Shown here piece after piece: positions 1 to 64,000 of a stretch of DNA of 64,000 nucleotides. A program made the translations under genes and the position numbers. This DNA comes from Leptolyngbyaceae cyanobacterium. Lineage in GTDB: Bacteria > Cyanobacteriota > Cyanobacteriia > Phormidesmidales > Phormidesmidaceae. Position 1 is the stretch's first letter. Each line of letters starts with the position of its first letter. The notes below the pieces were generated by a model. That model was not told where the DNA came from. It saw only the letters and a program-made list of their open reading frames with translations, and ran no database searches. The stretch is taken from contig CBDHHL010000032.1 in assembly GCA_965263355.1 (NCBI GenBank), forward strand, positions 2,592,001 to 2,656,000. The letters are read 5' to 3'.

Positions 1-476
1 ACACCCTGGGGTTTTAAAAGACCCTGGAGAGCGTTGCCAATTTGTTGAGTTAACCGTTCTTGAACCTGTAACCGTCGCGCATACATTTCACAAATACGGG
101 CAACTTTTGATAAGCCAATCACCTTACCATTAGGAATGTAGGCAACATGGGCACGGCCTAAAATCGGTAGGATATGGTGTTCACAAGAACTGAACAGATC
201 AATATCGCGTATCAGCACCATTTCATTGGCGTCTTCATGGAAAACGGCTCCATTCAGCAGTTCATCTAGAGACTGATGATAACCAGAGGTTAAAAATTTG
301 AGGGCTTTGACCACACGTTTTGGTGTATCGCGCAATCCTTCGCGGTCGGGATCTTCGCCTAAGCCTAGAAGCAGTGTACGTACGGCTTGCTGCATATCTT
401 CGTCTGAGACAGGGGCTTTAGCTTCAGTACTGATTAACTGGTTACGAATGTCGTCGGGAGAAAAGGATAAGGTCAT
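1..476 (-). CDS. folE: GTP cyclohydrolase I (3' end runs off the window)
   Basis: Manual translation from ATG at 476: [13 protein letters not shown]...[17 protein letters not shown]...[32 protein letters not shown]...[10 protein letters not shown], typical FolE motifs. Confidence 0.95.
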
Positions 477-660
477 AATAACGAGTGGGTAATTTTGGGT
501 GGATTTATTAAGCTGTCGAGCGATGGCGAAGCCGGTCCAGAGGACCATCGCAAACCGATCAACCCCCTTCAGTCAAGAACTGAAAGACTGGTAACAATTG
601 CCGCATTGGGTGACAATTGCCCGTCAGCTAGCAATAGCGCTATCCCGACGAATTTTGAAA

Positions 661-1704
661 TCAGGCCAGGCATGCCGTCAGCTGTTGCTGAATGTCATCG
701 CCATTGAGATGTCGCCCGATAAAAACAAGCTGGTTTCGAGGAGGGGTGCGCCATTCTTCCCCATCGATAGAAAAACGCGGACCGCTCAGCTGAAAAATGT
801 TGCGTAGGTCGCTTTCCTCAAACCAGAGAATTCCTTTTGCTCGAAAAACATTTTGTGGAAGATTATTTTGCAAAAAGTGTTCAAACTTTTTTATCTGGAA
901 GGGGCGATCGCTCTCAAATGAAATTGAGATAAACCCGTCATTATCCAGGTGGGATGAATGGTGATGGTCATGATGGCTATGATCGTGATGCCCATGGTGG
1001 TCGTGATGCTCATGACTGTGGTCGTGATGCTCATGGCCGTGGTGATACTCGTCTTCTAGCCCAACATAATTTTCGGGATTGTTATAGCCGACATCTAAAA
1101 TTAGCCGCAGGGGTACCTGACCCTGCTGACTGCGCAAAATCCTTGCCCCTGCTTTAACGCTATTAAGATAGTCTTCTAACGTTTTCACTTGATCTGATGA
1201 CGCTAAATCAACCTTGTTAACAATTGTAACATCAGCGTAGGTAATTTGCTTGAAGGCGGCTTCACTCTCAAAATGATCGGGTGTGAAAGTTTCGGCATCC
1301 ACCATGGCAATAATGGAATCCAGTCGGGTAAGGTCCCGCAGTTCTGTACCCAGAAACGTTAGGATAATGGGCAGTGGGTCAGCCACCCCGGTGGTTTCAA
1401 TCACCATGTAGTCGATGCGGTCATCGCGCTCTAGCACCCGATAGACAGCATCCACTAGGTCATCGTTGATGGTGCAGCAAATGCAGCCATTGCTAAGTTC
1501 AACCATGGCTTCATCCATGGACACTAACAGCTGACTGTCGATATTGATATCACCAAATTCATTGACTAGGACAGCAACTTTTAGGTCTTTGTTGTTGCTC
1601 AGAATGTGGTTTAAGAGCGTTGTTTTACCACTGCCGAGAAATCCGGTGATAATGGTTACGGGCATTCCTCTTTTAGTGGAACTGGGAGCTATTGAGGTTG
1701 TCAT
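661..1704 (-). CDS. COG0523/CobW-family G3E GTPase (putative zinc metallochaperone) with His-rich insert
   Basis: GFLGSGKTT Walker A, GCICC, ETTG and NKVD motifs, His-rich linker, CobW_C-like C-terminus. Confidence 0.93.
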   Translation of the reverse strand: MTTSIAPSSTKRGMPVTIITGFLGSGKTTLLNHILSNNKDLKVAVLVNEFGDINIDSQLLVSMDEAMVELSNGCICCTINDDLVDAVYRVLERDDRIDYMVIETTGVADPLPIILTFLGTELRDLTRLDSIIAMVDAETFTPDHFESEAAFKQITYADVTIVNKVDLASSDQVKTLEDYLNSVKAGARILRSQQGQVPLRLILDVGYNNPENYVGLEDEYHHGHEHHDHSHEHHDHHGHHDHSHHDHHHSSHLDNDGFISISFESDRPFQIKKFEHFLQNNLPQNVFRAKGILWFEESDLRNIFQLSGPRFSIDGEEWRTPPRNQLVFIGRHLNGDDIQQQLTACLA

Positions 1705-2002
1705 GGTATGAAGTCTAGAAGATTTTTAGTAAGATAGCTTGGGCAATTGATTGCGTATAAAAGGTGCTGCTTGGGGTCTCTCCGAGTTCCCTTTCTGGAA
1801 GTAGTTCAGTTATTTCTTTTAGGCGTATTGGGGTTTCCCATGGGCAGGGCCGGAACGCCGCCCTGCAACCCAACATACTGAGTTATCCCTAATGGCATTA
1901 AGTTGAGGTTACGGCGGGGGCGATTATAAATGTTCTGGATCGATTTCTGCAGAAGATTCAGAGTGTGAGACTTAAATCATAAGATTATTGCTTAAAGAAT
2001 CC

Positions 2003-2842
2003 TTAGAGGGCCAACTTGCGGGTGTTGGGCGCAAGCATGGCCAACAAAAAAATCGCCAGTTGAACGGTAACAATACTGGGACCTGAGGGTAAATCGAAAA
2101 AGGCAGAAACCATCATGCCAGTGGTGGCCCCTAACGCACCTAAGCCCGCTGAAATTAGGATGTACTGAACGAAGGTACGGCTGAGAAGACGAGCCGCACA
2201 GGCGGGAATTACCACAAACGCGCTAATCAACAAAACGCCGATAGCCTTAATGGAAATACCCACCACCAAGGATAACAACACAATAAACGCCGTACGCTGG
2301 GCAGACACAGATACGCCCCGAGCGATAGCCATGGGCTCATGGAGTGTCAGAAGAATTTGAGAGCGCAACGTCAGCCCCACAAATATGACACATACCACCA
2401 ATAGCAATCCGCTAAGGATTAAGTCACTAGTTCGCATAGCCAGGATATCACCAAATAATAGATGGGTGATACCACCTTTATAGTCATCACGAAAACTCAG
2501 TAAAATAATACCAATGGCCAGGGAAGATGAGTAAACAATGTTCAACAGAGCATCGGTCCAGAGACGGGTGCGTTCCAGAAAATAGGTCACACCCAATGCA
2601 AAAAGAACCGCAAAGGGTAACAATACCCAGCCAGGATCCAAACCCAGCAGGAATCCAATGCTAATACCCAATAGGGCTGAGTGCCCCAAGGTATCACTAA
2701 AAAAAGAAAGCTGTCGGAGAACGGTAAAGCTACCCAATAGGCCGCCCATAAGTCCAGTTAGAACACTACCCATAAGTGCCCGATGCATAAAGGGCAGTTG
2801 AAACAGTTCAATCACACGGGTGAATTCAGCCTGGATTGTCAT
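2003..2842 (-). CDS. znuB: Zn/Mn ABC transporter permease
   Basis: Multi-TM ABC-3 permease (DTLGHSALLG, LLFGDIL, DLPSGPSIV); lies in a Zur-box operon. Confidence 0.9.
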   Translation of the reverse strand: MTIQAEFTRVIELFQLPFMHRALMGSVLTGLMGGLLGSFTVLRQLSFFSDTLGHSALLGISIGFLLGLDPGWVLLPFAVLFALGVTYFLERTRLWTDALLNIVYSSSLAIGIILLSFRDDYKGGITHLLFGDILAMRTSDLILSGLLLVVCVIFVGLTLRSQILLTLHEPMAIARGVSVSAQRTAFIVLLSLVVGISIKAIGVLLISAFVVIPACAARLLSRTFVQYILISAGLGALGATTGMMVSAFFDLPSGPSIVTVQLAIFLLAMLAPNTRKLAL

Positions 2843-2851
2843 GGTAAAAAC

Positions 2852-3616
2852 TTAACAAGAATGGTGATAGCGAACAAACTCAGAGCCATAGGCCAGGGAC
2901 AGGTTCTCTGGGGTAAGCGAATGTTCGGGGGTTCCCTGGCATAGGAGGGTACGATTTAGACAGAGGACGCGATCGCAACTGCGACGCACCATATCCAGAT
3001 CGTGAGAGATCTGCAAAATTGCCCAACCCTGCTCTTTTTTAAGCTGGTGCAGCAACCGGTAAAATTCCGATTCGTTATGCACATCCAATCCAGCAGGAGC
3101 CTCATCAAGAATCAGCAACCGACGAGGCCGCACTAGACAATAGGCCAGCAGTACCCGCTTTAGTTCTCCTCCTGACAACGCACTCACAAGCTTGTGACGC
3201 AAATACCAGGCATCCACCTGGGTCAATGCCTGCTCTACAGCGTGGCGGCGCGCCCGTCCACCAGCCCAGGGCAGCTGTATACCCAGCCGATCCCAGCCTA
3301 GCCCCACCAGTTCCTTTACCGTAATGGGAATACGGCGATCAAACAGAAAATTCTGAGGTAGATAGGCAATCTGTTGTCTCACCGCCGTTGGCAGTTTGCC
3401 TTTGGGAGAAAGCGGCTGCCCTAGGACAAACACCTCCCCCGACTGGCGTGGCAAGATTCCCAGTATGGCCTGGATTAAGGTGCTCTTTCCGGCTCCGTTA
3501 GGCCCCACAATCGCGGTATCCATGCCAGCTGGCACCGCAAACGATACATTCTGAACCGCTGCATAGGCCTCTCGGTAAACCGTCAACTCGTTGACGACTA
3601 AAACTGGATCGCTCAA
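2852..3616 (-). CDS. znuC: Zn/Mn ABC transporter ATP-binding subunit
   Basis: GPNGAGKST, LSGGE, LILDE motifs; C-terminal YHHSC. Confidence 0.9.
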   Translation of the reverse strand: MSDPVLVVNELTVYREAYAAVQNVSFAVPAGMDTAIVGPNGAGKSTLIQAILGILPRQSGEVFVLGQPLSPKGKLPTAVRQQIAYLPQNFLFDRRIPITVKELVGLGWDRLGIQLPWAGGRARRHAVEQALTQVDAWYLRHKLVSALSGGELKRVLLAYCLVRPRRLLILDEAPAGLDVHNESEFYRLLHQLKKEQGWAILQISHDLDMVRRSCDRVLCLNRTLLCQGTPEHSLTPENLSLAYGSEFVRYHHSC

Positions 3617-3652
3617 CTGCTCTCTCCTGGCCCCATAAAATCATCCTTCATA

Positions 3653-4912
3653 TTAAAGCCACCAATCGATGACGGCCACCGGCTGAGGTGACAAGAACGG
3701 ATACCAGGATTGCGTGGATGCCCCAAAGGCATTTGCCAGATTCTCAGCATTCTGGCGCATGGTGGTCAGATAGTAGTCTGGCTGTATCGCCTCTGAAGAA
3801 CCTACTGCAATGGGGTCAAACTCACTTACGTTAATGGAAAGGTCTTGTGCGACCGCCTTGAAAGAAGAGTCTCCAGCCTGGGGCTCGGTCATAATGGTTT
3901 TTAGACCTTCCGCCTGCACTGTGTCCACAACCCGCTTTACATCCTCCGGAGATGGACTTTCCTCGGGAAGACCCACTAGAAACTCGGCTTCTAGTCCATA
4001 GCTGCTGGCAAAGTAAGCAGCAAAGTCGTGAAACACTACAAAGGTTTGTCCAGCAAAGGGGGACAACATTTCTGTAATCTCAGCATCTAAGGCCTGCAGT
4101 TCAGTAATAAATGCAGCCGCGTTAGCGGTGTATTCAGCCTCTCCTTCTGGATCGACGGCAATTAAACCATCGCGAATATTTTCGACCTGTTCAATAGCTC
4201 GCTTGGGGTCCAGCCAGATATGAGGATCAAATTCACCATGGGCATGGCCATGAGCGTCTGCATGGGCGTCTTCGCCATGATCATCATGACCCTCTTCAGC
4301 GTGGTCATCATGGGCTTCTTCTCCATGATCATCATGACCCTCTTCGCCATGATCATCGTGGACCTTGGCTTCAGCGTGGTCGTCATGGTCTTCTTCTCCA
4401 TGGGCATGGCCATGATCGTCTTCTTTCGCATGGTCTTCTTCGCCATGATCATCGTGGCCTTTTTCTTCAGCGCCGTGCCCTTCTTCACCAGTGGCCAACA
4501 CAGCAATCTCCTCACTGGAGTCGATGGTGACCAGATCGGAATTTTCCGCATTCTCGATCATGTCATCTAAATAGAATTCTAGTTCCAGACCGTTTTTCAC
4601 CAACACGTCTGCACCGGCAACCGCCTGAATATCACTGGGTTTGGCTTGAAAGTCATGGGGACCGACATTGGTGGGTAGTAGCTGTAGCACCTCAGCGCGA
4701 TCGCCTGCTACTGCTTTGGTGAACTGGGTGATCGGCAAAAATGTTGTAACCACTTGCAATGAGTCTTCAGAGGCAGTTGCTACCTCTGAAGTGTCAGCAG
4801 CATCACTAGTGGCTGTAGGAGCAGTAGTTGTACAGCCGCCCAGGGTGATAATTGCCCCCAGCGCTATGATCGACAACTGTTGTACCTGCCATTGAAAATT
4901 CAGTCTAGACAT
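3653..4912 (-). CDS. znuA: Zn ABC transporter substrate-binding lipoprotein with long His/Asp/Glu loop
   Basis: Lipobox LGGC, PHDF, DPHIWLDP and FHD motifs; repetitive His-rich loop. Confidence 0.92.
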   Translation of the reverse strand: MSRLNFQWQVQQLSIIALGAIITLGGCTTTAPTATSDAADTSEVATASEDSLQVVTTFLPITQFTKAVAGDRAEVLQLLPTNVGPHDFQAKPSDIQAVAGADVLVKNGLELEFYLDDMIENAENSDLVTIDSSEEIAVLATGEEGHGAEEKGHDDHGEEDHAKEDDHGHAHGEEDHDDHAEAKVHDDHGEEGHDDHGEEAHDDHAEEGHDDHGEDAHADAHGHAHGEFDPHIWLDPKRAIEQVENIRDGLIAVDPEGEAEYTANAAAFITELQALDAEITEMLSPFAGQTFVVFHDFAAYFASSYGLEAEFLVGLPEESPSPEDVKRVVDTVQAEGLKTIMTEPQAGDSSFKAVAQDLSINVSEFDPIAVGSSEAIQPDYYLTTMRQNAENLANAFGASTQSWYPFLSPQPVAVIDWWL

Positions 4913-4960
4913 AACTGTGCTATCTCCAAAAACAACATTAATTCTTTTGGCTTTATCTTG

Positions 4961-6121
<1,161 letters not shown>

Positions 6122-6130
6122 TTAAAATCC

Positions 6131-6520
6131 ATGACTCAGGTTCACTGTACTCGGGCTCAAACAACAGTACTGCAGGTACTGCGGCAGCAGCCTGAACCGA
6201 CATCGGCTCAGGCTCTGTATACGCTTATCAAGAAACATCAGCGGATTGGTTTAGCAACGGTATATCGAGCCCTCGATGCGCTAAAGCGTATGGGAAAGGT
6301 GCAGCATCGGGTAACGTTAACGGGGGAGACACTCTACAATGCCGTGGAGCAGGACCATCACTACATGACCTGTTTGGACTGTGGGCAGTCGTTTCCTCTG
6401 GATACGTGTCCTTTGAAGGGGCTAGAGTTTTCACTCCAGCACTCCAGCTCATTCACAATCTACTATCACACCCTCGAATTTTTTGGCCTTTGCGAACCCT
6501 GCTCAGTTCAAGGCGGGTGA
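6131..6520 (+). CDS. zur: Fur-family regulator, Zur-like
   Basis: GLATVYRAL, DHHYMTCLDC, CP and YHTLEFFGLCEPC resemble cyanobacterial Zur/FurB; divergent from the znu operon. Confidence 0.8.
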   Translation: MTQVHCTRAQTTVLQVLRQQPEPTSAQALYTLIKKHQRIGLATVYRALDALKRMGKVQHRVTLTGETLYNAVEQDHHYMTCLDCGQSFPLDTCPLKGLEFSLQHSSSFTIYYHTLEFFGLCEPCSVQGG

Positions 6521-6682
6521 CGTTTGGGATTTAGCGGGCTAGAAAAAGGGGATAAGAATCACAATCATGCCCATAGTCTAAAATAGGAAGCACACCCTAA
6601 AGGCTCTAAGTGGTAAGCCGATAAGAACGGCGACACTTGGGCAGAGCGTCTTTATTTGGAAAGCATTTGGTGATGATGCAGT

Positions 6683-7324
6683 ATGACCCAAGCAGTTGAT
6701 TTAATACCCTCGTCGCCATCACCATTATCATTGCAAGATTTTCTTGTGTGGGATAGCGGTGATGATCGTCTATACGAATTAATTGAGGGTGAGCCGATGC
6801 CGATGAGCGATCCCACTGCTAATCATGAGGATGTGGCAGATAATCTTTGTGATCTTCTCAGGCTGCATTGTTTAGAAAAAAACTTGCCCTTCGTACCTAA
6901 GCGTTCCAAGTTAATCTCTATTGGTTCTCGGAATGGACGAGACACTGCTAGACGTGGCGATATTGTTGTTTTTGCAAAGGCTGAATGGGAACGGATGAAA
7001 GGGCTGTCTAGCTCAGCGATGGCTTATATTGCTCCGCCATTGGTCATTGAGGTGGTGTCAACAAACTGGCGAGATGATTATTTGACTAAGCTGGCTGAGT
7101 ATGAATCTATTGGTGTGCAAGAATATTGGATTGTTGACTATGGGGCGTTAGGAGGGATGCGGTATATCGGTCATCCGAAGCAATCTACATTGTCGATTTA
7201 TACTATGGACCCCGAGACAGGCGAATTTGGTATGCCACAACAGTTTCGCGGAGATAACAATATTAAGTCTACTGTTGTCCCTGAACTGGCAGTAACGGCC
7301 AAGACTTTATGGAAAGAAGATTAG
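6683..7324 (+). CDS. Uma2-family endonuclease
   Basis: YELIEG, PPLVIEVVSTNWRDDY, EYWIVD motifs. Confidence 0.9.
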   Translation: MTQAVDLIPSSPSPLSLQDFLVWDSGDDRLYELIEGEPMPMSDPTANHEDVADNLCDLLRLHCLEKNLPFVPKRSKLISIGSRNGRDTARRGDIVVFAKAEWERMKGLSSSAMAYIAPPLVIEVVSTNWRDDYLTKLAEYESIGVQEYWIVDYGALGGMRYIGHPKQSTLSIYTMDPETGEFGMPQQFRGDNNIKSTVVPELAVTAKTLWKED

Positions 7325-7563
7325 AGAGTACTGTCTTTTGGATGGAGGCCCCAGATGTTGGATACTCATCAGGGGATTGTGCGGGCGATCGCATCTCAGC
7401 CTGAGTCGTTTTTTTGTTGCTGCAGAAGATGGCCTGCTTGGTCTTTGAGATAAAGGCAGTCATCTTGTCCAGAGTCTTAATGAAGCTTGTCGATTAAAGA
7501 ATCTATGCAAGCCGTGAGAGGCTATAGAATCCAGCTATCCCCTCTTACACTTGGAGAAACGTT

Positions 7564-8610
7564 ATGAAGATTCTAGCGATTGACCTGGGCAAATTCAACT
7601 GTGTATCGTGTCTGCTGGACACGGAAAGTAACGCGAGTGAATTTGATACGTTTAAGACGTACCGACGGGAATTTAAAGAAATATTACATCGTACTCAACC
7701 CCACTTGGTAGTAGTGGAAACATGTTCGATTACCGGATGGGTGCATGATCTGTGTGTTGCTGAAGACTATCAAGTACTGGTGGCCGATCCGAGTCAGGAG
7801 GCGTGGCGTTGGAAAAACGTCAAACGCAAAACGGATAAAGACGATGCACTGAAGTTAGCAAAACTGGCGGCTCTCGAGCAGATCAACCCAGTGTACGTGC
7901 CTGCACCAGAGACTCGACAATATCGGCACTTGGTGAAGTATCGAAAAGTGGTGGTTTGGCGTATCAATCGGGTTCAAAATGCGATTCGTGCGTTGTTTGA
8001 TCAACACGGGGTGAAAATACCATCAGGTCACCGAGCCTGGACCATCCAGGGGATTGACGAATTAAGCCAACACCGCCGAGTGCTGGCGGAGTGCGATGAG
8101 CACAATCTATGGCGTGGGGAATTAGAGTTAGAATTAACGATGCTGGACCAACTATGGGAGCACCTGGCAACCATTGAACGGAAATTAGAAATACTCGCAA
8201 AGCAGGAGGAGCGCATCCAACTATTGCAGACCATTCCTGGGGTTGGTCGTAAAACAGCCGAAGTGATTGTCACTTGTTTGGATGATCCGAAGCGATTTGA
8301 AAATTCGCGGCAAGTGTGTGCCTATGCTGGATTAATACCCCAACAACATCAATCCGGACAAACCAATCGCTTGGGTAAGATTACTAAACGGGGACCAAGA
8401 TTACTCCGAACGGCATTAGTGGAAGTGTCCTGGCTGATGTTGCGTCACAACGAATGGGCGGCAGCTACTTATGCACGCATTAGTGGAGGACAGAAGACCC
8501 GCAAGAAAACAGCGATTGTAGCCGTTGCCCGGAAGTTGTTGGTGCGATGTTGGGCGATGTTGTTACACAACCAGCCGTGGAATCCAGAGTTAGCTCAGCC
8601 AACACCATAG
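7564..8610 (+). CDS. IS110-family DEDD transposase/recombinase
   Basis: AIDLGK, VVET, KTDKDDA, TIPGVG and YAGLIP..QSG motifs. Confidence 0.95.
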   Translation: MKILAIDLGKFNCVSCLLDTESNASEFDTFKTYRREFKEILHRTQPHLVVVETCSITGWVHDLCVAEDYQVLVADPSQEAWRWKNVKRKTDKDDALKLAKLAALEQINPVYVPAPETRQYRHLVKYRKVVVWRINRVQNAIRALFDQHGVKIPSGHRAWTIQGIDELSQHRRVLAECDEHNLWRGELELELTMLDQLWEHLATIERKLEILAKQEERIQLLQTIPGVGRKTAEVIVTCLDDPKRFENSRQVCAYAGLIPQQHQSGQTNRLGKITKRGPRLLRTALVEVSWLMLRHNEWAAATYARISGGQKTRKKTAIVAVARKLLVRCWAMLLHNQPWNPELAQPTP

Positions 8611-8976
8611 ATAACAAAATTTAGAAGAGAGATGGAGAGAACAAAGTGAGACTCTAGCATGAGCTTGAAGCTTCACGTAATCTGAAACAAGGTTGCCCTA
8701 ACGTTCGCGTAGCGTCTCCGTAGGAGTTATAAGCCATGCACCTTTGTAAAAACTCTTGAGACAATGCAATAGAACACACGTTCAAATAGCATTGACACCT
8801 CGGATAGTCGGTTAAATCCACTTTGCCCTCATTAATTCTCAATCAAAAAGACAGTCCTAAGAACAAAGGTAAATCATCTTGACTAACAACAAGATGAGAG
8901 ATTGATGTGGATAGAAAATGAGAGACTCTCCGAAAAAAATGCCGAAACCCACTTGACACGTTCACGGCTTCATAGT
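8611..8976 (+). ncRNA. Candidate bridge/seek RNA region of IS copy 1
   Basis: About 365-bp non-coding region after the transposase; guide-like loop at 8657-8739 containing AGCTTCACGT, the reverse complement of this copy's target; RNA ends unknown. Confidence 0.7.
8953..8976 (+). promoter_or_regulatory. Circle-junction promoter half (-35)
   Basis: TTGACA at 8953-8958 plus 17 nt, then T joined to the left end AGAAT gives TAGAAT only when the IS ends are fused. Confidence 0.75.
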
Positions 8977-9056
8977 CGTGAAGCTGAGCGGCGGCCAGGA
9001 ACTTTGGTATCATCATCTAAATTTTACCCTCCGTCTGTTCCTGCGCAGTGTTAGCT
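8977..9056 (-). repeat. attC site (interrupted by IS copy 1; remaining TTAA at 7494-7497)
   Basis: CGTGAAGCTGAGCGGCGG...TCCGTCTGTTCCTGCGCAGTGTTAGCT, same family as the other attCs. Confidence 0.8.
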
Positions 9057-9087
9057 GGTGTTCTCCACAAACCGTATCGTATTGATC

Positions 9088-9576
9088 TTAGGGCTCTTGG
9101 GCAAGGACTAAGATACGCTGATACAGCAGGGGACTGACACGAAAACCAGCTTGGTTGATCAAATCATCCATAATGGGTTGCACTTGGGGAATGAGGTTTC
9201 TTTGCTTGGCAACGAGCAAAATACCCAGAATACCGATTATGGATAGTCCAAGTTGAAGGGCTTGTTGCCGTCCCAAGCGCTCATCAATAAGCAGATCATC
9301 GGCTTGTAGCTCAAGTGCCAGCGCGATCGCACTCGCTTCTCCTGCATCCAGTCCTCGGTCTTGTTGTAATTGATTGGCAAGTTGAAGATTGCTAAGGGAT
9401 TGCGTTTGAATCCAGTCTAATTGCAGAATGCTTGAAATGGTTGGATTACTGGCGGTTGCGAGTTCGCTGGCAACAACGTCTGGAATAATTACGGTTTGGT
9501 AAATTGACTCTAGCAGCCAGAGATGATTGACAAGGGCAAGATTGCTGAGGGCAGAAGTATCGCTGACGACGATCAT
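9088..9576 (-). CDS. PIN-domain toxin (DUF3368-like)
   Basis: MIVVSDTS, LDAGEASAIALA, LLIDERLGR. Confidence 0.88.
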   Translation of the reverse strand: MIVVSDTSALSNLALVNHLWLLESIYQTVIIPDVVASELATASNPTISSILQLDWIQTQSLSNLQLANQLQQDRGLDAGEASAIALALELQADDLLIDERLGRQQALQLGLSIIGILGILLVAKQRNLIPQVQPIMDDLINQAGFRVSPLLYQRILVLAQEP

Positions 9577-9833
9577 AGCCAGCCCCGCTCGCGCAGGTGC
9601 TGAACATCTTGCTCAAGGTCTTCTACATCGTAGTGAACACAGATGCCCCGATCTGCCAGTAATTTCTGAAACGGGATGATTTCCATTCCAGCAATTTTGC
9701 TGGCGCGACTGAGGGAAATCAGCTCTTGTTGAAACAGTGCGATCGCAATTTCCCGAAACCAGTCGCTCTGATTAAAAGTTTCGGTTTGACTGAGATTATC
9801 AGGTAGGTTCAGAGTAATTTGCATAGGGTTCAC
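9573..9833 (-). CDS. UPF0175-family antitoxin
   Basis: AIALFQQELISLSRASKIAG...YDVEDLEQD; 4-bp overlap with the PIN gene. Confidence 0.85.
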   Translation of the reverse strand: MNPMQITLNLPDNLSQTETFNQSDWFREIAIALFQQELISLSRASKIAGMEIIPFQKLLADRGICVHYDVEDLEQDVQHLRERGWL

Positions 9834-9970
9834 CTGTAAATGGAAGCTCGTTGAGCCTACATTCTCAATTTTAACCTGTGCCTAACTTCAGTTGTGCCAT
9901 CGACTACATAACCCGCAGCAGGAATTATGCCAAATCTTCAAGTTATCACCTCAGCCGAATTCAAGGAGCT

Positions 9971-10052
9971 AGCTAACGAGGAACTGAGCGGCGGGCAATA
10001 CTTTTGCCTCTACCTGGACTTTAAATCCGTCCGCTCCTTCACAGAGTTAGAC
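9971..10052 (-). repeat. attC site
   Basis: AGCTAAC...CTGAGCGGCGGG...TCCGTCCGCTCC...GTTAGAC imperfect palindrome. Confidence 0.85.
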
Positions 10053-10076
10053 GGCAAGAGCGATCGCACCTCGCCT

Positions 10077-10106
10077 GTAGGTTGGGTTGAGTTAGCGAAA
10101 CCCAAC
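10077..10106 (+). repeat. GTAG-type REP
   Basis: GTAG-GTTGGGTT-GAGTTAGCGA-AACCCAAC next to HIP1 at 10060. Confidence 0.85.
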
Positions 10107-10123
10107 AATATCAGAATATTCAC

Positions 10124-10669
10124 CTAATCCCAATCCATCTTTTCCATCATTTTAATTTCTCCACCAGCACCCCAATCACTCGGATAATACCCCCGCTCAA
10201 CATACCCATGAAAACTTGAATACGATCAATCGCAGCACGGAGAGTCAACTAACTGGTGACTGACCGGATTATAGTGAATATAGTCAACATGTCGTGAAAA
10301 ATCTTTTTCATCGCGAATCTGATGCTCCCAAAATCGACGCTGCCAGATAGCTTGTTCTTTTTTCGTCTGGCGGCTTGATGACCGTTGTCGCTTGTAATGT
10401 GCTGGGCAATGTCAGCTGAAATACGTCTTAATCAATCGCCAACGGGTGGAAAAATCGGCATCTCCGTCGGGCAAGGTCCAGATGCAATGTAGATGGTCGG
10501 GTAGTACCACAATTGCGTCAATATTAAACGGATGACGTTGTTTGACGGTGTGGAAGGCTTCGCGCAGTAGTTGAATCGTTTGCTCAGTTTTGAAGAGGTG
10601 CTGGCGGTTGTAGGTGACTACGGTGAAGAAGTAGGTTGCACCGGGTGTGGTGGCGCGGCGGTATTGCAT
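10124..10669 (-). pseudogene. REP-associated tyrosine transposase (RAYT), copy 1, two in-frame stops
   Basis: TYFFTVVT and PDHLH (HUH); frame continues past the TGA at 10412 with IWQRRFWEHQIRD...YIHYNPV; second TGA near 10226. Confidence 0.9.
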
Positions 10670-10731
10670 GGGGGTGGCCTATCGGGTGTAGGTTTAGGAT
10701 AGGCAGGATGAGGGCTAGGATAACTGTGGGT

Positions 10732-10760
10732 GTTGGGTTTCATGATTCAACCCAACCTAC
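10732..10760 (-). repeat. GTAG-type REP (inverted relative to 10077)
   Basis: Minus strand GTAGGTTGGGTTGAATCATGAAACCCAAC. Confidence 0.85.
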
Positions 10761-10798
10761 GGCGAGGTGCGATCGCTCTACGGCGAGGTGCGATCGCT

Positions 10799-10893
10799 CT
10801 GGTTAAACATTCCGAGGCTCACATCCCCTGAAAACTAACGGAAAGAGACAGTTGGGAGTCTCTTCGCCTCCTCTGAGCGATTTCGAGTCGCGC
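10799..10893 (-). mobile_element. 5' remnant of a group II intron
   Basis: About 95 nt clearly homologous to 24821-24916 (GCGCGACTCGAA...GAGACTCCCAA...CCTCGGAATGTT.AACCAG); follows GTTAGAC; truncated at HIP1 10790-10797. Confidence 0.85.
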
Positions 10894-10912
10894 GTCTAAC
10901 AATATATTAGGC
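10894..10912 (-). other. Short att-like simple site
   Basis: GCCTAA-TATATT-GTTAGAC on the minus strand, just downstream of the nuclease stop codon. Confidence 0.55.
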
Positions 10913-10930
10913 TTCTATTTAGTAGGTTCA

Positions 10931-11836
10931 TCATATTAAACCAAGGACACGACGCACGGCATTATCCAAATCCTCGCCTGAAGGAAGATTTACTCCAGTT
11001 ATAAATCGACGGGAGAATTCTTCTAATTCAAACTTAATTTCTCTCGAAAGAACAAGATGACGTTGTGATCCATGCTGAACTGGCTCAGATAATGAGTAAG
11101 TATGAACTGTCAAAACATCTGGTGCATTGGTATTCACAAGGGGAATATCAGTGCCAATGACATTCTCAAATTTTCTGTATACGATGTCTGGGAGTAAAAA
11201 GTACAAACCGCTTTTGACCAAAGTCGACCTTGAGTAAATCAGTCCTTTGCGTATCAACTGTGGGATTAAACGTTTATGCACATTGGCCCAGTTCATACCA
11301 TGTCCAGATTTTGGAATTAGCGTATCTGATGAGGTTAAGTTTTTGTAAGCATACCAGTTGTCACGATAGTTTCCAGTGATGTCAATGCTTTGAACTTCAA
11401 TACCTACATACTCGATAAGCTCTCCGTTATCAACTTTAGCTAATACCCAGTCCATGGATAGGCTCGTTCCCAATTTGACTTCCCTGCCTGATGTTTGCCC
11501 CAGAGCAACAATACACTCTGCGACTTCATTTCGACGAGGAATATATTCTTCATAGGTTAGAAACTCAAAGCCATCTCCAAATGCATCATGTACGACTCTT
11601 CTCAAGGAAGCATATCGACTTTCATACATTCGGTTAGGACAAATTATGCAGTCTCCATAAGGGGACGTGACGCTGCATGTTCCATAGGTAATAGTTTGAT
11701 CGTGATTTGTCTTAGTGCATGCTTTTTCAATAAATGGACATGCTCCCAACTTCCATAAACTTCGACTCACATCAGATAAATCATCTGGTGCATATCCAAA
11801 GATCTCAACAATATCTTTTCTGGGCCTTTGCACCAT
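10931..11836 (-). CDS. NotI-family restriction endonuclease
   Basis: EIFGY, four-Cys pattern CPF..C..GTCSV..ICPNR, D...EVQ catalytic motif, RLIPQLIRKG. Confidence 0.8.
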   Translation of the reverse strand: MVQRPRKDIVEIFGYAPDDLSDVSRSLWKLGACPFIEKACTKTNHDQTITYGTCSVTSPYGDCIICPNRMYESRYASLRRVVHDAFGDGFEFLTYEEYIPRRNEVAECIVALGQTSGREVKLGTSLSMDWVLAKVDNGELIEYVGIEVQSIDITGNYRDNWYAYKNLTSSDTLIPKSGHGMNWANVHKRLIPQLIRKGLIYSRSTLVKSGLYFLLPDIVYRKFENVIGTDIPLVNTNAPDVLTVHTYSLSEPVQHGSQRHLVLSREIKFELEEFSRRFITGVNLPSGEDLDNAVRRVLGLI

Positions 11837-11839
11837 TTT

Positions 11840-13003
11840 CTAGTTACCTATCATGATTTTTATGGATTCTCCAATGGCCTTTGCCATCAGTGGTGGAACC
11901 GCATTACCAACCTGTTCATACTGTTGAGTGACGCTTCCTGTGAATTTGTAGTGATCTGGAAAGGATTGGATACGAGCTGCTTCACGCACTGAAATTACTC
12001 GATCCTGTTCTGGATGGAAAAAGCTACCCCAATGTGGATCACATTTTGTTAAAACAGTTGAGCATAAGGATTCAGGGTGTAGTCTTCCGTAGCGTTTAGT
12101 GTGGTCACTACGTCGTGCCCTTTTCATCCCAGCAGGTAAGAGTTCATAGGGAATATCACGCCAGCTTCCGCCTTGTGGAATATGTTTTAATCTTTCCAAA
12201 TTTACTTTTCCTAAATTTGCACAACTATGATTCCAGACTTGATGTGAATCATGGCGTAAGTGAGCTTGATATTCATTCTGAGGAGCTTTTGCATAATCCA
12301 GAGCTTCGTTTCTACTTCCACTCTCGATAGATGGCAAATCAGAAATAGCCTCCCATACGGTTGTGTGTTGCTTTAGGGTCGAAGCAAAAAGCGGAGGAAT
12401 GTCAAAACACAACTCTTTTGCTCCTGCAAAGTTTGCAATAGCTCTAGCATTATACGTAGGCTTTGGAAATTCGATTTCTTTAGTATGTTGTCTAATACCA
12501 ATAAATATCGTCCTGAAACGCATTTGTGGCACACCATAATGTCCAGCGAACAAAATGCGATGTTTAACAACGTATCCCAATGATTGAAGCACCTTATAAA
12601 TTTGTTCAACTACTGTGCCTTTGCCAAGTTGGACAATCCCCGTAACATTTTCAATTAAGATTGCTTTAGGCTTTAAGACGGCAACTACTCGAAGAAAGTC
12701 TTTAAATAGATGATTGCGTTCATCATCAAGGCTTCTTACAGGTGCATTTACTGAAAAACCTTGACAAGGTGGCCCCCCAGCCAATAGATCCAACTCACCA
12801 ACCTTAAGATTAAGCTTTTGCTTCAAATCTAGCTCAAATACCTGACGAACATCGCTAACGATAACTTTGACACTGGGATGATTTTTTTGGTATGTCTCTG
12901 CGTACTGACCCACTATTTCATTAGCCAATATGGCTTGGAAACCAGCCATTTCCAACCCACACGATAAACCACCTGCACCAGCGAATAAATCAATAAACTT
13001 CAC
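11840..13003 (-). CDS. DNA (cytosine-5)-methyltransferase
   Basis: DLFAGAGG, GGPPCQGFS, ENV, QMRFR and QVGNAVPP motifs. Confidence 0.95.
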   Translation of the reverse strand: MKFIDLFAGAGGLSCGLEMAGFQAILANEIVGQYAETYQKNHPSVKVIVSDVRQVFELDLKQKLNLKVGELDLLAGGPPCQGFSVNAPVRSLDDERNHLFKDFLRVVAVLKPKAILIENVTGIVQLGKGTVVEQIYKVLQSLGYVVKHRILFAGHYGVPQMRFRTIFIGIRQHTKEIEFPKPTYNARAIANFAGAKELCFDIPPLFASTLKQHTTVWEAISDLPSIESGSRNEALDYAKAPQNEYQAHLRHDSHQVWNHSCANLGKVNLERLKHIPQGGSWRDIPYELLPAGMKRARRSDHTKRYGRLHPESLCSTVLTKCDPHWGSFFHPEQDRVISVREAARIQSFPDHYKFTGSVTQQYEQVGNAVPPLMAKAIGESIKIMIGN

Positions 13004-13205
13004 GCAAATAATTTTAAAGCACCGATAGATTCTACCAAAATCAGTGAGCGATCCATTTGGCTTGAGTGAGTAAGATGAGGTCTTATGAGCCCAGTCTTGA
13101 GACAGGTTTTTAGAGCTACTGATTTAGAAGTGTCTCAAACCTCAAAAATTTGTACTCATAGCAAGATTGAAATTCATGCGGCTGGGTAACAGGGTGTTGT
13201 TGGTA

Positions 13206-13287
13206 GCCTAACTTTGAGCTGAGCGGCGGGCAATACTTTTGCCTCTACCTGGACTTTAAATCCGTCCGCTCCTTCACAGAGTTAGAC
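13206..13287 (-). repeat. attC site
   Basis: GCCTAAC...GCTGAGCGGCGGG...GTTAGAC; identical to 9984-10052 from CTGAGC onward. Confidence 0.85.
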
Positions 13288-13294
13288 GGCAAGA

Positions 13295-13406
13295 GCGATC
13301 GCACCTCGCCTGTAGGTTGGGTTGAGTTAGCGAAACCCAACAATATCAGAGCGATCGCACCTCGCCTGTAGGTTGGGTTGAGTTAGCGAAACCCAACAAT
13401 ATCAGA
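13295..13406 (+). repeat. Tandem duplication (56 bp) of a HIP1+REP unit
   Basis: GCGATCGCACCTCGCCTGTAGGTTGGGTTGAGTTAGCGAAACCCAACAATATCAGA twice. Confidence 0.9.
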
Positions 13407-13414
13407 ATATTCAC

Positions 13415-13957
13415 CTAATCCCAATCCATCTTTTCCATCATTTTAATTTCTCCACCAGCACCCCAATCACTCGGATAATACCCCCGCTCAACATACCCAT
13501 GAAAACTTGAATACGACCAATCGCACGGAGAGTCAACTAACTGGTGACTGACCGGATTATAGTGAATATAGTCAACATGTCGTGAAAAATCTTTTTCATC
13601 GCGAATCTGATGCTCCCAAAATCGACGCTGCCAGATAGCTTGTTCTTTTTTCGTCTGGCGGCTTGATGACCGTTGTCGCTTGTAATGTGCTGGGCAATGT
13701 CAGCTGAAATACGTCTTAATCAATCGCCAACGGGTGGAAAAATCGGCATCTCCGTCGGGCAAGGTCCAGATGCAATGTAGATGGTCGGGTAGTACCACAA
13801 TTGCGTCAATATTAAACGGATGACGTTGTTTGACGGTGTGGAAGGCTTCGCGCAGTAGTTGAATCGTTTGCTCAGTTTTGAAGAGGTGCTGGCGGTTGTA
13901 GGTGACTATGGTGAAGACGTAGGTTGCACCGGGTGTGGTGGCGCGGCGGTATTGCAT
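13415..13957 (-). pseudogene. RAYT copy 2, one in-frame stop
   Basis: Nearly identical to copy 1; same TGA at 13700; reads on to ...DWSYSSFHGYVERG...MDWD*. Confidence 0.9.
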
Positions 13958-14011
13958 GGGGGTGGCCTATCGGATGTAGGTTTAGGATAGGCAGGATGAG
14001 GGCTAGGATAA

Positions 14012-14120
14012 CTGTGGGTGTTGGGTTTCATGATTCAACCCAACCTACGGCGAGGTGCGATCGCTCTGTGGGTGTTGGGTTTCATGATTCAACCCAACCT
14101 ACGGCGAGGTGAGATCGCTC
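14012..14120 (-). repeat. Tandem duplication (54 bp) of a REP+HIP1 unit
   Basis: CTGTGGGTGTTGGGTTTCATGATTCAACCCAACCTACGGCGAGGTG(C/A)GATCGCT twice. Confidence 0.9.
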
Positions 14121-14144
14121 TCTAAAGATTGCTTAGAGTGCTCG

Positions 14145-14173
14145 TGTATCGCCGTTGCAACACAGTGTTAGCT
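14145..14173 (-). repeat. Partial attC (one arm)
   Basis: GCCGTTGCAACACAGTGTTAGCT just after a stop codon; the other arm is not recognisable. Confidence 0.5.
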
Positions 14174-14190
14174 GGTTTGGGCAGACGCTA

Positions 14191-14721
14191 CTATGCAGCT
14201 AGCAAGCGACTCATTTGCTCTTTCAGTAATGGAGATACCGTCAAAGGCTTGTATGTTTCACCTTCGTAAGGCTGCCAAACATAGCCTGAACTAAACGCTC
14301 TAAATAAAGATGGTGAACCAAGTAACTGCCAAGTACCCTCAGATAAAACCAATCCTGGTATATTCAGGGTAGATGACTCATTTGATAATTCGTCAAACGT
14401 CCTGAATTCATCAACTTCAAGGCCGACTAAGGCATAGCGAAAGGTAGGAGCAGACTGCAAATATTGATAAAGCAGAATACCTACCTCTGTCATTAAGTAA
14501 GCTGAGTCTGGCGTTTCAATGCCGATTGTGCTTATGCCATCAGGACATATCCGACACCACCAGTTTTCATCAATGTCTTGAAAAATAGTGGGACGGCATT
14601 GAGATTGAGAACCATTTGATAGCGACCATGAAACAGCCTCAAAATGTTGAGCGAATTGAGCTGCTGTGATCTGGTCTGAGCCACATTCCGCCGATAGACT
14701 AAATACCCATGCCATCATCAA
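14191..14721 (-). CDS. Hypothetical protein, putative antitoxin/immunity partner
   Basis: Acidic 176-aa ORF overlapping the upstream ART-like gene in the same cassette. Confidence 0.6.
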   Translation of the reverse strand: MMMAWVFSLSAECGSDQITAAQFAQHFEAVSWSLSNGSQSQCRPTIFQDIDENWWCRICPDGISTIGIETPDSAYLMTEVGILLYQYLQSAPTFRYALVGLEVDEFRTFDELSNESSTLNIPGLVLSEGTWQLLGSPSLFRAFSSGYVWQPYEGETYKPLTVSPLLKEQMSRLLAA

Positions 14722-15163
14722 TCACCTTTTGCCAATAGTTCTGAGTTTTTGCTAATGCTGCCTCATACCGCTCTAGTAGCATTGTAACCCTTGGCATAAT
14801 GCTGACATGGGTAGCGCTGTCTTGGATGGCTTCTAAATCACCATCAATATATTTGCTGTCAATTTGCCATAAGGGATCTCGACCGGTTCCTCCGAAAGCC
14901 TTGGGTTTCCGAAAAGGTGGCAACCCCTCAATAGATAGCGATGTGGACATGCCTTTTGTAGTTCTGATAGCGACTTCCACCTGTAACCCTGAATCATCTC
15001 GTTTCGCCTCAGGATGCAAATAACCTTGAGCATCGAGCCAACCTTGCAGCATATGAGACACATCAATATCTACTCCAGGTCTAATTCCTAGAAGACGAGC
15101 GCTACGACCTAATTTTGGTTTGCCATCCGCTGCTGCCATACCTCGATAGTAAAGCCGTGCCAT
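14699..15163 (-). CDS. Putative Tse2-like ADP-ribosyltransferase toxin
   Basis: YYRG, GMSTS and HVSIMP..M...Y...L pattern recalled from ART/Tse2-like toxins; not searched. Confidence 0.55.
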   Translation of the reverse strand: MARLYYRGMAAADGKPKLGRSARLLGIRPGVDIDVSHMLQGWLDAQGYLHPEAKRDDSGLQVEVAIRTTKGMSTSLSIEGLPPFRKPKAFGGTGRDPLWQIDSKYIDGDLEAIQDSATHVSIMPRVTMLLERYEAALAKTQNYWQKVIDDGMGI

Positions 15164-15255
15164 CAGGTTATCGGAGATTCACTTCAGAGGTTATGCTAAA
15201 CCACTTGTGGCATACAAAAGGAATATATTAAGGCTTCTTGTATATCGATACTGAC

Positions 15256-15340
15256 AGCTAACGAGTAGCTGAGCGGCGGTCGGTATTTCTGTTTCAGTGC
15301 CTGGATTATAAATTCCGTCCGCTCCTGCGCAGGGTTAGCT
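15256..15340 (-). repeat. attC site
   Basis: AGCTAAC GAGTA GCTGAGCGGCGG...CCGTCCGCTCCTGC GCAGG GTTAGCT, 8 nt from the stop at 15348. Confidence 0.88.
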
Positions 15341-15347
15341 GGCTACA

Positions 15348-15695
15348 TCAAATGTAAAGAATTTGGTTTTCCATTTCATCTGCTGTAGTGCTGTCGAGAA
15401 TTGTAAGTAATCTACGCACGATTTCTGTATAGGGCCTTCTAACTGCAATGATAATTCCAGAATGAGATTTATTTGTATTAAAGTACTCTTGGGCAAGACT
15501 TTCAAAGTCAGTGCGATTGTGCGTTAAGATGGCCGCTCCAAGGCTAGTTGCAAATTCTAATTGCTCTGCATCCGATTTCCTACGCTGTCCGGCTTGTGTT
15601 GTTGTCGTTGCATTGAAACCACGAGAACGCAAAAGATTTGAAATTAGAACGTCAACGTCTTCGTCCAAATAAACGTGAATAAAAATACCACTCAT
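15348..15695 (-). CDS. PIN-like toxin (DUF5615/VapC45-like)
   Basis: YLDEDV, SDAEQLEFA, ILTHNRTDF and HSGII motifs. Confidence 0.85.
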   Translation of the reverse strand: MSGIFIHVYLDEDVDVLISNLLRSRGFNATTTTQAGQRRKSDAEQLEFATSLGAAILTHNRTDFESLAQEYFNTNKSHSGIIIAVRRPYTEIVRRLLTILDSTTADEMENQILYI

Positions 15696-15699
15696 ACAG

Positions 15700-15981
15700 T
15701 CATAAGTTCCGCACTCGTGGGTCAATCAGCTCATCAGGAATACGATTTCGCTCAATGTATTCGTTGATTTCTGCTTGATGATCCAGATAATAGCTGAGTG
15801 CATCAAAAACCTGGGATAAACCGAGGTGTGGCAGTCTTTGGGGGATTTCCTCAGGTGAAACTCCAATACGCCACATTTTTACAATTGCTCTAACAGGCGT
15901 ACGAGTACCTTTAATAATAGGTTCACTGCTCAGTATTTCGTCATTTCTGACAATATGGCAGTGCTCTGTCGTTTGTACCAT
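15700..15981 (-). CDS. DUF433-family antitoxin
   Basis: PIIKGTRTPV...PHLGLSQVFDALSYY. Confidence 0.9.
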   Translation of the reverse strand: MVQTTEHCHIVRNDEILSSEPIIKGTRTPVRAIVKMWRIGVSPEEIPQRLPHLGLSQVFDALSYYLDHQAEINEYIERNRIPDELIDPRVRNL

Positions 15982-16115
15982 ACTGATATTCCAGAGGGAT
16001 CAATAATATATAGAATCAGTTCTATTTTAGCTTGAAAGGAAATTTCCAAGCCGGTTCAATTTATTAGGGCTGAGTCGTTAGAAAATCATCAAAAACATAG
16101 GATAAATCGAGATGC

Positions 16116-16586
16116 TCAACTTCGAACACGCCTACGGACGGGAAGACGTGCATCCACATCAACTTCGTATGCAATGCACAATTCACGAATATTTTGACAA
16201 GCATCGATAGCCCAATTGACCCGCTCCGTAGCGTAGGTCAAACCACAACTACTAACCCCATGCACCAATCGATGTCGCAACCGAAATGCTTTCAAGAGCC
16301 CATCCCAATCTCTGACAACATCAGGTAAGCGTTGATTAACGTTTGGAAATACTTCTTCCTTCCACAGATTTTTGTAAGCTTTACATCCATGACAGCCATC
16401 TAGTTTAGCCCGAATGTCCACATTGGGAGATGTTCCAAGTGCAATAATTGAACGACGAACAGTCCACTCAAAATGGATTACTGAGAGTAATGCTGATAGT
16501 GATGGGTCTTCAGCCAACAATTTTTGAATTCGTTGCTCTCTCGCTGAGCTAGAATCTTTCACTAAAAACATTAGTTTTTCTTTCAA
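16116..16586 (-). CDS. Hypothetical helical protein with HEPN-like RxxxxH motif
   Basis: FEWTVRR near the N-terminus and RHRLVHG; start may be ATG 16571. Confidence 0.55.
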   Translation of the reverse strand: MKEKLMFLVKDSSSAREQRIQKLLAEDPSLSALLSVIHFEWTVRRSIIALGTSPNVDIRAKLDGCHGCKAYKNLWKEEVFPNVNQRLPDVVRDWDGLLKAFRLRHRLVHGVSSCGLTYATERVNWAIDACQNIRELCIAYEVDVDARLPVRRRVRS

Positions 16587-16703
16587 GAACCGCTCTTAAC
16601 AATGATAATCCGGTTCTCATAGCAAGTTGCCAGCTAAAGAATCTATGCAAGCCGTGAGAGGCTATAGAATCCAGCTATCCCCTCTTATACTTGGAGAAAC
16701 GTT

Positions 16704-17749
16704 ATGAAGATTCTAGCGATTGACCTGGGCAAAGTCAACTGTGTACGTGTCTGCTGGACACGGAAAGTAACGCGACTGAATTTGATACGTTTAAGACGTA
16801 CCGACGGGAATTTAAAGAAATATTACATCTTACTCAACCCCACTTGGTAGTAGTGGAAACATGTTCGATTACCGGATGGGTGCATGATCTGTGTGTTGCT
16901 GAAGACTATCAAGTACTGGTGGCCGATCCCAGTCAGGAGGCGTGGCGTTGGAAAAACGTCAAACGCAAAACGGATAAAGACGATGCACTGAAGTTAGCAA
17001 AACTGGCGGCTCTCGAGCAGATCAACCCAGTGTACGTGCCTGCACCAGAGACTCGACAATATCGGCACTTGGTGAAGTATCGAAAAGTGGTGGTTTGGCG
17101 TATCAATCGGGTTCAAAATGCGATTCGTGCGTTGTTTGATCAACACGGGGTGAAAATACCATCAGGTCACCGAGCCTGGACCATCCAGGGGATTGACGAA
17201 TTAAGCCAACACCGCCGAGTGCTGGCGGAGTGCGATGAGCACAATCTATGGCGTGGGGAATTAGAGTTAGAATTAACGATGCTGGACCAACTATGGGAGC
17301 ACCTGGCAACCATTGAACGGAAATTAGAAATACTCGCAAAGCAGGAGGAGCGCATCCAACTATTGCAGACCATTCCTGGGGTTGGTCGTAAAACAGCCGA
17401 AGTGATTGTCACTTGTTTGGATGATCCGAAGCGATTTGAAAATTCGCGGCAAGTGTGTGCCTATGCTGGATTAATACCCCAACAACATCAATCCGGACAA
17501 ACCAATCGCTTGGGTAAGATTACTAAACGGGGACCAAGATTACTCCGAACGGCATTAGTGGAAGTGTCCTGGCTGATGTTGCGTCACAACGAATGGGCGG
17601 CAGCTACTTATGCACGCATTAGTGGAGGACAGAAGACCCGCAAGAAAACAGCGATTGTAGCCGTTGCCCGGAAGTTGTTGGTGCGATGTTGGGCAATGTT
17701 GTTACACAACCAGCCGTGGAATCCAGAGTTAGCTCAGCCAACAACATAG
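16704..17749 (+). pseudogene. IS110 transposase, frameshifted near the 5' end
   Basis: TGTGTACGTG versus TGTGTATCGTG in copy 1 (1-bp deletion near 16745); the 301-aa ORF lacks the first catalytic Asp. Confidence 0.85.
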
Positions 17750-18093
17750 ATAACAATATCTAGAAGAGAGAATGAAGAGAACAAAGTGAGACTCTAGCAT
17801 GAGCTTGAAGCTCCACGTAATCTGAAACAAGGTTGCTCTAACGAATAAGCCATGCACCTTTGTAAAAACTCTTGAGACAATGCAGTAGAACACACGTTCA
17901 AATAGCATTGACACCTCGGATAGTCGGTTAAATCCACTTTGCCCTCATTAATTCTCAATCAAAAAGACAGTCCTAAGAACAAAGGTAAATCATCTTGACT
18001 AACAACAAGATGAGAGATTGATGTGGATAGAAAATGAGAGACTCTCCGAAAAAATATGCCGAAACCCACTTGACACGTTCACGGCTTCATAGT
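17750..18093 (+). ncRNA. Candidate bridge/seek RNA region of IS copy 2
   Basis: Uninterrupted guide-like loop at 17797-17855 with AGCTCCACGT and GCTCTAACG. Confidence 0.7.
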
Positions 18094-18172
18094 CGGGGAG
18101 CTGAGCGGCGGTCAATACTTTTGCATTGACGCCTAAATGGTAAATTCCGTCCGCTCCTGCGTAGGGTTAGGC
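18094..18172 (-). repeat. attC site (interrupted by IS copy 2; remaining AGCTAA at 16632-16637)
   Basis: CGGGGAGCTGAGCGGCGG...TCCGTCCGCTCCTGCGTAGGGTTAGGC. Confidence 0.85.
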
Positions 18173-18359
18173 AGCAGGGCCAGGGGCATTATCCGCTGCC
18201 TTGAGGAATTAATTTATGAGCATGGTGCGGTCCTAAAAATGTATCGATAGGGCATTGGGCGTTGCAGCAGGGGCCGCACCCTACAGCTTGCTATGGGAAA
18301 CTGATTAATGGATTAAATTTTTCAATCAAACTCATAAAAACTCCTCCACATCAAGCATT

Positions 18360-18562
18360 GGGTGTGACCTGAATTTAATGTGGTTCAAATGATCTACAAT
18401 ATGTATACTCCTTTGAGCCTAGCTTTGAGAATAATTCGATGTCTCGGGTTGCTATTCTGAGCCCTGCCTCAAAAGTTCACATCGTTTTTCGTTTACGCTA
18501 AGAACTATATAGAGTAGGCGATCTAAGCGAAAAATGGTAGACATCATATTTAGGTCACACCC
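18360..18562. mobile_element. 203-bp MITE
   Basis: TIRs GGGTGTGACCTGAAT / ATTTAGGTCACACCC (14 of 15 match) flanked by the 8-bp direct repeat CAAGCATT (18352-18359, 18563-18570). Confidence 0.88.
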
Positions 18563-20343
18563 CAAGCATTTTGTGTGTCTGACAACAAACTACCTGCAAC
18601 TTTTGTTGGAATAAGCGTAGGATAAAAAACCATTTGAAAGGAATTTTTGATCAGCTCAACCAGTTGCTTGTCAGCTATTGATAAATTCTTAAATTCTTTT
18701 GCAGACAGTTGCAAACCATGTGCGTGTAAGAATTCAACTAATTTATCGACTTCAAAAGTGAATTCATTTGCTAAGCTTAAATACTGAGTAAAATAAAAAC
18801 CTATCATTCCTAAGGTTATACCTCTTATTAAATCAGTTGTTGAACTATTTTTACGCTCTGCAAGGCGGGTCAATTGTTCTGATATGCTATCTAGCTTTTT
18901 CTTGATCTCAGAATTTTGCAGGGACAGTTCGATAATTCCATCCTTTAATTCATCACTTAAGCAGTATACTTCTTCAATATCCTTTTTTCTCGCTAATTCG
19001 TGATACTTTCGGTTTATTCTCATAGAGAGCAATTCGCTCGCTATATCCTCATTAACAAAGTACATAGCCTTTTCATCACGCCAATTATTGCCGTCCAATG
19101 CGTGAAATTGAATGAAATAAGGAAGATCTTTGAAAGAAATCTCAACTGGAACACAAAATGTCCATCCATTAAATGGTTCTGCCATCGGCTTATAGGCTAT
19201 TTTGTCGGTTTCAAGGCAAAGTTTCTGTGCATATTTAACCGCATGGACAGGTGACTTATTAGAAAAGCCAACATAAATATGTTCTTCAAACAATTGATTG
19301 ATCAGCTTGGCTTTATTTTCCTGTTTAACAATTAATACCTCTGCATCAATAAGTGGAGTCTCTGTTTGAAGGGCTAGGATTTCAGTAGTTAATTTTGCAA
19401 GACTCACATTATCAATAGTGACATGGGTCGCGACAGCTACGTATGAAGGAATTCTAGGTGCATTTCTTCCAAGTATTCTGTTGAAGAAGGTTATTTTAGA
19501 ATTGGTAGTGACCTTTGATAACTTTGACTCAACTATTTGCTTGACTTCTTCTTTTTCAATGTCAAGATTATTTCTATTTACTATTATTGGATTATTGTTA
19601 TTGAACTTGATATGTTTGGGTATGTCCACGTCTGAAGGGATTTCAGCCAGCCATGCCTTACCAACTCTTGCTGGAAGAGTACTAAGACACTGTTGAGATT
19701 TCTCCCATCTACTATTTAATTGTGCAATAGAATTTAAAGAAACTAAGAGTGGAATGTCAGGCCATTGTGCTAGAAGTTTACTAGCTTTAAGCGTTTTAAG
19801 TTGTTCTATAGTTTTTCCTGCTTGCTCTTTAGCCTCACTAGCCCATTTCGAATTAGCAAATGTTCTATTGATATTAATGATTTCTGAAACACCTTTTGCT
19901 CCTAGTGCAGCTATAAATCCAATAGGACCTGTAGTAAAAAGTAGTCCAGCAGCAAAGACTGCACCAGAAACATTAGCCACTATTGCTTGGTCAGCAGTAT
20001 TTTTCTGAGAATCTAGAGCTTCTACAGTAGGATGATAATTACCCAACTTTGCCACTTGCTGAGAGAGACTCCCAGATTTAAGCCTAGAACGAATGTTGCC
20101 AAACATGTTGAACTGATGTACTATAGCTCCTCCTATTAAAGCAACCCATCGCTTAGACTCACCTAATCCATTTTGAATTGTTTGAAGCGCCGTAATAAGT
20201 TGGTCAAGATCCTGGTAAGTAACAGCTTCATGTAGCCCACTTTCCTTAAGTTGTTGCAAAATGCCAACAACTTCTTTGTCCTGAAACTCTTTTATTAACA
20301 ACTGTTCAATTTTATTTGACTTAGCTACAGCCTCTAAGCTCAT
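18550..20343 (-). CDS. Hypothetical 597-aa protein (coiled-coil and Gly-rich hydrophobic segments)
   Basis: Long AT-rich ORF in a cassette; no family recognised; last residues come from the MITE. Confidence 0.7.
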   Translation of the reverse strand: MSLEAVAKSNKIEQLLIKEFQDKEVVGILQQLKESGLHEAVTYQDLDQLITALQTIQNGLGESKRWVALIGGAIVHQFNMFGNIRSRLKSGSLSQQVAKLGNYHPTVEALDSQKNTADQAIVANVSGAVFAAGLLFTTGPIGFIAALGAKGVSEIININRTFANSKWASEAKEQAGKTIEQLKTLKASKLLAQWPDIPLLVSLNSIAQLNSRWEKSQQCLSTLPARVGKAWLAEIPSDVDIPKHIKFNNNNPIIVNRNNLDIEKEEVKQIVESKLSKVTTNSKITFFNRILGRNAPRIPSYVAVATHVTIDNVSLAKLTTEILALQTETPLIDAEVLIVKQENKAKLINQLFEEHIYVGFSNKSPVHAVKYAQKLCLETDKIAYKPMAEPFNGWTFCVPVEISFKDLPYFIQFHALDGNNWRDEKAMYFVNEDIASELLSMRINRKYHELARKKDIEEVYCLSDELKDGIIELSLQNSEIKKKLDSISEQLTRLAERKNSSTTDLIRGITLGMIGFYFTQYLSLANEFTFEVDKLVEFLHAHGLQLSAKEFKNLSIADKQLVELIKNSFQMVFYPTLIPTKVAGSLLSDTQNAWGVT

Positions 20344-20579
20344 TATCCCAAGATCCCCAATAAAAGAATAGAAATTGAGTAGACGGTATCCTAATCAAAT
20401 GACCAATTTTGACTTCTAAAAAGTTAAACCCTAAAGAAATAGTTCCTCTCATTTGAAGACAAACTTGTGACAGATACCTTGGAGTTCAATTCAAGTCTAA
20501 GATCGAATCCTACGAAAAATCTTTATAGAACTTAATATTTTTGTTTTAAGCTTGGAGAGATTAATACTCAAAATTGTCT

Positions 20580-20665
20580 GTCTAACGTTGCTGTTCAGCG
20601 GCTGGCAACAAAATATAACTCCTTCCAATAACTCATGTCAGTCCGCTGAAACAGACTTGTTAGGC
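20580..20665 (-). repeat. attC site (most canonical copy)
   Basis: GTCTAAC GTTGCT GTTCAGCGGCTGGCA...TGTCAGTCCGCTGAAAC AGACTT GTTAGGC; RYYYAAC/GTTRRRY ends and two unpaired bases in one arm. Confidence 0.92.
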
Positions 20666-20682
20666 TAAAGTGTCGATCTAAG

Positions 20683-21789
20683 CTATGGTGCTCCTCTTCG
20701 CCCTTCGTTTCTTCCAAATTCCAAATAGTGTGCAATTGCCCCCATGTAATTATTTGCTCCATAGACATTAGCTACATCAGGATTATTTGATAAATAAAAA
20801 CGCGGATCAAACTCAGATGAGCCTTGACGCCCTTCAGACACACCGTGTCTTAACCAATGATCTACAGCTGCAGAATAGTTCGTTGAGCCAAAAGCTCGTT
20901 GCAAATCAGAATACTTACCTAAGTAATATCTGACATCAAATACAATAGAGCTTCTTCGCCCTTCAGACACACCGTGTCTTAACCAATGATCTACAGCTGC
21001 AGAATAGTTCGTTGAGCCAAAAGCTCGTTGCAAATCAGCATGCTGACCTAAATAATATCCAACATCAAATGCAGGAGAACTTCTTCGCCCTTCTCCAACA
21101 CCGTGCCTTAACCAATGATTTCTAGCAGCATCAAGATCATTTCCAAAAGCATTCCTTAGATCACCATAAGTCATGAGATAGAACTCAGGCTCAAGAACAG
21201 GTGAGCTTGAAGATTGAGATGCTGTAGATGATGGATTACCTACAACATTTCTTCCAATTCGGACATACATTTGATACGTGTTTGGAGTAGGTACACAAAT
21301 TCCAAACTCACATTCAGTTCTATTATATGTAGCTCTTCCTACTTGCATCTCTATACCTGAAATAGATAAGCCAACTCGTTTACCATCAAAAGAAGCATCC
21401 ATCGATTCCAAAAAACGAGTCAGTGTTAATACATTTGCAAGCTCGTCTGCAATATCTGGAGCCTTCCTCCTCACTTCTGCATCTAAATCTCGAAGCGCTC
21501 TACGCCCAAAGTTTGCAAGATAAACTGAAGTGAAACCACCGCTTCCACCACTAAAGTCTGCTGCCAATGCAGCAGCAAGTTTCAACATTTCTTGATGACT
21601 AAATTCTGTTGTGTAAAGAACAACATAGCCATCTTCCAAACTGCTTCTAACTTCTGGTTTATTTGTGCGATGTGCTGCATACGCTATTTGGGGGGAAGAA
21701 ATGATTCCAGCTGCAGACACACTACAAGAGACCAATACTAATGATAGAAACCTCTTAACACTTGGTTTTATACTCAAAGTTGAAAACAT
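20683..21789 (-). CDS. Secreted protein with four C-terminal repeats (FD..YYL....DL..AFG......HWL.HG..EGR)
   Basis: Signal peptide ending AYA; near-identical DNA repeats at about 20820-21120. Confidence 0.75.
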   Translation of the reverse strand: MFSTLSIKPSVKRFLSLVLVSCSVSAAGIISSPQIAYAAHRTNKPEVRSSLEDGYVVLYTTEFSHQEMLKLAAALAADFSGGSGGFTSVYLANFGRRALRDLDAEVRRKAPDIADELANVLTLTRFLESMDASFDGKRVGLSISGIEMQVGRATYNRTECEFGICVPTPNTYQMYVRIGRNVVGNPSSTASQSSSSPVLEPEFYLMTYGDLRNAFGNDLDAARNHWLRHGVGEGRRSSPAFDVGYYLGQHADLQRAFGSTNYSAAVDHWLRHGVSEGRRSSIVFDVRYYLGKYSDLQRAFGSTNYSAAVDHWLRHGVSEGRQGSSEFDPRFYLSNNPDVANVYGANNYMGAIAHYLEFGRNEGRRGAP

Positions 21790-21874
21790 ACAAGGCCTCC
21801 AAGATTATCAGAAAAATAAGTAGTTGACCATCGCTATCTGTTGTAAATCTAGCTAGAGGTTGCATTGGTTTTCA

Positions 21875-21888
21875 TTGACTTGGGTTAA
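21875..21888. promoter_or_regulatory. FNR/Crp-type box
   Basis: TTGAC-TTGG-GTTAA overlapping the Crp stop, about 85 nt upstream of the secreted-protein gene. Confidence 0.5.
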
Positions 21889-22466
21889 GAACCCTTTCTT
21901 TGGTAGATTCGTCTCTTCAAACGGCTAAGGGACTCTGGCTTAATCCCAAGATATGAGGCTAAATGATAATTAGAAACTCGATCAATGATTTCAGGCTCAC
22001 TGTTAAAGAGCTTACAGTAACGTTCTTCAGGGGTATCCATATAGAGAGAAGTTAATTTGTCCCGCATCTTGGAGGCAAATCCTTCAGCGTGAAGCCTCAA
22101 AAATTTCTGACCGTTTGGAATCTCTTCGATAAATTTCATCGCTCGATGATTAAACAAGAGAATCTTAGAGTTCTCGATCGCTTCACAAGAAAATTGAGAA
22201 GGCTCTTGATTTAGAAAACTCCTGTAATCACCAAAGCTTTCGTGCTCGAGATGAAAGGAAAGGGTACACTCTCGGTCATCATTAAATAGAAAAATTCTGA
22301 CACAACCTTCTAGAGTAAAGCCAATAAATTTGCAGATATCTCCTTCCTGGAACAGAAAGTCACCCTTTTTAACTTCTACACACTCTAGGAATGAATCAAA
22401 AAGTGTAGGGTCAATTTTGAATTCGGGAAAGACTTTCAGAACAAATGTATAAAATGGCTCATACAT
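21885..22466 (-). CDS. Crp/Fnr-family regulator
   Basis: cNMP-binding barrel (KKGDFLFQEGD) and HTH HLASYLGIKPESLSRLK. Confidence 0.9.
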   Translation of the reverse strand: MYEPFYTFVLKVFPEFKIDPTLFDSFLECVEVKKGDFLFQEGDICKFIGFTLEGCVRIFLFNDDRECTLSFHLEHESFGDYRSFLNQEPSQFSCEAIENSKILLFNHRAMKFIEEIPNGQKFLRLHAEGFASKMRDKLTSLYMDTPEERYCKLFNSEPEIIDRVSNYHLASYLGIKPESLSRLKRRIYQRKGS

Positions 22467-22555
22467 CTATCTGCACCTCTAATTTTTTTACGTCGACTTA
22501 GCCAATATAAATCAATGAGTAATGCTGATTAATCGTCTCACTGGAAAAGTTAGCG

Positions 22556-24916
22556 GTCGGGTAAAGGGATAGGTTTTACATATAGCCTCCCCCCTCCCCT
22601 CAGAACCGTGCGTACAACTTTCACTGTACACGGCTCAAGCAACGTCGATAGCTCAGCGATGCATTTGTTGATGGCAGACTCGGTGGAGTGCCATCAGATT
22701 GGACGCATGATTCGTCCCACCTAGGTGACGTGGCTGCTTGTGATGAATGTGGATGGGCTCTCCATTGAATAGGGATTGCCCACACAATAGACATTGCCCT
22801 TGTTGCCAGCGGATAATCCGCTGAGCAGATTTGGGATAATCCCCCAGGTGCCTGGACTGTTTGCCCCGTAGAGCAAAATACCCCTGACACTCTGGGTCAT
22901 CTGGGCTAGCCTGCCCTCGAATGAGGACATGCCGTCGAATCCGGGTAGAGCCGATGCGATAAAGCACCATGCCTGTATTGGGGTCGATAAAACACCATCG
23001 GCACCCTGGATAAGCGGGATGCTCTCCCCAGTATCGTCCCTTTCGCCACGTATAGGACTTGTTGGGATGGGTTTTCGTTGCCCAGCGTTGGAGTTTCCAG
23101 AAGAGATAAGTTTCTAGTTTCTGGAAAACCTTTGAGCTGACCACGCCTCGATAGTAATTGGCCCATCCCCGCAAGATGGGGTTGAGCACCGTGATTACTG
23201 CCGTTGCATTACAGCCATGAAGCCGCTTAAACGTGTGCCGTAGTTTCTCACGAAATCTAGCCACACTTTGCTTGGCAGGTCTGATCAGCAGCTTCCACCC
23301 CGTCTGGGTGTTGCGGCTTGGGTAGTGACGAACCATGAACCCCAGAAAATCAAATCCTTCCGATAGATGCACCACCTGAGTTTTCTCATCAGATAGCTGC
23401 AGTCCTCTCAAGCTGAGGAAACGTTGAAGGTCGATTCGGGTTTGGTCTGCTTCTGCTTTGCTCTCACAAAAGACAACAAAGTCATCGGCATATCGCACCA
23501 CTGCCCGTGTTACATTCTTTTTGATATAGCCTTGGGCATATCGAGTAATGCCCAGTGCCGCTTCCATGCCATGTAGTGCAATATTCGCTAACAGCGGTGA
23601 GATGACACCACCTTGGGGCGTGCCAGCATCAGTCGAATGAAAGACGCCATCTTCTAGGTAGCCTGCCCTGAGCCAGTCGGCAATTAATCCACGAGCGGGA
23701 AAGTTACCAATCTGGCGGAGTAGGAACCGATGATTGATGGCGTCAAAACATCCAGCAATATCGGCATCGACCACCCACTTTTTGCGATTCTTTGCATGAG
23801 CATTGACATAGATACGAGCAATGGCATCATGGGCGCTGCGACCGGGTCTAAACCCATAACTGGTTGGCTCAAATTGAGCTTCCCAGCACGGTTCTAACGC
23901 CGCTTTGACCATCGCTTGTAAACATCGGTCCGTAATCGTGGGAATTCCCAAAGGACGACGTTTACCATTACTCTTCGGAATGTACACCCGTCTGACTGCC
24001 AAGGGTTTCCAAGGAATCGTTTGCTTCAGCTGATCCACTAGGGCTGCTTTAGCGGGGCCTGTTTTCACAAGCACCTTATCGATTCCTGGAGTGGCCTTGC
24101 CAGCGTTCAGTTGAGTCACCCGTCGTACCGCTAGCAGTACATTTGAGTAACTCTTGAGTAGTAATCGTTGGAGATTCCTGACTCGCTTCCAATCATGCTG
24201 TCGCGTCGCTCGGAAGATGCGTTGTCTCAGATTCTTCACCACTCGATGGGCTTTGCGCCAGTTGGCATCCTGCCAATCGGTGATGCGCTGGGTTACGTTT
24301 GCAACACAAGTCTGCACCTAACTTTTTCCTCAGCGTTTAGTCTCGTCTCAACGTCTCTTACTGGACCTCACCTGTCCCACGTCTGCGCCCTTTCGGGTTA
24401 GGCATTTGCCCTATCCGTCACGTTATGAATTCCGTTTGCCTTTCGGCGGACGGCTTTCGCGTCTTGGGACATCCTGTTCCCGCTAGAGACTTCGGCTTCC
24501 GTTACCGTCGGCTTACCTGAAAATGAAAATTCCCAGGACTCTATCGGGGTTTCCTCGTTCCGCACGGGGAGGAGATATGATTGCCTTAGGACTCCTCTGT
24601 ACTCCGGGAGCGGGGTGTTCTCAGTTGGTATTTAGACGCTACCAACTCCCATCTGCTCCAAAATTCTCGTATCAGCCATTTCGAGAACTCTAAATTAACG
24701 AAGCCTCATCAAGGATTCACTTGCGTTATCCTTAGCAATCTTGCCCTAGCCTGCACCCTCTTGTTGGCTCAGAAGATGCTTCGACAGTTAACCTCGTCTG
24801 CTGATGCTGCCCTCCCATTACTGGTTGAACATTCCGAGGCGGACATCCGCCTGAACACTGGCGGGGAGAGACGTTTGGGAGTCTCTCCAACTCCCCCGAA
24901 CGACTTCGAGTCGCGC
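22556..24916 (-). mobile_element. Group II intron (probably chloroplast-like/IIB class), full length
   Basis: 5' end GCGCGACTCG; domain V GAGCCGTGTACAGTGAAAGTTGTACGCACGGTTC (22603-22636); domain VI ending CCCGAC; RT ORF inside. Confidence 0.9.
22653..24317 (-). CDS. ltrA: Group II intron reverse transcriptase/maturase with HNH endonuclease
   Basis: RPLGIPT, GFRPGRS, GTPQGGVISPLLANI, YADD, GWANYY; C-terminal CLLC..HH..GG...NL..H..CH. Confidence 0.95.
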   Translation of the reverse strand: MQTCVANVTQRITDWQDANWRKAHRVVKNLRQRIFRATRQHDWKRVRNLQRLLLKSYSNVLLAVRRVTQLNAGKATPGIDKVLVKTGPAKAALVDQLKQTIPWKPLAVRRVYIPKSNGKRRPLGIPTITDRCLQAMVKAALEPCWEAQFEPTSYGFRPGRSAHDAIARIYVNAHAKNRKKWVVDADIAGCFDAINHRFLLRQIGNFPARGLIADWLRAGYLEDGVFHSTDAGTPQGGVISPLLANIALHGMEAALGITRYAQGYIKKNVTRAVVRYADDFVVFCESKAEADQTRIDLQRFLSLRGLQLSDEKTQVVHLSEGFDFLGFMVRHYPSRNTQTGWKLLIRPAKQSVARFREKLRHTFKRLHGCNATAVITVLNPILRGWANYYRGVVSSKVFQKLETYLFWKLQRWATKTHPNKSYTWRKGRYWGEHPAYPGCRWCFIDPNTGMVLYRIGSTRIRRHVLIRGQASPDDPECQGYFALRGKQSRHLGDYPKSAQRIIRWQQGQCLLCGQSLFNGEPIHIHHKQPRHLGGTNHASNLMALHRVCHQQMHR

Positions 24917-25065
24917 GCTAACTATGAGTTATCCAGACTTAGTCTGGATAAATACCTTCCAGCCGGAGTTATCCAGAAACTTTCTGGATAAACACCTTAT
25001 AAGCAATTAACCCAGAAACTTTCTGGATAATACCCCCAGAGTCGGAGTTATCCAGAAAGCTTTAA
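24917..25065 (-). repeat. Candidate attI-like head site with 3.5 copies of a 23-bp palindrome
   Basis: GGATAA-CTCATA-GTTAGC simple site plus TTATCCAGAAACTTTCTGGATAA-like units at 24929, 24969, 25008 and 25048 (half), period 39-40 bp; repeats seen directly, attI role inferred. Confidence 0.5.
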
Positions 25066-25518
25066 CCTCGCTTTAATAGTTCAAATAAACTATTGAGCCA
25101 TCTACCAAGACTGATCGTGAGTGTGATGCCTTAGGGGGGCGCTAAGACTATCCTTGTTCGATGGGGTCAATATCTACCGTTTTTGACGGTTAAACCAGTG
25201 AAATGAGCATTTTTCCGGCCAGAAGCATCTCCTCAGTGCCTTGATAACAGCGTGATACAGCCCATTGCTAGCTTGACGAAAGCCTAACCCCCGGTCTAAA
25301 GTAACCCAATGCTGCAAGTGCAGCTGTTCTACTAGAACCTAATAACTTGGCACCATCGGCAGGTGCTGACAACACCTAACCGATGGCTGACCCGCGGATT
25401 CCAGAGCAATCCTTGGGATGGGCTTATTATGCCTCAGCCCCTGCGATTTGCCATACATCGCGGGGGCTGAGCTGTTGGGTTCTGGCTTTCCTTGTCGTTT
25501 CTCTGGAGAACCAGAACC

Positions 25519-25758
25519 ATGTTTCAAGACCCAACCCAGGGCGCATCAGCGCTCACCCGTCAGCCTGACCCGCTGCCAGAATCCTCCTACGAAATGGGAC
25601 GACATCTGCTGCTGGGCAGTTTGACCTTTGTGCAGACCACCATCAAGCTGTTGCATAAGCTCAACTATACTGAGCCCAACGACTGGAGTCGTCCACTACC
25701 CACCGGGCGACCCAATGAGGTGATGGCGATTTTGACTAAAAAAGTGAAGATTAGTTAG
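25519..25758 (+). CDS. Small cyanobacterial hypothetical protein
   Basis: RHLLLGS...TIKLLHKLNYTEPNDWSRPLPTGRPNEVMAIL resembles a recurrent cyanobacterial small-protein family; start uncertain. Confidence 0.6.
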   Translation: MFQDPTQGASALTRQPDPLPESSYEMGRHLLLGSLTFVQTTIKLLHKLNYTEPNDWSRPLPTGRPNEVMAILTKKVKIS

Positions 25759-25764
25759 GGCGAT

Positions 25765-25824
25765 GCGATCGCATCCTGTCCAAAGAGGGTGCGATCGCAT
25801 CCTGTCCAAAGAGGGTGCGATCGC
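25765..25824. repeat. HIP1-bounded 26-bp tandem repeat
   Basis: (GCGATCGCATCCTGTCCAAAGAGGGT)x2 + GCGATCGC. Confidence 0.9.
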
Positions 25825-25872
25825 TCTTTTAAGATCCGAAAATTATGTAGCTTACTGGTAACTATACATGTC

Positions 25873-26155
25873 TTACACCAGTAGCCAACCAAACAACCCT
25901 TTAATCGTCAGCTGTAATTCACTGGCAAACGATGGTACAGAAACAATCTCATCTGGCTCATCCAACACTTCAAGCTCCTGCTTAGAACGATAAACAAACA
26001 CCGTTTGCTCACCTGGTCAATTACCAACCCACTGCAGTCCCATGCCGCAGACAGTGCAAAATAGTCTCCGTTACCTTTGTTTGGCTTTGATCAGAAGACA
26101 AAGTCTCAATGGTCCAATCAGGTAGGGTGCTAGTGCTAGCCCAAACTTGCGATCG
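25873..26155 (-). pseudogene. Uma2-family endonuclease, 3' fragment
   Basis: PDWTIETLSSDQSQTKV...LHCLRHG..GW* then, frameshifted, EQTVFVY...LFGWLLV*; 5' part lost near HIP1 at 26149. Confidence 0.75.
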
Positions 26156-26226
26156 CGCCTATTGATTGGACTATTGTTTTCGTTTCCAGGCAGGACAGAT
26201 TGCGCCTGAGCTACAATACGGCCAAA

Positions 26227-27726
26227 TTAACCTGTTATTGTCGATGGCTTCCGCACCATCCAAATCAATAGTAGCCCTGATAATGCTGCATAGCCTCCAT
26301 GTATAATCCCTGCTTGCAAGGCAATGCCCAGCGCATGGTGACCGGGAATCAACAGTTTCCCCAAAATATTAGCAACCCGATAATAGCTGGCATAACCAAT
26401 GCTGTAAGCCACTGGCCAAACTATAGCTCGATTACTTTGCGTCCTTAAGCAGAAATACTGTGAAAGCCCCAGCGTGGCTCCAAAACAAAAATTAGCCAAG
26501 AACAACGTGCCAAGCTGAACAAACACGATGTAAAGACAGAACCCAATGACTCCCCCCAACGCCCCAGGCAACAGCCACCGAAACTTGCCACCTAACGCAA
26601 GGATTTGGCCGAGTCCCCTAACTAAACCAATCAGAAGAATATTACTTACAAAAGGTAAGCCGCCGAAATAGGTAGATAGCAGCATCGTTATCACATAACC
26701 AATGCCCCAACGAACCCCCAACCAGCCTGGGCTGCGTCGTTGCTCTGCTTGAGCCAAGGTCTTGGGAGGTATGGTGTCAGAAATTACTGTTGCATCTGTT
26801 TGAGATAAGTCACTTTGAAGCCTGGTGGATTGACTCTCTGGCGACAACTCACTGTGTGGTTCAGATACACTGGGGTGAGGTGCTGTGTCTATATCCATCA
26901 AAGCTGTAAGGACTTCTGTTGCCGAGGGAAAACGCTGACTGAAGTGATCTTGCACCATCCTATTCAGAACCTCCGCCATGTCATCACTGACGTGAGGGGC
27001 ATAATCACGCCAGAGAACTTTACCTGTGTTTGGATCTTCTGGAAGTTGTTGGGGGGAAATGCCCGTTAGGGCCTGAAGTGCAATTATACCAACGGCATAA
27101 ACATCGCTGGAGAGCTTTGGCCGACCATTGGCCTGCTCGCTAGGCATATAACCTGATGTACCGATCGCGACTGTTACTTGGGTCTGCCCTTGGGCGTCAC
27201 GTTGAAGAACGTTGATTTCTTTGACAGCTCCAAAGTCAATCAAAACCAACTTACCATCGTTGTCTCGTCTACGGATGTTTTGAGGTTTTATATCACGATG
27301 GATGACGTTATGCTGATGGACAAAGGATAGCACCGAACATAGTTCTCTCATCAGTGTGAGCGTATGGGCTTCACTGAGCCGCTGGCCTAGTGGCAGTTCC
27401 TCGGCTAAATCATGCCCTGCAATATATTCCTGAACAAGATAGAATTGCCCCTGCTCTTCAAAGTGGGCATAAAGTTGAGGAATTTGATTATGCTGCTGTC
27501 CTAAGCTATACAGTACTTTGGCCTCTCGCTCAAATAGCTGCTTGGCGATGGCCATACCGGACTGATCGAGATATTTAGGACACAGGTGTTTGACAACTCG
27601 GTAGGGTGAGTCGGGAAGATCAATATCAGTGGCAAGATAGGTGTCACCAAAGGCACCACTGCCTAGTTGATTGATAATCTTATAGTGATTCCGAAGAATC
27701 TTACCAATAAAAATAAACTGAGTCAT
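26227..27726 (-). CDS. Ser/Thr protein kinase with C-terminal membrane domain
   Basis: LGSGAFG, VVK, HRDIKPQN, DFG and SDVYAVG motifs; several TM helices. Confidence 0.95.
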   Translation of the reverse strand: MTQFIFIGKILRNHYKIINQLGSGAFGDTYLATDIDLPDSPYRVVKHLCPKYLDQSGMAIAKQLFEREAKVLYSLGQQHNQIPQLYAHFEEQGQFYLVQEYIAGHDLAEELPLGQRLSEAHTLTLMRELCSVLSFVHQHNVIHRDIKPQNIRRRDNDGKLVLIDFGAVKEINVLQRDAQGQTQVTVAIGTSGYMPSEQANGRPKLSSDVYAVGIIALQALTGISPQQLPEDPNTGKVLWRDYAPHVSDDMAEVLNRMVQDHFSQRFPSATEVLTALMDIDTAPHPSVSEPHSELSPESQSTRLQSDLSQTDATVISDTIPPKTLAQAEQRRSPGWLGVRWGIGYVITMLLSTYFGGLPFVSNILLIGLVRGLGQILALGGKFRWLLPGALGGVIGFCLYIVFVQLGTLFLANFCFGATLGLSQYFCLRTQSNRAIVWPVAYSIGYASYYRVANILGKLLIPGHHALGIALQAGIIHGGYAALSGLLLIWMVRKPSTITG

Positions 27727-27928
27727 CTCACAACGTTGGCATTAAACATGCAGCACTGATGTCAGTTATACTTTATGAACTACCTCTAAGAATTAATTAC
27801 TGGTGGTGAATTTACTGTAATCAGAATTAAACCTTAAAAAATAGACTTCTTAAAAAATAGACTTATAGACAGGTCAAAAATTATATCTTGCAATACAAAA
27901 ACATAGATAAGTTTGAGGCAATAGCACT

Positions 27929-28324
27929 ATGCCCTTTTTGAGTGAGGCAATGACTTGGAGTGGTCAAGGCTTAAGCTGTAAAGCCTGGGGTACTTTTGCG
28001 GCGATCGCATCTATCCTCATAGTCACCCCTAGCCAGGCCCAATTGACCGCAACCGAGAGGGCTGAGATCGAGCAATTTTATCTCGATGCCTATTCTATTG
28101 GAGATGCTACCTTTTCAGCCTATGAAGACCCTGCAGCAGATAACGCAGCTATCTTCGAGCAATGTCTGCAGCAGGTCAATGCACTGACGGTGCCAGACTA
28201 TATGCTAGCAGCAGCGCAGGAGCATAATTTCAACGACTATGGTGAGTCCGGCTGGGTGGACGCGTTTTGCGATCAAGTTACTCTCAACTACATTTTTTTC
28301 AATACAGGCTCTAAATTTGATTAG
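27929..28324 (+). CDS. Hypothetical secreted protein
   Basis: Hydrophobic stretch ending SQA, then an acidic domain. Confidence 0.6.
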   Translation: MPFLSEAMTWSGQGLSCKAWGTFAAIASILIVTPSQAQLTATERAEIEQFYLDAYSIGDATFSAYEDPAADNAAIFEQCLQQVNALTVPDYMLAAAQEHNFNDYGESGWVDAFCDQVTLNYIFFNTGSKFD

Positions 28325-28506
28325 TGCGTTAAGGTCAGCAAGCGCAGGGTCTGTGAATCACGCACCGCTTTCAAGAGGAATAAGTTAGGTTATGCATGAC
28401 TATGGTCGTCTTTAGGAAATGAGGACATTAGGACAGGTGGAATAAGCCTGTACTTCCCAATATTCTTATCTATACTTAACCAGAATGTTGGCAACGGTAC
28501 AGGTTA

Positions 28507-29283
28507 ATGAACCAAACAATACCAAAGCTAAATATGTCTGGGATTGGATTGCTCAATGAAAAACCGCTCCATGCATCGCTAAAACAATGGTACGCACAGC
28601 CGGGCGATCGATTTGAAGTGGCTGTGGATGGTTTTGTGATTGACATTGTGCGCGATGACCAGCTGTTGGAAATCCAGACGGGGAATTTTGCTGCTATTAA
28701 GTCAAAATTGACGAAACTGGTGCGATCGCATCCCGTCCACATCATCTATCCCATTGCCCAGGAAAAATGGATTGTCAAACTATCAAAAGATATTGATCAG
28801 GCCAACACACGTCGCAAATCCCCCAAAAAAGGACGAGTGGAAGATATATTTTGGGAAATGGTCAGTCTTCCCCAATTTATCTTAAACCGTAATTTTTCCC
28901 TGGAAATATTAATGATCCAAGAAGAAGAAATCAGACGCTTTGAAGAAAAACGACGATGGCGCAGGCATGGATGGTGTACCGAAGAACGTCGCTTGTTAAA
29001 TGTAGTGGATCGACACTTACTAAAGACACCGGCAGACTGGCTGGCCTTTCTCCCAAAAGGTATGGAAACATTTACAACAAAAGATATCGCCAATGTCATG
29101 GGCATTAGGAGAGAGTTGGCCCAAAAAATGGCCTATTCGTTACGAACAGCAAGACTCATTGAGTTGATTGGCAAACGGGGACGAGATAATTTATATCAAT
29201 CTGAGGGTGCCATAACATATGACATATCAATGGAGAACAAGAATGTCTGCAATCAACACAAAATAGATACAACCTGTATGTAA
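28507..29283 (+). CDS. Hypothetical PD-(D/E)XK-like nuclease with possible C-terminal HTH
   Basis: EKPLH...E...ID.....EIQT pattern. Confidence 0.6.
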   Translation: MNQTIPKLNMSGIGLLNEKPLHASLKQWYAQPGDRFEVAVDGFVIDIVRDDQLLEIQTGNFAAIKSKLTKLVRSHPVHIIYPIAQEKWIVKLSKDIDQANTRRKSPKKGRVEDIFWEMVSLPQFILNRNFSLEILMIQEEEIRRFEEKRRWRRHGWCTEERRLLNVVDRHLLKTPADWLAFLPKGMETFTTKDIANVMGIRRELAQKMAYSLRTARLIELIGKRGRDNLYQSEGAITYDISMENKNVCNQHKIDTTCM

Positions 29284-29401
29284 GGTATTCCCCGCTTGAT
29301 GCTTGAGTCTTTAACTGAGCAATGGCACTGAGACTTTTGTCCAAGATATCTTAATTCTAAGATATAGTAATTTTTGTGAGATATCCAATTAAGCAACTAT
29401 T

Positions 29402-29641
29402 ATGTCCACAGCCAATAGAGTATCGGTTTCATTACTCCTACCCCCCGAACTGCTAGAAAAACTACGTCCCTACCAACAAAAGCACGACATTACTTCTGTG
29501 CCTGAGGCTATCCTAACAATTTTGCATAATCATCTAGAGATAGAGGGTAAACCCACACCACCGTTTTCAGATAGCCCGTCTATTTACGATGGTGTTGAAG
29601 ATGGGGCCTGTGAAGTATTAACCGAGTATTTAGGAGCCTAG
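29402..29641 (+). CDS. Small hypothetical protein (RHH-like N-terminus)
   Basis: VSLLLPPELLEKL...EAILTIL. Confidence 0.5.
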   Translation: MSTANRVSVSLLLPPELLEKLRPYQQKHDITSVPEAILTILHNHLEIEGKPTPPFSDSPSIYDGVEDGACEVLTEYLGA

Positions 29642-29667
29642 CAGCGCTAGCCAACAACTATAAAACC

Positions 29668-31185
29668 TTACAACAGGGCCTTCTTATCCAACTTCCCTAA
29701 CGCTGTATAGGGTAACTCCTCACGAAACTCAATTATCCCAGGCATCTGATACCGCGCTACCCTCGGCTTTAACCAATCTCGCAACACTGACGCCTCTAAC
29801 CCACCATTCCTGACCACTACCGCCTTTAACCGTTGGCCAAACTCCTGGTCAGCGATGCCAATAACGACCGCAGCTTCAATCTCTGGATGCTGCAACAAAA
29901 CAGACTCTAACTCAATTGGGTAAACATTTTCACCCCCCGAGACAATCATGTCATCTGAACGACCACAAAGAAAAATATCACCGGCCTCGTCACAATAGGC
30001 CAAATCACCCGTTTCTACCCAATGCTGCCGATTGGTAGACCAGGCACTGCGAATGCACAGCCGACCAATTTTACCCTGACCCTCCGTCATAATTTTTGCA
30101 TGCACCCCCCTGACTGGCTGCCCAATAGACTGGGGTTTCTGGCGCAACAGATCTGGCGTACCCATAATGCAAAACCCAGCTTCTGATGTGCCATACAGGT
30201 TAAACAATGTCGGTCCTAGCTGCTCTAGGGTATCTGTTGCCAGCTCCGATCGCAACAATGCTCCCCCCGTCAGTACCCGCTGCAACGACTGCAGGCTACT
30301 TGCATCATGCCTGAGCATGCGCTGCAACATGAGTGGCACCAGGGTGACTACTTGAATCTTGTTTCTAGCAATTAGCCCACAGGCCTGTTCAGTATTAAAT
30401 CGCTGAGTTACATACAGCTCTGCCCCCAAGGCCACACCAATTAACAATGCCGATAGGCCAAACCCATGGTAGATAGGTGTGGCAATGTATAACGACCGAT
30501 ATCGATCAAGCTGCACCTGACATAATAAGGCAACAAACGGTGGCAAAAACGTCAACAACGATGGCTTACGACTGGCAGGCTTTGGCTGTCCCGTAGTGCC
30601 TCCGGTCATTACCACAATGCGTCCAGGTTTAGTCTTTTTTAGATTGTTCTTCTTTGTACGGCCAGAGGGGGATTCCATCGGTTGAGAAAGCCGATCGATA
30701 GACGATTCTGTTGGATGATATGTGGGCAGAGCGTTATCTTGTAAACCCAGCCGATCGATAGTGCTTTGCTGGTCAGGATCATAAATATAAAAATCAAATT
30801 TCAGCTGGTTTGATAGCGTGACAATCTGTTCTGCACTCATCTCTGGATTGACTAGATAAACATGGGCACCTAACCGAGAGACGGCAAAGATAGCTTTGAT
30901 GGTGGCTGCATGGTTCCGGGTGGCGATCGCAACCCGCTCTGCTTCCCTGACCCCATACTCCTGTCCTAATCCCCTGGCCAACTGTTCACTTTGCTGCCAC
31001 AGTTCCCCATAGCTCAACTGATCTCGCTCATCTACCACTGCCGTTCGCCCAGGATGAAGTTTAGCCGCCAAGCGCAACAGTGCCATCAGGTTTACCCCCG
31101 TTGTCAGTACAGCCTCTAGCAAATAAAAAAGACCTACAGGGGTTAACAAGCGAGTGCGATACAGTTTTCTCAGCAGCGTCATCAT
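29668..31185 (-). CDS. AMP-binding acyl-CoA synthetase
   Basis: TGGTTGQPK, YGTSE, TGD, GRSDDMIVSGGENV and GK motifs. Confidence 0.92.
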   Translation of the reverse strand: MMTLLRKLYRTRLLTPVGLFYLLEAVLTTGVNLMALLRLAAKLHPGRTAVVDERDQLSYGELWQQSEQLARGLGQEYGVREAERVAIATRNHAATIKAIFAVSRLGAHVYLVNPEMSAEQIVTLSNQLKFDFYIYDPDQQSTIDRLGLQDNALPTYHPTESSIDRLSQPMESPSGRTKKNNLKKTKPGRIVVMTGGTTGQPKPASRKPSLLTFLPPFVALLCQVQLDRYRSLYIATPIYHGFGLSALLIGVALGAELYVTQRFNTEQACGLIARNKIQVVTLVPLMLQRMLRHDASSLQSLQRVLTGGALLRSELATDTLEQLGPTLFNLYGTSEAGFCIMGTPDLLRQKPQSIGQPVRGVHAKIMTEGQGKIGRLCIRSAWSTNRQHWVETGDLAYCDEAGDIFLCGRSDDMIVSGGENVYPIELESVLLQHPEIEAAVVIGIADQEFGQRLKAVVVRNGGLEASVLRDWLKPRVARYQMPGIIEFREELPYTALGKLDKKALL

Positions 31186-31195
31186 GGGACTGGTA

Positions 31196-32017
31196 TCAAT
31201 GCTTACGTCCGAGAATCACTTCCCAAGACCAACGACCGATTACGGACGCCAGCTGTCCGGCCATCAACCACCAGGGTGCATAGGTACGCCTGCGGGAAAT
31301 AATTGCCTGACATATTAGCTGGGCTACATGCTCCGGCTGCATCGCTGGCATGTTTTTATAGGCCTTTGTCGGCTCAATCATCCGTGTGCGCACCAGCGGT
31401 AGATAAATCGACGTGGTACTCACACCATGGCTATTCAACTCCAGGCCCACACTACGAAACCATTGATCAAATGCTGTTTTTGATGCTTGATAAGCGGCCC
31501 ACTTCGGCGCAGGAATCAACAGCACATTCACTGCCGAAATATTAATAACCTGCCCCTGACGCTTTACCAGGGTAGGAATTAGCCCCAACATCAGCTGCAC
31601 TGGCCCAAAATAATTCAAATTCATAGTGCGGGTAAAATCATGCATCCGATCTAGGGAATCAAATACCGAACGGCGGATCGATTTGCCCGCATTGCTAACA
31701 AAAATGTCGATTTCTGGCAGCCTCTTGAGCAATGCATCAACTTCAGCTGGATTTCTTAAATCACAGGGAAAAATCTCCGCTCGTCCCCCTTTGGCTTCAA
31801 TCCGCTGTTGTACCTGTTCTAATTTTTCAACGGTGCGGGCCACCAACAGTAAATAGGCCCCTGTTGCTGCCAAATAGTCTGCCAGACTTTCACCAATGCC
31901 ATAGCTGGCTCCAGTAATCAGCACCCGCTTCCCGACTAGTCGTTGTTGCAACTTAGCACGACTAAATCCAAGCCATGGAAAAAAAAGAAACTTCATGCTC
32001 AAATCGCCATAAAACAA
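31196..32017 (-). CDS. SDR oxidoreductase (fatty acyl-CoA reductase-like)
   Basis: TGASYGIG, NAGKSIRRS, YQASK, YLPLVRTRMI; start uncertain. Confidence 0.88.
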   Translation of the reverse strand: MFYGDLSMKFLFFPWLGFSRAKLQQRLVGKRVLITGASYGIGESLADYLAATGAYLLLVARTVEKLEQVQQRIEAKGGRAEIFPCDLRNPAEVDALLKRLPEIDIFVSNAGKSIRRSVFDSLDRMHDFTRTMNLNYFGPVQLMLGLIPTLVKRQGQVINISAVNVLLIPAPKWAAYQASKTAFDQWFRSVGLELNSHGVSTTSIYLPLVRTRMIEPTKAYKNMPAMQPEHVAQLICQAIISRRRTYAPWWLMAGQLASVIGRWSWEVILGRKH

Positions 32018-32127
32018 TAGTGCTCCCGGTGTTTCATCATCTCATCGTCTTCATATTAACTAGTAGTACTGTAGCCAGGTAGAGTGGGCCATACCCACCC
32101 CGCTGGCCTGTGAAAGTTTATGACCGA

Positions 32128-32997
32128 TTAGGTAGAGCGTCCCATAATTACCCAGTAACGATCATGCCAGGTTTTGGTTCCCTGCAGTTTTTGAAACAAC
32201 CGACTCCATTCATGGAAGACAATTTTTACAGGATTATGGGAGCGAACTGGATGGGTTAATCCGTAAATGGGAGGGCGATCGGGATGTTCCGCTGTAAATG
32301 TGCCAAATAAGCGATCGCAAATAATTAACACCCCCCCATAGTTGCGATTAATGTACTCCGGATTAGCCCCATGATGAACTCGATGGTGAGACGGCGTGTT
32401 GAATATCCACTCTAACCACCCCAGTTTTGGAATGAGTTCAGTGTGAATCCAAAATTGATACAGCAAGTTGACGCCTAAACTTGTTGCGATCGCAACAGGA
32501 TGAAACCCCAACCAACAAAGTGGCGCAAAGAACAGAAAATCTCCCGACAACCATCCAGTCCAGCCCAATCGGTATGTGGCAGAGAGGTTGAAATGGGTGG
32601 CGGAGTGATGCACCGCATGGTTAGCCCATAGCCAGGGAACTTGGTGGGCGAGCCGATGATACCAGTAGTAGCAAAATTCAATTCCTAAAAATAGTAAAAG
32701 GACAGTCCATCCATGCTTTAAAGGAATCGTCCATAGACGGTGTTCCCAGATAAATGAGTAAACCCCGATGGGAATTACCCCAAAAATGGATCGAGTGATT
32801 CCATGGCCGACCGCAATACCTAAAGAGGCTAAGCTTTCTCTCCAAGAGGACGTAAACTTCCGATTACGCCGAATTAGCATGGCTTCAATCAAAACAATAA
32901 TCAGCAGGATTGGAAATATAGGCAGGATAAAGTGGTAAGGCAGCATAGCAAATGAACTCAAAATAGTAGGACAAAAATAGGGATGAGAGTCCCCCAT
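32128..32997 (-). CDS. Sterol desaturase/fatty-acid hydroxylase family (alkylglycerol monooxygenase-like)
   Basis: YWYHRLAH, HAVHH, WIHTE, TPSHHRVHH and NYGG motifs; start probably near 32946. Confidence 0.88.
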   Translation of the reverse strand: MGDSHPYFCPTILSSFAMLPYHFILPIFPILLIIVLIEAMLIRRNRKFTSSWRESLASLGIAVGHGITRSIFGVIPIGVYSFIWEHRLWTIPLKHGWTVLLLFLGIEFCYYWYHRLAHQVPWLWANHAVHHSATHFNLSATYRLGWTGWLSGDFLFFAPLCWLGFHPVAIATSLGVNLLYQFWIHTELIPKLGWLEWIFNTPSHHRVHHGANPEYINRNYGGVLIICDRLFGTFTAEHPDRPPIYGLTHPVRSHNPVKIVFHEWSRLFQKLQGTKTWHDRYWVIMGRST

Positions 32998-33047
32998 CCC
33001 ATCCCAGAAATACTTAAAACTAACTACAATCCATTGATTGCTGGTGA

Positions 33048-33398
33048 TTAGCGATAAATTGTACGAGTGGTGGTTTGAGATTGGCCATCAGGCCCTGTAC
33101 GCACTGTGGTTTGCTGACCATCGCCCCCTGAGCGAGTGGTGGTTTGAGATTGGCCATTAGGCCCTGTACGCACTGTAGTTTGCTGACCATCGCCCCCTGA
33201 GCGAGTGGTGGTTTGAGATTGGCCATCAGGCCCTGTACGTACTGTAGTTTGCTGACCATTTCCCCCTGAGCGAGTGGTGGTTTGAGAGTGACCGTTAGGC
33301 CCTGTACGAACCGTGGTTTGTTGGGCAAAGGCAGCTCCGCTTAGACCTAAAAGTGCTAATCCGAGGGCAAAAGAGAAGCTGAGAATTGATTTCTGCAT
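33048..33398 (-). CDS. Small secreted protein of four 23-aa Thr/Gly/Gln repeats
   Basis: RBS AAGGAG before ATG 33398; signal peptide ending AFA; QQTTVRTGP(N/D)GQSQTTTRSGG(D/N)G repeats (69-bp DNA unit). Confidence 0.85.
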   Translation of the reverse strand: MQKSILSFSFALGLALLGLSGAAFAQQTTVRTGPNGHSQTTTRSGGNGQQTTVRTGPDGQSQTTTRSGGDGQQTTVRTGPNGQSQTTTRSGGDGQQTTVRTGPDGQSQTTTRTIYR

Positions 33399-33518
33399 GA
33401 TGTACTCCTTTTTAGATAAGTTGAACCAATTAATCCAGAATATTCTTAGCAACCTTGTTGTCAGGGCAATGTTTTCTGGATGTCTACACAATAAGAGCTG
33501 CAGCAATGTTCCTAATAG

Positions 33519-33553
33519 AGGACAACGTCCTAACATGAAGGGACTAAAGTCCT
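33519..33553. promoter_or_regulatory. Paired inverted repeats, candidate response-regulator sites
   Basis: AGGAC-AAC-GTCCT and GGGAC-TAAA-GTCCT, 21 bp apart in the divergent promoter. Confidence 0.5.
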
Positions 33554-33602
33554 GGGATTTTTAGTACTAGTAGACTGTTAATAGGAAACGTCAGCCATTG
33601 CC

Positions 33603-34808
33603 ATGAGTCTACGTCCCAAGTCTCAATCATTACTACTACGCCTACTCGTGATTCTGGAGTGGGCACTGCTGGGTATCGTTGCGATCGCTCAAATTTTACT
33701 GGCACTGCTTCAGGCAACGCCGATACTATTGCTTATGAATGGTTTAGGCCTGGGCATTTTTGCAATGTTAGGACGGGTCAAGCCTCACAGTAAGCGTTCT
33801 ATAACGATTTATACCCTCATAGAATTTGGGCTTATTTTCTGTCTGGTGTTTTTAGGTAATATTGCCTTACCCAACATGCTATTTATTATCCTGGTAATTC
33901 GTAACTGTCTGTTGTGGGGAGGAACCCAGCGAATCACTGTTACAGGAATAGCTTTCCTAGGGTGTTTTGTTGCTCTAACTTACAACATATTCCATCAGAA
34001 ATTACCCGTATCTATTCTCCCAGAGCAAATTGTGACCGTTTGGGTTGGTGCTGTTTTGACCGTTGGGCTGGTGATTTTATTTCTCCATTTATTAGTCGAT
34101 GCGGCCCTCAAAGAACGTCAGGGACAGGAAAAACTGGCCGTAGCCAATGCTCGGCTACGGCAGTATGCACTACGGGTTGAAGCGTTAGCAACTGCTCAAG
34201 AACGCAATCGCATTGCCCGTGACATTCATGATTCGTTAGGCCACTCTCTAACTGTGTTTGGCATTCATCTGGAAGGAGCGCTGCGCTTATTACAATCTAA
34301 TCCGACAAAAGCAGAAGAACTTTTGTTAGAGATCAAACAGTTAAATACAAGCACTCTAAAGGAGGTACGTGAGTCAATCTCAGCGTTGCGTGCCGATCCT
34401 CTGCAAGAGAGAACGTTGACCGACGCGATCTTCGATTTGATGACAGAGTTTCAGAAATCGACGGGCGTTGTACCAACAGTTAACAACCAGCTAACGACTT
34501 TGCTTTCCCACGATCTGAATGTGGTGATTTACCGAATTGTGCAAGAAAGCTTAACGAATATTCGTAAGTATGCAGCAGCGACGGAGGTAAATATCGCCAT
34601 CGTCCCATCTACTAAGGGTTTGGACCTTACGATCATGGATAATGGAAAAGGGTTTGATCTGACTCAAAATACCACTGGCTTTGGACTTCAGGGCATGCAA
34701 GAACGGGCTTTGGCACTGCTGGGTCAACTAGACATCGTCACAGCCCCCAATCAAGGATGCTGTATAAGGGCTACGTTCCCTCTCTCGGAACGAGTGGACT
34801 ATGGTTAG
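33603..34808 (+). CDS. Membrane sensor histidine kinase (HisKA_3, DesK/NarX-like)
   Basis: ERNRIARDIHDSLGH, QESLTNI, DNGKGF, GFGLQGM. Confidence 0.93.
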   Translation: MSLRPKSQSLLLRLLVILEWALLGIVAIAQILLALLQATPILLLMNGLGLGIFAMLGRVKPHSKRSITIYTLIEFGLIFCLVFLGNIALPNMLFIILVIRNCLLWGGTQRITVTGIAFLGCFVALTYNIFHQKLPVSILPEQIVTVWVGAVLTVGLVILFLHLLVDAALKERQGQEKLAVANARLRQYALRVEALATAQERNRIARDIHDSLGHSLTVFGIHLEGALRLLQSNPTKAEELLLEIKQLNTSTLKEVRESISALRADPLQERTLTDAIFDLMTEFQKSTGVVPTVNNQLTTLLSHDLNVVIYRIVQESLTNIRKYAAATEVNIAIVPSTKGLDLTIMDNGKGFDLTQNTTGFGLQGMQERALALLGQLDIVTAPNQGCCIRATFPLSERVDYG

Positions 34809-34903
34809 CGTTGCAGCTCCCCACCCCAGTATGATTGCATCTGAAAGATAATGGTATATAGCGTATGGTGCAGATTGTTCAGCCTCTAAATCAGTAATGG
34901 CTT

Positions 34904-35548
34904 ATGATTCGCTTACTACTTGTCGATGATCAAGATTTAATCCGCCGGGGCTTAACTGCGTTACTGACCACTGATCCAAACCTGGACGTGGTAGGCGAAG
35001 CAGGGAATGGAGAGGAAGCTGTCACCCTTGTCGCGCAATTAAATCCTGATGTTGTTCTGATGGATGTGCGTATGCCAATCATTGATGGAGTTGCAGGCAC
35101 CCGTCAAATCTGTCAACAGTTTCCTGAGACTAAAGTCTTGATGCTCACCACATTTGATGACCAGGAGTATGTCATGCAGGCACTACAATCCGGGGCCTCG
35201 GGGTATTTACTTAAGGATACTCCCTTTGACGAGTTGACCCAGGCAATAGACCTGGTGCACAAGGGGTATACCCAGATCGGTCCTGGACTGGCGACTAAAG
35301 TGCTAGCCCATTCAACTGTCGTAGCCCAGTCAGTAGATATTGAGCCTTGGTTAGCCCTATCTGAACGGGAAAAGGATATTGTTCGGTTGGTAACTCAGGG
35401 CTATAACAACCGGGAAATTGCCCAATCTCTCCACATTGCAGAAAAGACGGTAAAAAACTACATTACCAATATTTTAAATCAATTAAACTTACGCGATCGC
35501 ACTCAACTTGCGATCGCGTCACTAAAGGCAGGATTTCCAAATCTATAA
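34904..35548 (+). CDS. NarL/LuxR-family response regulator
   Basis: REC domain (VDDQ, LMDVRMP) plus LuxR HTH (LSEREK..EIAQSLHIAEKTVKNY). Confidence 0.95.
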   Translation: MIRLLLVDDQDLIRRGLTALLTTDPNLDVVGEAGNGEEAVTLVAQLNPDVVLMDVRMPIIDGVAGTRQICQQFPETKVLMLTTFDDQEYVMQALQSGASGYLLKDTPFDELTQAIDLVHKGYTQIGPGLATKVLAHSTVVAQSVDIEPWLALSEREKDIVRLVTQGYNNREIAQSLHIAEKTVKNYITNILNQLNLRDRTQLAIASLKAGFPNL

Positions 35549-35820
35549 TTTCAATCAGTCTTAAATCATTTCATAGGAGCAGAAACGGGAAAAAATGCTA
35601 AATAATAGTATTGAATCGCGTTAATTTTTAGAAAATCCAAACATTATGAGAGAAATGAGATTCTGGACCAAGCAAAAAAATACTGTTCTGGCTTACGGCA
35701 TAGGAGCTACAGAAAAATTTGGTACATACTGTAAAGCAATAGCTTGCCATTTTTATGACCTGTCTTTTTAACAGACATCAGCTTAGTCATCAGATCGGTT
35801 AACTTCAGACATGTTTAGCA

Positions 35821-36990
35821 ATGAGAACCCTTTCACATTTAGACATTGAAGAGCAGATTACCGAGACGCTAAGCTACGACTTGACCACTGGCTGGTCAAA
35901 GTCATTTCCAGACTTGGATTCTGAAAATACTCTTATTGTGGTGTTTGCTGCCCATGAATACTGTGATTCACCACAGCCATTAGAAGAACTCTGCAATGCT
36001 TTTCCACAATCGAAGATTATCGGTTGCAGTACGCCAGTTGTGGTCTGCGACGGAGCATTGCTTGAAGGCGCTATTTCCGTAGGCATTATCCGTTTCAAAC
36101 ATACTCAAATTCGACTTTCCTATGCATCAGTCCAAGCATTCGAAGAGTCTCGAACGGCGGGCCAAAACCTTGGTAAACATCTGGCTGATGCTGGTCTTAA
36201 AGGCGTTCTCATTTTTTCAGATGGCGTAACCACAGAAGCAACTGATTTGGTTCGAGGCTTACAGGAAATCTTACCACCGAATGTTACCATTGCTGGCGGT
36301 CTGGCAAGCGGTCACACCCTTGACGATACATGGATACTTTGTGACGGTGAACTAAAACGATTCCACGCATGTGCAGTTGGTTTGATTGGTAATACGGTGG
36401 AACTGACACGGGCAACCGGAGGTGGATGGCGCTTGATTGGGGCAGAATGTAAGGCGACACGAACTTCCGGTAGAACATTATTTGAACTCGATGGTGAACC
36501 CGCTAAAGACGTTTACCAGCGGCAGGTTGGCAGCGACGTAGGATTCGGTTTGCGTAAGTCGGCCACTCGCTACCCCCTGACGGTTCGGTTGCCAAGTCTC
36601 GAAATGCAAATCGTTCGCGATGTCAACAGTATAGATGAAGAATCTGGCGCGATTGAATTGGCTGGCGATATTCCAGAAGGTGTGATAGTTCAAGTTATGA
36701 CCACCACGGAAGACGAAATTCTCGATGGTGTCGACGAAGCGATTGAGCGAATGCGTAGCAAAACGATCTTGCCACAGAACAATGCGCTAGCAGTTTGTGT
36801 CAGCTGCGCTGGTCGACGTACTGTCTTGCTTGAGAAGACGAGTGAAGAAGCGGCTCTTGCTCACGATGGCTTGGGGCATGGGATTCATCAAATCGGGATG
36901 TATGCTTTTGGAGAAATCTCAACCACATCATCGGGTCCACCACATGTTCATAATGAGACCATTACTATAGGTCTAATACGCGAGTATTAG
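35821..36990 (+). CDS. FIST-domain sensor (NosP-like)
   Basis: IIGCST, GGLA, ELDGEPA, SCAGRR, GMYAFGEI and HNET motifs. Confidence 0.88.
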   Translation: MRTLSHLDIEEQITETLSYDLTTGWSKSFPDLDSENTLIVVFAAHEYCDSPQPLEELCNAFPQSKIIGCSTPVVVCDGALLEGAISVGIIRFKHTQIRLSYASVQAFEESRTAGQNLGKHLADAGLKGVLIFSDGVTTEATDLVRGLQEILPPNVTIAGGLASGHTLDDTWILCDGELKRFHACAVGLIGNTVELTRATGGGWRLIGAECKATRTSGRTLFELDGEPAKDVYQRQVGSDVGFGLRKSATRYPLTVRLPSLEMQIVRDVNSIDEESGAIELAGDIPEGVIVQVMTTTEDEILDGVDEAIERMRSKTILPQNNALAVCVSCAGRRTVLLEKTSEEAALAHDGLGHGIHQIGMYAFGEISTTSSGPPHVHNETITIGLIREY

Positions 36991-36999
36991 GGATCGACT

Positions 37000-38688
37000 A
37001 TGTCTATCAAACCCTTGCCTAACAAAAGTTCTAATGAACTAAACCGTATGCTTAAGCGGCTCATGCGTCGGCAAGGCGTAGCGGTTGATGACGTTCCTAG
37101 TCTTGAAGGCTGGAACAATTTCGTATTAGCTATAGATCAAACAATTAAAGAATTTAGTGCCAATCGCGAACTCCTAGAACAGTCGGTGAAGTCGACGTCG
37201 TTAAAACTCAAGCGAGCGTACGAAGATTTAAAGATTGAATCCAACTTACGTCTTGCCCAAGCAAACTTACACCAGCGGGAACTAGAGAACTTGGTGCAGG
37301 AAAGAACCACTGAACTTCGAAAGGCCCAGCTTCGCCTAGAAAAAATAAATGAACAACTTGAGTACGACGCCACCCACGACGACTTAACGGGTTTGGCCAA
37401 TCGAAACCAATTAATGAGGGAATTAAACAGGTGTGTGGTTAAACTAGGCACCGATGCAGACTTCAGACTATGTTTTTTCTTTATCGACTTCGACCGTTTC
37501 AAACAAATTAATGATAGGTTCGGCCACCTGATTGGCGACAACGTGTTGATTCATGTGACTAATCGTTTGTCAGCCCTCATTAGCGATACAATCTGCTTTG
37601 CTCGTTTGGGTGGAGATGAATTCGTTATGCTTATGGGCCAGCTTAACGAGTCCGAAGCCCTTAAACTCGCACAGAAAATTAACGATGTGTTCGCTCAACC
37701 CATCCAAATTCGCGACATCGAGATTCCTATTGCTGCTAGTGTTGGCATTGTCCTAGCTGATATGTCATACCAATCCGCTGATGAAGTGATTCGTGATGCC
37801 GATATTGCGATGTATCGCGCCAAGGCAACGGGCAATTGCTATCAACTCTTTGACGAGGAAATGCGTGCAGAGCATCTGAAAGAAATTGAGTTAGAGGGTG
37901 AATTAGAGATCGCCGTTCGCGAGAAACAGTTTCACATCAGCTTTGAACCAATTGTTGACATCAACGAGTCCGTCATCTTCTCGATCGAGTCTTTGGTGCG
38001 ATGGATTCACCCCAAAAAAGGGCTCATCTCGCCAGGCAAATTTATTCCCCTTGCAGAAGAATTGGGACTGATCATAGAAATTGACCGGATCGTATTCGAT
38101 AAAACCTGCAAACAGTTTCGCCAGTGGCGAGAGAGTGGCATCGTCAGTCCTCATCAGAAGCTCAATGTAAACCTTTCTTGCGGTCAACTACAACGATCGG
38201 ATATCGTGCCCTTTCTACTGAGCATGATTGATATGTCAGATATCAGTCCCCACGACGTTGTGCTCGAAATTACTGAAAGCTATTTGCTTGCAGACTCTGG
38301 ACTAGTCATGAAGAATCTGAACGAAATGAACAAGCTTGGATTCAACATTTTTGTCGATGATTTCGGGACGGGATACTCATCGCTGAGTTATCTAGCCAAG
38401 TATCCAATCCATGGCATTAAAATTGATCGTAGTTTCGTGAGAGATTTGGAAGAGCGTGAGGAAAGTAAAGAGTTAATTCGCTCGATCATAGCTATGGCCG
38501 AAGCTTTGAATCTAAAAGTTGTCACCGAAGGAGTAGAAACGATAGAGCAATTGCATGTCATTATGGAGCTTGGTTGCCGCTATATTCAAGGCTTTTTATT
38601 TACTCGTCCGATGAATGCAATGCAGGCAGAAACGTTCTTAGTGAATAAGTCGTATCGCAAGTTGATAGATTGCGATCGTATTCTTTGA
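37000..38688 (+). CDS. GGDEF-EAL c-di-GMP enzyme with N-terminal coiled coil
   Basis: HDDLTGLANR, RLGGDEF, ESLVRW, DDFGTGYSSL. Confidence 0.93.
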   Translation: MSIKPLPNKSSNELNRMLKRLMRRQGVAVDDVPSLEGWNNFVLAIDQTIKEFSANRELLEQSVKSTSLKLKRAYEDLKIESNLRLAQANLHQRELENLVQERTTELRKAQLRLEKINEQLEYDATHDDLTGLANRNQLMRELNRCVVKLGTDADFRLCFFFIDFDRFKQINDRFGHLIGDNVLIHVTNRLSALISDTICFARLGGDEFVMLMGQLNESEALKLAQKINDVFAQPIQIRDIEIPIAASVGIVLADMSYQSADEVIRDADIAMYRAKATGNCYQLFDEEMRAEHLKEIELEGELEIAVREKQFHISFEPIVDINESVIFSIESLVRWIHPKKGLISPGKFIPLAEELGLIIEIDRIVFDKTCKQFRQWRESGIVSPHQKLNVNLSCGQLQRSDIVPFLLSMIDMSDISPHDVVLEITESYLLADSGLVMKNLNEMNKLGFNIFVDDFGTGYSSLSYLAKYPIHGIKIDRSFVRDLEEREESKELIRSIIAMAEALNLKVVTEGVETIEQLHVIMELGCRYIQGFLFTRPMNAMQAETFLVNKSYRKLIDCDRIL

Positions 38689-39086
38689 CTGGGAAACAAA
38701 TTCAGCTAGCCTAGAGCTGAAGTCATTGTCAATCTCAACGATAACAATCAATATATGCTTCACTGTCATATCCTTGATCATGAAGATACTGGAATGATGA
38801 GCCAATTTGAAATCGTTGATAGTAATAGTGCGTGAACAACAATGAACCTGTTTCGGCTGTAATTTGTTGTCAGCTTTTGGAATCAAGATGGAAGCTAGAA
38901 ATCGAAACTATTGCTGCAGCATAGCAAGTTATCAACACTAGAAATATACTTAAAATATGACAAGGAAGTAGCTTGTTGTACCCTGTGTCTCAGTATTCAA
39001 TTAGCCAACCACTTGATAAGTAGAGTTCAGGATAGTTCTATAGTTGCTGATAATCGTTTTCTAATCCTTTCTTCAACCCCTCAGCC

Positions 39087-40754
39087 ATGCTCCTGCTTTT
39101 ATACTCTTTAGTGGCATTGCTGCCACTAATAACCGTTTTCTTTCTGTTGGCTATAGTTCGACGTCCTGCCGGACAGGTGATGCCAGTAGCTTATTTAGTA
39201 ACAGTCGGAATCGCTCTGCTTGTATGGCGTGTGCCCTGGCTGCAGATAGTTGCCGCTAGTGTTCAAGGTCTGGTAGCAGCAGTTGAAATTCTCTATATTG
39301 TCTTTGGGGCAATTTTATTACTGAATACACTTCAGGAATCGGGCGCGATCGCAACCATCCGTCAAAGTCTCCTGGGCATCTCCCATGACCGACGCGTGCA
39401 GGTGACCATTATTGCTTGGCTCTTTGGTAGCTTCATCGAAGGCGCTTCTGGCTTTGGTACCCCAGCTGTGATTACCGTACCATTAATGGTTGCCATTGGT
39501 TTCCCAGCCATGGCCGCTGTCGTTGCCGCGCTAATTATTCAAAGTACTCCGTCTACCTTTGGAGCCGTAGGTACCCCAATTATGATTGGTGTTGACGCAG
39601 GATTAGATGGTGTTCCAACTGTAGATCAACATCTGATAGCCTTGGGCCTAAGTCAACCCGAATATCTGTTTGCCGTTGGTCACTGGGCCAGTATTGTGCA
39701 TGGTATTATCGGCACTTTTCTTCCGTTGGTACTGATAATGACAATAACTGCAGGGTTTGGTGAGCGCAAGTCCTTTCGAGAAGGTCTCGAAGCCTGGAAA
39801 TTTGCTCTGTTTGCTGGTTTAGCCTTTACAGTTCCCTACACCCTGACAGCTTTGTTCTTTGGTCCGGAATTTCCCACCCTCTTCGGTGGCTTAATAGGGT
39901 TAGGCATCGTTATCCCAGCGGCGCGCCGAGGCTTTTTGGTACCGCGTCAGACCTGGGATTTTCCACCCCAGCCGTCTAGTTCACCCACCCTCAACCATAG
40001 GAGTGAGCCTAGCCATCTATCTGCCACTAAAGCATGGTTGCCCTATGTCATATTAGGAACATTGCTGATGGCATCACGATTAAAATTTCTTCCCATTCGT
40101 GGGTTGTTGCAATCAGTAAGTCTCACCTGGAGCAATATCTTAGGTACAGAAATTACGGTCTCTAGCCAGCCTCTTTATCTGCCACCTACTGTGTTTATTG
40201 TGGTAGTTGCTATCACTTTTTTTCTCCATCATATGAAACCTGCGGCGATGGGACGAGCCGTTATTCAAGCCCTGCCAATGTTACAAAAAACATCTTTAGC
40301 CTTGGGCTCAGCCGTACTCATGGCACGGGTTTTCATTAACTCAGGGGTGAATACATCGGGTTTGGCTAGTATGCCCCTTACTCTGGCTGATGGCATAGCT
40401 GCATTAGCTGGCCAAACCTGGCCTCTATTTGCACCAATAGTGGGTACCATCGGTTCCTTTGTTGCAGGCAGTGTCACCGTCAGCAACATGATGTTTTCCT
40501 TATTTCAGTTTGGAGTTGCCATACAAATTGGCGTACCTACTGCCATGGTTTTAGGGCTACAGTGTGTAGGCGCATCTGCGGGCAATATTATCTGTGTCTC
40601 GAACATTGTAGCAGCCGAGGCTACAGTAGGTTTAGTAGGTCTTGAAGGCGTGCTGATTCGTAAAGTGCTGTTTCCCACGCTCTATTACGTTATCTTGGCA
40701 GGATTATTGGGTGTTCTGCTGCAGATTTCTATTTCTACAGCGTTTCTATCCTAA
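39087..40754 (+). CDS. lctP: L-lactate permease
   Basis: [28 protein letters not shown]; many TM helices. Confidence 0.9.
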
Positions 40755-40830
40755 CTCTAAACTCCAGCATGAGCCTAATGCGATCGCACACGACACAATA
40801 CTTACACTGCAATAGGCTCGCTGTGTATGA

Positions 40831-41400
40831 TGGGTTGCATTAATAAATCAATACATAGATCAAATATGGTCAACTGTCAGCACGTCAACCACTATTTTTG
40901 GGGTTGTCATTGGGTGGATTGTTTTTGGACTTTCTAGAGAAGATGGCTCAATTGATGTCAATCTACTAATTTTCATCCTACCCAGTGCGCTACTAATTCT
41001 GTTAATGGCAATGCTGTGCTATGTAAATCTTTCCTTCAGGCAAATACACGTCATCTCAACATACATGTGTTTAACAGAACAATCGATTTGGGAAGAACAA
41101 TATCAAAAATTTAGAAATAGCTATAAACGCTTAGATCAGGAGAGTGTTATCTTTATAATACTTTTGATTCTATCTATACTCACATTTATAGTCCCCTTTG
41201 TTCTACTCCTGATATTCAAGGCCCAGTCAGGCACTACTCTTGGCTCAGCTATAACCATCCTGGTTATCCTGGAAATTATATATATTATCGAATGGATATT
41301 TTTTTGGAGTCGACGAGACCCTAAAGACTTTCGAAAAGAAGTAGCGGGAAAGTGGTGTGCTATTTTGGGGATACAAGAAGTGCCTGAATCCTTCAAGTAA
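40831..41400 (+). CDS. Hypothetical membrane protein, possibly 5'-truncated
   Basis: Frame is open and hydrophobic from 40831, well upstream of ATG 41005. Confidence 0.45.
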   Translation, partial: WVALINQYIDQIWSTVSTSTTIFGVVIGWIVFGLSREDGSIDVNLLIFILPSALLILLMAMLCYVNLSFRQIHVISTYMCLTEQSIWEEQYQKFRNSYKRLDQESVIFIILLILSILTFIVPFVLLLIFKAQSGTTLGSAITILVILEIIYIIEWIFFWSRRDPKDFRKEVAGKWCAILGIQEVPESFK

Positions 41401-41501
41401 GTCATTAATAACTCGTTAATACCCCATGAGTTGAGTTTCACCTTCGTCACACGGGGCAAGATACCAATCCACAGGTTCTTTCATCTCCAATCTACCCATA
41501 G

Positions 41502-42119
41502 TCATTTACCTAGGTCAAATACCTGATTGGCTGTTAGGGGAAACTCTGGAAATGTGGGGGAACCAATCAGATCATCTCCACGAAACTGTTGTAACTCATA
41601 CTCTCCATCTACCAACGTGCAAACCGTAAACGTTGGCTGCTTAGGAGACCCAATATAACGCCGACCACCAATTCCTAAATAATCGATAATCCAATACTCT
41701 TGGATCCCTAACGCTTCATAGTCTCCCAGTTTAACCAGGTAATCATCACGCCAATTAGTTGAAACAACTTCTACTACAAGTTTTATCGACTGACCTAAGG
41801 TGATAATCGATTCTCTTTCCCATCGGGGCTCATAGACAATTTCGTTCTCATCTAAAACAATAATGTCTGGTTCATACCCCGTGTTATTCGAAATTTTAAT
41901 AATACATTCTCTCGGGATAAAATAGGGTTGTTTTGCCTGTCGAAAGACCACACCTAGCTCATAGGCCAAATCACCGGCTAGCCTGGAATGCTTTCCCCGT
42001 GGTTTAGGCATTTCGATCACCACCCCTCGTCTCAATTCATAGCGATTTTCTGAATTCTCTGGGTACCAATCCACGAATTCGTCGAATGACATAGATTCTC
42101 TATCAATAACTGCAATCAT
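41502..42119 (-). CDS. Uma2-family endonuclease
   Basis: YEPD, LVVEVVSTNWRDDY, EYWIID. Confidence 0.9.
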   Translation of the reverse strand: MIAVIDRESMSFDEFVDWYPENSENRYELRRGVVIEMPKPRGKHSRLAGDLAYELGVVFRQAKQPYFIPRECIIKISNNTGYEPDIIVLDENEIVYEPRWERESIITLGQSIKLVVEVVSTNWRDDYLVKLGDYEALGIQEYWIIDYLGIGGRRYIGSPKQPTFTVCTLVDGEYELQQFRGDDLIGSPTFPEFPLTANQVFDLGK

Positions 42120-42170
42120 CGCGATCTCATCTCCGCTACTCTGTTACAGCATGCCCAAAGTCTATCAACA

Positions 42171-44531
42171 CTATGACTCAACTCTAGTTAACGTCACCAC
42201 TCTCGGATCAATAATTTTCTTACCCATGCCAGGAAACTTGATCGCCAGACAAATCTTATTGCCTGCACCAAAAATGTGGGTGATGGTGCCTTCTCCAAAA
42301 GCCCCATGCAAAACCTTTTCACCAACACTCCAATCATCCTCATGGCTGCCGGGTTTCTGTACCTGAGGTTCAGGATTCTTGAGTTTGGCCGCCCGCTTAG
42401 GCGTTATCTCTAACCGAGGTAACGCCGTAGCCGTATTCGCCAGAATATAATCTTCTGGCAGTTCGCCCAAAAACATGGAGGGTGTCGCAATCTCGCGCAT
42501 ATTGCCGTACAAACGCCGCTCCCTGGCATAGGTCAAAAACAATCGCTCCTGCGCACGGGTAATACCCACGTAGCACAGACGACGTTCTTCCTCAATGGCA
42601 GCAGCGTCATCTAGAGAACGGAAGCTGGGAAATAGCCCCTGCTCCATACCCACCACAAACACCACCGGAAATTCTAGCCCTTTCGACGAGTGTAACGTCA
42701 TCAAGGAAACCGCATTGCTTTGTTTATCATCATCCATGTCAGAACTCAACGCCGCACTGGCCAAAAATGTTAGCAGCGTAGCCTCTTCATTTTCTTCTTC
42801 AAATTGAATAACGGCGTTATACAGCTCCTGTACGTTTTGGATTCGGTCGAGATCTTCGTCGGTACCTTTGTCCTTAAGGGCGCGAATATAGCCAGAATCT
42901 TCGATCACCTCTTGCACAATTTCCGACGCAGGCATAGTTTCTACCTTTTGTTGCCAGCCCTGGATCATGGTGGCAAATCGGATGACTGATTTACTAGCGC
43001 GACCGGCTAAAGTCTTTACTGAGGTCTCATCTGACAGAATTTCCCATAGGGGCATGCCTAACTCACCAGACGCCTTTTCTAGATTCTCCATGGTGGTTTT
43101 ACCAATGCCGCGTCGGGGCGTATTAATCGCCCGCTTCAGACTAACGGTATCGGCTGGGTTAGCGATTAACCGCAGGTAGGCTAACACATCCTTAATCTCT
43201 CGTCGGTCATAGAACTTCAGTCCACCCACTACTTTGTGGGGCACGCTATACCGGGTAAGCACCTCCTCAAACGAGCGAGACTGAGCGTTGGTGCGGTACA
43301 GAATAGCAAAGTCTCCCCACTTTAGCTCAGGGCTCTTGTCTATTGAAATACGAATTTGACTAACCACATAGTCTGCTTCAGCTCGTTCATCGTCGGCTTT
43401 ATAACAGAAAATAGATTCCCCTGTCCCCCTGGTGGCGCGAAGGATTTTGTCGATACGTTCGGTATTATTTTCAATCAGATGGTTAGCGACTTCAAGAATA
43501 TTTGCGGTAGAGCGATAGTTCTCTTCTAGCTTGACCATGGTGCGGGTGTCGTCGTCCGGTAGCCCGTCACCAAAGTCACTCTGGAAGTTCATCAAAATGG
43601 TGAAATCAGCCGCACGAAAAGAGTAAATGGACTGGTCGGCATCGCCTACCACAAAGACCGAACGCTGATTCCAGTCATCAAAGATTTTAGTGGTGGGAGC
43701 ATTGTTGGTCGCTAACAGCCGCAATAGGTCATACTGGGTGCGGTTGGTGTCCTGGTATTCGTCCACTAAGATATGTCGAAACCGGCGATGCCAGTAGCCT
43801 AGCACCTGTTCATTTTGTTGGAAGAGTAAGACCGGAATACGAATCAGGTCGTCAAAGTCGAGGGCATTGTTAGACGCTAATCCTTTTTGGTAATGCCGAT
43901 AGACATCGGCGATTGCTCGACCTTTGAAATTAGGGTTCTCTTTTTCGTATTCATCGGGGTCCAGGCCCTGGTTTTTGGCATTGCTGATGGCATAGCGCAC
44001 CGAACGGGGGTTAAATTTGCGGTCGTCCAGGTTGAGGGTGTTAACGACAATAGTTTTGACCAGGCTCTGGGCATCGGACTCGTCAAAAATGGTAAATGTT
44101 TTGGTCCAACGGTGACCGGCACGACTCTGGTATTTTTCGATATCAAAACGCAAAATGCGGGAGCAAAGGGCATGGAACGTACCGATCCACAGGTCTTTGA
44201 TAAAGTTTTTGTAGACGTAGGAGCGCAGCTGGGTTTGCTCGTACTCAGGCAACAGGTGTAATGGCTGTCCATGACGTCCCAGGGCTTCCTGCTCGGCAAA
44301 CAGCTTTTCAATCCGTTCCTTCATTTCCTTGGCGGCCTTATTGGTAAAGGTCACTGCCAGTAGGTTTTCTGGATCAACTCGATGGTTGAGGATCAGGTTA
44401 GCAATGCGGTAGGTGAGGGCACGGGTTTTGCCAGAACCGGCCCCGGCGACCACCAGCAGCGGTCCACAGAAATGTTCGACGGCCTGACGTTGAGCGGCGT
44501 TGAGCTGACTGAGGAAATCGGAGGTGGTCAT
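42171..44531 (-). CDS. pcrA: ATP-dependent DNA helicase PcrA/UvrD
   Basis: AGAGSGKT, DEYQD, GDADQSIY, NYRS, HSSKGLEF, EERRLCYVGITRA. Confidence 0.97.
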   Translation of the reverse strand: MTTSDFLSQLNAAQRQAVEHFCGPLLVVAGAGSGKTRALTYRIANLILNHRVDPENLLAVTFTNKAAKEMKERIEKLFAEQEALGRHGQPLHLLPEYEQTQLRSYVYKNFIKDLWIGTFHALCSRILRFDIEKYQSRAGHRWTKTFTIFDESDAQSLVKTIVVNTLNLDDRKFNPRSVRYAISNAKNQGLDPDEYEKENPNFKGRAIADVYRHYQKGLASNNALDFDDLIRIPVLLFQQNEQVLGYWHRRFRHILVDEYQDTNRTQYDLLRLLATNNAPTTKIFDDWNQRSVFVVGDADQSIYSFRAADFTILMNFQSDFGDGLPDDDTRTMVKLEENYRSTANILEVANHLIENNTERIDKILRATRGTGESIFCYKADDERAEADYVVSQIRISIDKSPELKWGDFAILYRTNAQSRSFEEVLTRYSVPHKVVGGLKFYDRREIKDVLAYLRLIANPADTVSLKRAINTPRRGIGKTTMENLEKASGELGMPLWEILSDETSVKTLAGRASKSVIRFATMIQGWQQKVETMPASEIVQEVIEDSGYIRALKDKGTDEDLDRIQNVQELYNAVIQFEEENEEATLLTFLASAALSSDMDDDKQSNAVSLMTLHSSKGLEFPVVFVVGMEQGLFPSFRSLDDAAAIEEERRLCYVGITRAQERLFLTYARERRLYGNMREIATPSMFLGELPEDYILANTATALPRLEITPKRAAKLKNPEPQVQKPGSHEDDWSVGEKVLHGAFGEGTITHIFGAGNKICLAIKFPGMGKKIIDPRVVTLTRVES

Positions 44532-44632
44532 TAGGTCAGTGGGTTGGGGGAACGGGGTAAAGGATTGAATTGGCCTACTTATGAGGCATTGAAATGATTG
44601 CTTAATCAGTATCCTAATGTAGCGGATATATC

Positions 44633-45472
44633 GTGGATGGGAGTGGATGTATGGCCATAAAGGCGACGATTGTGGGCTGTGGATATGTGGGTAAAGAGGT
44701 GGCCCGACGTTGGCAGCAGCAAGGGTTGACGGTAACGGCTACGACCACCAGGCCAGAACGTGTAGAAGAATTACAAACTGTGGCGGATCGAGTACGGGTA
44801 CTCAAAGGTAGAGACTCGGGGGCGTTACAGGATTGTCTAACGGATCAGCAGGTGGTGCTGGTCTGTGTGGGATCTAAACGGGGGGCAAATTACGAGGAAA
44901 CCTATTTAGGCACGGCGAAAACTCTGGCGGAGGTATTGCCAAATACCCAGGTGCAACAGCTGATCTATACAAGTACCTATTCGGTCTATGGTCAGCACCA
45001 TGGGGCTGTGGTGACGGAGGAAACGTCGGTAATGCCTGCCACGGCAAATGGTGAGGTGATTGCTGAGACGGAGCGGACCCTATTGGGCTTGACTGGCTTC
45101 AGGGTCTGTGTGTTGCGTTTAGGCGGTATCTATGGACCAGGGCGCACACTGGAAAGAATTTATAGTCGAGCGGCGGGGCAAACGCGACCGGGTACTGGGG
45201 GTGAATGGGCAAATTGGGTCCATCGGAACGACATTGTAGAGGCAATTGAGTTTGCGCGATCGCACTCCCTAACCGGCATCTATAACCTGGTCCAGGACGA
45301 AATTCCAACGGTGAAGGAATTGATCGATGCGGTGTGCGATCGCTACACCTTGTCCCCCGTTCACTGGGACCCCTCACAACCGAGCGCCAGACTTTACAAT
45401 GCAAAGGTTTCAAACGCAAAAATCAAAGCCGCAGGCTATCGGTTTGTCCATCCCCATTTTTTTGAAAACTAA
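44633..45472 (+). CDS. NAD(P)-dependent epimerase/dehydratase family protein
   Basis: GCGYVG, STYSVYG, LRLGGIYGPGR; start likely ATG 44651. Confidence 0.88.
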   Translation: MDGSGCMAIKATIVGCGYVGKEVARRWQQQGLTVTATTTRPERVEELQTVADRVRVLKGRDSGALQDCLTDQQVVLVCVGSKRGANYEETYLGTAKTLAEVLPNTQVQQLIYTSTYSVYGQHHGAVVTEETSVMPATANGEVIAETERTLLGLTGFRVCVLRLGGIYGPGRTLERIYSRAAGQTRPGTGGEWANWVHRNDIVEAIEFARSHSLTGIYNLVQDEIPTVKELIDAVCDRYTLSPVHWDPSQPSARLYNAKVSNAKIKAAGYRFVHPHFFEN

Positions 45473-45563
45473 GGCTTAATCCCTCCAAATCGGCACAATT
45501 TTAGACTTTTGTCTAGCTTTCCTAAGCAAGAAAGCTGTTACAAAAAAGGGCAATTACTATTAG

Positions 45564-47579
45564 GTGTTGCTTTTGCTACAAGTTATGGTCCCTTCACTAC
45601 CCCAAAACAATCCCAATAGAGCCGAGCGTGATGCCGCGTTAAAAAAGCAGCGTCAAGACTACCAATACGACCTCACCAAGGTAGAGCATGTGACCATGGC
45701 CGAGGCGGTACCGGCCAAGGATCAATCCTTTAGTAAATTTCAATGGACTAAGGATGCCATTTCCCTGATTCTGAGGATAAATACCAATCAGCGATTGCAA
45801 GAGATCAACGAACGAGGGATTCAGCTTTTTTCAGCCATCCGTTTTCTAAGTTCAATCTGGCTTTATAACCTCCTCAATGATCCCAGTAAGGCTAATTTTT
45901 TAAAGCGTCTGCTGACAAAGTTACAGTTCTTTATTCAACGGCGTTTCCAACCGGATACTGGCGACTCGACCAACAAACTTGAAACTGTCCTTGAACAAGA
46001 TACTAAGTTTATCGCCAGTAGTCTCACTGAACTGGCCAAGTTGGTCAGTGAAAACCATCCCCATGCTGCCGATAACGTAGCGTCTCGTGTGGATCCCCTG
46101 GGGGATAGCATGCTGGACTATCGCGATTACTTTAAGCCCTACGACGACCTATTTCAGATTATTTATCTACCTTGTGTTCGGCATGACTTTTACGAAGACC
46201 GCACCTTTGCAGCGCATCGGGTGGCGGGGCCTAACCCCCTGGTGATCAAACAAGTTTTTGAACTGCCCAATAACTTTCCAGTCACCGATGCCCAGTATAA
46301 AGCCGTTATGGGAGACCAGGATTCACTCTCAGAGGCGGGACAGGCAGGTCGACTATATTTAGCGGACTATAAGATTCTAGAAGATGTTGAAACGAGTAAT
46401 TTTCCAGATGCTCAAAAATATCTCTGCGCGCCCCTAGCGCTATTTGCTGTTCCCGCTGGTACGTCTGAGTCTCGTTCTCTAGTGCCCGTTGCCATTCAGT
46501 GTGAACAGCAACCCGGCCCCAACACACCAATTTTTACGCCACCACCGTCGGGGACACCCCAGTCCCAAAAATGGTCCTGGCTAATGGCTAAAACCATTGT
46601 GCAAATTGCCGATGGTAACTATCATGAGCTGATTTCCCATCTAGGACGTACCCACTTGCTGGTGGAAGCCTTTGTACTGGCCACCTATCAGCAGCTGCCG
46701 CCACAGCATCCCCTGTATGTACTGTTGACACCCCATTTTGAAGGCACATTGTTCATTAATCAGCTGGCCCTTCAAGGTTTGGTTAATGAAGGGGGAACCG
46801 TGGACAAGGTGCTAAGCGGTACCCTAGATGCGTCGCTTAAGCTATCGGCTCGGGGGGTGCAGGGGTATCCCTTTAGCTTTAATGATTCTATGGTGCCCCA
46901 AACCTTTGCTAGCCGACGGGTGGATGATCGGGGCCAACTGCCTGATTATCCTTACCGTGATGATGCGTTACTGATTTGGGATGCGATTCACCAATGGGTG
47001 TCTGCTTACTTAGGTCTTTACTATCTAAGTGACGACGATGTTTCTGGTGATACGGAACTCCAAAACTGGTTGGCTGATTTGTTAGACCCAGCAAAAGGCC
47101 AACTCCATGGCATTGGTGAATCGTCGCCGGAACATTCCAAGCCGGGTATTCACACCCTTGACTATCTGACGGATGCGATAACGTTGTTAATTTTCACGTG
47201 CAGTGCCCAGCATGCGGCTGTTAACTTTCCACAATCACGGTTGATGACCTACGGTCCTAATATGCCTCTGGCCGGTTACAGGCCAGCGCCCAGCGCCGCT
47301 ACGGGAGCTACCGTTAAAGACTATTTTGATCTGTTGCCATCCCTGGAACAGACGGAAACTCAATTGAATATGACCTATCCCCTGGGGTCTGTTTACTACA
47401 CTCGCCTTGGTTATTACGGTAATACCTATTTTGAAGATCCAAGGGTAAAAGAGCCCCTGGATGCGTTTCAAGCACGGTTGAAAGAAATCGAGATTTTAAT
47501 TGATGACAGAAATGCACACCGGCCCACGCCCTATGAATATTTGCATCCGGCCAATATTCCTCAAAGTATCAACATTTAG
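45564..47579 (+). CDS. Lipoxygenase
   Basis: HELISHLGRTH, HAAVNF and C-terminal IPQSINI iron ligands; start maybe ATG 45585. Confidence 0.95.
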   Translation: MLLLLQVMVPSLPQNNPNRAERDAALKKQRQDYQYDLTKVEHVTMAEAVPAKDQSFSKFQWTKDAISLILRINTNQRLQEINERGIQLFSAIRFLSSIWLYNLLNDPSKANFLKRLLTKLQFFIQRRFQPDTGDSTNKLETVLEQDTKFIASSLTELAKLVSENHPHAADNVASRVDPLGDSMLDYRDYFKPYDDLFQIIYLPCVRHDFYEDRTFAAHRVAGPNPLVIKQVFELPNNFPVTDAQYKAVMGDQDSLSEAGQAGRLYLADYKILEDVETSNFPDAQKYLCAPLALFAVPAGTSESRSLVPVAIQCEQQPGPNTPIFTPPPSGTPQSQKWSWLMAKTIVQIADGNYHELISHLGRTHLLVEAFVLATYQQLPPQHPLYVLLTPHFEGTLFINQLALQGLVNEGGTVDKVLSGTLDASLKLSARGVQGYPFSFNDSMVPQTFASRRVDDRGQLPDYPYRDDALLIWDAIHQWVSAYLGLYYLSDDDVSGDTELQNWLADLLDPAKGQLHGIGESSPEHSKPGIHTLDYLTDAITLLIFTCSAQHAAVNFPQSRLMTYGPNMPLAGYRPAPSAATGATVKDYFDLLPSLEQTETQLNMTYPLGSVYYTRLGYYGNTYFEDPRVKEPLDAFQARLKEIEILIDDRNAHRPTPYEYLHPANIPQSINI

Positions 47580-47596
47580 AGAGGGGTAAAACAATG

Positions 47597-49969
47597 CTAG
47601 TCAGGGGAACCGATTAGCGTAAATGCGGCCCAAGCACTGGGCTCAGGGTGGGTTGCTTGTGTGTCTAGCATGGCTAACCTGAGGGCTTGGGCTTTATCGT
47701 TACCGACATCAAGATATTTATAAAAATGCACCATTAAGGTAGCCGTGGAGTCATCGGGTACGGACCAAAGCGAGACGACTACGCTGGGGGTGCCAGCTGC
47801 CATCAATGAACGGGCCAGACCAATGACACCGTCGCCGCTGACTTGCCCAAGGCCAGTGTCACAGGCACTGAGGACAACTAAATCGGCAGTGAGTTGAAAT
47901 TCTGAGAGTTCTGCAGCGGTCAGTAAACCATCGTGATCATGGTCTGGGGCCAGGGCAATGGCTCCCGGAATATCGCTGATGCCTGAGTCTTGAGGATTGC
48001 CGTATTCGAGCAGGCCATGGGTAGCCATATGAATTAGTTGGGCGGATTCAATGCGTTGGCGGACGGTGTTTTCAGTGGCATCGGCACCGAGCAGCGGTTG
48101 GGTTTTAAATTGGGTTGCGATCGCACCCGCTTCCCACTGCGCCTCTGGCAAATCTGACAGCGTAATCTTTTTACCGGCCTTGGCATTCCACACCTCAGGC
48201 ATGGCCGGATTACCCACCACTAACGCGGCATTCCCCCTTACTCCGGATAGGGTTATGGGCTCCCTAGACTGACGCATTTGATGGCTTAGATCTAAGACCT
48301 GAATCGACGGTGCGGTCAGAATTGTGTGATTGGCAATTAGATAATTGTCGTCAGCATCCATCAAGGCTGGAAACGGCACCAAAAACAGTTCACCCTGGGG
48401 AATAAAAATAACCTTTTCGTTTGGATCGGTGGGCAATCGGTCCTGAATGGGGTCAATTAATAGGTGATAAAGTTGTTTGAGTGCATAATCTGTCTGGGCA
48501 GTCTGTGTAGAAACAACATCAATGCTGGCTCGATGTCTGACACCGATGTGGGTACGCGATTGTTGAATCAACGTTTCTAGAGCAATCTCTTTTCCTTCGA
48601 GGGGTTGTCGATAAAAGTTAAAATCTCCGTTAGGTGTAACGACCCAAATGTATAGTTCGCCTGCTTCACCGCGTTCTTTTCCTTGATGAATGACAGTATC
48701 CTTAGGAATAATTGAATATTCTACTAAAGTGGCATTTTGGGTTTTAGCAATGTGCTGAATCTGTTGCAGGTTTAAGGGGACGGAGGTCGCGTCCATCTGT
48801 TGCGAGAGTAATGTTGAAAAGGCTCTGGAACGTCCCTGTTCAGACATTTCAAGGGCCGCTATTGGCCTGTTTTTGGCAATTAAAACCTGCTGTAGCAAAT
48901 TGTAGGTATTTACTTGAGTATCAAACAGCGAGATCAGATTGGCATCTGTAGTTAAATCATTACGGGCCTCTTCTAAAATAGTGATAGCCTGCTGCAGGTT
49001 GTGTTCGGCGTCTGCCAATTTTTGTGAATTATGGCTTCGATTAGCTGCAGCTTGTTCCCAAGTAAGTAAGGTGTGGGCTCGATTGTTTAGGGCCTTTGCA
49101 GCTGAGTGTTTGGCTTGAATCTCTTTAAATAGGGATAATCCTTGATCGTAGTACGCTAAGGCGGCTTCATAGTTTTGCATGCCTGCGTTGACAAATCCAA
49201 TACTAGATAGGGCTTCGGCTTCTAGCCAACGATTTCCCTCTACGCGGGATAACTCCAGGCTTTGTTGGTAGTAGTTAATCGCCTTCTGATGATTCTGTTG
49301 CCAGGTATGATAAATCGCAGCGAGGTTGACTAATGCATAGGCAGTGTTTACCGTATCGCCCAGGCTTTCTAGAATGTTAATTGAGTTTTCATACTGACTA
49401 ATGGCGTTTGTATATTGCCCTTGATCTAGATAAATGGAACCCAGATTGATCAGTGCGATCGCTTCTCGTCGTTGATCGTTTAACTCCTGGGCAATTTGTA
49501 GACTCTGGAGTTGATAGTCTTCCGCTAGTTCAAATTGGCCTATTAAGGCATAGGCATTACCCAGATTTCCTAATACTCGACGCTCCGCTTGACGATCCTT
49601 AAGTGCCTGTTGAATGGTTAAGGCCTGCTCATAGTAGGCAATGGCTGTGGCATATTGCCCCAGGGCTCTGTGGGCTGTACCTAAGTCATTGAGAACATTC
49701 CCTTCTGCCTGAGTATTGTTTTGCTCACGATATAGTTGCAACGCTCTTTTCCAGGTCTGACGGGCTAACTCAAACTGACCAGCTTTATAGTGATTTATCC
49801 CCTCTTGCTCCAATTGGTTTGCTAACTGTTTTGACTCTGCTTTGAGCTGAGTCATGCTTGATATAGGCCGAGACAATTGGCCCTCAGCAAGATTCCCAAA
49901 AGAACTCACTGCTAATTGGGCAAATGTTAAATGTCCTATTCCTACGACTAACGTAGAGAAAAATCTCAT
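47597..49969 (-). CDS. TPR + CHAT (caspase-like) domain protein
   Basis: TPR repeats; HMATHG and VLSACDTG catalytic motifs; WAAFTLIG. Confidence 0.95.
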   Translation of the reverse strand: MRFFSTLVVGIGHLTFAQLAVSSFGNLAEGQLSRPISSMTQLKAESKQLANQLEQEGINHYKAGQFELARQTWKRALQLYREQNNTQAEGNVLNDLGTAHRALGQYATAIAYYEQALTIQQALKDRQAERRVLGNLGNAYALIGQFELAEDYQLQSLQIAQELNDQRREAIALINLGSIYLDQGQYTNAISQYENSINILESLGDTVNTAYALVNLAAIYHTWQQNHQKAINYYQQSLELSRVEGNRWLEAEALSSIGFVNAGMQNYEAALAYYDQGLSLFKEIQAKHSAAKALNNRAHTLLTWEQAAANRSHNSQKLADAEHNLQQAITILEEARNDLTTDANLISLFDTQVNTYNLLQQVLIAKNRPIAALEMSEQGRSRAFSTLLSQQMDATSVPLNLQQIQHIAKTQNATLVEYSIIPKDTVIHQGKERGEAGELYIWVVTPNGDFNFYRQPLEGKEIALETLIQQSRTHIGVRHRASIDVVSTQTAQTDYALKQLYHLLIDPIQDRLPTDPNEKVIFIPQGELFLVPFPALMDADDNYLIANHTILTAPSIQVLDLSHQMRQSREPITLSGVRGNAALVVGNPAMPEVWNAKAGKKITLSDLPEAQWEAGAIATQFKTQPLLGADATENTVRQRIESAQLIHMATHGLLEYGNPQDSGISDIPGAIALAPDHDHDGLLTAAELSEFQLTADLVVLSACDTGLGQVSGDGVIGLARSLMAAGTPSVVVSLWSVPDDSTATLMVHFYKYLDVGNDKAQALRLAMLDTQATHPEPSAWAAFTLIGSPD

Positions 49970-52701
49970 TGTTCAGAAACTATAGGATCAATTTGACATT
50001 CCTCTGGTGCAAAAGCAGTCACGTCTAGCAAATCAGTGGAGAAATATATCTGGCATGTATTAGTGTTCTTGTAATCAAAATTGGCCGTTCTCGTATCAGA
50101 TACATTATCTGAAGACTCGTTGTCTGAGTTTGATAATTCTAACTTGCTTTCAGACTCAGTTTCAGAGTCCACAGACGGTTCTTCAGGTGGTTCCACGGGC
50201 GGTTGTTCTTCGGATGGTTCCACAGGCGGTTCCACAGGTGGCTCTACAGGCGGTTCCACAGGTGGTTACAGGCCTACAGGTGGTTCTACAGGCGGTTCCA
50301 CAGGTGGTTCTACAGGTGGTTCTACAGGCGGTTCCACAGGTGGTTCCACAGGTGGCTCTACAGGTGGTTCCACAGGTTCCACAGGTGGCTCTCTACAGGT
50401 TGGTTCCACAGGTGGCTCTACAGGTGGTTCCACAGGTGGCTCTACAGGTGGCTCTACAGGTGGTTCCACAGGCGGTTCCACAGGTGGTTCCACAGGCGGT
50501 TCTTGAAAGCTAATGGAAATCTTATTATCAAAATTTCCATCAGAGCTTACTGTTTCATCGATGTATATAGCTTGGATTGTAGCATTGGAATTCTTGGAGA
50601 TAATAGCACCTACACTACCACTCTCATTCTCTTGAAAACCATTGAAATCAGGATCAGCCTCAAAAAGGATAAATTGATCATCAATAACATTTCCAGGAGA
50701 AACCGAATCACCACCTTTATCTAGAATAACAACTCCAACAACAAATTCATCTGCCTCGCCAAAAGTAATATCAATGGTGCCACTCTGAAGTTCTGTATCT
50801 GCATTTGAATCAGGATTAGCAAGAGAGAAAATACTTAAAGGTCCCTCAACATTGTCAAATACTTGACGGGCACGCGTAGCTCTAAATAAACCACTTGCAT
50901 TGATAGTAATGTCGCCACCTTGAAATTCGCCACTAGATTCAATATAACCAACAATAACATTGCCATTTGTAGCAGTAATTATTGCATTACCACCATCAGT
51001 GTCGAGATCACCTGTAACAATGCTAGCCCCTGAAATAGTGATATTTCTTTCTTGAGTCTTAATAATAAAGTCATCAGGAGCTTCTAATGTATCTTTGGTT
51101 GTTGATGGTCCAACCAAAAATGAACCTTGCCCATTCTCATCGCTATCTGCAGTGATCTGGATTTCACCACCAGGTTGAAAGGTTAACGATACTCCATCAT
51201 CAATAACAATGTTATTCGTGGCTTCAAGAATTATGTTGCCGGTCTGGTCTTGTAGTTGCGTAGCATTAATCGTGATATTCTCGCCTTCAAAATCATCTTG
51301 AAAAATGTCGGGTAATTCACCCTCCACACCAGGTGAACTGTTGCCGTTAGAAATCAGAATATTTTGGGGGTCGAGTAGAAGTATACCAACATTACCGTTG
51401 GTTGCATTAATAGTTACACTACCGTTAAACTCTAAATATGTTTGACCAGACACCTCAACAAAGCCACCATCCCCTGATATTAGTCCCCCTTGAGCACTAA
51501 TATCACCGTAAAAGACAGTTGCTTCGTCAGACCAAAGGATAACATTGCCCCCCGATCCGGTGGTAAGAGCATCGGCATTAATACCTGTACCTGCATCGAC
51601 ATAAATTTTGGTAGCATTGGGAACAGTATCTAGTCCCTTGTATTCACCACCAATACGAATATTACCTCCACCCAGATCACCAGAGGCAACAATCTCCACA
51701 TCAACAAGAGCGACTTGATCACCCAACAGCGTGATATCACCACCGACATCACTACCCGTTACTCCAGCCACATCCACTGTTCCGCTTACCATCGTTAGCT
51801 CAGGCAATATTGGAACAACGATATTTGTATTGATCAGACTAATATTGCCATCCCCATTGACCACTAATGACGGTTCACCAATCGTGGTGGCTGCTCCCGT
51901 TAATAACGTCGGTAAATCAACCGGAGAAAAATCAGCCGGGATTAAATCGTCGGTTGTTGTTGGTAGCGTTTCTAACGTCAGGCTTAAAAGGCTGTTTTCT
52001 TGACTAAGGGTGACCTGACTTTCACCTGGAACCGCTGCCACTGTAATCTCTCCGCCAGGAGACATCAGGGTGCCAGTATTAATAACACTGCCTCCCAACA
52101 ACGTAATCTGTTCACCGCCATTAACAACCAGATCCCCCTGGTTAACAAGGGTGCCTGCCGTTTCACCAGCAAAAATAAAACTGTTGGGACTACCCACCAG
52201 CTGTGCATAGTCATTGCTATCTAGGGCATTAAACCAATTATTGCTAAACCCCAGACCAGTGGCAGTTGTTGCTGTGAATGAACCACCTAAATTGAGAGAG
52301 GCATTTTGGCCAAAGACAATACCTGCCGGATTGATTAAATACAAATTAGCATCGCTACCAGACACCTGTAGCAGGCCATCAATATACGACGCTCCACCCA
52401 CTACGCTGCTCAAAACATTGCTGACCGTTGGGGCTGTGACAAAGTTGGCACGTTGCCCGGTAGCTAACCCAAATTGATCAAAACTATGAAACAGGTTAGC
52501 GTCATCCCCTGATAACGTGCCGCCAGTGATATCAAACTGATTTCCAGATTGGTTAACGGCAGTGCCTGTTCCTGTAGTACCTATATCTGGCTGTATGGCT
52601 TGGGCCAGGGTTGGCTGCGATAAACCGACTATTAAGCCAAAACTCAGACCTGGCAACGATACCCATCGACAACGGGATACTATCATGACCCACTCACCCA
52701 A
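49966..52701 (-). CDS. Filamentous-haemagglutinin N-terminal domain exoprotein, frameshifted in a PPVE tract
   Basis: NLFHSF, LINPAGIVFG, GDGGFVEVSG; ORFs 50266-52701 and 49966-50259 join across the repeat; final stop overlaps the CHAT start. Confidence 0.85.
50169..50505. repeat. 12-bp tandem repeat (PPVE)n
   Basis: GG(T/C)TC(C/T)ACAGG(T/C) units with irregularities near 50270 and 50390. Confidence 0.95.
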
Positions 52702-52942
52702 ACGCTAACCAACTGCATGCTTCCAAGTCGCTGATTAACCAGAACTGGCACTGGCGTCAAAACCCCGTTCACGCAAATAGCCACAAACCTACTGGGCTAT
52801 CAACTAATACAAGGATGCTGGGAATCGGTAATCAAAAGACAGGGAATGTCCGTAATTCTACCTAACCAATAAATTGCTTACAAGAAATAAAGCAGTAAAT
52901 GGCTACAGACCTTAATATTTATTTGGAATTTAGTGAAGATAG

Positions 52943-53494
52943 CTACTGGATTTCAGCACTGATTACTGATTGCTCATTGGGACCCAATGTAATTGCCAGG
53001 GGGCGCTGATTACCATGGGCTTTGACCACCTGGCGGTAGACCTCATAGCGGGTGGGCAGGGTAACGATGCGACCGGCTTGATCAAATGTGAACGTATAGT
53101 CGACGGATTTAATGAGTTCGGGGACTTCGGATTGTTCGTTTTTGTCCAGGCGGGATTCGATATCGTCTACGGTGGGTCTGGGGGGTAGTTCAGGCCACCA
53201 GAGACCTTCGTCGTCTGGACCTGTGACCGCCAATCCAGGCTGAACACCGTTTTGGTTTTCTAAGGAGATGGATTCAAACCGTTCTAACCGGGTATCATTG
53301 GGCCGATCACGACCATCGTCCCGGTTGTAGCGCACTTGCCAGGTGTAGGTGACGGTAGCAGTAGCACTGTAGTCGGTGGTGTAGGCGTTGGTGGAGACGG
53401 CTTCACAGGCTGAGATCGCAACCAGGCCCCCCAACAGTAAAGGGCTTAGAGATTGTCCGACTAATTGTCTGACTGACTGTTTGGTTAACACCAT
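52943..53494 (-). CDS. Hypothetical lipoprotein
   Basis: Hydrophobic N-terminus with ISAC lipobox. Confidence 0.7.
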   Translation of the reverse strand: MVLTKQSVRQLVGQSLSPLLLGGLVAISACEAVSTNAYTTDYSATATVTYTWQVRYNRDDGRDRPNDTRLERFESISLENQNGVQPGLAVTGPDDEGLWWPELPPRPTVDDIESRLDKNEQSEVPELIKSVDYTFTFDQAGRIVTLPTRYEVYRQVVKAHGNQRPLAITLGPNEQSVISAEIQ

Positions 53495-53690
53495 CTATGA
53501 TTTGCCCTGAGCTAAGTGTAAGCACCTATCGTATCAATTGAAGTAACTACCAATTTTCCGCAATCCACAGGATTGCCTATCACGGTAATTGAACTTGGCT
53601 GTGTCCCCAAGGTTACGGATGCAATTCATATTTTGAACGCCCTATTATCGAAAAGTCTTAAGGAATTTTACAGAAAAAGCCCCAAATTCT

Positions 53691-53885
53691 ATGGATAACT
53701 CCCTAGCGCATACGTTACGACAGATGATTTTTGACTATGGTTGGCAAGCTGTTCTGGCAGAGTTAGCCCAGCTTTCAATTGATTATGGTAAGCCTGCTAA
53801 TGCTGATTTGTTGTTGCAAGTCTCCTATGATATTTCCAGGCAGTCCATGGTGCATCAAACCTCTGTAAGTCCTAGGGTTTACTAA
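53691..53885 (+). CDS. Small hypothetical protein
   Basis: 64-aa ORF with an amphipathic helical pattern. Confidence 0.45.
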   Translation: MDNSLAHTLRQMIFDYGWQAVLAELAQLSIDYGKPANADLLLQVSYDISRQSMVHQTSVSPRVY

Positions 53886-53973
53886 GCTGACTAGCGCAAT
53901 CAATTGAGAACAAAACCTCTGTAAGTCCTAGGGTTTACTAAGCTGACTAGCGCAATCAATTGAGAACAAAACC
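53857..53973. repeat. Exact 56-bp tandem duplication
   Basis: AAACCTCTGTAAGTCCTAGGGTTTACTAAGCTGACTAGCGCAATCAATTGAGAACA twice, bounded by AAACC. Confidence 0.92.
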
Positions 53974-54271
53974 CTCACCATAGTAGAATCTAAAATTTGT
54001 TACGCAGCTCTAACAACTAGAGAACCTTGTCCACGTCCAGAACGGTCGTTTTCCCGTAAAGAACCTGTAGGTTTTAACTTGGACGTGGTTTAAGTGAGCT
54101 GTCTCCCCTCTTAAAGGGGTTGGTCCGGCGCATGGCAGTCGCTTCCGGCTGTAGTGCGCTTTTTAGTGACGTTGTAAATGGCTACTGTCGGCGATTAGTC
54201 GAAGCCTCTAAACAGGGGCATCCCAGCAATTTGCAACGACGATTGTGTTAATTCAGAGCTTGGAAAATTCT

Positions 54272-55318
54272 ATGACCGCAACACTTAATAGGTTATCAAC
54301 CGACCAAACATTAGCTAGACCATTGGCTAATGTAACATTGAGGGATGTGATTAGTACCCTACCGAAGGAATGCTTTGAAAAAAATACCCGTAAAGCATGG
54401 CAGCGGGTGGGTCTGAGCATTGTGATGGCGATTTTGGGATATGTTGCGATCGCACTATCGCCCTGGTTTTTGTTACCCTTTGCCTGGTTTTTCGCAGGTA
54501 CAGCCCTGACTGGTTGGTTTGTGGTTGGTCATGACTGTGGTCATCGGTCCTTTGCCAAACGTCGCTGGGTCAATGATGTAGTCGGTCACATTGCGTTTGC
54601 CCCCTTAATTTATCCATTTCATCCCTGGCGATTGCTCCATGATCACCATCATCGCCATACCAATAAGCAAGAGGTCGATAACGCTTGGCACCCCTGGTCT
54701 ATTGAAACCTTTAAGTCTAATGGTAAATTTTTGCAAACTGCTTACTGGTTGATGCGTGGTCGTTTATGGTGGTTGGCCTCTATCATCCATTGGGCAGGCA
54801 TTCACTTTAATCTAAATAATTTCGCTGATCGGGATAAGCGTAAGGCCCAGCTATCAATTGCTGTTGTTATCTGCTTCGCAGCTATTGTTTTTCCCACGAT
54901 GATTGCTACTTTGGGGGTTTGGGGCTGGGTTAAGTTTTGGCTGATGCCCTGGTTAGGGTATCACTTCTGGATGAGTACCTTTACGCTGGTACACCATACA
55001 GCACCTGATATTCAGTTTTATCCAACTGACACCTGGAATGAAGTTGAATCCCAGCTAGCTGGTACTGTGCACTGTGACTATCCCAAGTGGATTGAAGTGC
55101 TATGCCACGATATCAATGTTCATGTGCCTCACCATATTTCTACAGGGATTCCGTCCTATAACCTGAGAATGGCACACCAGAGCCTTAAGGACGCCTGGGG
55201 AGACCAAGTCCGCATCCGTGAGGAAACCTTTAATTGGCAGTTTATGCAGGGAATTGTTGACAGCTGTCACCTATATCATCCTGAAAAAGCCTATGTGCCG
55301 TTTAAGGCATTGCGTTAG
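54272..55318 (+). CDS. desA: Delta-12 acyl-lipid desaturase
   Basis: His boxes [24 protein letters not shown]; start set at ATG 54272. Confidence 0.9.
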
Positions 55319-55366
55319 TAATGGTTGAGGAGCTATTTAGTTTCGAACAGTAATAGCTTTAACGCT

Positions 55367-55394
55367 AGGCCTCAGCATTGGCTGGGGCCTTTTT
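55367..55394 (+). terminator. Intrinsic terminator after desA
   Basis: AGGCCTCAGC-ATTG-GCTGGGGCCT followed by TTTT. Confidence 0.75.
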
Positions 55395-55539
55395 GCTTTC
55401 TAGAAAATTGACCGTGTTGACAAGCGTGAACAAGAGATTTTTAGGATGTTGTATTATCTTCAATTTGCTTGAGCGATTTTTCGATTTCTGATGGATCCAT
55501 GTCTTATACGAAATCCTGCTTAATAGCGCCCGGTATCGA

Positions 55540-55566
55540 AGGGCATCCACAAGGGAGTACCCCTAC
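55540..55566 (-). repeat. GTAG-type REP-like palindrome (second family)
   Basis: AGGGCATCCACAAGGGAGTACCCCTAC, similar to 56672-56697. Confidence 0.6.
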
Positions 55567-55785
55567 AGGATTGTCGATTTTTAATCGGGTTTAATGAATT
55601 TGGATTTGGTATTGCATACTCGTGTTCAAAGCACGAATTTGATTTGTAATTGGCGTAGACAGGTGGACTCTTATTTCAAATAAAGTTTAATCAAATAGGT
55701 TTTAATCAAAACAGCTTTTATTTATCCAAGTGACATTGACCTGCGACTAGGGAACATTCTAGTCAGAGCAACTTCCTTATTTCCC

Positions 55786-56652
55786 ATGAGTCAGCAGGTG
55801 CAACAGAGCCTCAATCCCTCTGAATATAAACGTCTGTTTCGTGTCGCTGTTTTAACATCTACAGCGGCTGGCATGCTTGAGCGGCAGCGAGCACGACTGC
55901 GCGAACAGGTTGAGATTTTAGGTGTGGAGATTGATAATATTTCCCAACGTCAGTTTCTATCTGAGCTGACAAGGGGGGTGATCTTTACGCCTAATGTAGA
56001 TCACCTGATGAAATTGCAGAAAGATACCGAATTTCAAGAAGCCTATCGTCAAGCAGACTATAAGGTATGTGACAGCCAGATTTTGATGTATGCGTCAAAG
56101 TTGTTGGGTAAACCCTTAAAGGCAAAGATATCTGGGTCTGATTTATTACCGCTTTTCTGTGATTATCACAGAAATAACCCAAACATTACAATCTTTTTAT
56201 TAGGAGGAGCCGAGGGTGTTGCTAAACAGGCTCAGATCAATATAAATGCTAAATTTGGTCGAGATATTGTCATCGCTGCCCATTCACCCACATTTGGATT
56301 TGAAAAGGATGAAACAGAATGTCAGGCGATTATCGATATAGTTAATGCCTCTGGAGCTACGGTGTTGGCAGTGGGTGTTGGTGCCCCCAAACAGGAATTA
56401 TGGATTGCGAAGTACCGACATCAGATGCCAGGGGTAAAGATCTTTATGGCGGTGGGGGCGGCTTTAGATTTTGAGGCAGGCAACAAACCGAGGGCTCCTA
56501 AATTTTGGAGTAATTTGGGGATTGAATGGCTATATCGGTTAATGTCTGAGCCTGGGCGTTTGTGGAAGCGATATCTATTGGATGATTTACCGTTTTTTAA
56601 GTTGTTATTGAAGCAGAAATTGCAGCAGTATTCTAGGAAAAGAGATTTTTAA
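55786..56652 (+). CDS. WecB/TagA/CpsF glycosyltransferase
   Basis: TPNVDH, GVGAPKQE, RAPK....GIEWLYRL..EP.RLWKRY. Confidence 0.93.
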   Translation: MSQQVQQSLNPSEYKRLFRVAVLTSTAAGMLERQRARLREQVEILGVEIDNISQRQFLSELTRGVIFTPNVDHLMKLQKDTEFQEAYRQADYKVCDSQILMYASKLLGKPLKAKISGSDLLPLFCDYHRNNPNITIFLLGGAEGVAKQAQININAKFGRDIVIAAHSPTFGFEKDETECQAIIDIVNASGATVLAVGVGAPKQELWIAKYRHQMPGVKIFMAVGAALDFEAGNKPRAPKFWSNLGIEWLYRLMSEPGRLWKRYLLDDLPFFKLLLKQKLQQYSRKRDF

Positions 56653-56671
56653 AGGTAGTCTTTGGTGTTGC

Positions 56672-56697
56672 AGGGCACCCACAAGGGAATACCCTAC
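56672..56697 (-). repeat. GTAG-type REP-like palindrome (second family)
   Basis: AGGGCACCCACAAGGGAATACCCTAC. Confidence 0.6.
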
Positions 56698-56708
56698 AAT
56701 GGTCCTGG

Positions 56709-57914
56709 TCAGCCTTTCTTGAACTCTTTGGAAAATAACTTGAAGTAGATGGACTGCATTGTTTCCTTAATGGGAAATGTAACATAGGTGAGTGGGTTAA
56801 TCGTCACAATAATGTTACGAATATCCCGCTTTGCCAAGTTCACAATGGCCCCTGCTACCCAATCAGCTGACATTACCCCCACTGGATTGAGATTGCTCTT
56901 AAAGGGACCCAGTATCAGCTTACGTATGACACAGGAAGCATCCTGGCGTCGGAGGGTGATCAAGTCTCCCAATAGCCGCTTTGAGGTTTCATAGAGGGGA
57001 CTAAAGGCCGGATTTACCTCTGCTTCAGAGGTATTGATCCACAGCTCTTTGGTGGCAGCACCCAGTGGCTCTTCTACGGTTTCTAAAAATAGTTCCATCA
57101 GTCGCCAGGCGGATAGGGCATTGACCTCAAGGGATGTTGCGATCGCAGCCGCCGTTCTCTCTCCATGGACATTGATGCCATGGTTAATCACTAAAATATT
57201 GACCCGCTTCAAGACATCCTTAAGTTCATCTTCCTGACCAGATTGCCAGGGAATCACCTGGACAGCCCCTGCAATTACCGCGTCAGCTGAGCGGCTTAGG
57301 GCAATAGGCTTTGCACCCTGGGCAGCAAGTCGCTTAATTAAAGCCCGCCCCAAGGTGCCGGACGCACCGGTAACAGCGACGGTTTTTCCCTTTAGAGATA
57401 GTGCCGTACCCATAATCTTGTCCGATAGGGTGAAATAGCCTGCATAATAGGCGGTTGTTTCGTCAAAGTGGTGCCGCCAATGGTAAGTGCGGTTAACAAA
57501 CCATCCCCCTGGCAATGCTATGAGTGGGCCTGGTTCGTGGGTGATATCGGTGGCCTGAAGAAGACCTTGCGATCGCAATAATGCGGCCACCAAAAAGCCT
57601 GTGCCATAAAGAAAGCCCAACCACCAACCCCAAAGAGGAGTCACCATGGCGATAGCTGCCATCGTTGCCATCATCACCAAGGCCTCAGGCACATCGTTAT
57701 AGATCTGAGCCTTTTGATATAACTCAGTACTCACAACTGAAAAGTCTTTGCGATAGACTTTATGATGCCAGTTATGAAGTTTTATTAAGGGCTGCCATAG
57801 ATGGCTTGCCACGTGATAAATATCTCGCACCATTTCCGCCACAAAGACGGACACTAAACCCAACACCCCTTGAAGCAGCCAGTCTGCTCCAAGGTTACCA
57901 ACAATATCCCCCAC
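56709..57914 (-). CDS. mgdE: Monoglucosyldiacylglycerol epimerase (sterol desaturase/SDR fusion)
   Basis: His boxes YHVASH, HNWHH, YHWRHH fused to a Rossmann fold (TGASGTLG, NHG, YETSK). Confidence 0.8.
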   Translation of the reverse strand: MGDIVGNLGADWLLQGVLGLVSVFVAEMVRDIYHVASHLWQPLIKLHNWHHKVYRKDFSVVSTELYQKAQIYNDVPEALVMMATMAAIAMVTPLWGWWLGFLYGTGFLVAALLRSQGLLQATDITHEPGPLIALPGGWFVNRTYHWRHHFDETTAYYAGYFTLSDKIMGTALSLKGKTVAVTGASGTLGRALIKRLAAQGAKPIALSRSADAVIAGAVQVIPWQSGQEDELKDVLKRVNILVINHGINVHGERTAAAIATSLEVNALSAWRLMELFLETVEEPLGAATKELWINTSEAEVNPAFSPLYETSKRLLGDLITLRRQDASCVIRKLILGPFKSNLNPVGVMSADWVAGAIVNLAKRDIRNIIVTINPLTYVTFPIKETMQSIYFKLFSKEFKKG

Positions 57915-58126
57915 AGGCTTAAACCTCTACAGTGACACCACGCCAGAAGGCAATATGTCCTTTGCTATCGTTAGCCGCTTCCTTCAGATCTGCGTAATAC
58001 TGGGCAGCATTCTCTAGCACAGCTCCATTCCAGATTGCTTTGGGCATCACTCCTGTCCCCATAGTGTTGCGAATTGTTTCGTACTAGATGGTAAATCTTA
58101 ATCGAACCGGAGGGAAGGGGCTTAAG

Positions 58127-59020
58127 CTACTCATCATTACGCTTTATTCGCCATTGCCGCTCCAAGTACTGAATAATTTTGCTGGCAATATCGATATCTG
58201 TTGCTCGCTCGATGCCTTCTAGGCCTGGAGAAGAGTTAACTTCAATCACCACAGGACCCTGGCTGGACCGTAGCAGGTCTACCCCCGCTACCTTGAGGCC
58301 CATGGCCATGGCTGCTCTGACGGCGGTATCTCGTTCCTGGGAGCTTAGTTTCACCCGGCTTACGGTGCCGCCACGATGAATGTTGGAACGAAATTCCCCA
58401 GGGGCTCCCTGGCGTTTCATTGAGGCGATCACCTGATTGTTGATCACAAAGCATCGCAGATCCTGGCCTTTGGCCTCCTTGATATATTCTTGTACCAGGA
58501 TATTGGCATCCAAACCCCGGAACGCTTCAATGACTGACTTGGCGGCCTGGTAAGTTTCTGCTAAGACGACACCGATGCCTTGAGTGCCTTCCAGTAGCTT
58601 AATTACCAAAGGCGCGCCACCCACTAGCTCAATCACCCCTTCAGTATCCTTGGTGGAATGGGCAAACCCAGTTACTGGTAACCCTACGCCTTCTTTCGAG
58701 AGCAGTTGCAGACAACGCAGCTTGTCACGGGAGCGGGCAATGGCATCGGAGCCGTTAGCACTCAGCACACCCATCATTTCAAACTGGCGGACGACGGCAG
58801 TACCGTAGAAGGTGTAGCTGGCCCCAATGCGAGGAATCACTGCATCAATATCCGTTAGGGGCCTGCCTTGGTAAATTAATCGGGGACTATCGGCTGTAAT
58901 TTCTATGTAGCAGCGCATGTGGTCAATAATTTTCATAATGTGACCACGTTTGTTACCTGCTTCCAATAGCCGGCGAGTGGAGTACAGGGATGCATCGCGG
59001 GACAGCACACCGATTTTCAT
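58127..59020 (-). CDS. rimK: RimK-family ATP-grasp ligase
   Basis: [50 protein letters not shown]. Confidence 0.93.
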
Positions 59021-59150
59021 AGGCAGCGCATGACTGGGTAAAGGCACCGAAAAAACCTGTTTCCACCATGATTCCATAGAGTGTAGCTGGAAAGGCAGTG
59101 GGTATTGGGTATTGCTGATGCTCAATGCAAAGGTATTGCAGGCAACGCCT

Positions 59151-59855
59151 CTACATTAGAATTCTTCCTCCATTTCCTCCATTTCCTCCATTTCCTCCAT
59201 TTCCTCCATTTCCTCCATTTCCTCCATTTCCTCCATTTCCTGTTTCCTCCATTTCCTCTGTTTCCTCCATTTCCTCTGTTTCCTCCATTTCCTCTGTTTC
59301 CTCCATTTCCTCTGTTTCCTCCATTTCCTCTGTTTCCTCCATTTCCTCTGTTTCCTCCATTTCCTCTGTTTCCTCCATTTCCTCTGTTTCCTTTGTTTCC
59401 TTTGTTTCCTTTGTTTTTCGTTTGCTACTTTGCAAAAACGAATGGCCGGAATCCACTAAGAAGCGATCGCGAATAGCCTGACGTCCCAGCAACATGCGAA
59501 ACCCCATCACATCGCGGTTAGTCAGGGTCAGTTCTATGGGCCAGGTGGCATTCCCAAGGGAGACGATGGTGAGTACCACAGGGCGTTTTTCTTGGTGACC
59601 GCCTGAGTCCGTTACTGTGCGTTGGCACAACAGCTTTGCCTCAGCTTGCACCAACTGTTGATCATCATGCTGAATAGGAGCAATTTGGAATCGCACTTTT
59701 TGGATGCCATCCTGATCAAACTGCTCGATGTTAATGGCATGAATGGACGAGGAACGCGCTCCGGTGTCTACTTTTGCCTTAATGCCAGTGATTCCAAAGT
59801 CAGGTAGTCTTACCCATTCCCGCCACCCAATTAGGGGCAATTTCTGGGCATCCAT
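59151..59855 (-). CDS. RimK-associated aspartyl protease-like protein with repeat-derived tail
   Basis: [23 protein letters not shown]. Confidence 0.88.
59165..59412. repeat. 9/18-bp microsatellite tract
   Basis: (TTTCCTCCA)n, (TTTCCTCCATTTCCTCTG)n and (TTTCCTTTG)n. Confidence 0.95.
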
Positions 59856-59924
59856 CTATTCCCTATTCTCCGATAGTGTGCAACACCCTGCTAACGCTAT
59901 GACAGGTGTTACACACAACGTTTA

Positions 59925-60806
59925 TCACAGGGGTAGCAAATCCCGCTCATATTCCACAATAAAAACATTGGAATATAGGTTCGCAATAATTTGCTTACCC
60001 TCTTGGGTCAGTGCCAGATAGCGCAAACTATCATGCACATACGGATGAACTACTCCCCAGTAAAACTTAGGATAATTACTCCGTAAATCGTGAGGAGTTT
60101 CATACTTTAGCTCTCGATTTTGACCCGTTTCTTCAAACTCATAAAAAAGGGCGCTAATTTTTTTCAGATAGCGTGGATCGCTAAGCTGGCCAATCAAGTC
60201 CGCCGCTCGAATCAAGCCTGGATAATTAACCGTATCTTGATGATCCTCTTCCTTGGGAACTGGGAATCGAGTGAGTTCGATATTGTGTTTAATTCGTTTT
60301 GCATCAATCCGTTCATTCTTACCAAACCGTTCTTCAACAAACAGTTTGCCACGGTCAACGTGATAGGGCGTTAAAGCAGCATCGGTAGCACCGGGATTAA
60401 GCTTAATCATGTCCCCGCTACCCGTAGCATAGAGGCTTTCATGATCGCGATCTTCGCGACACACCCCTTTGACATAGCCGATGTCATGGCAAACCAGTGA
60501 AATAATGAAATGCAGCCAATCCTCAGCGGTTACCCCTCCTTCACGGGTATGCTTACCCCGCAAAATTTCTTGACCAACCAACGTCACCAAAATAGTGTGT
60601 TCGACATTGTGGTAAAGGGCATCGCTATTCGCAATATTTTCGAGGGCCATACTACCGGCCCAGGCGATAATTTCTTCATAATCGTGATGCAGCCCACCGT
60701 AGGTACGTCGATAGCCAAGACGTATTTTTTCAACAAAATCAGCGATTAGAATCTCGGTGACATTGAACATAGTAGGAGCTGCTTTGATGGGAGAAAATAA
60801 ATGCAC
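59925..60806 (-). CDS. HD-domain metal-dependent phosphohydrolase (conserved cyanobacterial family)
   Basis: YHNVEHT, CHDIGY, AADLIGQ; start probably ATG 60770. Confidence 0.88.
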   Translation of the reverse strand: MHLFSPIKAAPTMFNVTEILIADFVEKIRLGYRRTYGGLHHDYEEIIAWAGSMALENIANSDALYHNVEHTILVTLVGQEILRGKHTREGGVTAEDWLHFIISLVCHDIGYVKGVCREDRDHESLYATGSGDMIKLNPGATDAALTPYHVDRGKLFVEERFGKNERIDAKRIKHNIELTRFPVPKEEDHQDTVNYPGLIRAADLIGQLSDPRYLKKISALFYEFEETGQNRELKYETPHDLRSNYPKFYWGVVHPYVHDSLRYLALTQEGKQIIANLYSNVFIVEYERDLLPL

Positions 60807-61216
60807 GGCGTTTAAACTGAGCTAACGCTAACACACCGTAGGGGTACCGTTGAATAGCCAAAGGTCCTGTAACGGAATGGATAGGTAGCGCAGGTTGCGT
60901 ATGGTTTACTGAACAGAAATTTATGTTAAGTAATCACATCCGTTCTCTAGGATGTTTACTTACCAGCTTGCCCAGCGTGAGCAATGGCGGACATAGCCTG
61001 GATAGAGACCTGATTTGTGGAATGTACGGCAGGTGGTTGTGATATCTGCCACATCCTTGAGGTTAGATTGTCAAATAAAACTGTCGCCGACTGTGATCAC
61101 AGTCATACTGAGATACGCCATAATAGCAACAGGTTTACATTTGTTTAAGATTGTTTATACAGGGGTTGTCCTGCAAACAGGGTTTTTCCTGTAGTTGTTC
61201 TGGTAATTGCTAGGCT

Positions 61217-62560
61217 GTGACGTATCGAAATTTTCAAGACGACCCTCAGATCAAAGAATCTACTAATGGTCATTATACGAATGGTGTGGCATTGAGCAGT
61301 ACTTTGCCCAAGCAGCGTTCTGCGCTCTCAGGAATGCGGGGTGTGGGGTTGGGGTTGCTGTTGGGGGTGGGGATTTCTCTAGTCGGTGGCCGCTTGCTAT
61401 CGCGACCTGCTTCTGAGTCAGCGGCAACGGTCACGGAAACTGCTGAAACCTCGACTGGTGCAGCTACTAGCGTGACCGTACAACCAGTAAAACCGGCTGC
61501 AATTCAGCAGGCCTTAAAGGCAACGGGTACTGTCCAGGCCTTTGACTTGCTACAGATTTCTCCTCAGGTGAGTGGGTTGCAAATTCGTGAGGTGTTTGTA
61601 CGGACAGGGGACCAAGTCAATGCAGGGCAAGTTTTAGCCCTGTTGGATGACTCGATATTGCGGACCCAGCTGGCCCAGGCCCAGGCTAACTATGCTCAAG
61701 CAGAGGCGCAGGTGTTGCAAGAGCGGGCAGAACAAGCCCAGGCAGAAGCAAACGCTGCGGAAGCCCAAGACAATTTTGAGCGTAATCAGACCCTGTTTGA
61801 TCAGGGGGGCATTAGTTTACAGGAGTTGAATAGCCTTCGTACCCAGGCAATTACGGCCCGTGAAGCGATTGGTGTGGCGAAGGCAGCCGTACAAAGTGCC
61901 CAAGCAAATGTGAATAGTCGGGGGGCTGAGATTAAGCGGCTGGAAACTCAGCTAGGCCAAACGGTGGTCCAGGCCCCTGCCAACGGTCAGATCGCTGAGC
62001 GCCAAGCCACCGTAGGGGATACGTCATCGACCGGGACTGTCCTATTTACCATGGTGCAAAACGGAGTGTTGGAGCTGGTGGTGGATTTGCCCCAGCGTCA
62101 GTTGTCGGTGGTGCAGGTGGGTACCCCTGTTAAAGTGACGTCTTCGACCAATGCTGAGATTAATCTGTCCGGGGCAGTGCGCTCCATTGACCCTTTGCTC
62201 AATCAGCAAACGCGGCAGGCAGCGGTGAACGTTAATTTATCGGCTAATGCAGCCTTGCGCACTGGGATGTTTTTACAGGCCGAATTTATGACTGGCCAGC
62301 GCAGTGGCTTGGTTTTACCGGCCACCGCTATACTGCCTCAGGCGGACGATAGTTTTAAGGTATTTACCCTCAGTGAAACAAATACGGCAGAGCCGACGAT
62401 AGTGACGGTCGGAGCACGATTACCGGCCACTGCAAATCAGCCTGAGCGGCTGGAGATTTTGTCAGGTCTGAATGAGGGTGACCGGGTGATTGTTGAGGGG
62501 GCAAGCTACTTGCAAGCGGGCGATCCAGTATCGGTAGTACCAGGAATAAGCGGAGACTAA
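61217..62560 (+). CDS. RND efflux periplasmic adaptor
   Basis: Single TM, lipoyl-like motifs (GDQVNAGQVLA, APANG), coiled hairpin, GLNEGDRVIVEG. Confidence 0.92.
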   Translation: MTYRNFQDDPQIKESTNGHYTNGVALSSTLPKQRSALSGMRGVGLGLLLGVGISLVGGRLLSRPASESAATVTETAETSTGAATSVTVQPVKPAAIQQALKATGTVQAFDLLQISPQVSGLQIREVFVRTGDQVNAGQVLALLDDSILRTQLAQAQANYAQAEAQVLQERAEQAQAEANAAEAQDNFERNQTLFDQGGISLQELNSLRTQAITAREAIGVAKAAVQSAQANVNSRGAEIKRLETQLGQTVVQAPANGQIAERQATVGDTSSTGTVLFTMVQNGVLELVVDLPQRQLSVVQVGTPVKVTSSTNAEINLSGAVRSIDPLLNQQTRQAAVNVNLSANAALRTGMFLQAEFMTGQRSGLVLPATAILPQADDSFKVFTLSETNTAEPTIVTVGARLPATANQPERLEILSGLNEGDRVIVEGASYLQAGDPVSVVPGISGD

Positions 62561-62563
62561 CCC

Positions 62564-64000
62564 ATGAATTGGAATATTTCTGAGTGGTCGATCCGTCGGC
62601 CTGTGCCGACGCTCGTGTTGTTTTTGGTGCTCACCCTATCTGGTTGGCTGTCGTTTACTCAGCTCGGTATTGATAACAATCCCAATATTGATATTCCAGC
62701 GGTGATTGTGTCGGTCAATCAGCTGGGAGCGGGGCCAGAGGAGATGGAAACCCAGATCACCAAAACGGTGGAAGATGCGGTTTCTGGCTTAGGCAATATC
62801 GACAATGTGAGTTCGACAGTGACCGATGGTAACTCCACCACGGTGATCAGTTTTGATTTAGGCGTCGATACGGAACAGGCAACTAACGATGTTCGGGATG
62901 CGGTTACCCGAGTGCGCGACGAGCTGCCCCAGGATGCGCAGGAACCTCAGGTAAGGCGGCTTAAGTTTGAAGGGGGACCGATGCTTACCTACACGGTGAG
63001 TTCCGAGACTCGGTCCGTGGAAAATCTCAGCGACCTGGTCGATCGCACCATTTCTACTGAGCTGTTATCGGTGAAAGGGGTGGCTCAGGTACAACGATTT
63101 GGTGGGGTGGATCGCGAGATTATTGTGGATCTAGATCCAAATGAATTGGATGCATTGGGAATTACAGCAACTCAGGTTAATGATCAGATTCGCAGTTCCA
63201 ATATCAACCTGCCGGGGGGGCGCAGCGACATTTCTGGTCAGGAGCAGGGGATTCGTACCTTGGGTAGTGCGCCAACGGTGGAGCGCTTACAGAATTTAGG
63301 AATTCTGCTATCCGATGGTGAAACGGTGCCCTTAGGCACATTGGGAACGGTTGAAGATGCCTTTGGGGAGACTCGACAGTCAGCATATTTAGACAATGAG
63401 CCGGTGGTATCGTTTTCAGTATTTCGCAGCAATGGCAGTTTGTTGGTGGGTGTGGAAGATGGGGTGAGTGATGCGATCGCAACCCTCTCTGAAACCTTAG
63501 ACGACGTCCAATTCGACCTGATCTACACCCGTGCCACCGACGTCCGCGACTCCTATAAAGCGTCCATTGATGCCCTCATAATTGGTTCGTTGTTGGCCGT
63601 TGTGGTAGTCAGCGTCTTTTTACGCAACTGGCGTACCACCCTAATTACCGCCACGGCCCTGCCGCTTTCGATTATTCCCACCTTTGTCGTTATCCAGGCC
63701 CTGGGCTATACCCTCAACAGCATGACCCTGCTGGCTTTAACCCTGGCCGTTGGGAACCTGGTGGACGACGCCATTGTAGAAATCGAAAACGTGGAGCGGC
63801 ACATTGCCATGGGTAAGCGACCCATGCGAGCAGCCATGGACTCCACCGCTGAAGTCGGTTTGGCCGTGGTCACCACCACCGCGACCATTGTGGCTGTCTT
63901 TTTACCCGTGGCCTTTATGGGTGGTGTGCCCGGTCAGTTTTTCCAACCCTTTGGCGTCACCGTAGCAGTCTCCACCATGTTCTCCACCCTGGTGGCCCGT
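62564..64000 (+). CDS. AcrB-family RND efflux permease (runs off the window)
   Basis: Manual translation MNWNISEWSIRRPVPTLVLF...; LNSMTLLALTLAVGNLVDDAIVEIEN. Confidence 0.95.
   Translation, partial: MNWNISEWSIRRPVPTLVLFLVLTLSGWLSFTQLGIDNNPNIDIPAVIVSVNQLGAGPEEMETQITKTVEDAVSGLGNIDNVSSTVTDGNSTTVISFDLGVDTEQATNDVRDAVTRVRDELPQDAQEPQVRRLKFEGGPMLTYTVSSETRSVENLSDLVDRTISTELLSVKGVAQVQRFGGVDREIIVDLDPNELDALGITATQVNDQIRSSNINLPGGRSDISGQEQGIRTLGSAPTVERLQNLGILLSDGETVPLGTLGTVEDAFGETRQSAYLDNEPVVSFSVFRSNGSLLVGVEDGVSDAIATLSETLDDVQFDLIYTRATDVRDSYKASIDALIIGSLLAVVVVSVFLRNWRTTLITATALPLSIIPTFVVIQALGYTLNSMTLLALTLAVGNLVDDAIVEIENVERHIAMGKRPMRAAMDSTAEVGLAVVTTTATIVAVFLPVAFMGGVPGQFFQPFGVTVAVSTMFSTLVAR

Follow-up and report, generated by a model that had tools for sequence, protein, structure and literature searches.

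A predicted target-binding loop aimed at attC sites in IS1111-type elements of a cyanobacterial cassette array

Insertion sequences of the IS1111 type are marked by sub-terminal inverted repeats with 7 and 3 nucleotides outside them, a DEDD transposase and a non-coding end downstream of it (PMC11187229). Among them, ISKpn4, ISPst6 and ISPa25 target attC sites; seekRNAs have been recovered for ISKpn4 and ISPst6, and one is predicted for ISPa25 (PMC11187229). In this IS1111-attC group the insertion point lies towards the 5′ (R''/L'') end of attC, at a distance of 9 bp from the GTTAG end (PMC13604230, PMC3001079). ISEc11 and ISXne4 form a published pair of naturally reprogrammed elements (PMC11187229), and genome-wide covariation between guides and targets underlies the work of PMC11208160.

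Here we describe two IS1111-type elements within a 64,000-nucleotide stretch of DNA from a Leptolyngbyaceae cyanobacterium, referred to as the window. Since both the RNA-guided homing of IS1111 elements into attC and natural changes of guide are already published, the finding is a new example of a known behaviour; what sets it apart is the lineage, its landing point at the R' core, predicted cores that are not shared between target and donor, and relatives with two target loops. The elements also resemble group IIC-attC introns, which are likewise mobile, home into attC and lie antisense to the array, whereas those introns move by reverse splicing and occupy another position in attC (PMC3001079).

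Two elements in the attC sites of a cassette array

Both elements (Table 1) carry the traits of the IS1111 type: a DEDD transposase of 330–350 aa with PF01548 and PF02371 (both above cut-off in copy 1), sub-terminal repeats of 11–13 bp with a 7-bp left and a 3-bp right extension, and a long non-coding region 3′ of the transposase gene. In copy 1 the repeats measure 13 and 12 nt and differ by one gap, with 7 nt and 3 nt outside them, and the non-coding end spans 366 nt (8611–8976). Copy 1 shows no target duplication and is oriented antisense to the cassette array; across relatives, too, the site and orientation are specific and target duplication is absent, with a few imprecise right junctions. 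The transposase genes of the two copies are 99.4% identical (1040/1046), and that of copy 2 is frameshifted by 1 bp near 16746. The one-base indels between the copies at 8632, 8939 and 16746, this frameshift included, may be assembly errors. On sequence grounds, the window elements are of the IS1111 type, with a 3′ non-coding end encoding a predicted target-binding loop aimed at attC.

Table 1 Coordinates of the two elements, their predicted RNA parts and the surrounding attC sites in the window
Feature	Position	Strand	Remarks
IS1111-type element copy 1, 1479 bp	7498..8976	+	7-bp/3-bp extensions outside sub-terminal repeats
Left sub-terminal inverted repeat, copy 1	7505..7517	+	
DEDD transposase/recombinase, 348 aa, open frame	7564..8610	+	AID/VVE/KTD motifs, GL-P....SG loop
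Predicted target-binding loop, copy 1	8657..8739	+	Outer stem, two guides, inner hairpin 8679-8694
First target guide (LTG equivalent)	8669..8678	+	Pairs with attC arm right of insertion (predicted)
Second target guide (RTG equivalent)	8695..8703	+	Last 5-6 nt match R' core side
24-nt small dispersed repeat, copy 1 only	8704..8727	+	Between second guide and handshake bases
Predicted donor-binding loop, copy 1	8748..8811	+	Degenerate left donor guide 8748-8756, hairpin, right donor guide 8804-8810
-35 hexamer	8953..8958	+	Inferred promoter with TAGAAT on joined ends
Right sub-terminal inverted repeat, copy 1	8962..8973	+	
attC interrupted at R' crossover by copy 1	8977..9056	-	Last site found at this array end
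Unoccupied attC	9973..10050	-	
Unoccupied attC	13208..13285	-	
Unoccupied attC	15258..15338	-	
IS1111-type element copy 2, 1456 bp	16638..18093	+	Transposase 16704-17749
Predicted target-binding loop, copy 2	17797..17855	+	Guides 17809-17818, 17835-17843; handshake bases 17844-17846
Predicted donor-binding loop, copy 2	17864..17927	+	
attC interrupted at R' crossover by copy 2	18094..18172	-	
Unoccupied attC, different subtype	20582..20663	-	

The nearest transposases, 92–94% identical, belong to Leptolyngbya sp. PCC 7375 and to metagenome-assembled genomes; when 401 genomes sampled from the phylum were searched by protein, PCC 7375 was the only one matched at E<=1e-80. At 57–59% identity the clade extends to filamentous cyanobacteria and metagenome contigs. 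Plasmid-borne named IS1111 members are only 25–36% identical, and the quick tree used to place the transposase holds few named references. The window contains 35 HIP1 octamers, consistent, like the nearest transposases, with a cyanobacterial origin. Rfam recognised no family over the element, its sole match in 6000–27000 being a group II intron, and viral contigs searched with one donor-loop pattern gave 0 matches.

Both copies interrupt an attC site at the same point, TAA|CG on the plus strand. Read on the minus strand, which is that of the cassettes, this is G|TT in the R' core, the IntI crossover. The attC cores, folded arms and upstream cassette genes are all present in the window, and R''/R' complementarity in neighbouring cassettes is consistent with attC. 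An integron integrase was recognised in none of the 14 window ORFs scanned. In PCC 7375, one that exceeds the TIGR02249 cut-off is located about 1.3 kb away from a copy of the element (L006), and intI genes above cut-off were found in four of the five host genomes tested.

The window lineage works much as the IS1111-attC group (ISKpn4, ISPst6, ISPa21, ISPa25) does, with a predicted 3′ non-coding RNA, target matches to the top and then the bottom strand, an attC target, an orientation antisense to cassettes and insertion immediately 5′ of CG without duplication. It differs in the landing point, which is the R' crossover at the 3′ end of attC, whereas the group uses the 5′ end (L''); insertion near the 5′ end was seen directly for an ISKpn4-like element on pKKp4-VIM (L137). 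The window transposase is 26% identical to the protein of that element and branches apart from it in a quick tree that carries a long-branch warning. Within the group, identity to ISPst6 is 76–89%, or 46–47% for the ISPa25 branch, and at 26% the window transposase lies outside the monophyletic ISPst6/ISPa21/ISKpn4 subset. Given the different landing point and this low identity, the lineage is not a member of the group despite its similar working.

Other features of the array were recorded alongside. A group II intron with an RT/maturase/HNH ORF (22556–24925) is flanked by GTTAG and CTAAC motifs, and a second 5′-end fragment (10827–10894) also adjoins CTAAC. A duplicated cassette (10057–10801 and 13348–14122) carries REP-like repeats and a short ORF that resembles a fragment of a REP-associated tyrosine transposase, and the attC near 14150–14172 is a half site only. 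A further cassette encodes a NotI-like endonuclease with a C5 methylase (10931–13003), and toxin-antitoxin-like pairs lie at 9088–9833 and 15348–15981. A Tse2-like ADP-ribosyltransferase ORF (14191–15163), overlapped downstream by an ORF with no Pfam family, is possibly a toxin-immunity cassette.

The target-binding loop and its guides

The original prediction placed a target loop after each transposase gene, in which an outer stem encloses a 10-nt guide, an inner hairpin and a second segment complementary to the attC core. Its descriptions of the sequence are all correct, and the proposed stem, internal loop and hairpin are recovered in the minimum free energy fold of copy 2, in the centroid of copy 1, where they are not part of the minimum free energy fold, and by RNAalifold on 23 relatives. 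Over the alignment 94% of cells are paired and 11 of the 25 pairs show two-sided changes; none of 500 shuffles reached the observed value and slid controls gave 24–38%, a structural support that is weaker than it looks because the sequences fall in few related clades. A covariance model finds a single target loop in the window's own element.

The 10-mer of copy 1 has no mismatch to its own restored target and two to that of copy 2, while the 10-mer of copy 2 has one mismatch to each, as had been claimed. When the 366-nt non-coding end was shuffled 20000 times, an exact 10-mer match to either strand appeared 13 times, so the match is not due to chance. The last 5–6 nt of the second segment match the R' core side, again in agreement with the prediction. 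When the layout is mapped onto IS621 (PMC11208160, PMC13626964, 10.1101/2025.05.14.653916), taking the window minus strand as 'top', the first guide comprises seven target bases and the CG core, and the second guide covers the core and 3–4 further bases. With a probability of roughly 80%, we read 8657–8739 as the target-binding loop within an IS1111-type bridge/seek RNA that is predicted to have two loops.

Copy 1 differs from copy 2 in carrying a 24-nt insert that follows a CG directly after the second guide. The same insert is found in three relatives (L007, L015, L045), so such copies have still moved or have been moved in trans. We take the repeat to resemble the SDR elements known from cyanobacteria (Elhai et al. 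2008), and in other cyanobacterial genomes it lies in unrelated contexts at 8 of the 13 loci checked. According to PMC5861425, SDR elements were reported in Nostocaceae only.

Whether the 10-nt segment acts as a guide was judged on relatives drawn from GTDB genomes (21 loci), metagenomes (31 loci), handle and order searches, and plasmids. Target loops were parsed in 35 loci, of which 31 have a right flank (L093, L045, L098 and L100, which have none, were dropped); the flank of L006 was taken from behind its 18-bp tandem duplication. Target positions +3 to +10 were scored, with the best of two registers and two loops used for observed and null values alike, and the permutation test drew one random member per guide group (16 groups, 31 insertions) in 200 draws of 2000. 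First guides match their own targets at 5.81 of 8 positions, against 3.04 ± 0.39 for permuted targets, a score that no permutation reached (p<0.0005). Matches of 8/8 occur in four unrelated guides (L066, L097, L113, L136). A later pattern search of 401 genomes matched 12 and yielded eight new loci, five of them with a readable loop and flank, which score 7, 7, 6, 5 and 4 of 8. The guide-target covariation called for by the original prediction thus holds on homologous copies over 16 guide groups, and the permutation test together with the five later loci makes the assignment of the 10-nt segment as an RNA guide very likely.

In most rows the second guide agrees with the final 3–5 bases of the left flank, and it varies together with that flank in the Acaryochloris loci L112 and L113 and in L182. 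As in seekRNAs and bridge RNAs, then, two guide segments match both target strands and covary with targets. In three later loci (L181, L182, L188) the target is displaced by 7 bp to the outside of the attC R' core; both guides differ correspondingly, and the scores are 6–7/8. The pairing register in the window clade is offset by 1 nt from that of most relatives. Some copies match their own guides poorly (L003 1/8, L072 2/8, L112 3/8, and L009, L069 and L183 4/8), which calls for movement in trans, for insertion on half a match or for rearrangement after insertion; the L003 flank resembles an internally deleted attC. The elements L112 and L113, on Acaryochloris plasmids, sit in another transposase gene and not in attC, and L112 looks like a recombinant with the right half of L113, the right flank being common to both. 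A variant second guide ending in AAGAGCG occurs in L013, L102, L106 and L176, and it mismatches the TAA left flank where that flank is known (L013, L102).

Guide letters that change with their targets recall the pairs ISEc11/ISXne4 and ISEc21/ISMch6 (PMC11187229), here between clades. Those pairs are 72% identical, whereas the window copies are 99% identical in the transposase gene and their one-letter difference is not upheld as re-targeting. The original prediction had noted that a T>C difference between the two first guides mirrors an A>G difference between their targets, and had proposed a guide naturally re-tuned to each copy's own attC. The correspondence is true of the two window copies. 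Among 15 close copies, however, the base opposite the T allele is A in three, G in five and T in one, and that opposite the C allele is G in five and A in one, so that letter and target are not associated over the 14 A/G rows (Fisher p=0.58; p=0.56 once the doubtful L003 is removed). The counts do lean in the predicted direction, with C on G in 5/6 copies, and a weak real effect of the letter may be present at n=14. Four copies in PCC 7375 share one identical C guide at four different targets, both alleles are found in lineages whose transposase genes are about 90% identical to those of the window copies, all four combinations of allele and 24-nt insert exist, and G is the base at that position in two of the three unoccupied attC sites of the same subtype. 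The second guide differs between the copies as well (8697 C versus 17837 T), and the left flanks do not mirror this; a covariation of this C/T difference with the left flank was considered and rejected, none being seen.

What speaks for a recent reprogramming within one genome is, in addition, that the differences between the copies cluster near the loop, with 7 of 17 events in 8611–8739 (129 of 1478 nt, p=0.0003; 6 of 14 without 1-nt indels). The differences are patchy, with none in 7792–8555, which suggests mosaic exchange or gene conversion and not fresh point mutation. Contigs from three runs of a closely related organism show an extra A at 8631 and at 8932. Copy 2 is also one base longer at both sites, and the two indels could thus stem from errors in the consensus. 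Two runs each have a contig that stops at 8672, as the presence of two alleles at 8673 could produce. We regard tuning of each guide to its own site as improbable. The likely account is that the T/C letter is a standing polymorphism within ordinary family variation: U pairs with A or wobbles on G, C prefers G, and G is common, so that the observed allele pattern is the expected one, and the same wobble, with identical guides at different sites, leaves the re-tuned guide unsupported. The different loops of the two copies probably reflect old divergence or patchwise recombination and not adaptation to the own site.

The four intact unoccupied attC sites have 2–5 mismatches to either guide, in keeping with the earlier statement of at least two. 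Mismatch count does not explain why they are empty, because relatives occupy sites with as many: at least two misses at pairable positions occur in 5 of the 15 close copies (L003, L005, L009, L017, L078).

The donor loop, the junctions and a proposed mechanism

The donor-binding loop, which the first reading of the sequence could not locate with confidence, is probably 8748–8811. Its right donor guide is identical to the right junction at 7/7 positions and nearly invariant over 23 relatives in these 7 nt, and its fifth base tracks the terminal base of the element in three end types (AGT, AGC, AGA). The left donor guide matches at 6/9 positions only. The bases after the second target guide (AAT) match the left end of the element, with 8/9 against the left junction. 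Joining the ends gives a predicted promoter, TTGACA-17-TAGAAT, with 17-bp spacing. A circle junction taking one base per flank fits the left donor guide better by eye, and was rejected because it breaks the 7+3 rule, given the ATG-defined repeats, and loses the 17-bp promoter. Contigs assembled from four runs over 7250–9250 contained no circle or empty-site joint, a result that cannot show absence.

This predicted arrangement is like that of the IS621/IS622 (ISCro4) bridge RNAs in its two internal loops, its 7+2-nt left target guide, its handshake bases after the right guide and its junction promoter, the last being predicted here. In contrast to those elements, the RNA lies in the right end and long sub-terminal repeats are present, and the nearest solved structures are distant (E 1e-17, 1e-14). 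The predicted cores are CG in the target and CT in the donor (AG on the plus strand), whereas IS621 uses CT in both; a dinucleotide common to target and donor at both junctions, as in IS621, is not found.

The junctions fit this unshared core. The left junction reads AG in 39 of 39 distinct cases and in all 5 later ones. Three of the 40 distinct right junctions come from a distant group; the other 37 comprise 34 CG (3 of these without the terminal T), 2 AG and 1 TA. A few ends escaped the junction pattern used, among them two that read TG (L046, L060). Imprecise right junctions in L009, L015, L028, L182, L183 and L006 show a missing terminal T, short duplications or an 18-bp tandem duplication. 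AG on the left with CG on the right is the product expected when the top strand alone is exchanged 3′ of the core. If both strands were exchanged with a 2-nt stagger, CG should appear at about half of the left junctions. Models of top-strand exchange that agree with this pattern have been put forward (10.1101/2025.10.25.684509, 10.64898/2026.08.31.748434). We give top-strand-only exchange about even odds, because a blunt crossover would explain the same data and the absence of duplication in IS1111 had already been noted (PMC11187229).

By likeness to IS621 and ISKpn4, circle formation, a joined-end promoter and RNA binding to the DEDD transposase are proposed. The element would be excised as a circle whose joined ends create a promoter, and the RNA would be bound by the DEDD transposase. 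Pairing of the first guide would take in 7–8 nt of the attC arm together with the crossover CG, and the second guide would pair on the R' core side. The bases following the second guide, like those at the end of the right donor guide, would pair with partner DNA only once the strands have been exchanged, and this handshake pairing would drive insertion at G|TT, destroying that core site. One tolerant guide would thereby serve a family of attC variants.

Two other accounts bear on parts of this scheme. Because attC sites fold as hairpins, the choice of site might depend mainly on the folded single-stranded hairpin or on contacts with the protein, with the RNA match secondary. Some insertions do match their guides poorly, and sequence as well as structure is reportedly required by ISPpu10, according to a 2026 preprint. 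Against this, guides change with targets even at the non-attC site of the Acaryochloris locus L113 (8/8) and at the 7-bp-shifted site (L181, L182), and the second guide ends in a G that pairs with the duplex partner strand, where the opposite hairpin arm has G, T or A; we hold this account to be very improbable. It is less remote, though still unlikely, that only the short target loop acts as a seekRNA, the second hairpin serving processing or structure and the ends being read by protein through the sub-terminal repeats. An 82-nt seekRNA alone supported movement of ISEc11 (PMC11187229), and the left donor guide is degenerate in the window element, but changes in the right donor guide go along with changes in the right end over the three end types, and its 7 nt vary little among 23 relatives. 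A seekRNA-only system concerns the donor loop alone and is compatible with the target-loop part of the two-loop reading that we prefer.

Tandem target loops and implications

A sister clade carries two tandem target loops in its 3′ non-coding ends, at seven loci (L097, L098, L099, L100, L102/L134, L103, L106/L125). Its transposases are 64–70% identical to that of the window, the loops lie about 105–125 nt apart, and their first guides differ. The covariance model recovers both loops in five of the seven, and the six loci placed in the tree form one clade (SH-aLRT 99, in a quick tree). The hosts hold attC-like sites of two subtypes, starting with GTTGCC or with GTTCCC/GTTCCG, which fit the two guides in part in G004, G218 and G226; as raw counts, the attC-subtype pattern gave 22 matches versus 6 for a control in five genomes. 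A search for tandem target loops in the main text of publications, including passages of 10.64898/2026.10.21.760802 and 10.64898/2026.08.14.744561, found nothing relevant.

Taken further, the lineage might be a 'core-less', multiplexable bridge recombinase that joins a CT donor to a CG target through the top strand only and re-targets by swapping target-loop modules, the duplicated loop of the sub-clade giving one RNA with two guides for two host attC subtypes. We offer this tentatively, at somewhat less than even odds. If exchange is confined to the top strand, every genomic junction would record the strand used. Since the predicted donor and target cores differ, the junctions are a natural strand marker, and junction sequencing could test the current dispute between two-strand exchange and top-strand copy-out/paste-in. 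The two-loop relatives would offer bridge RNAs that naturally hold two guides, and with them a lead towards multiplexed insertion into genomes. For integrons, these elements would represent a second, unrelated lineage that parasitises them at the IntI crossover itself, and such an insertion should lock the cassette in place.
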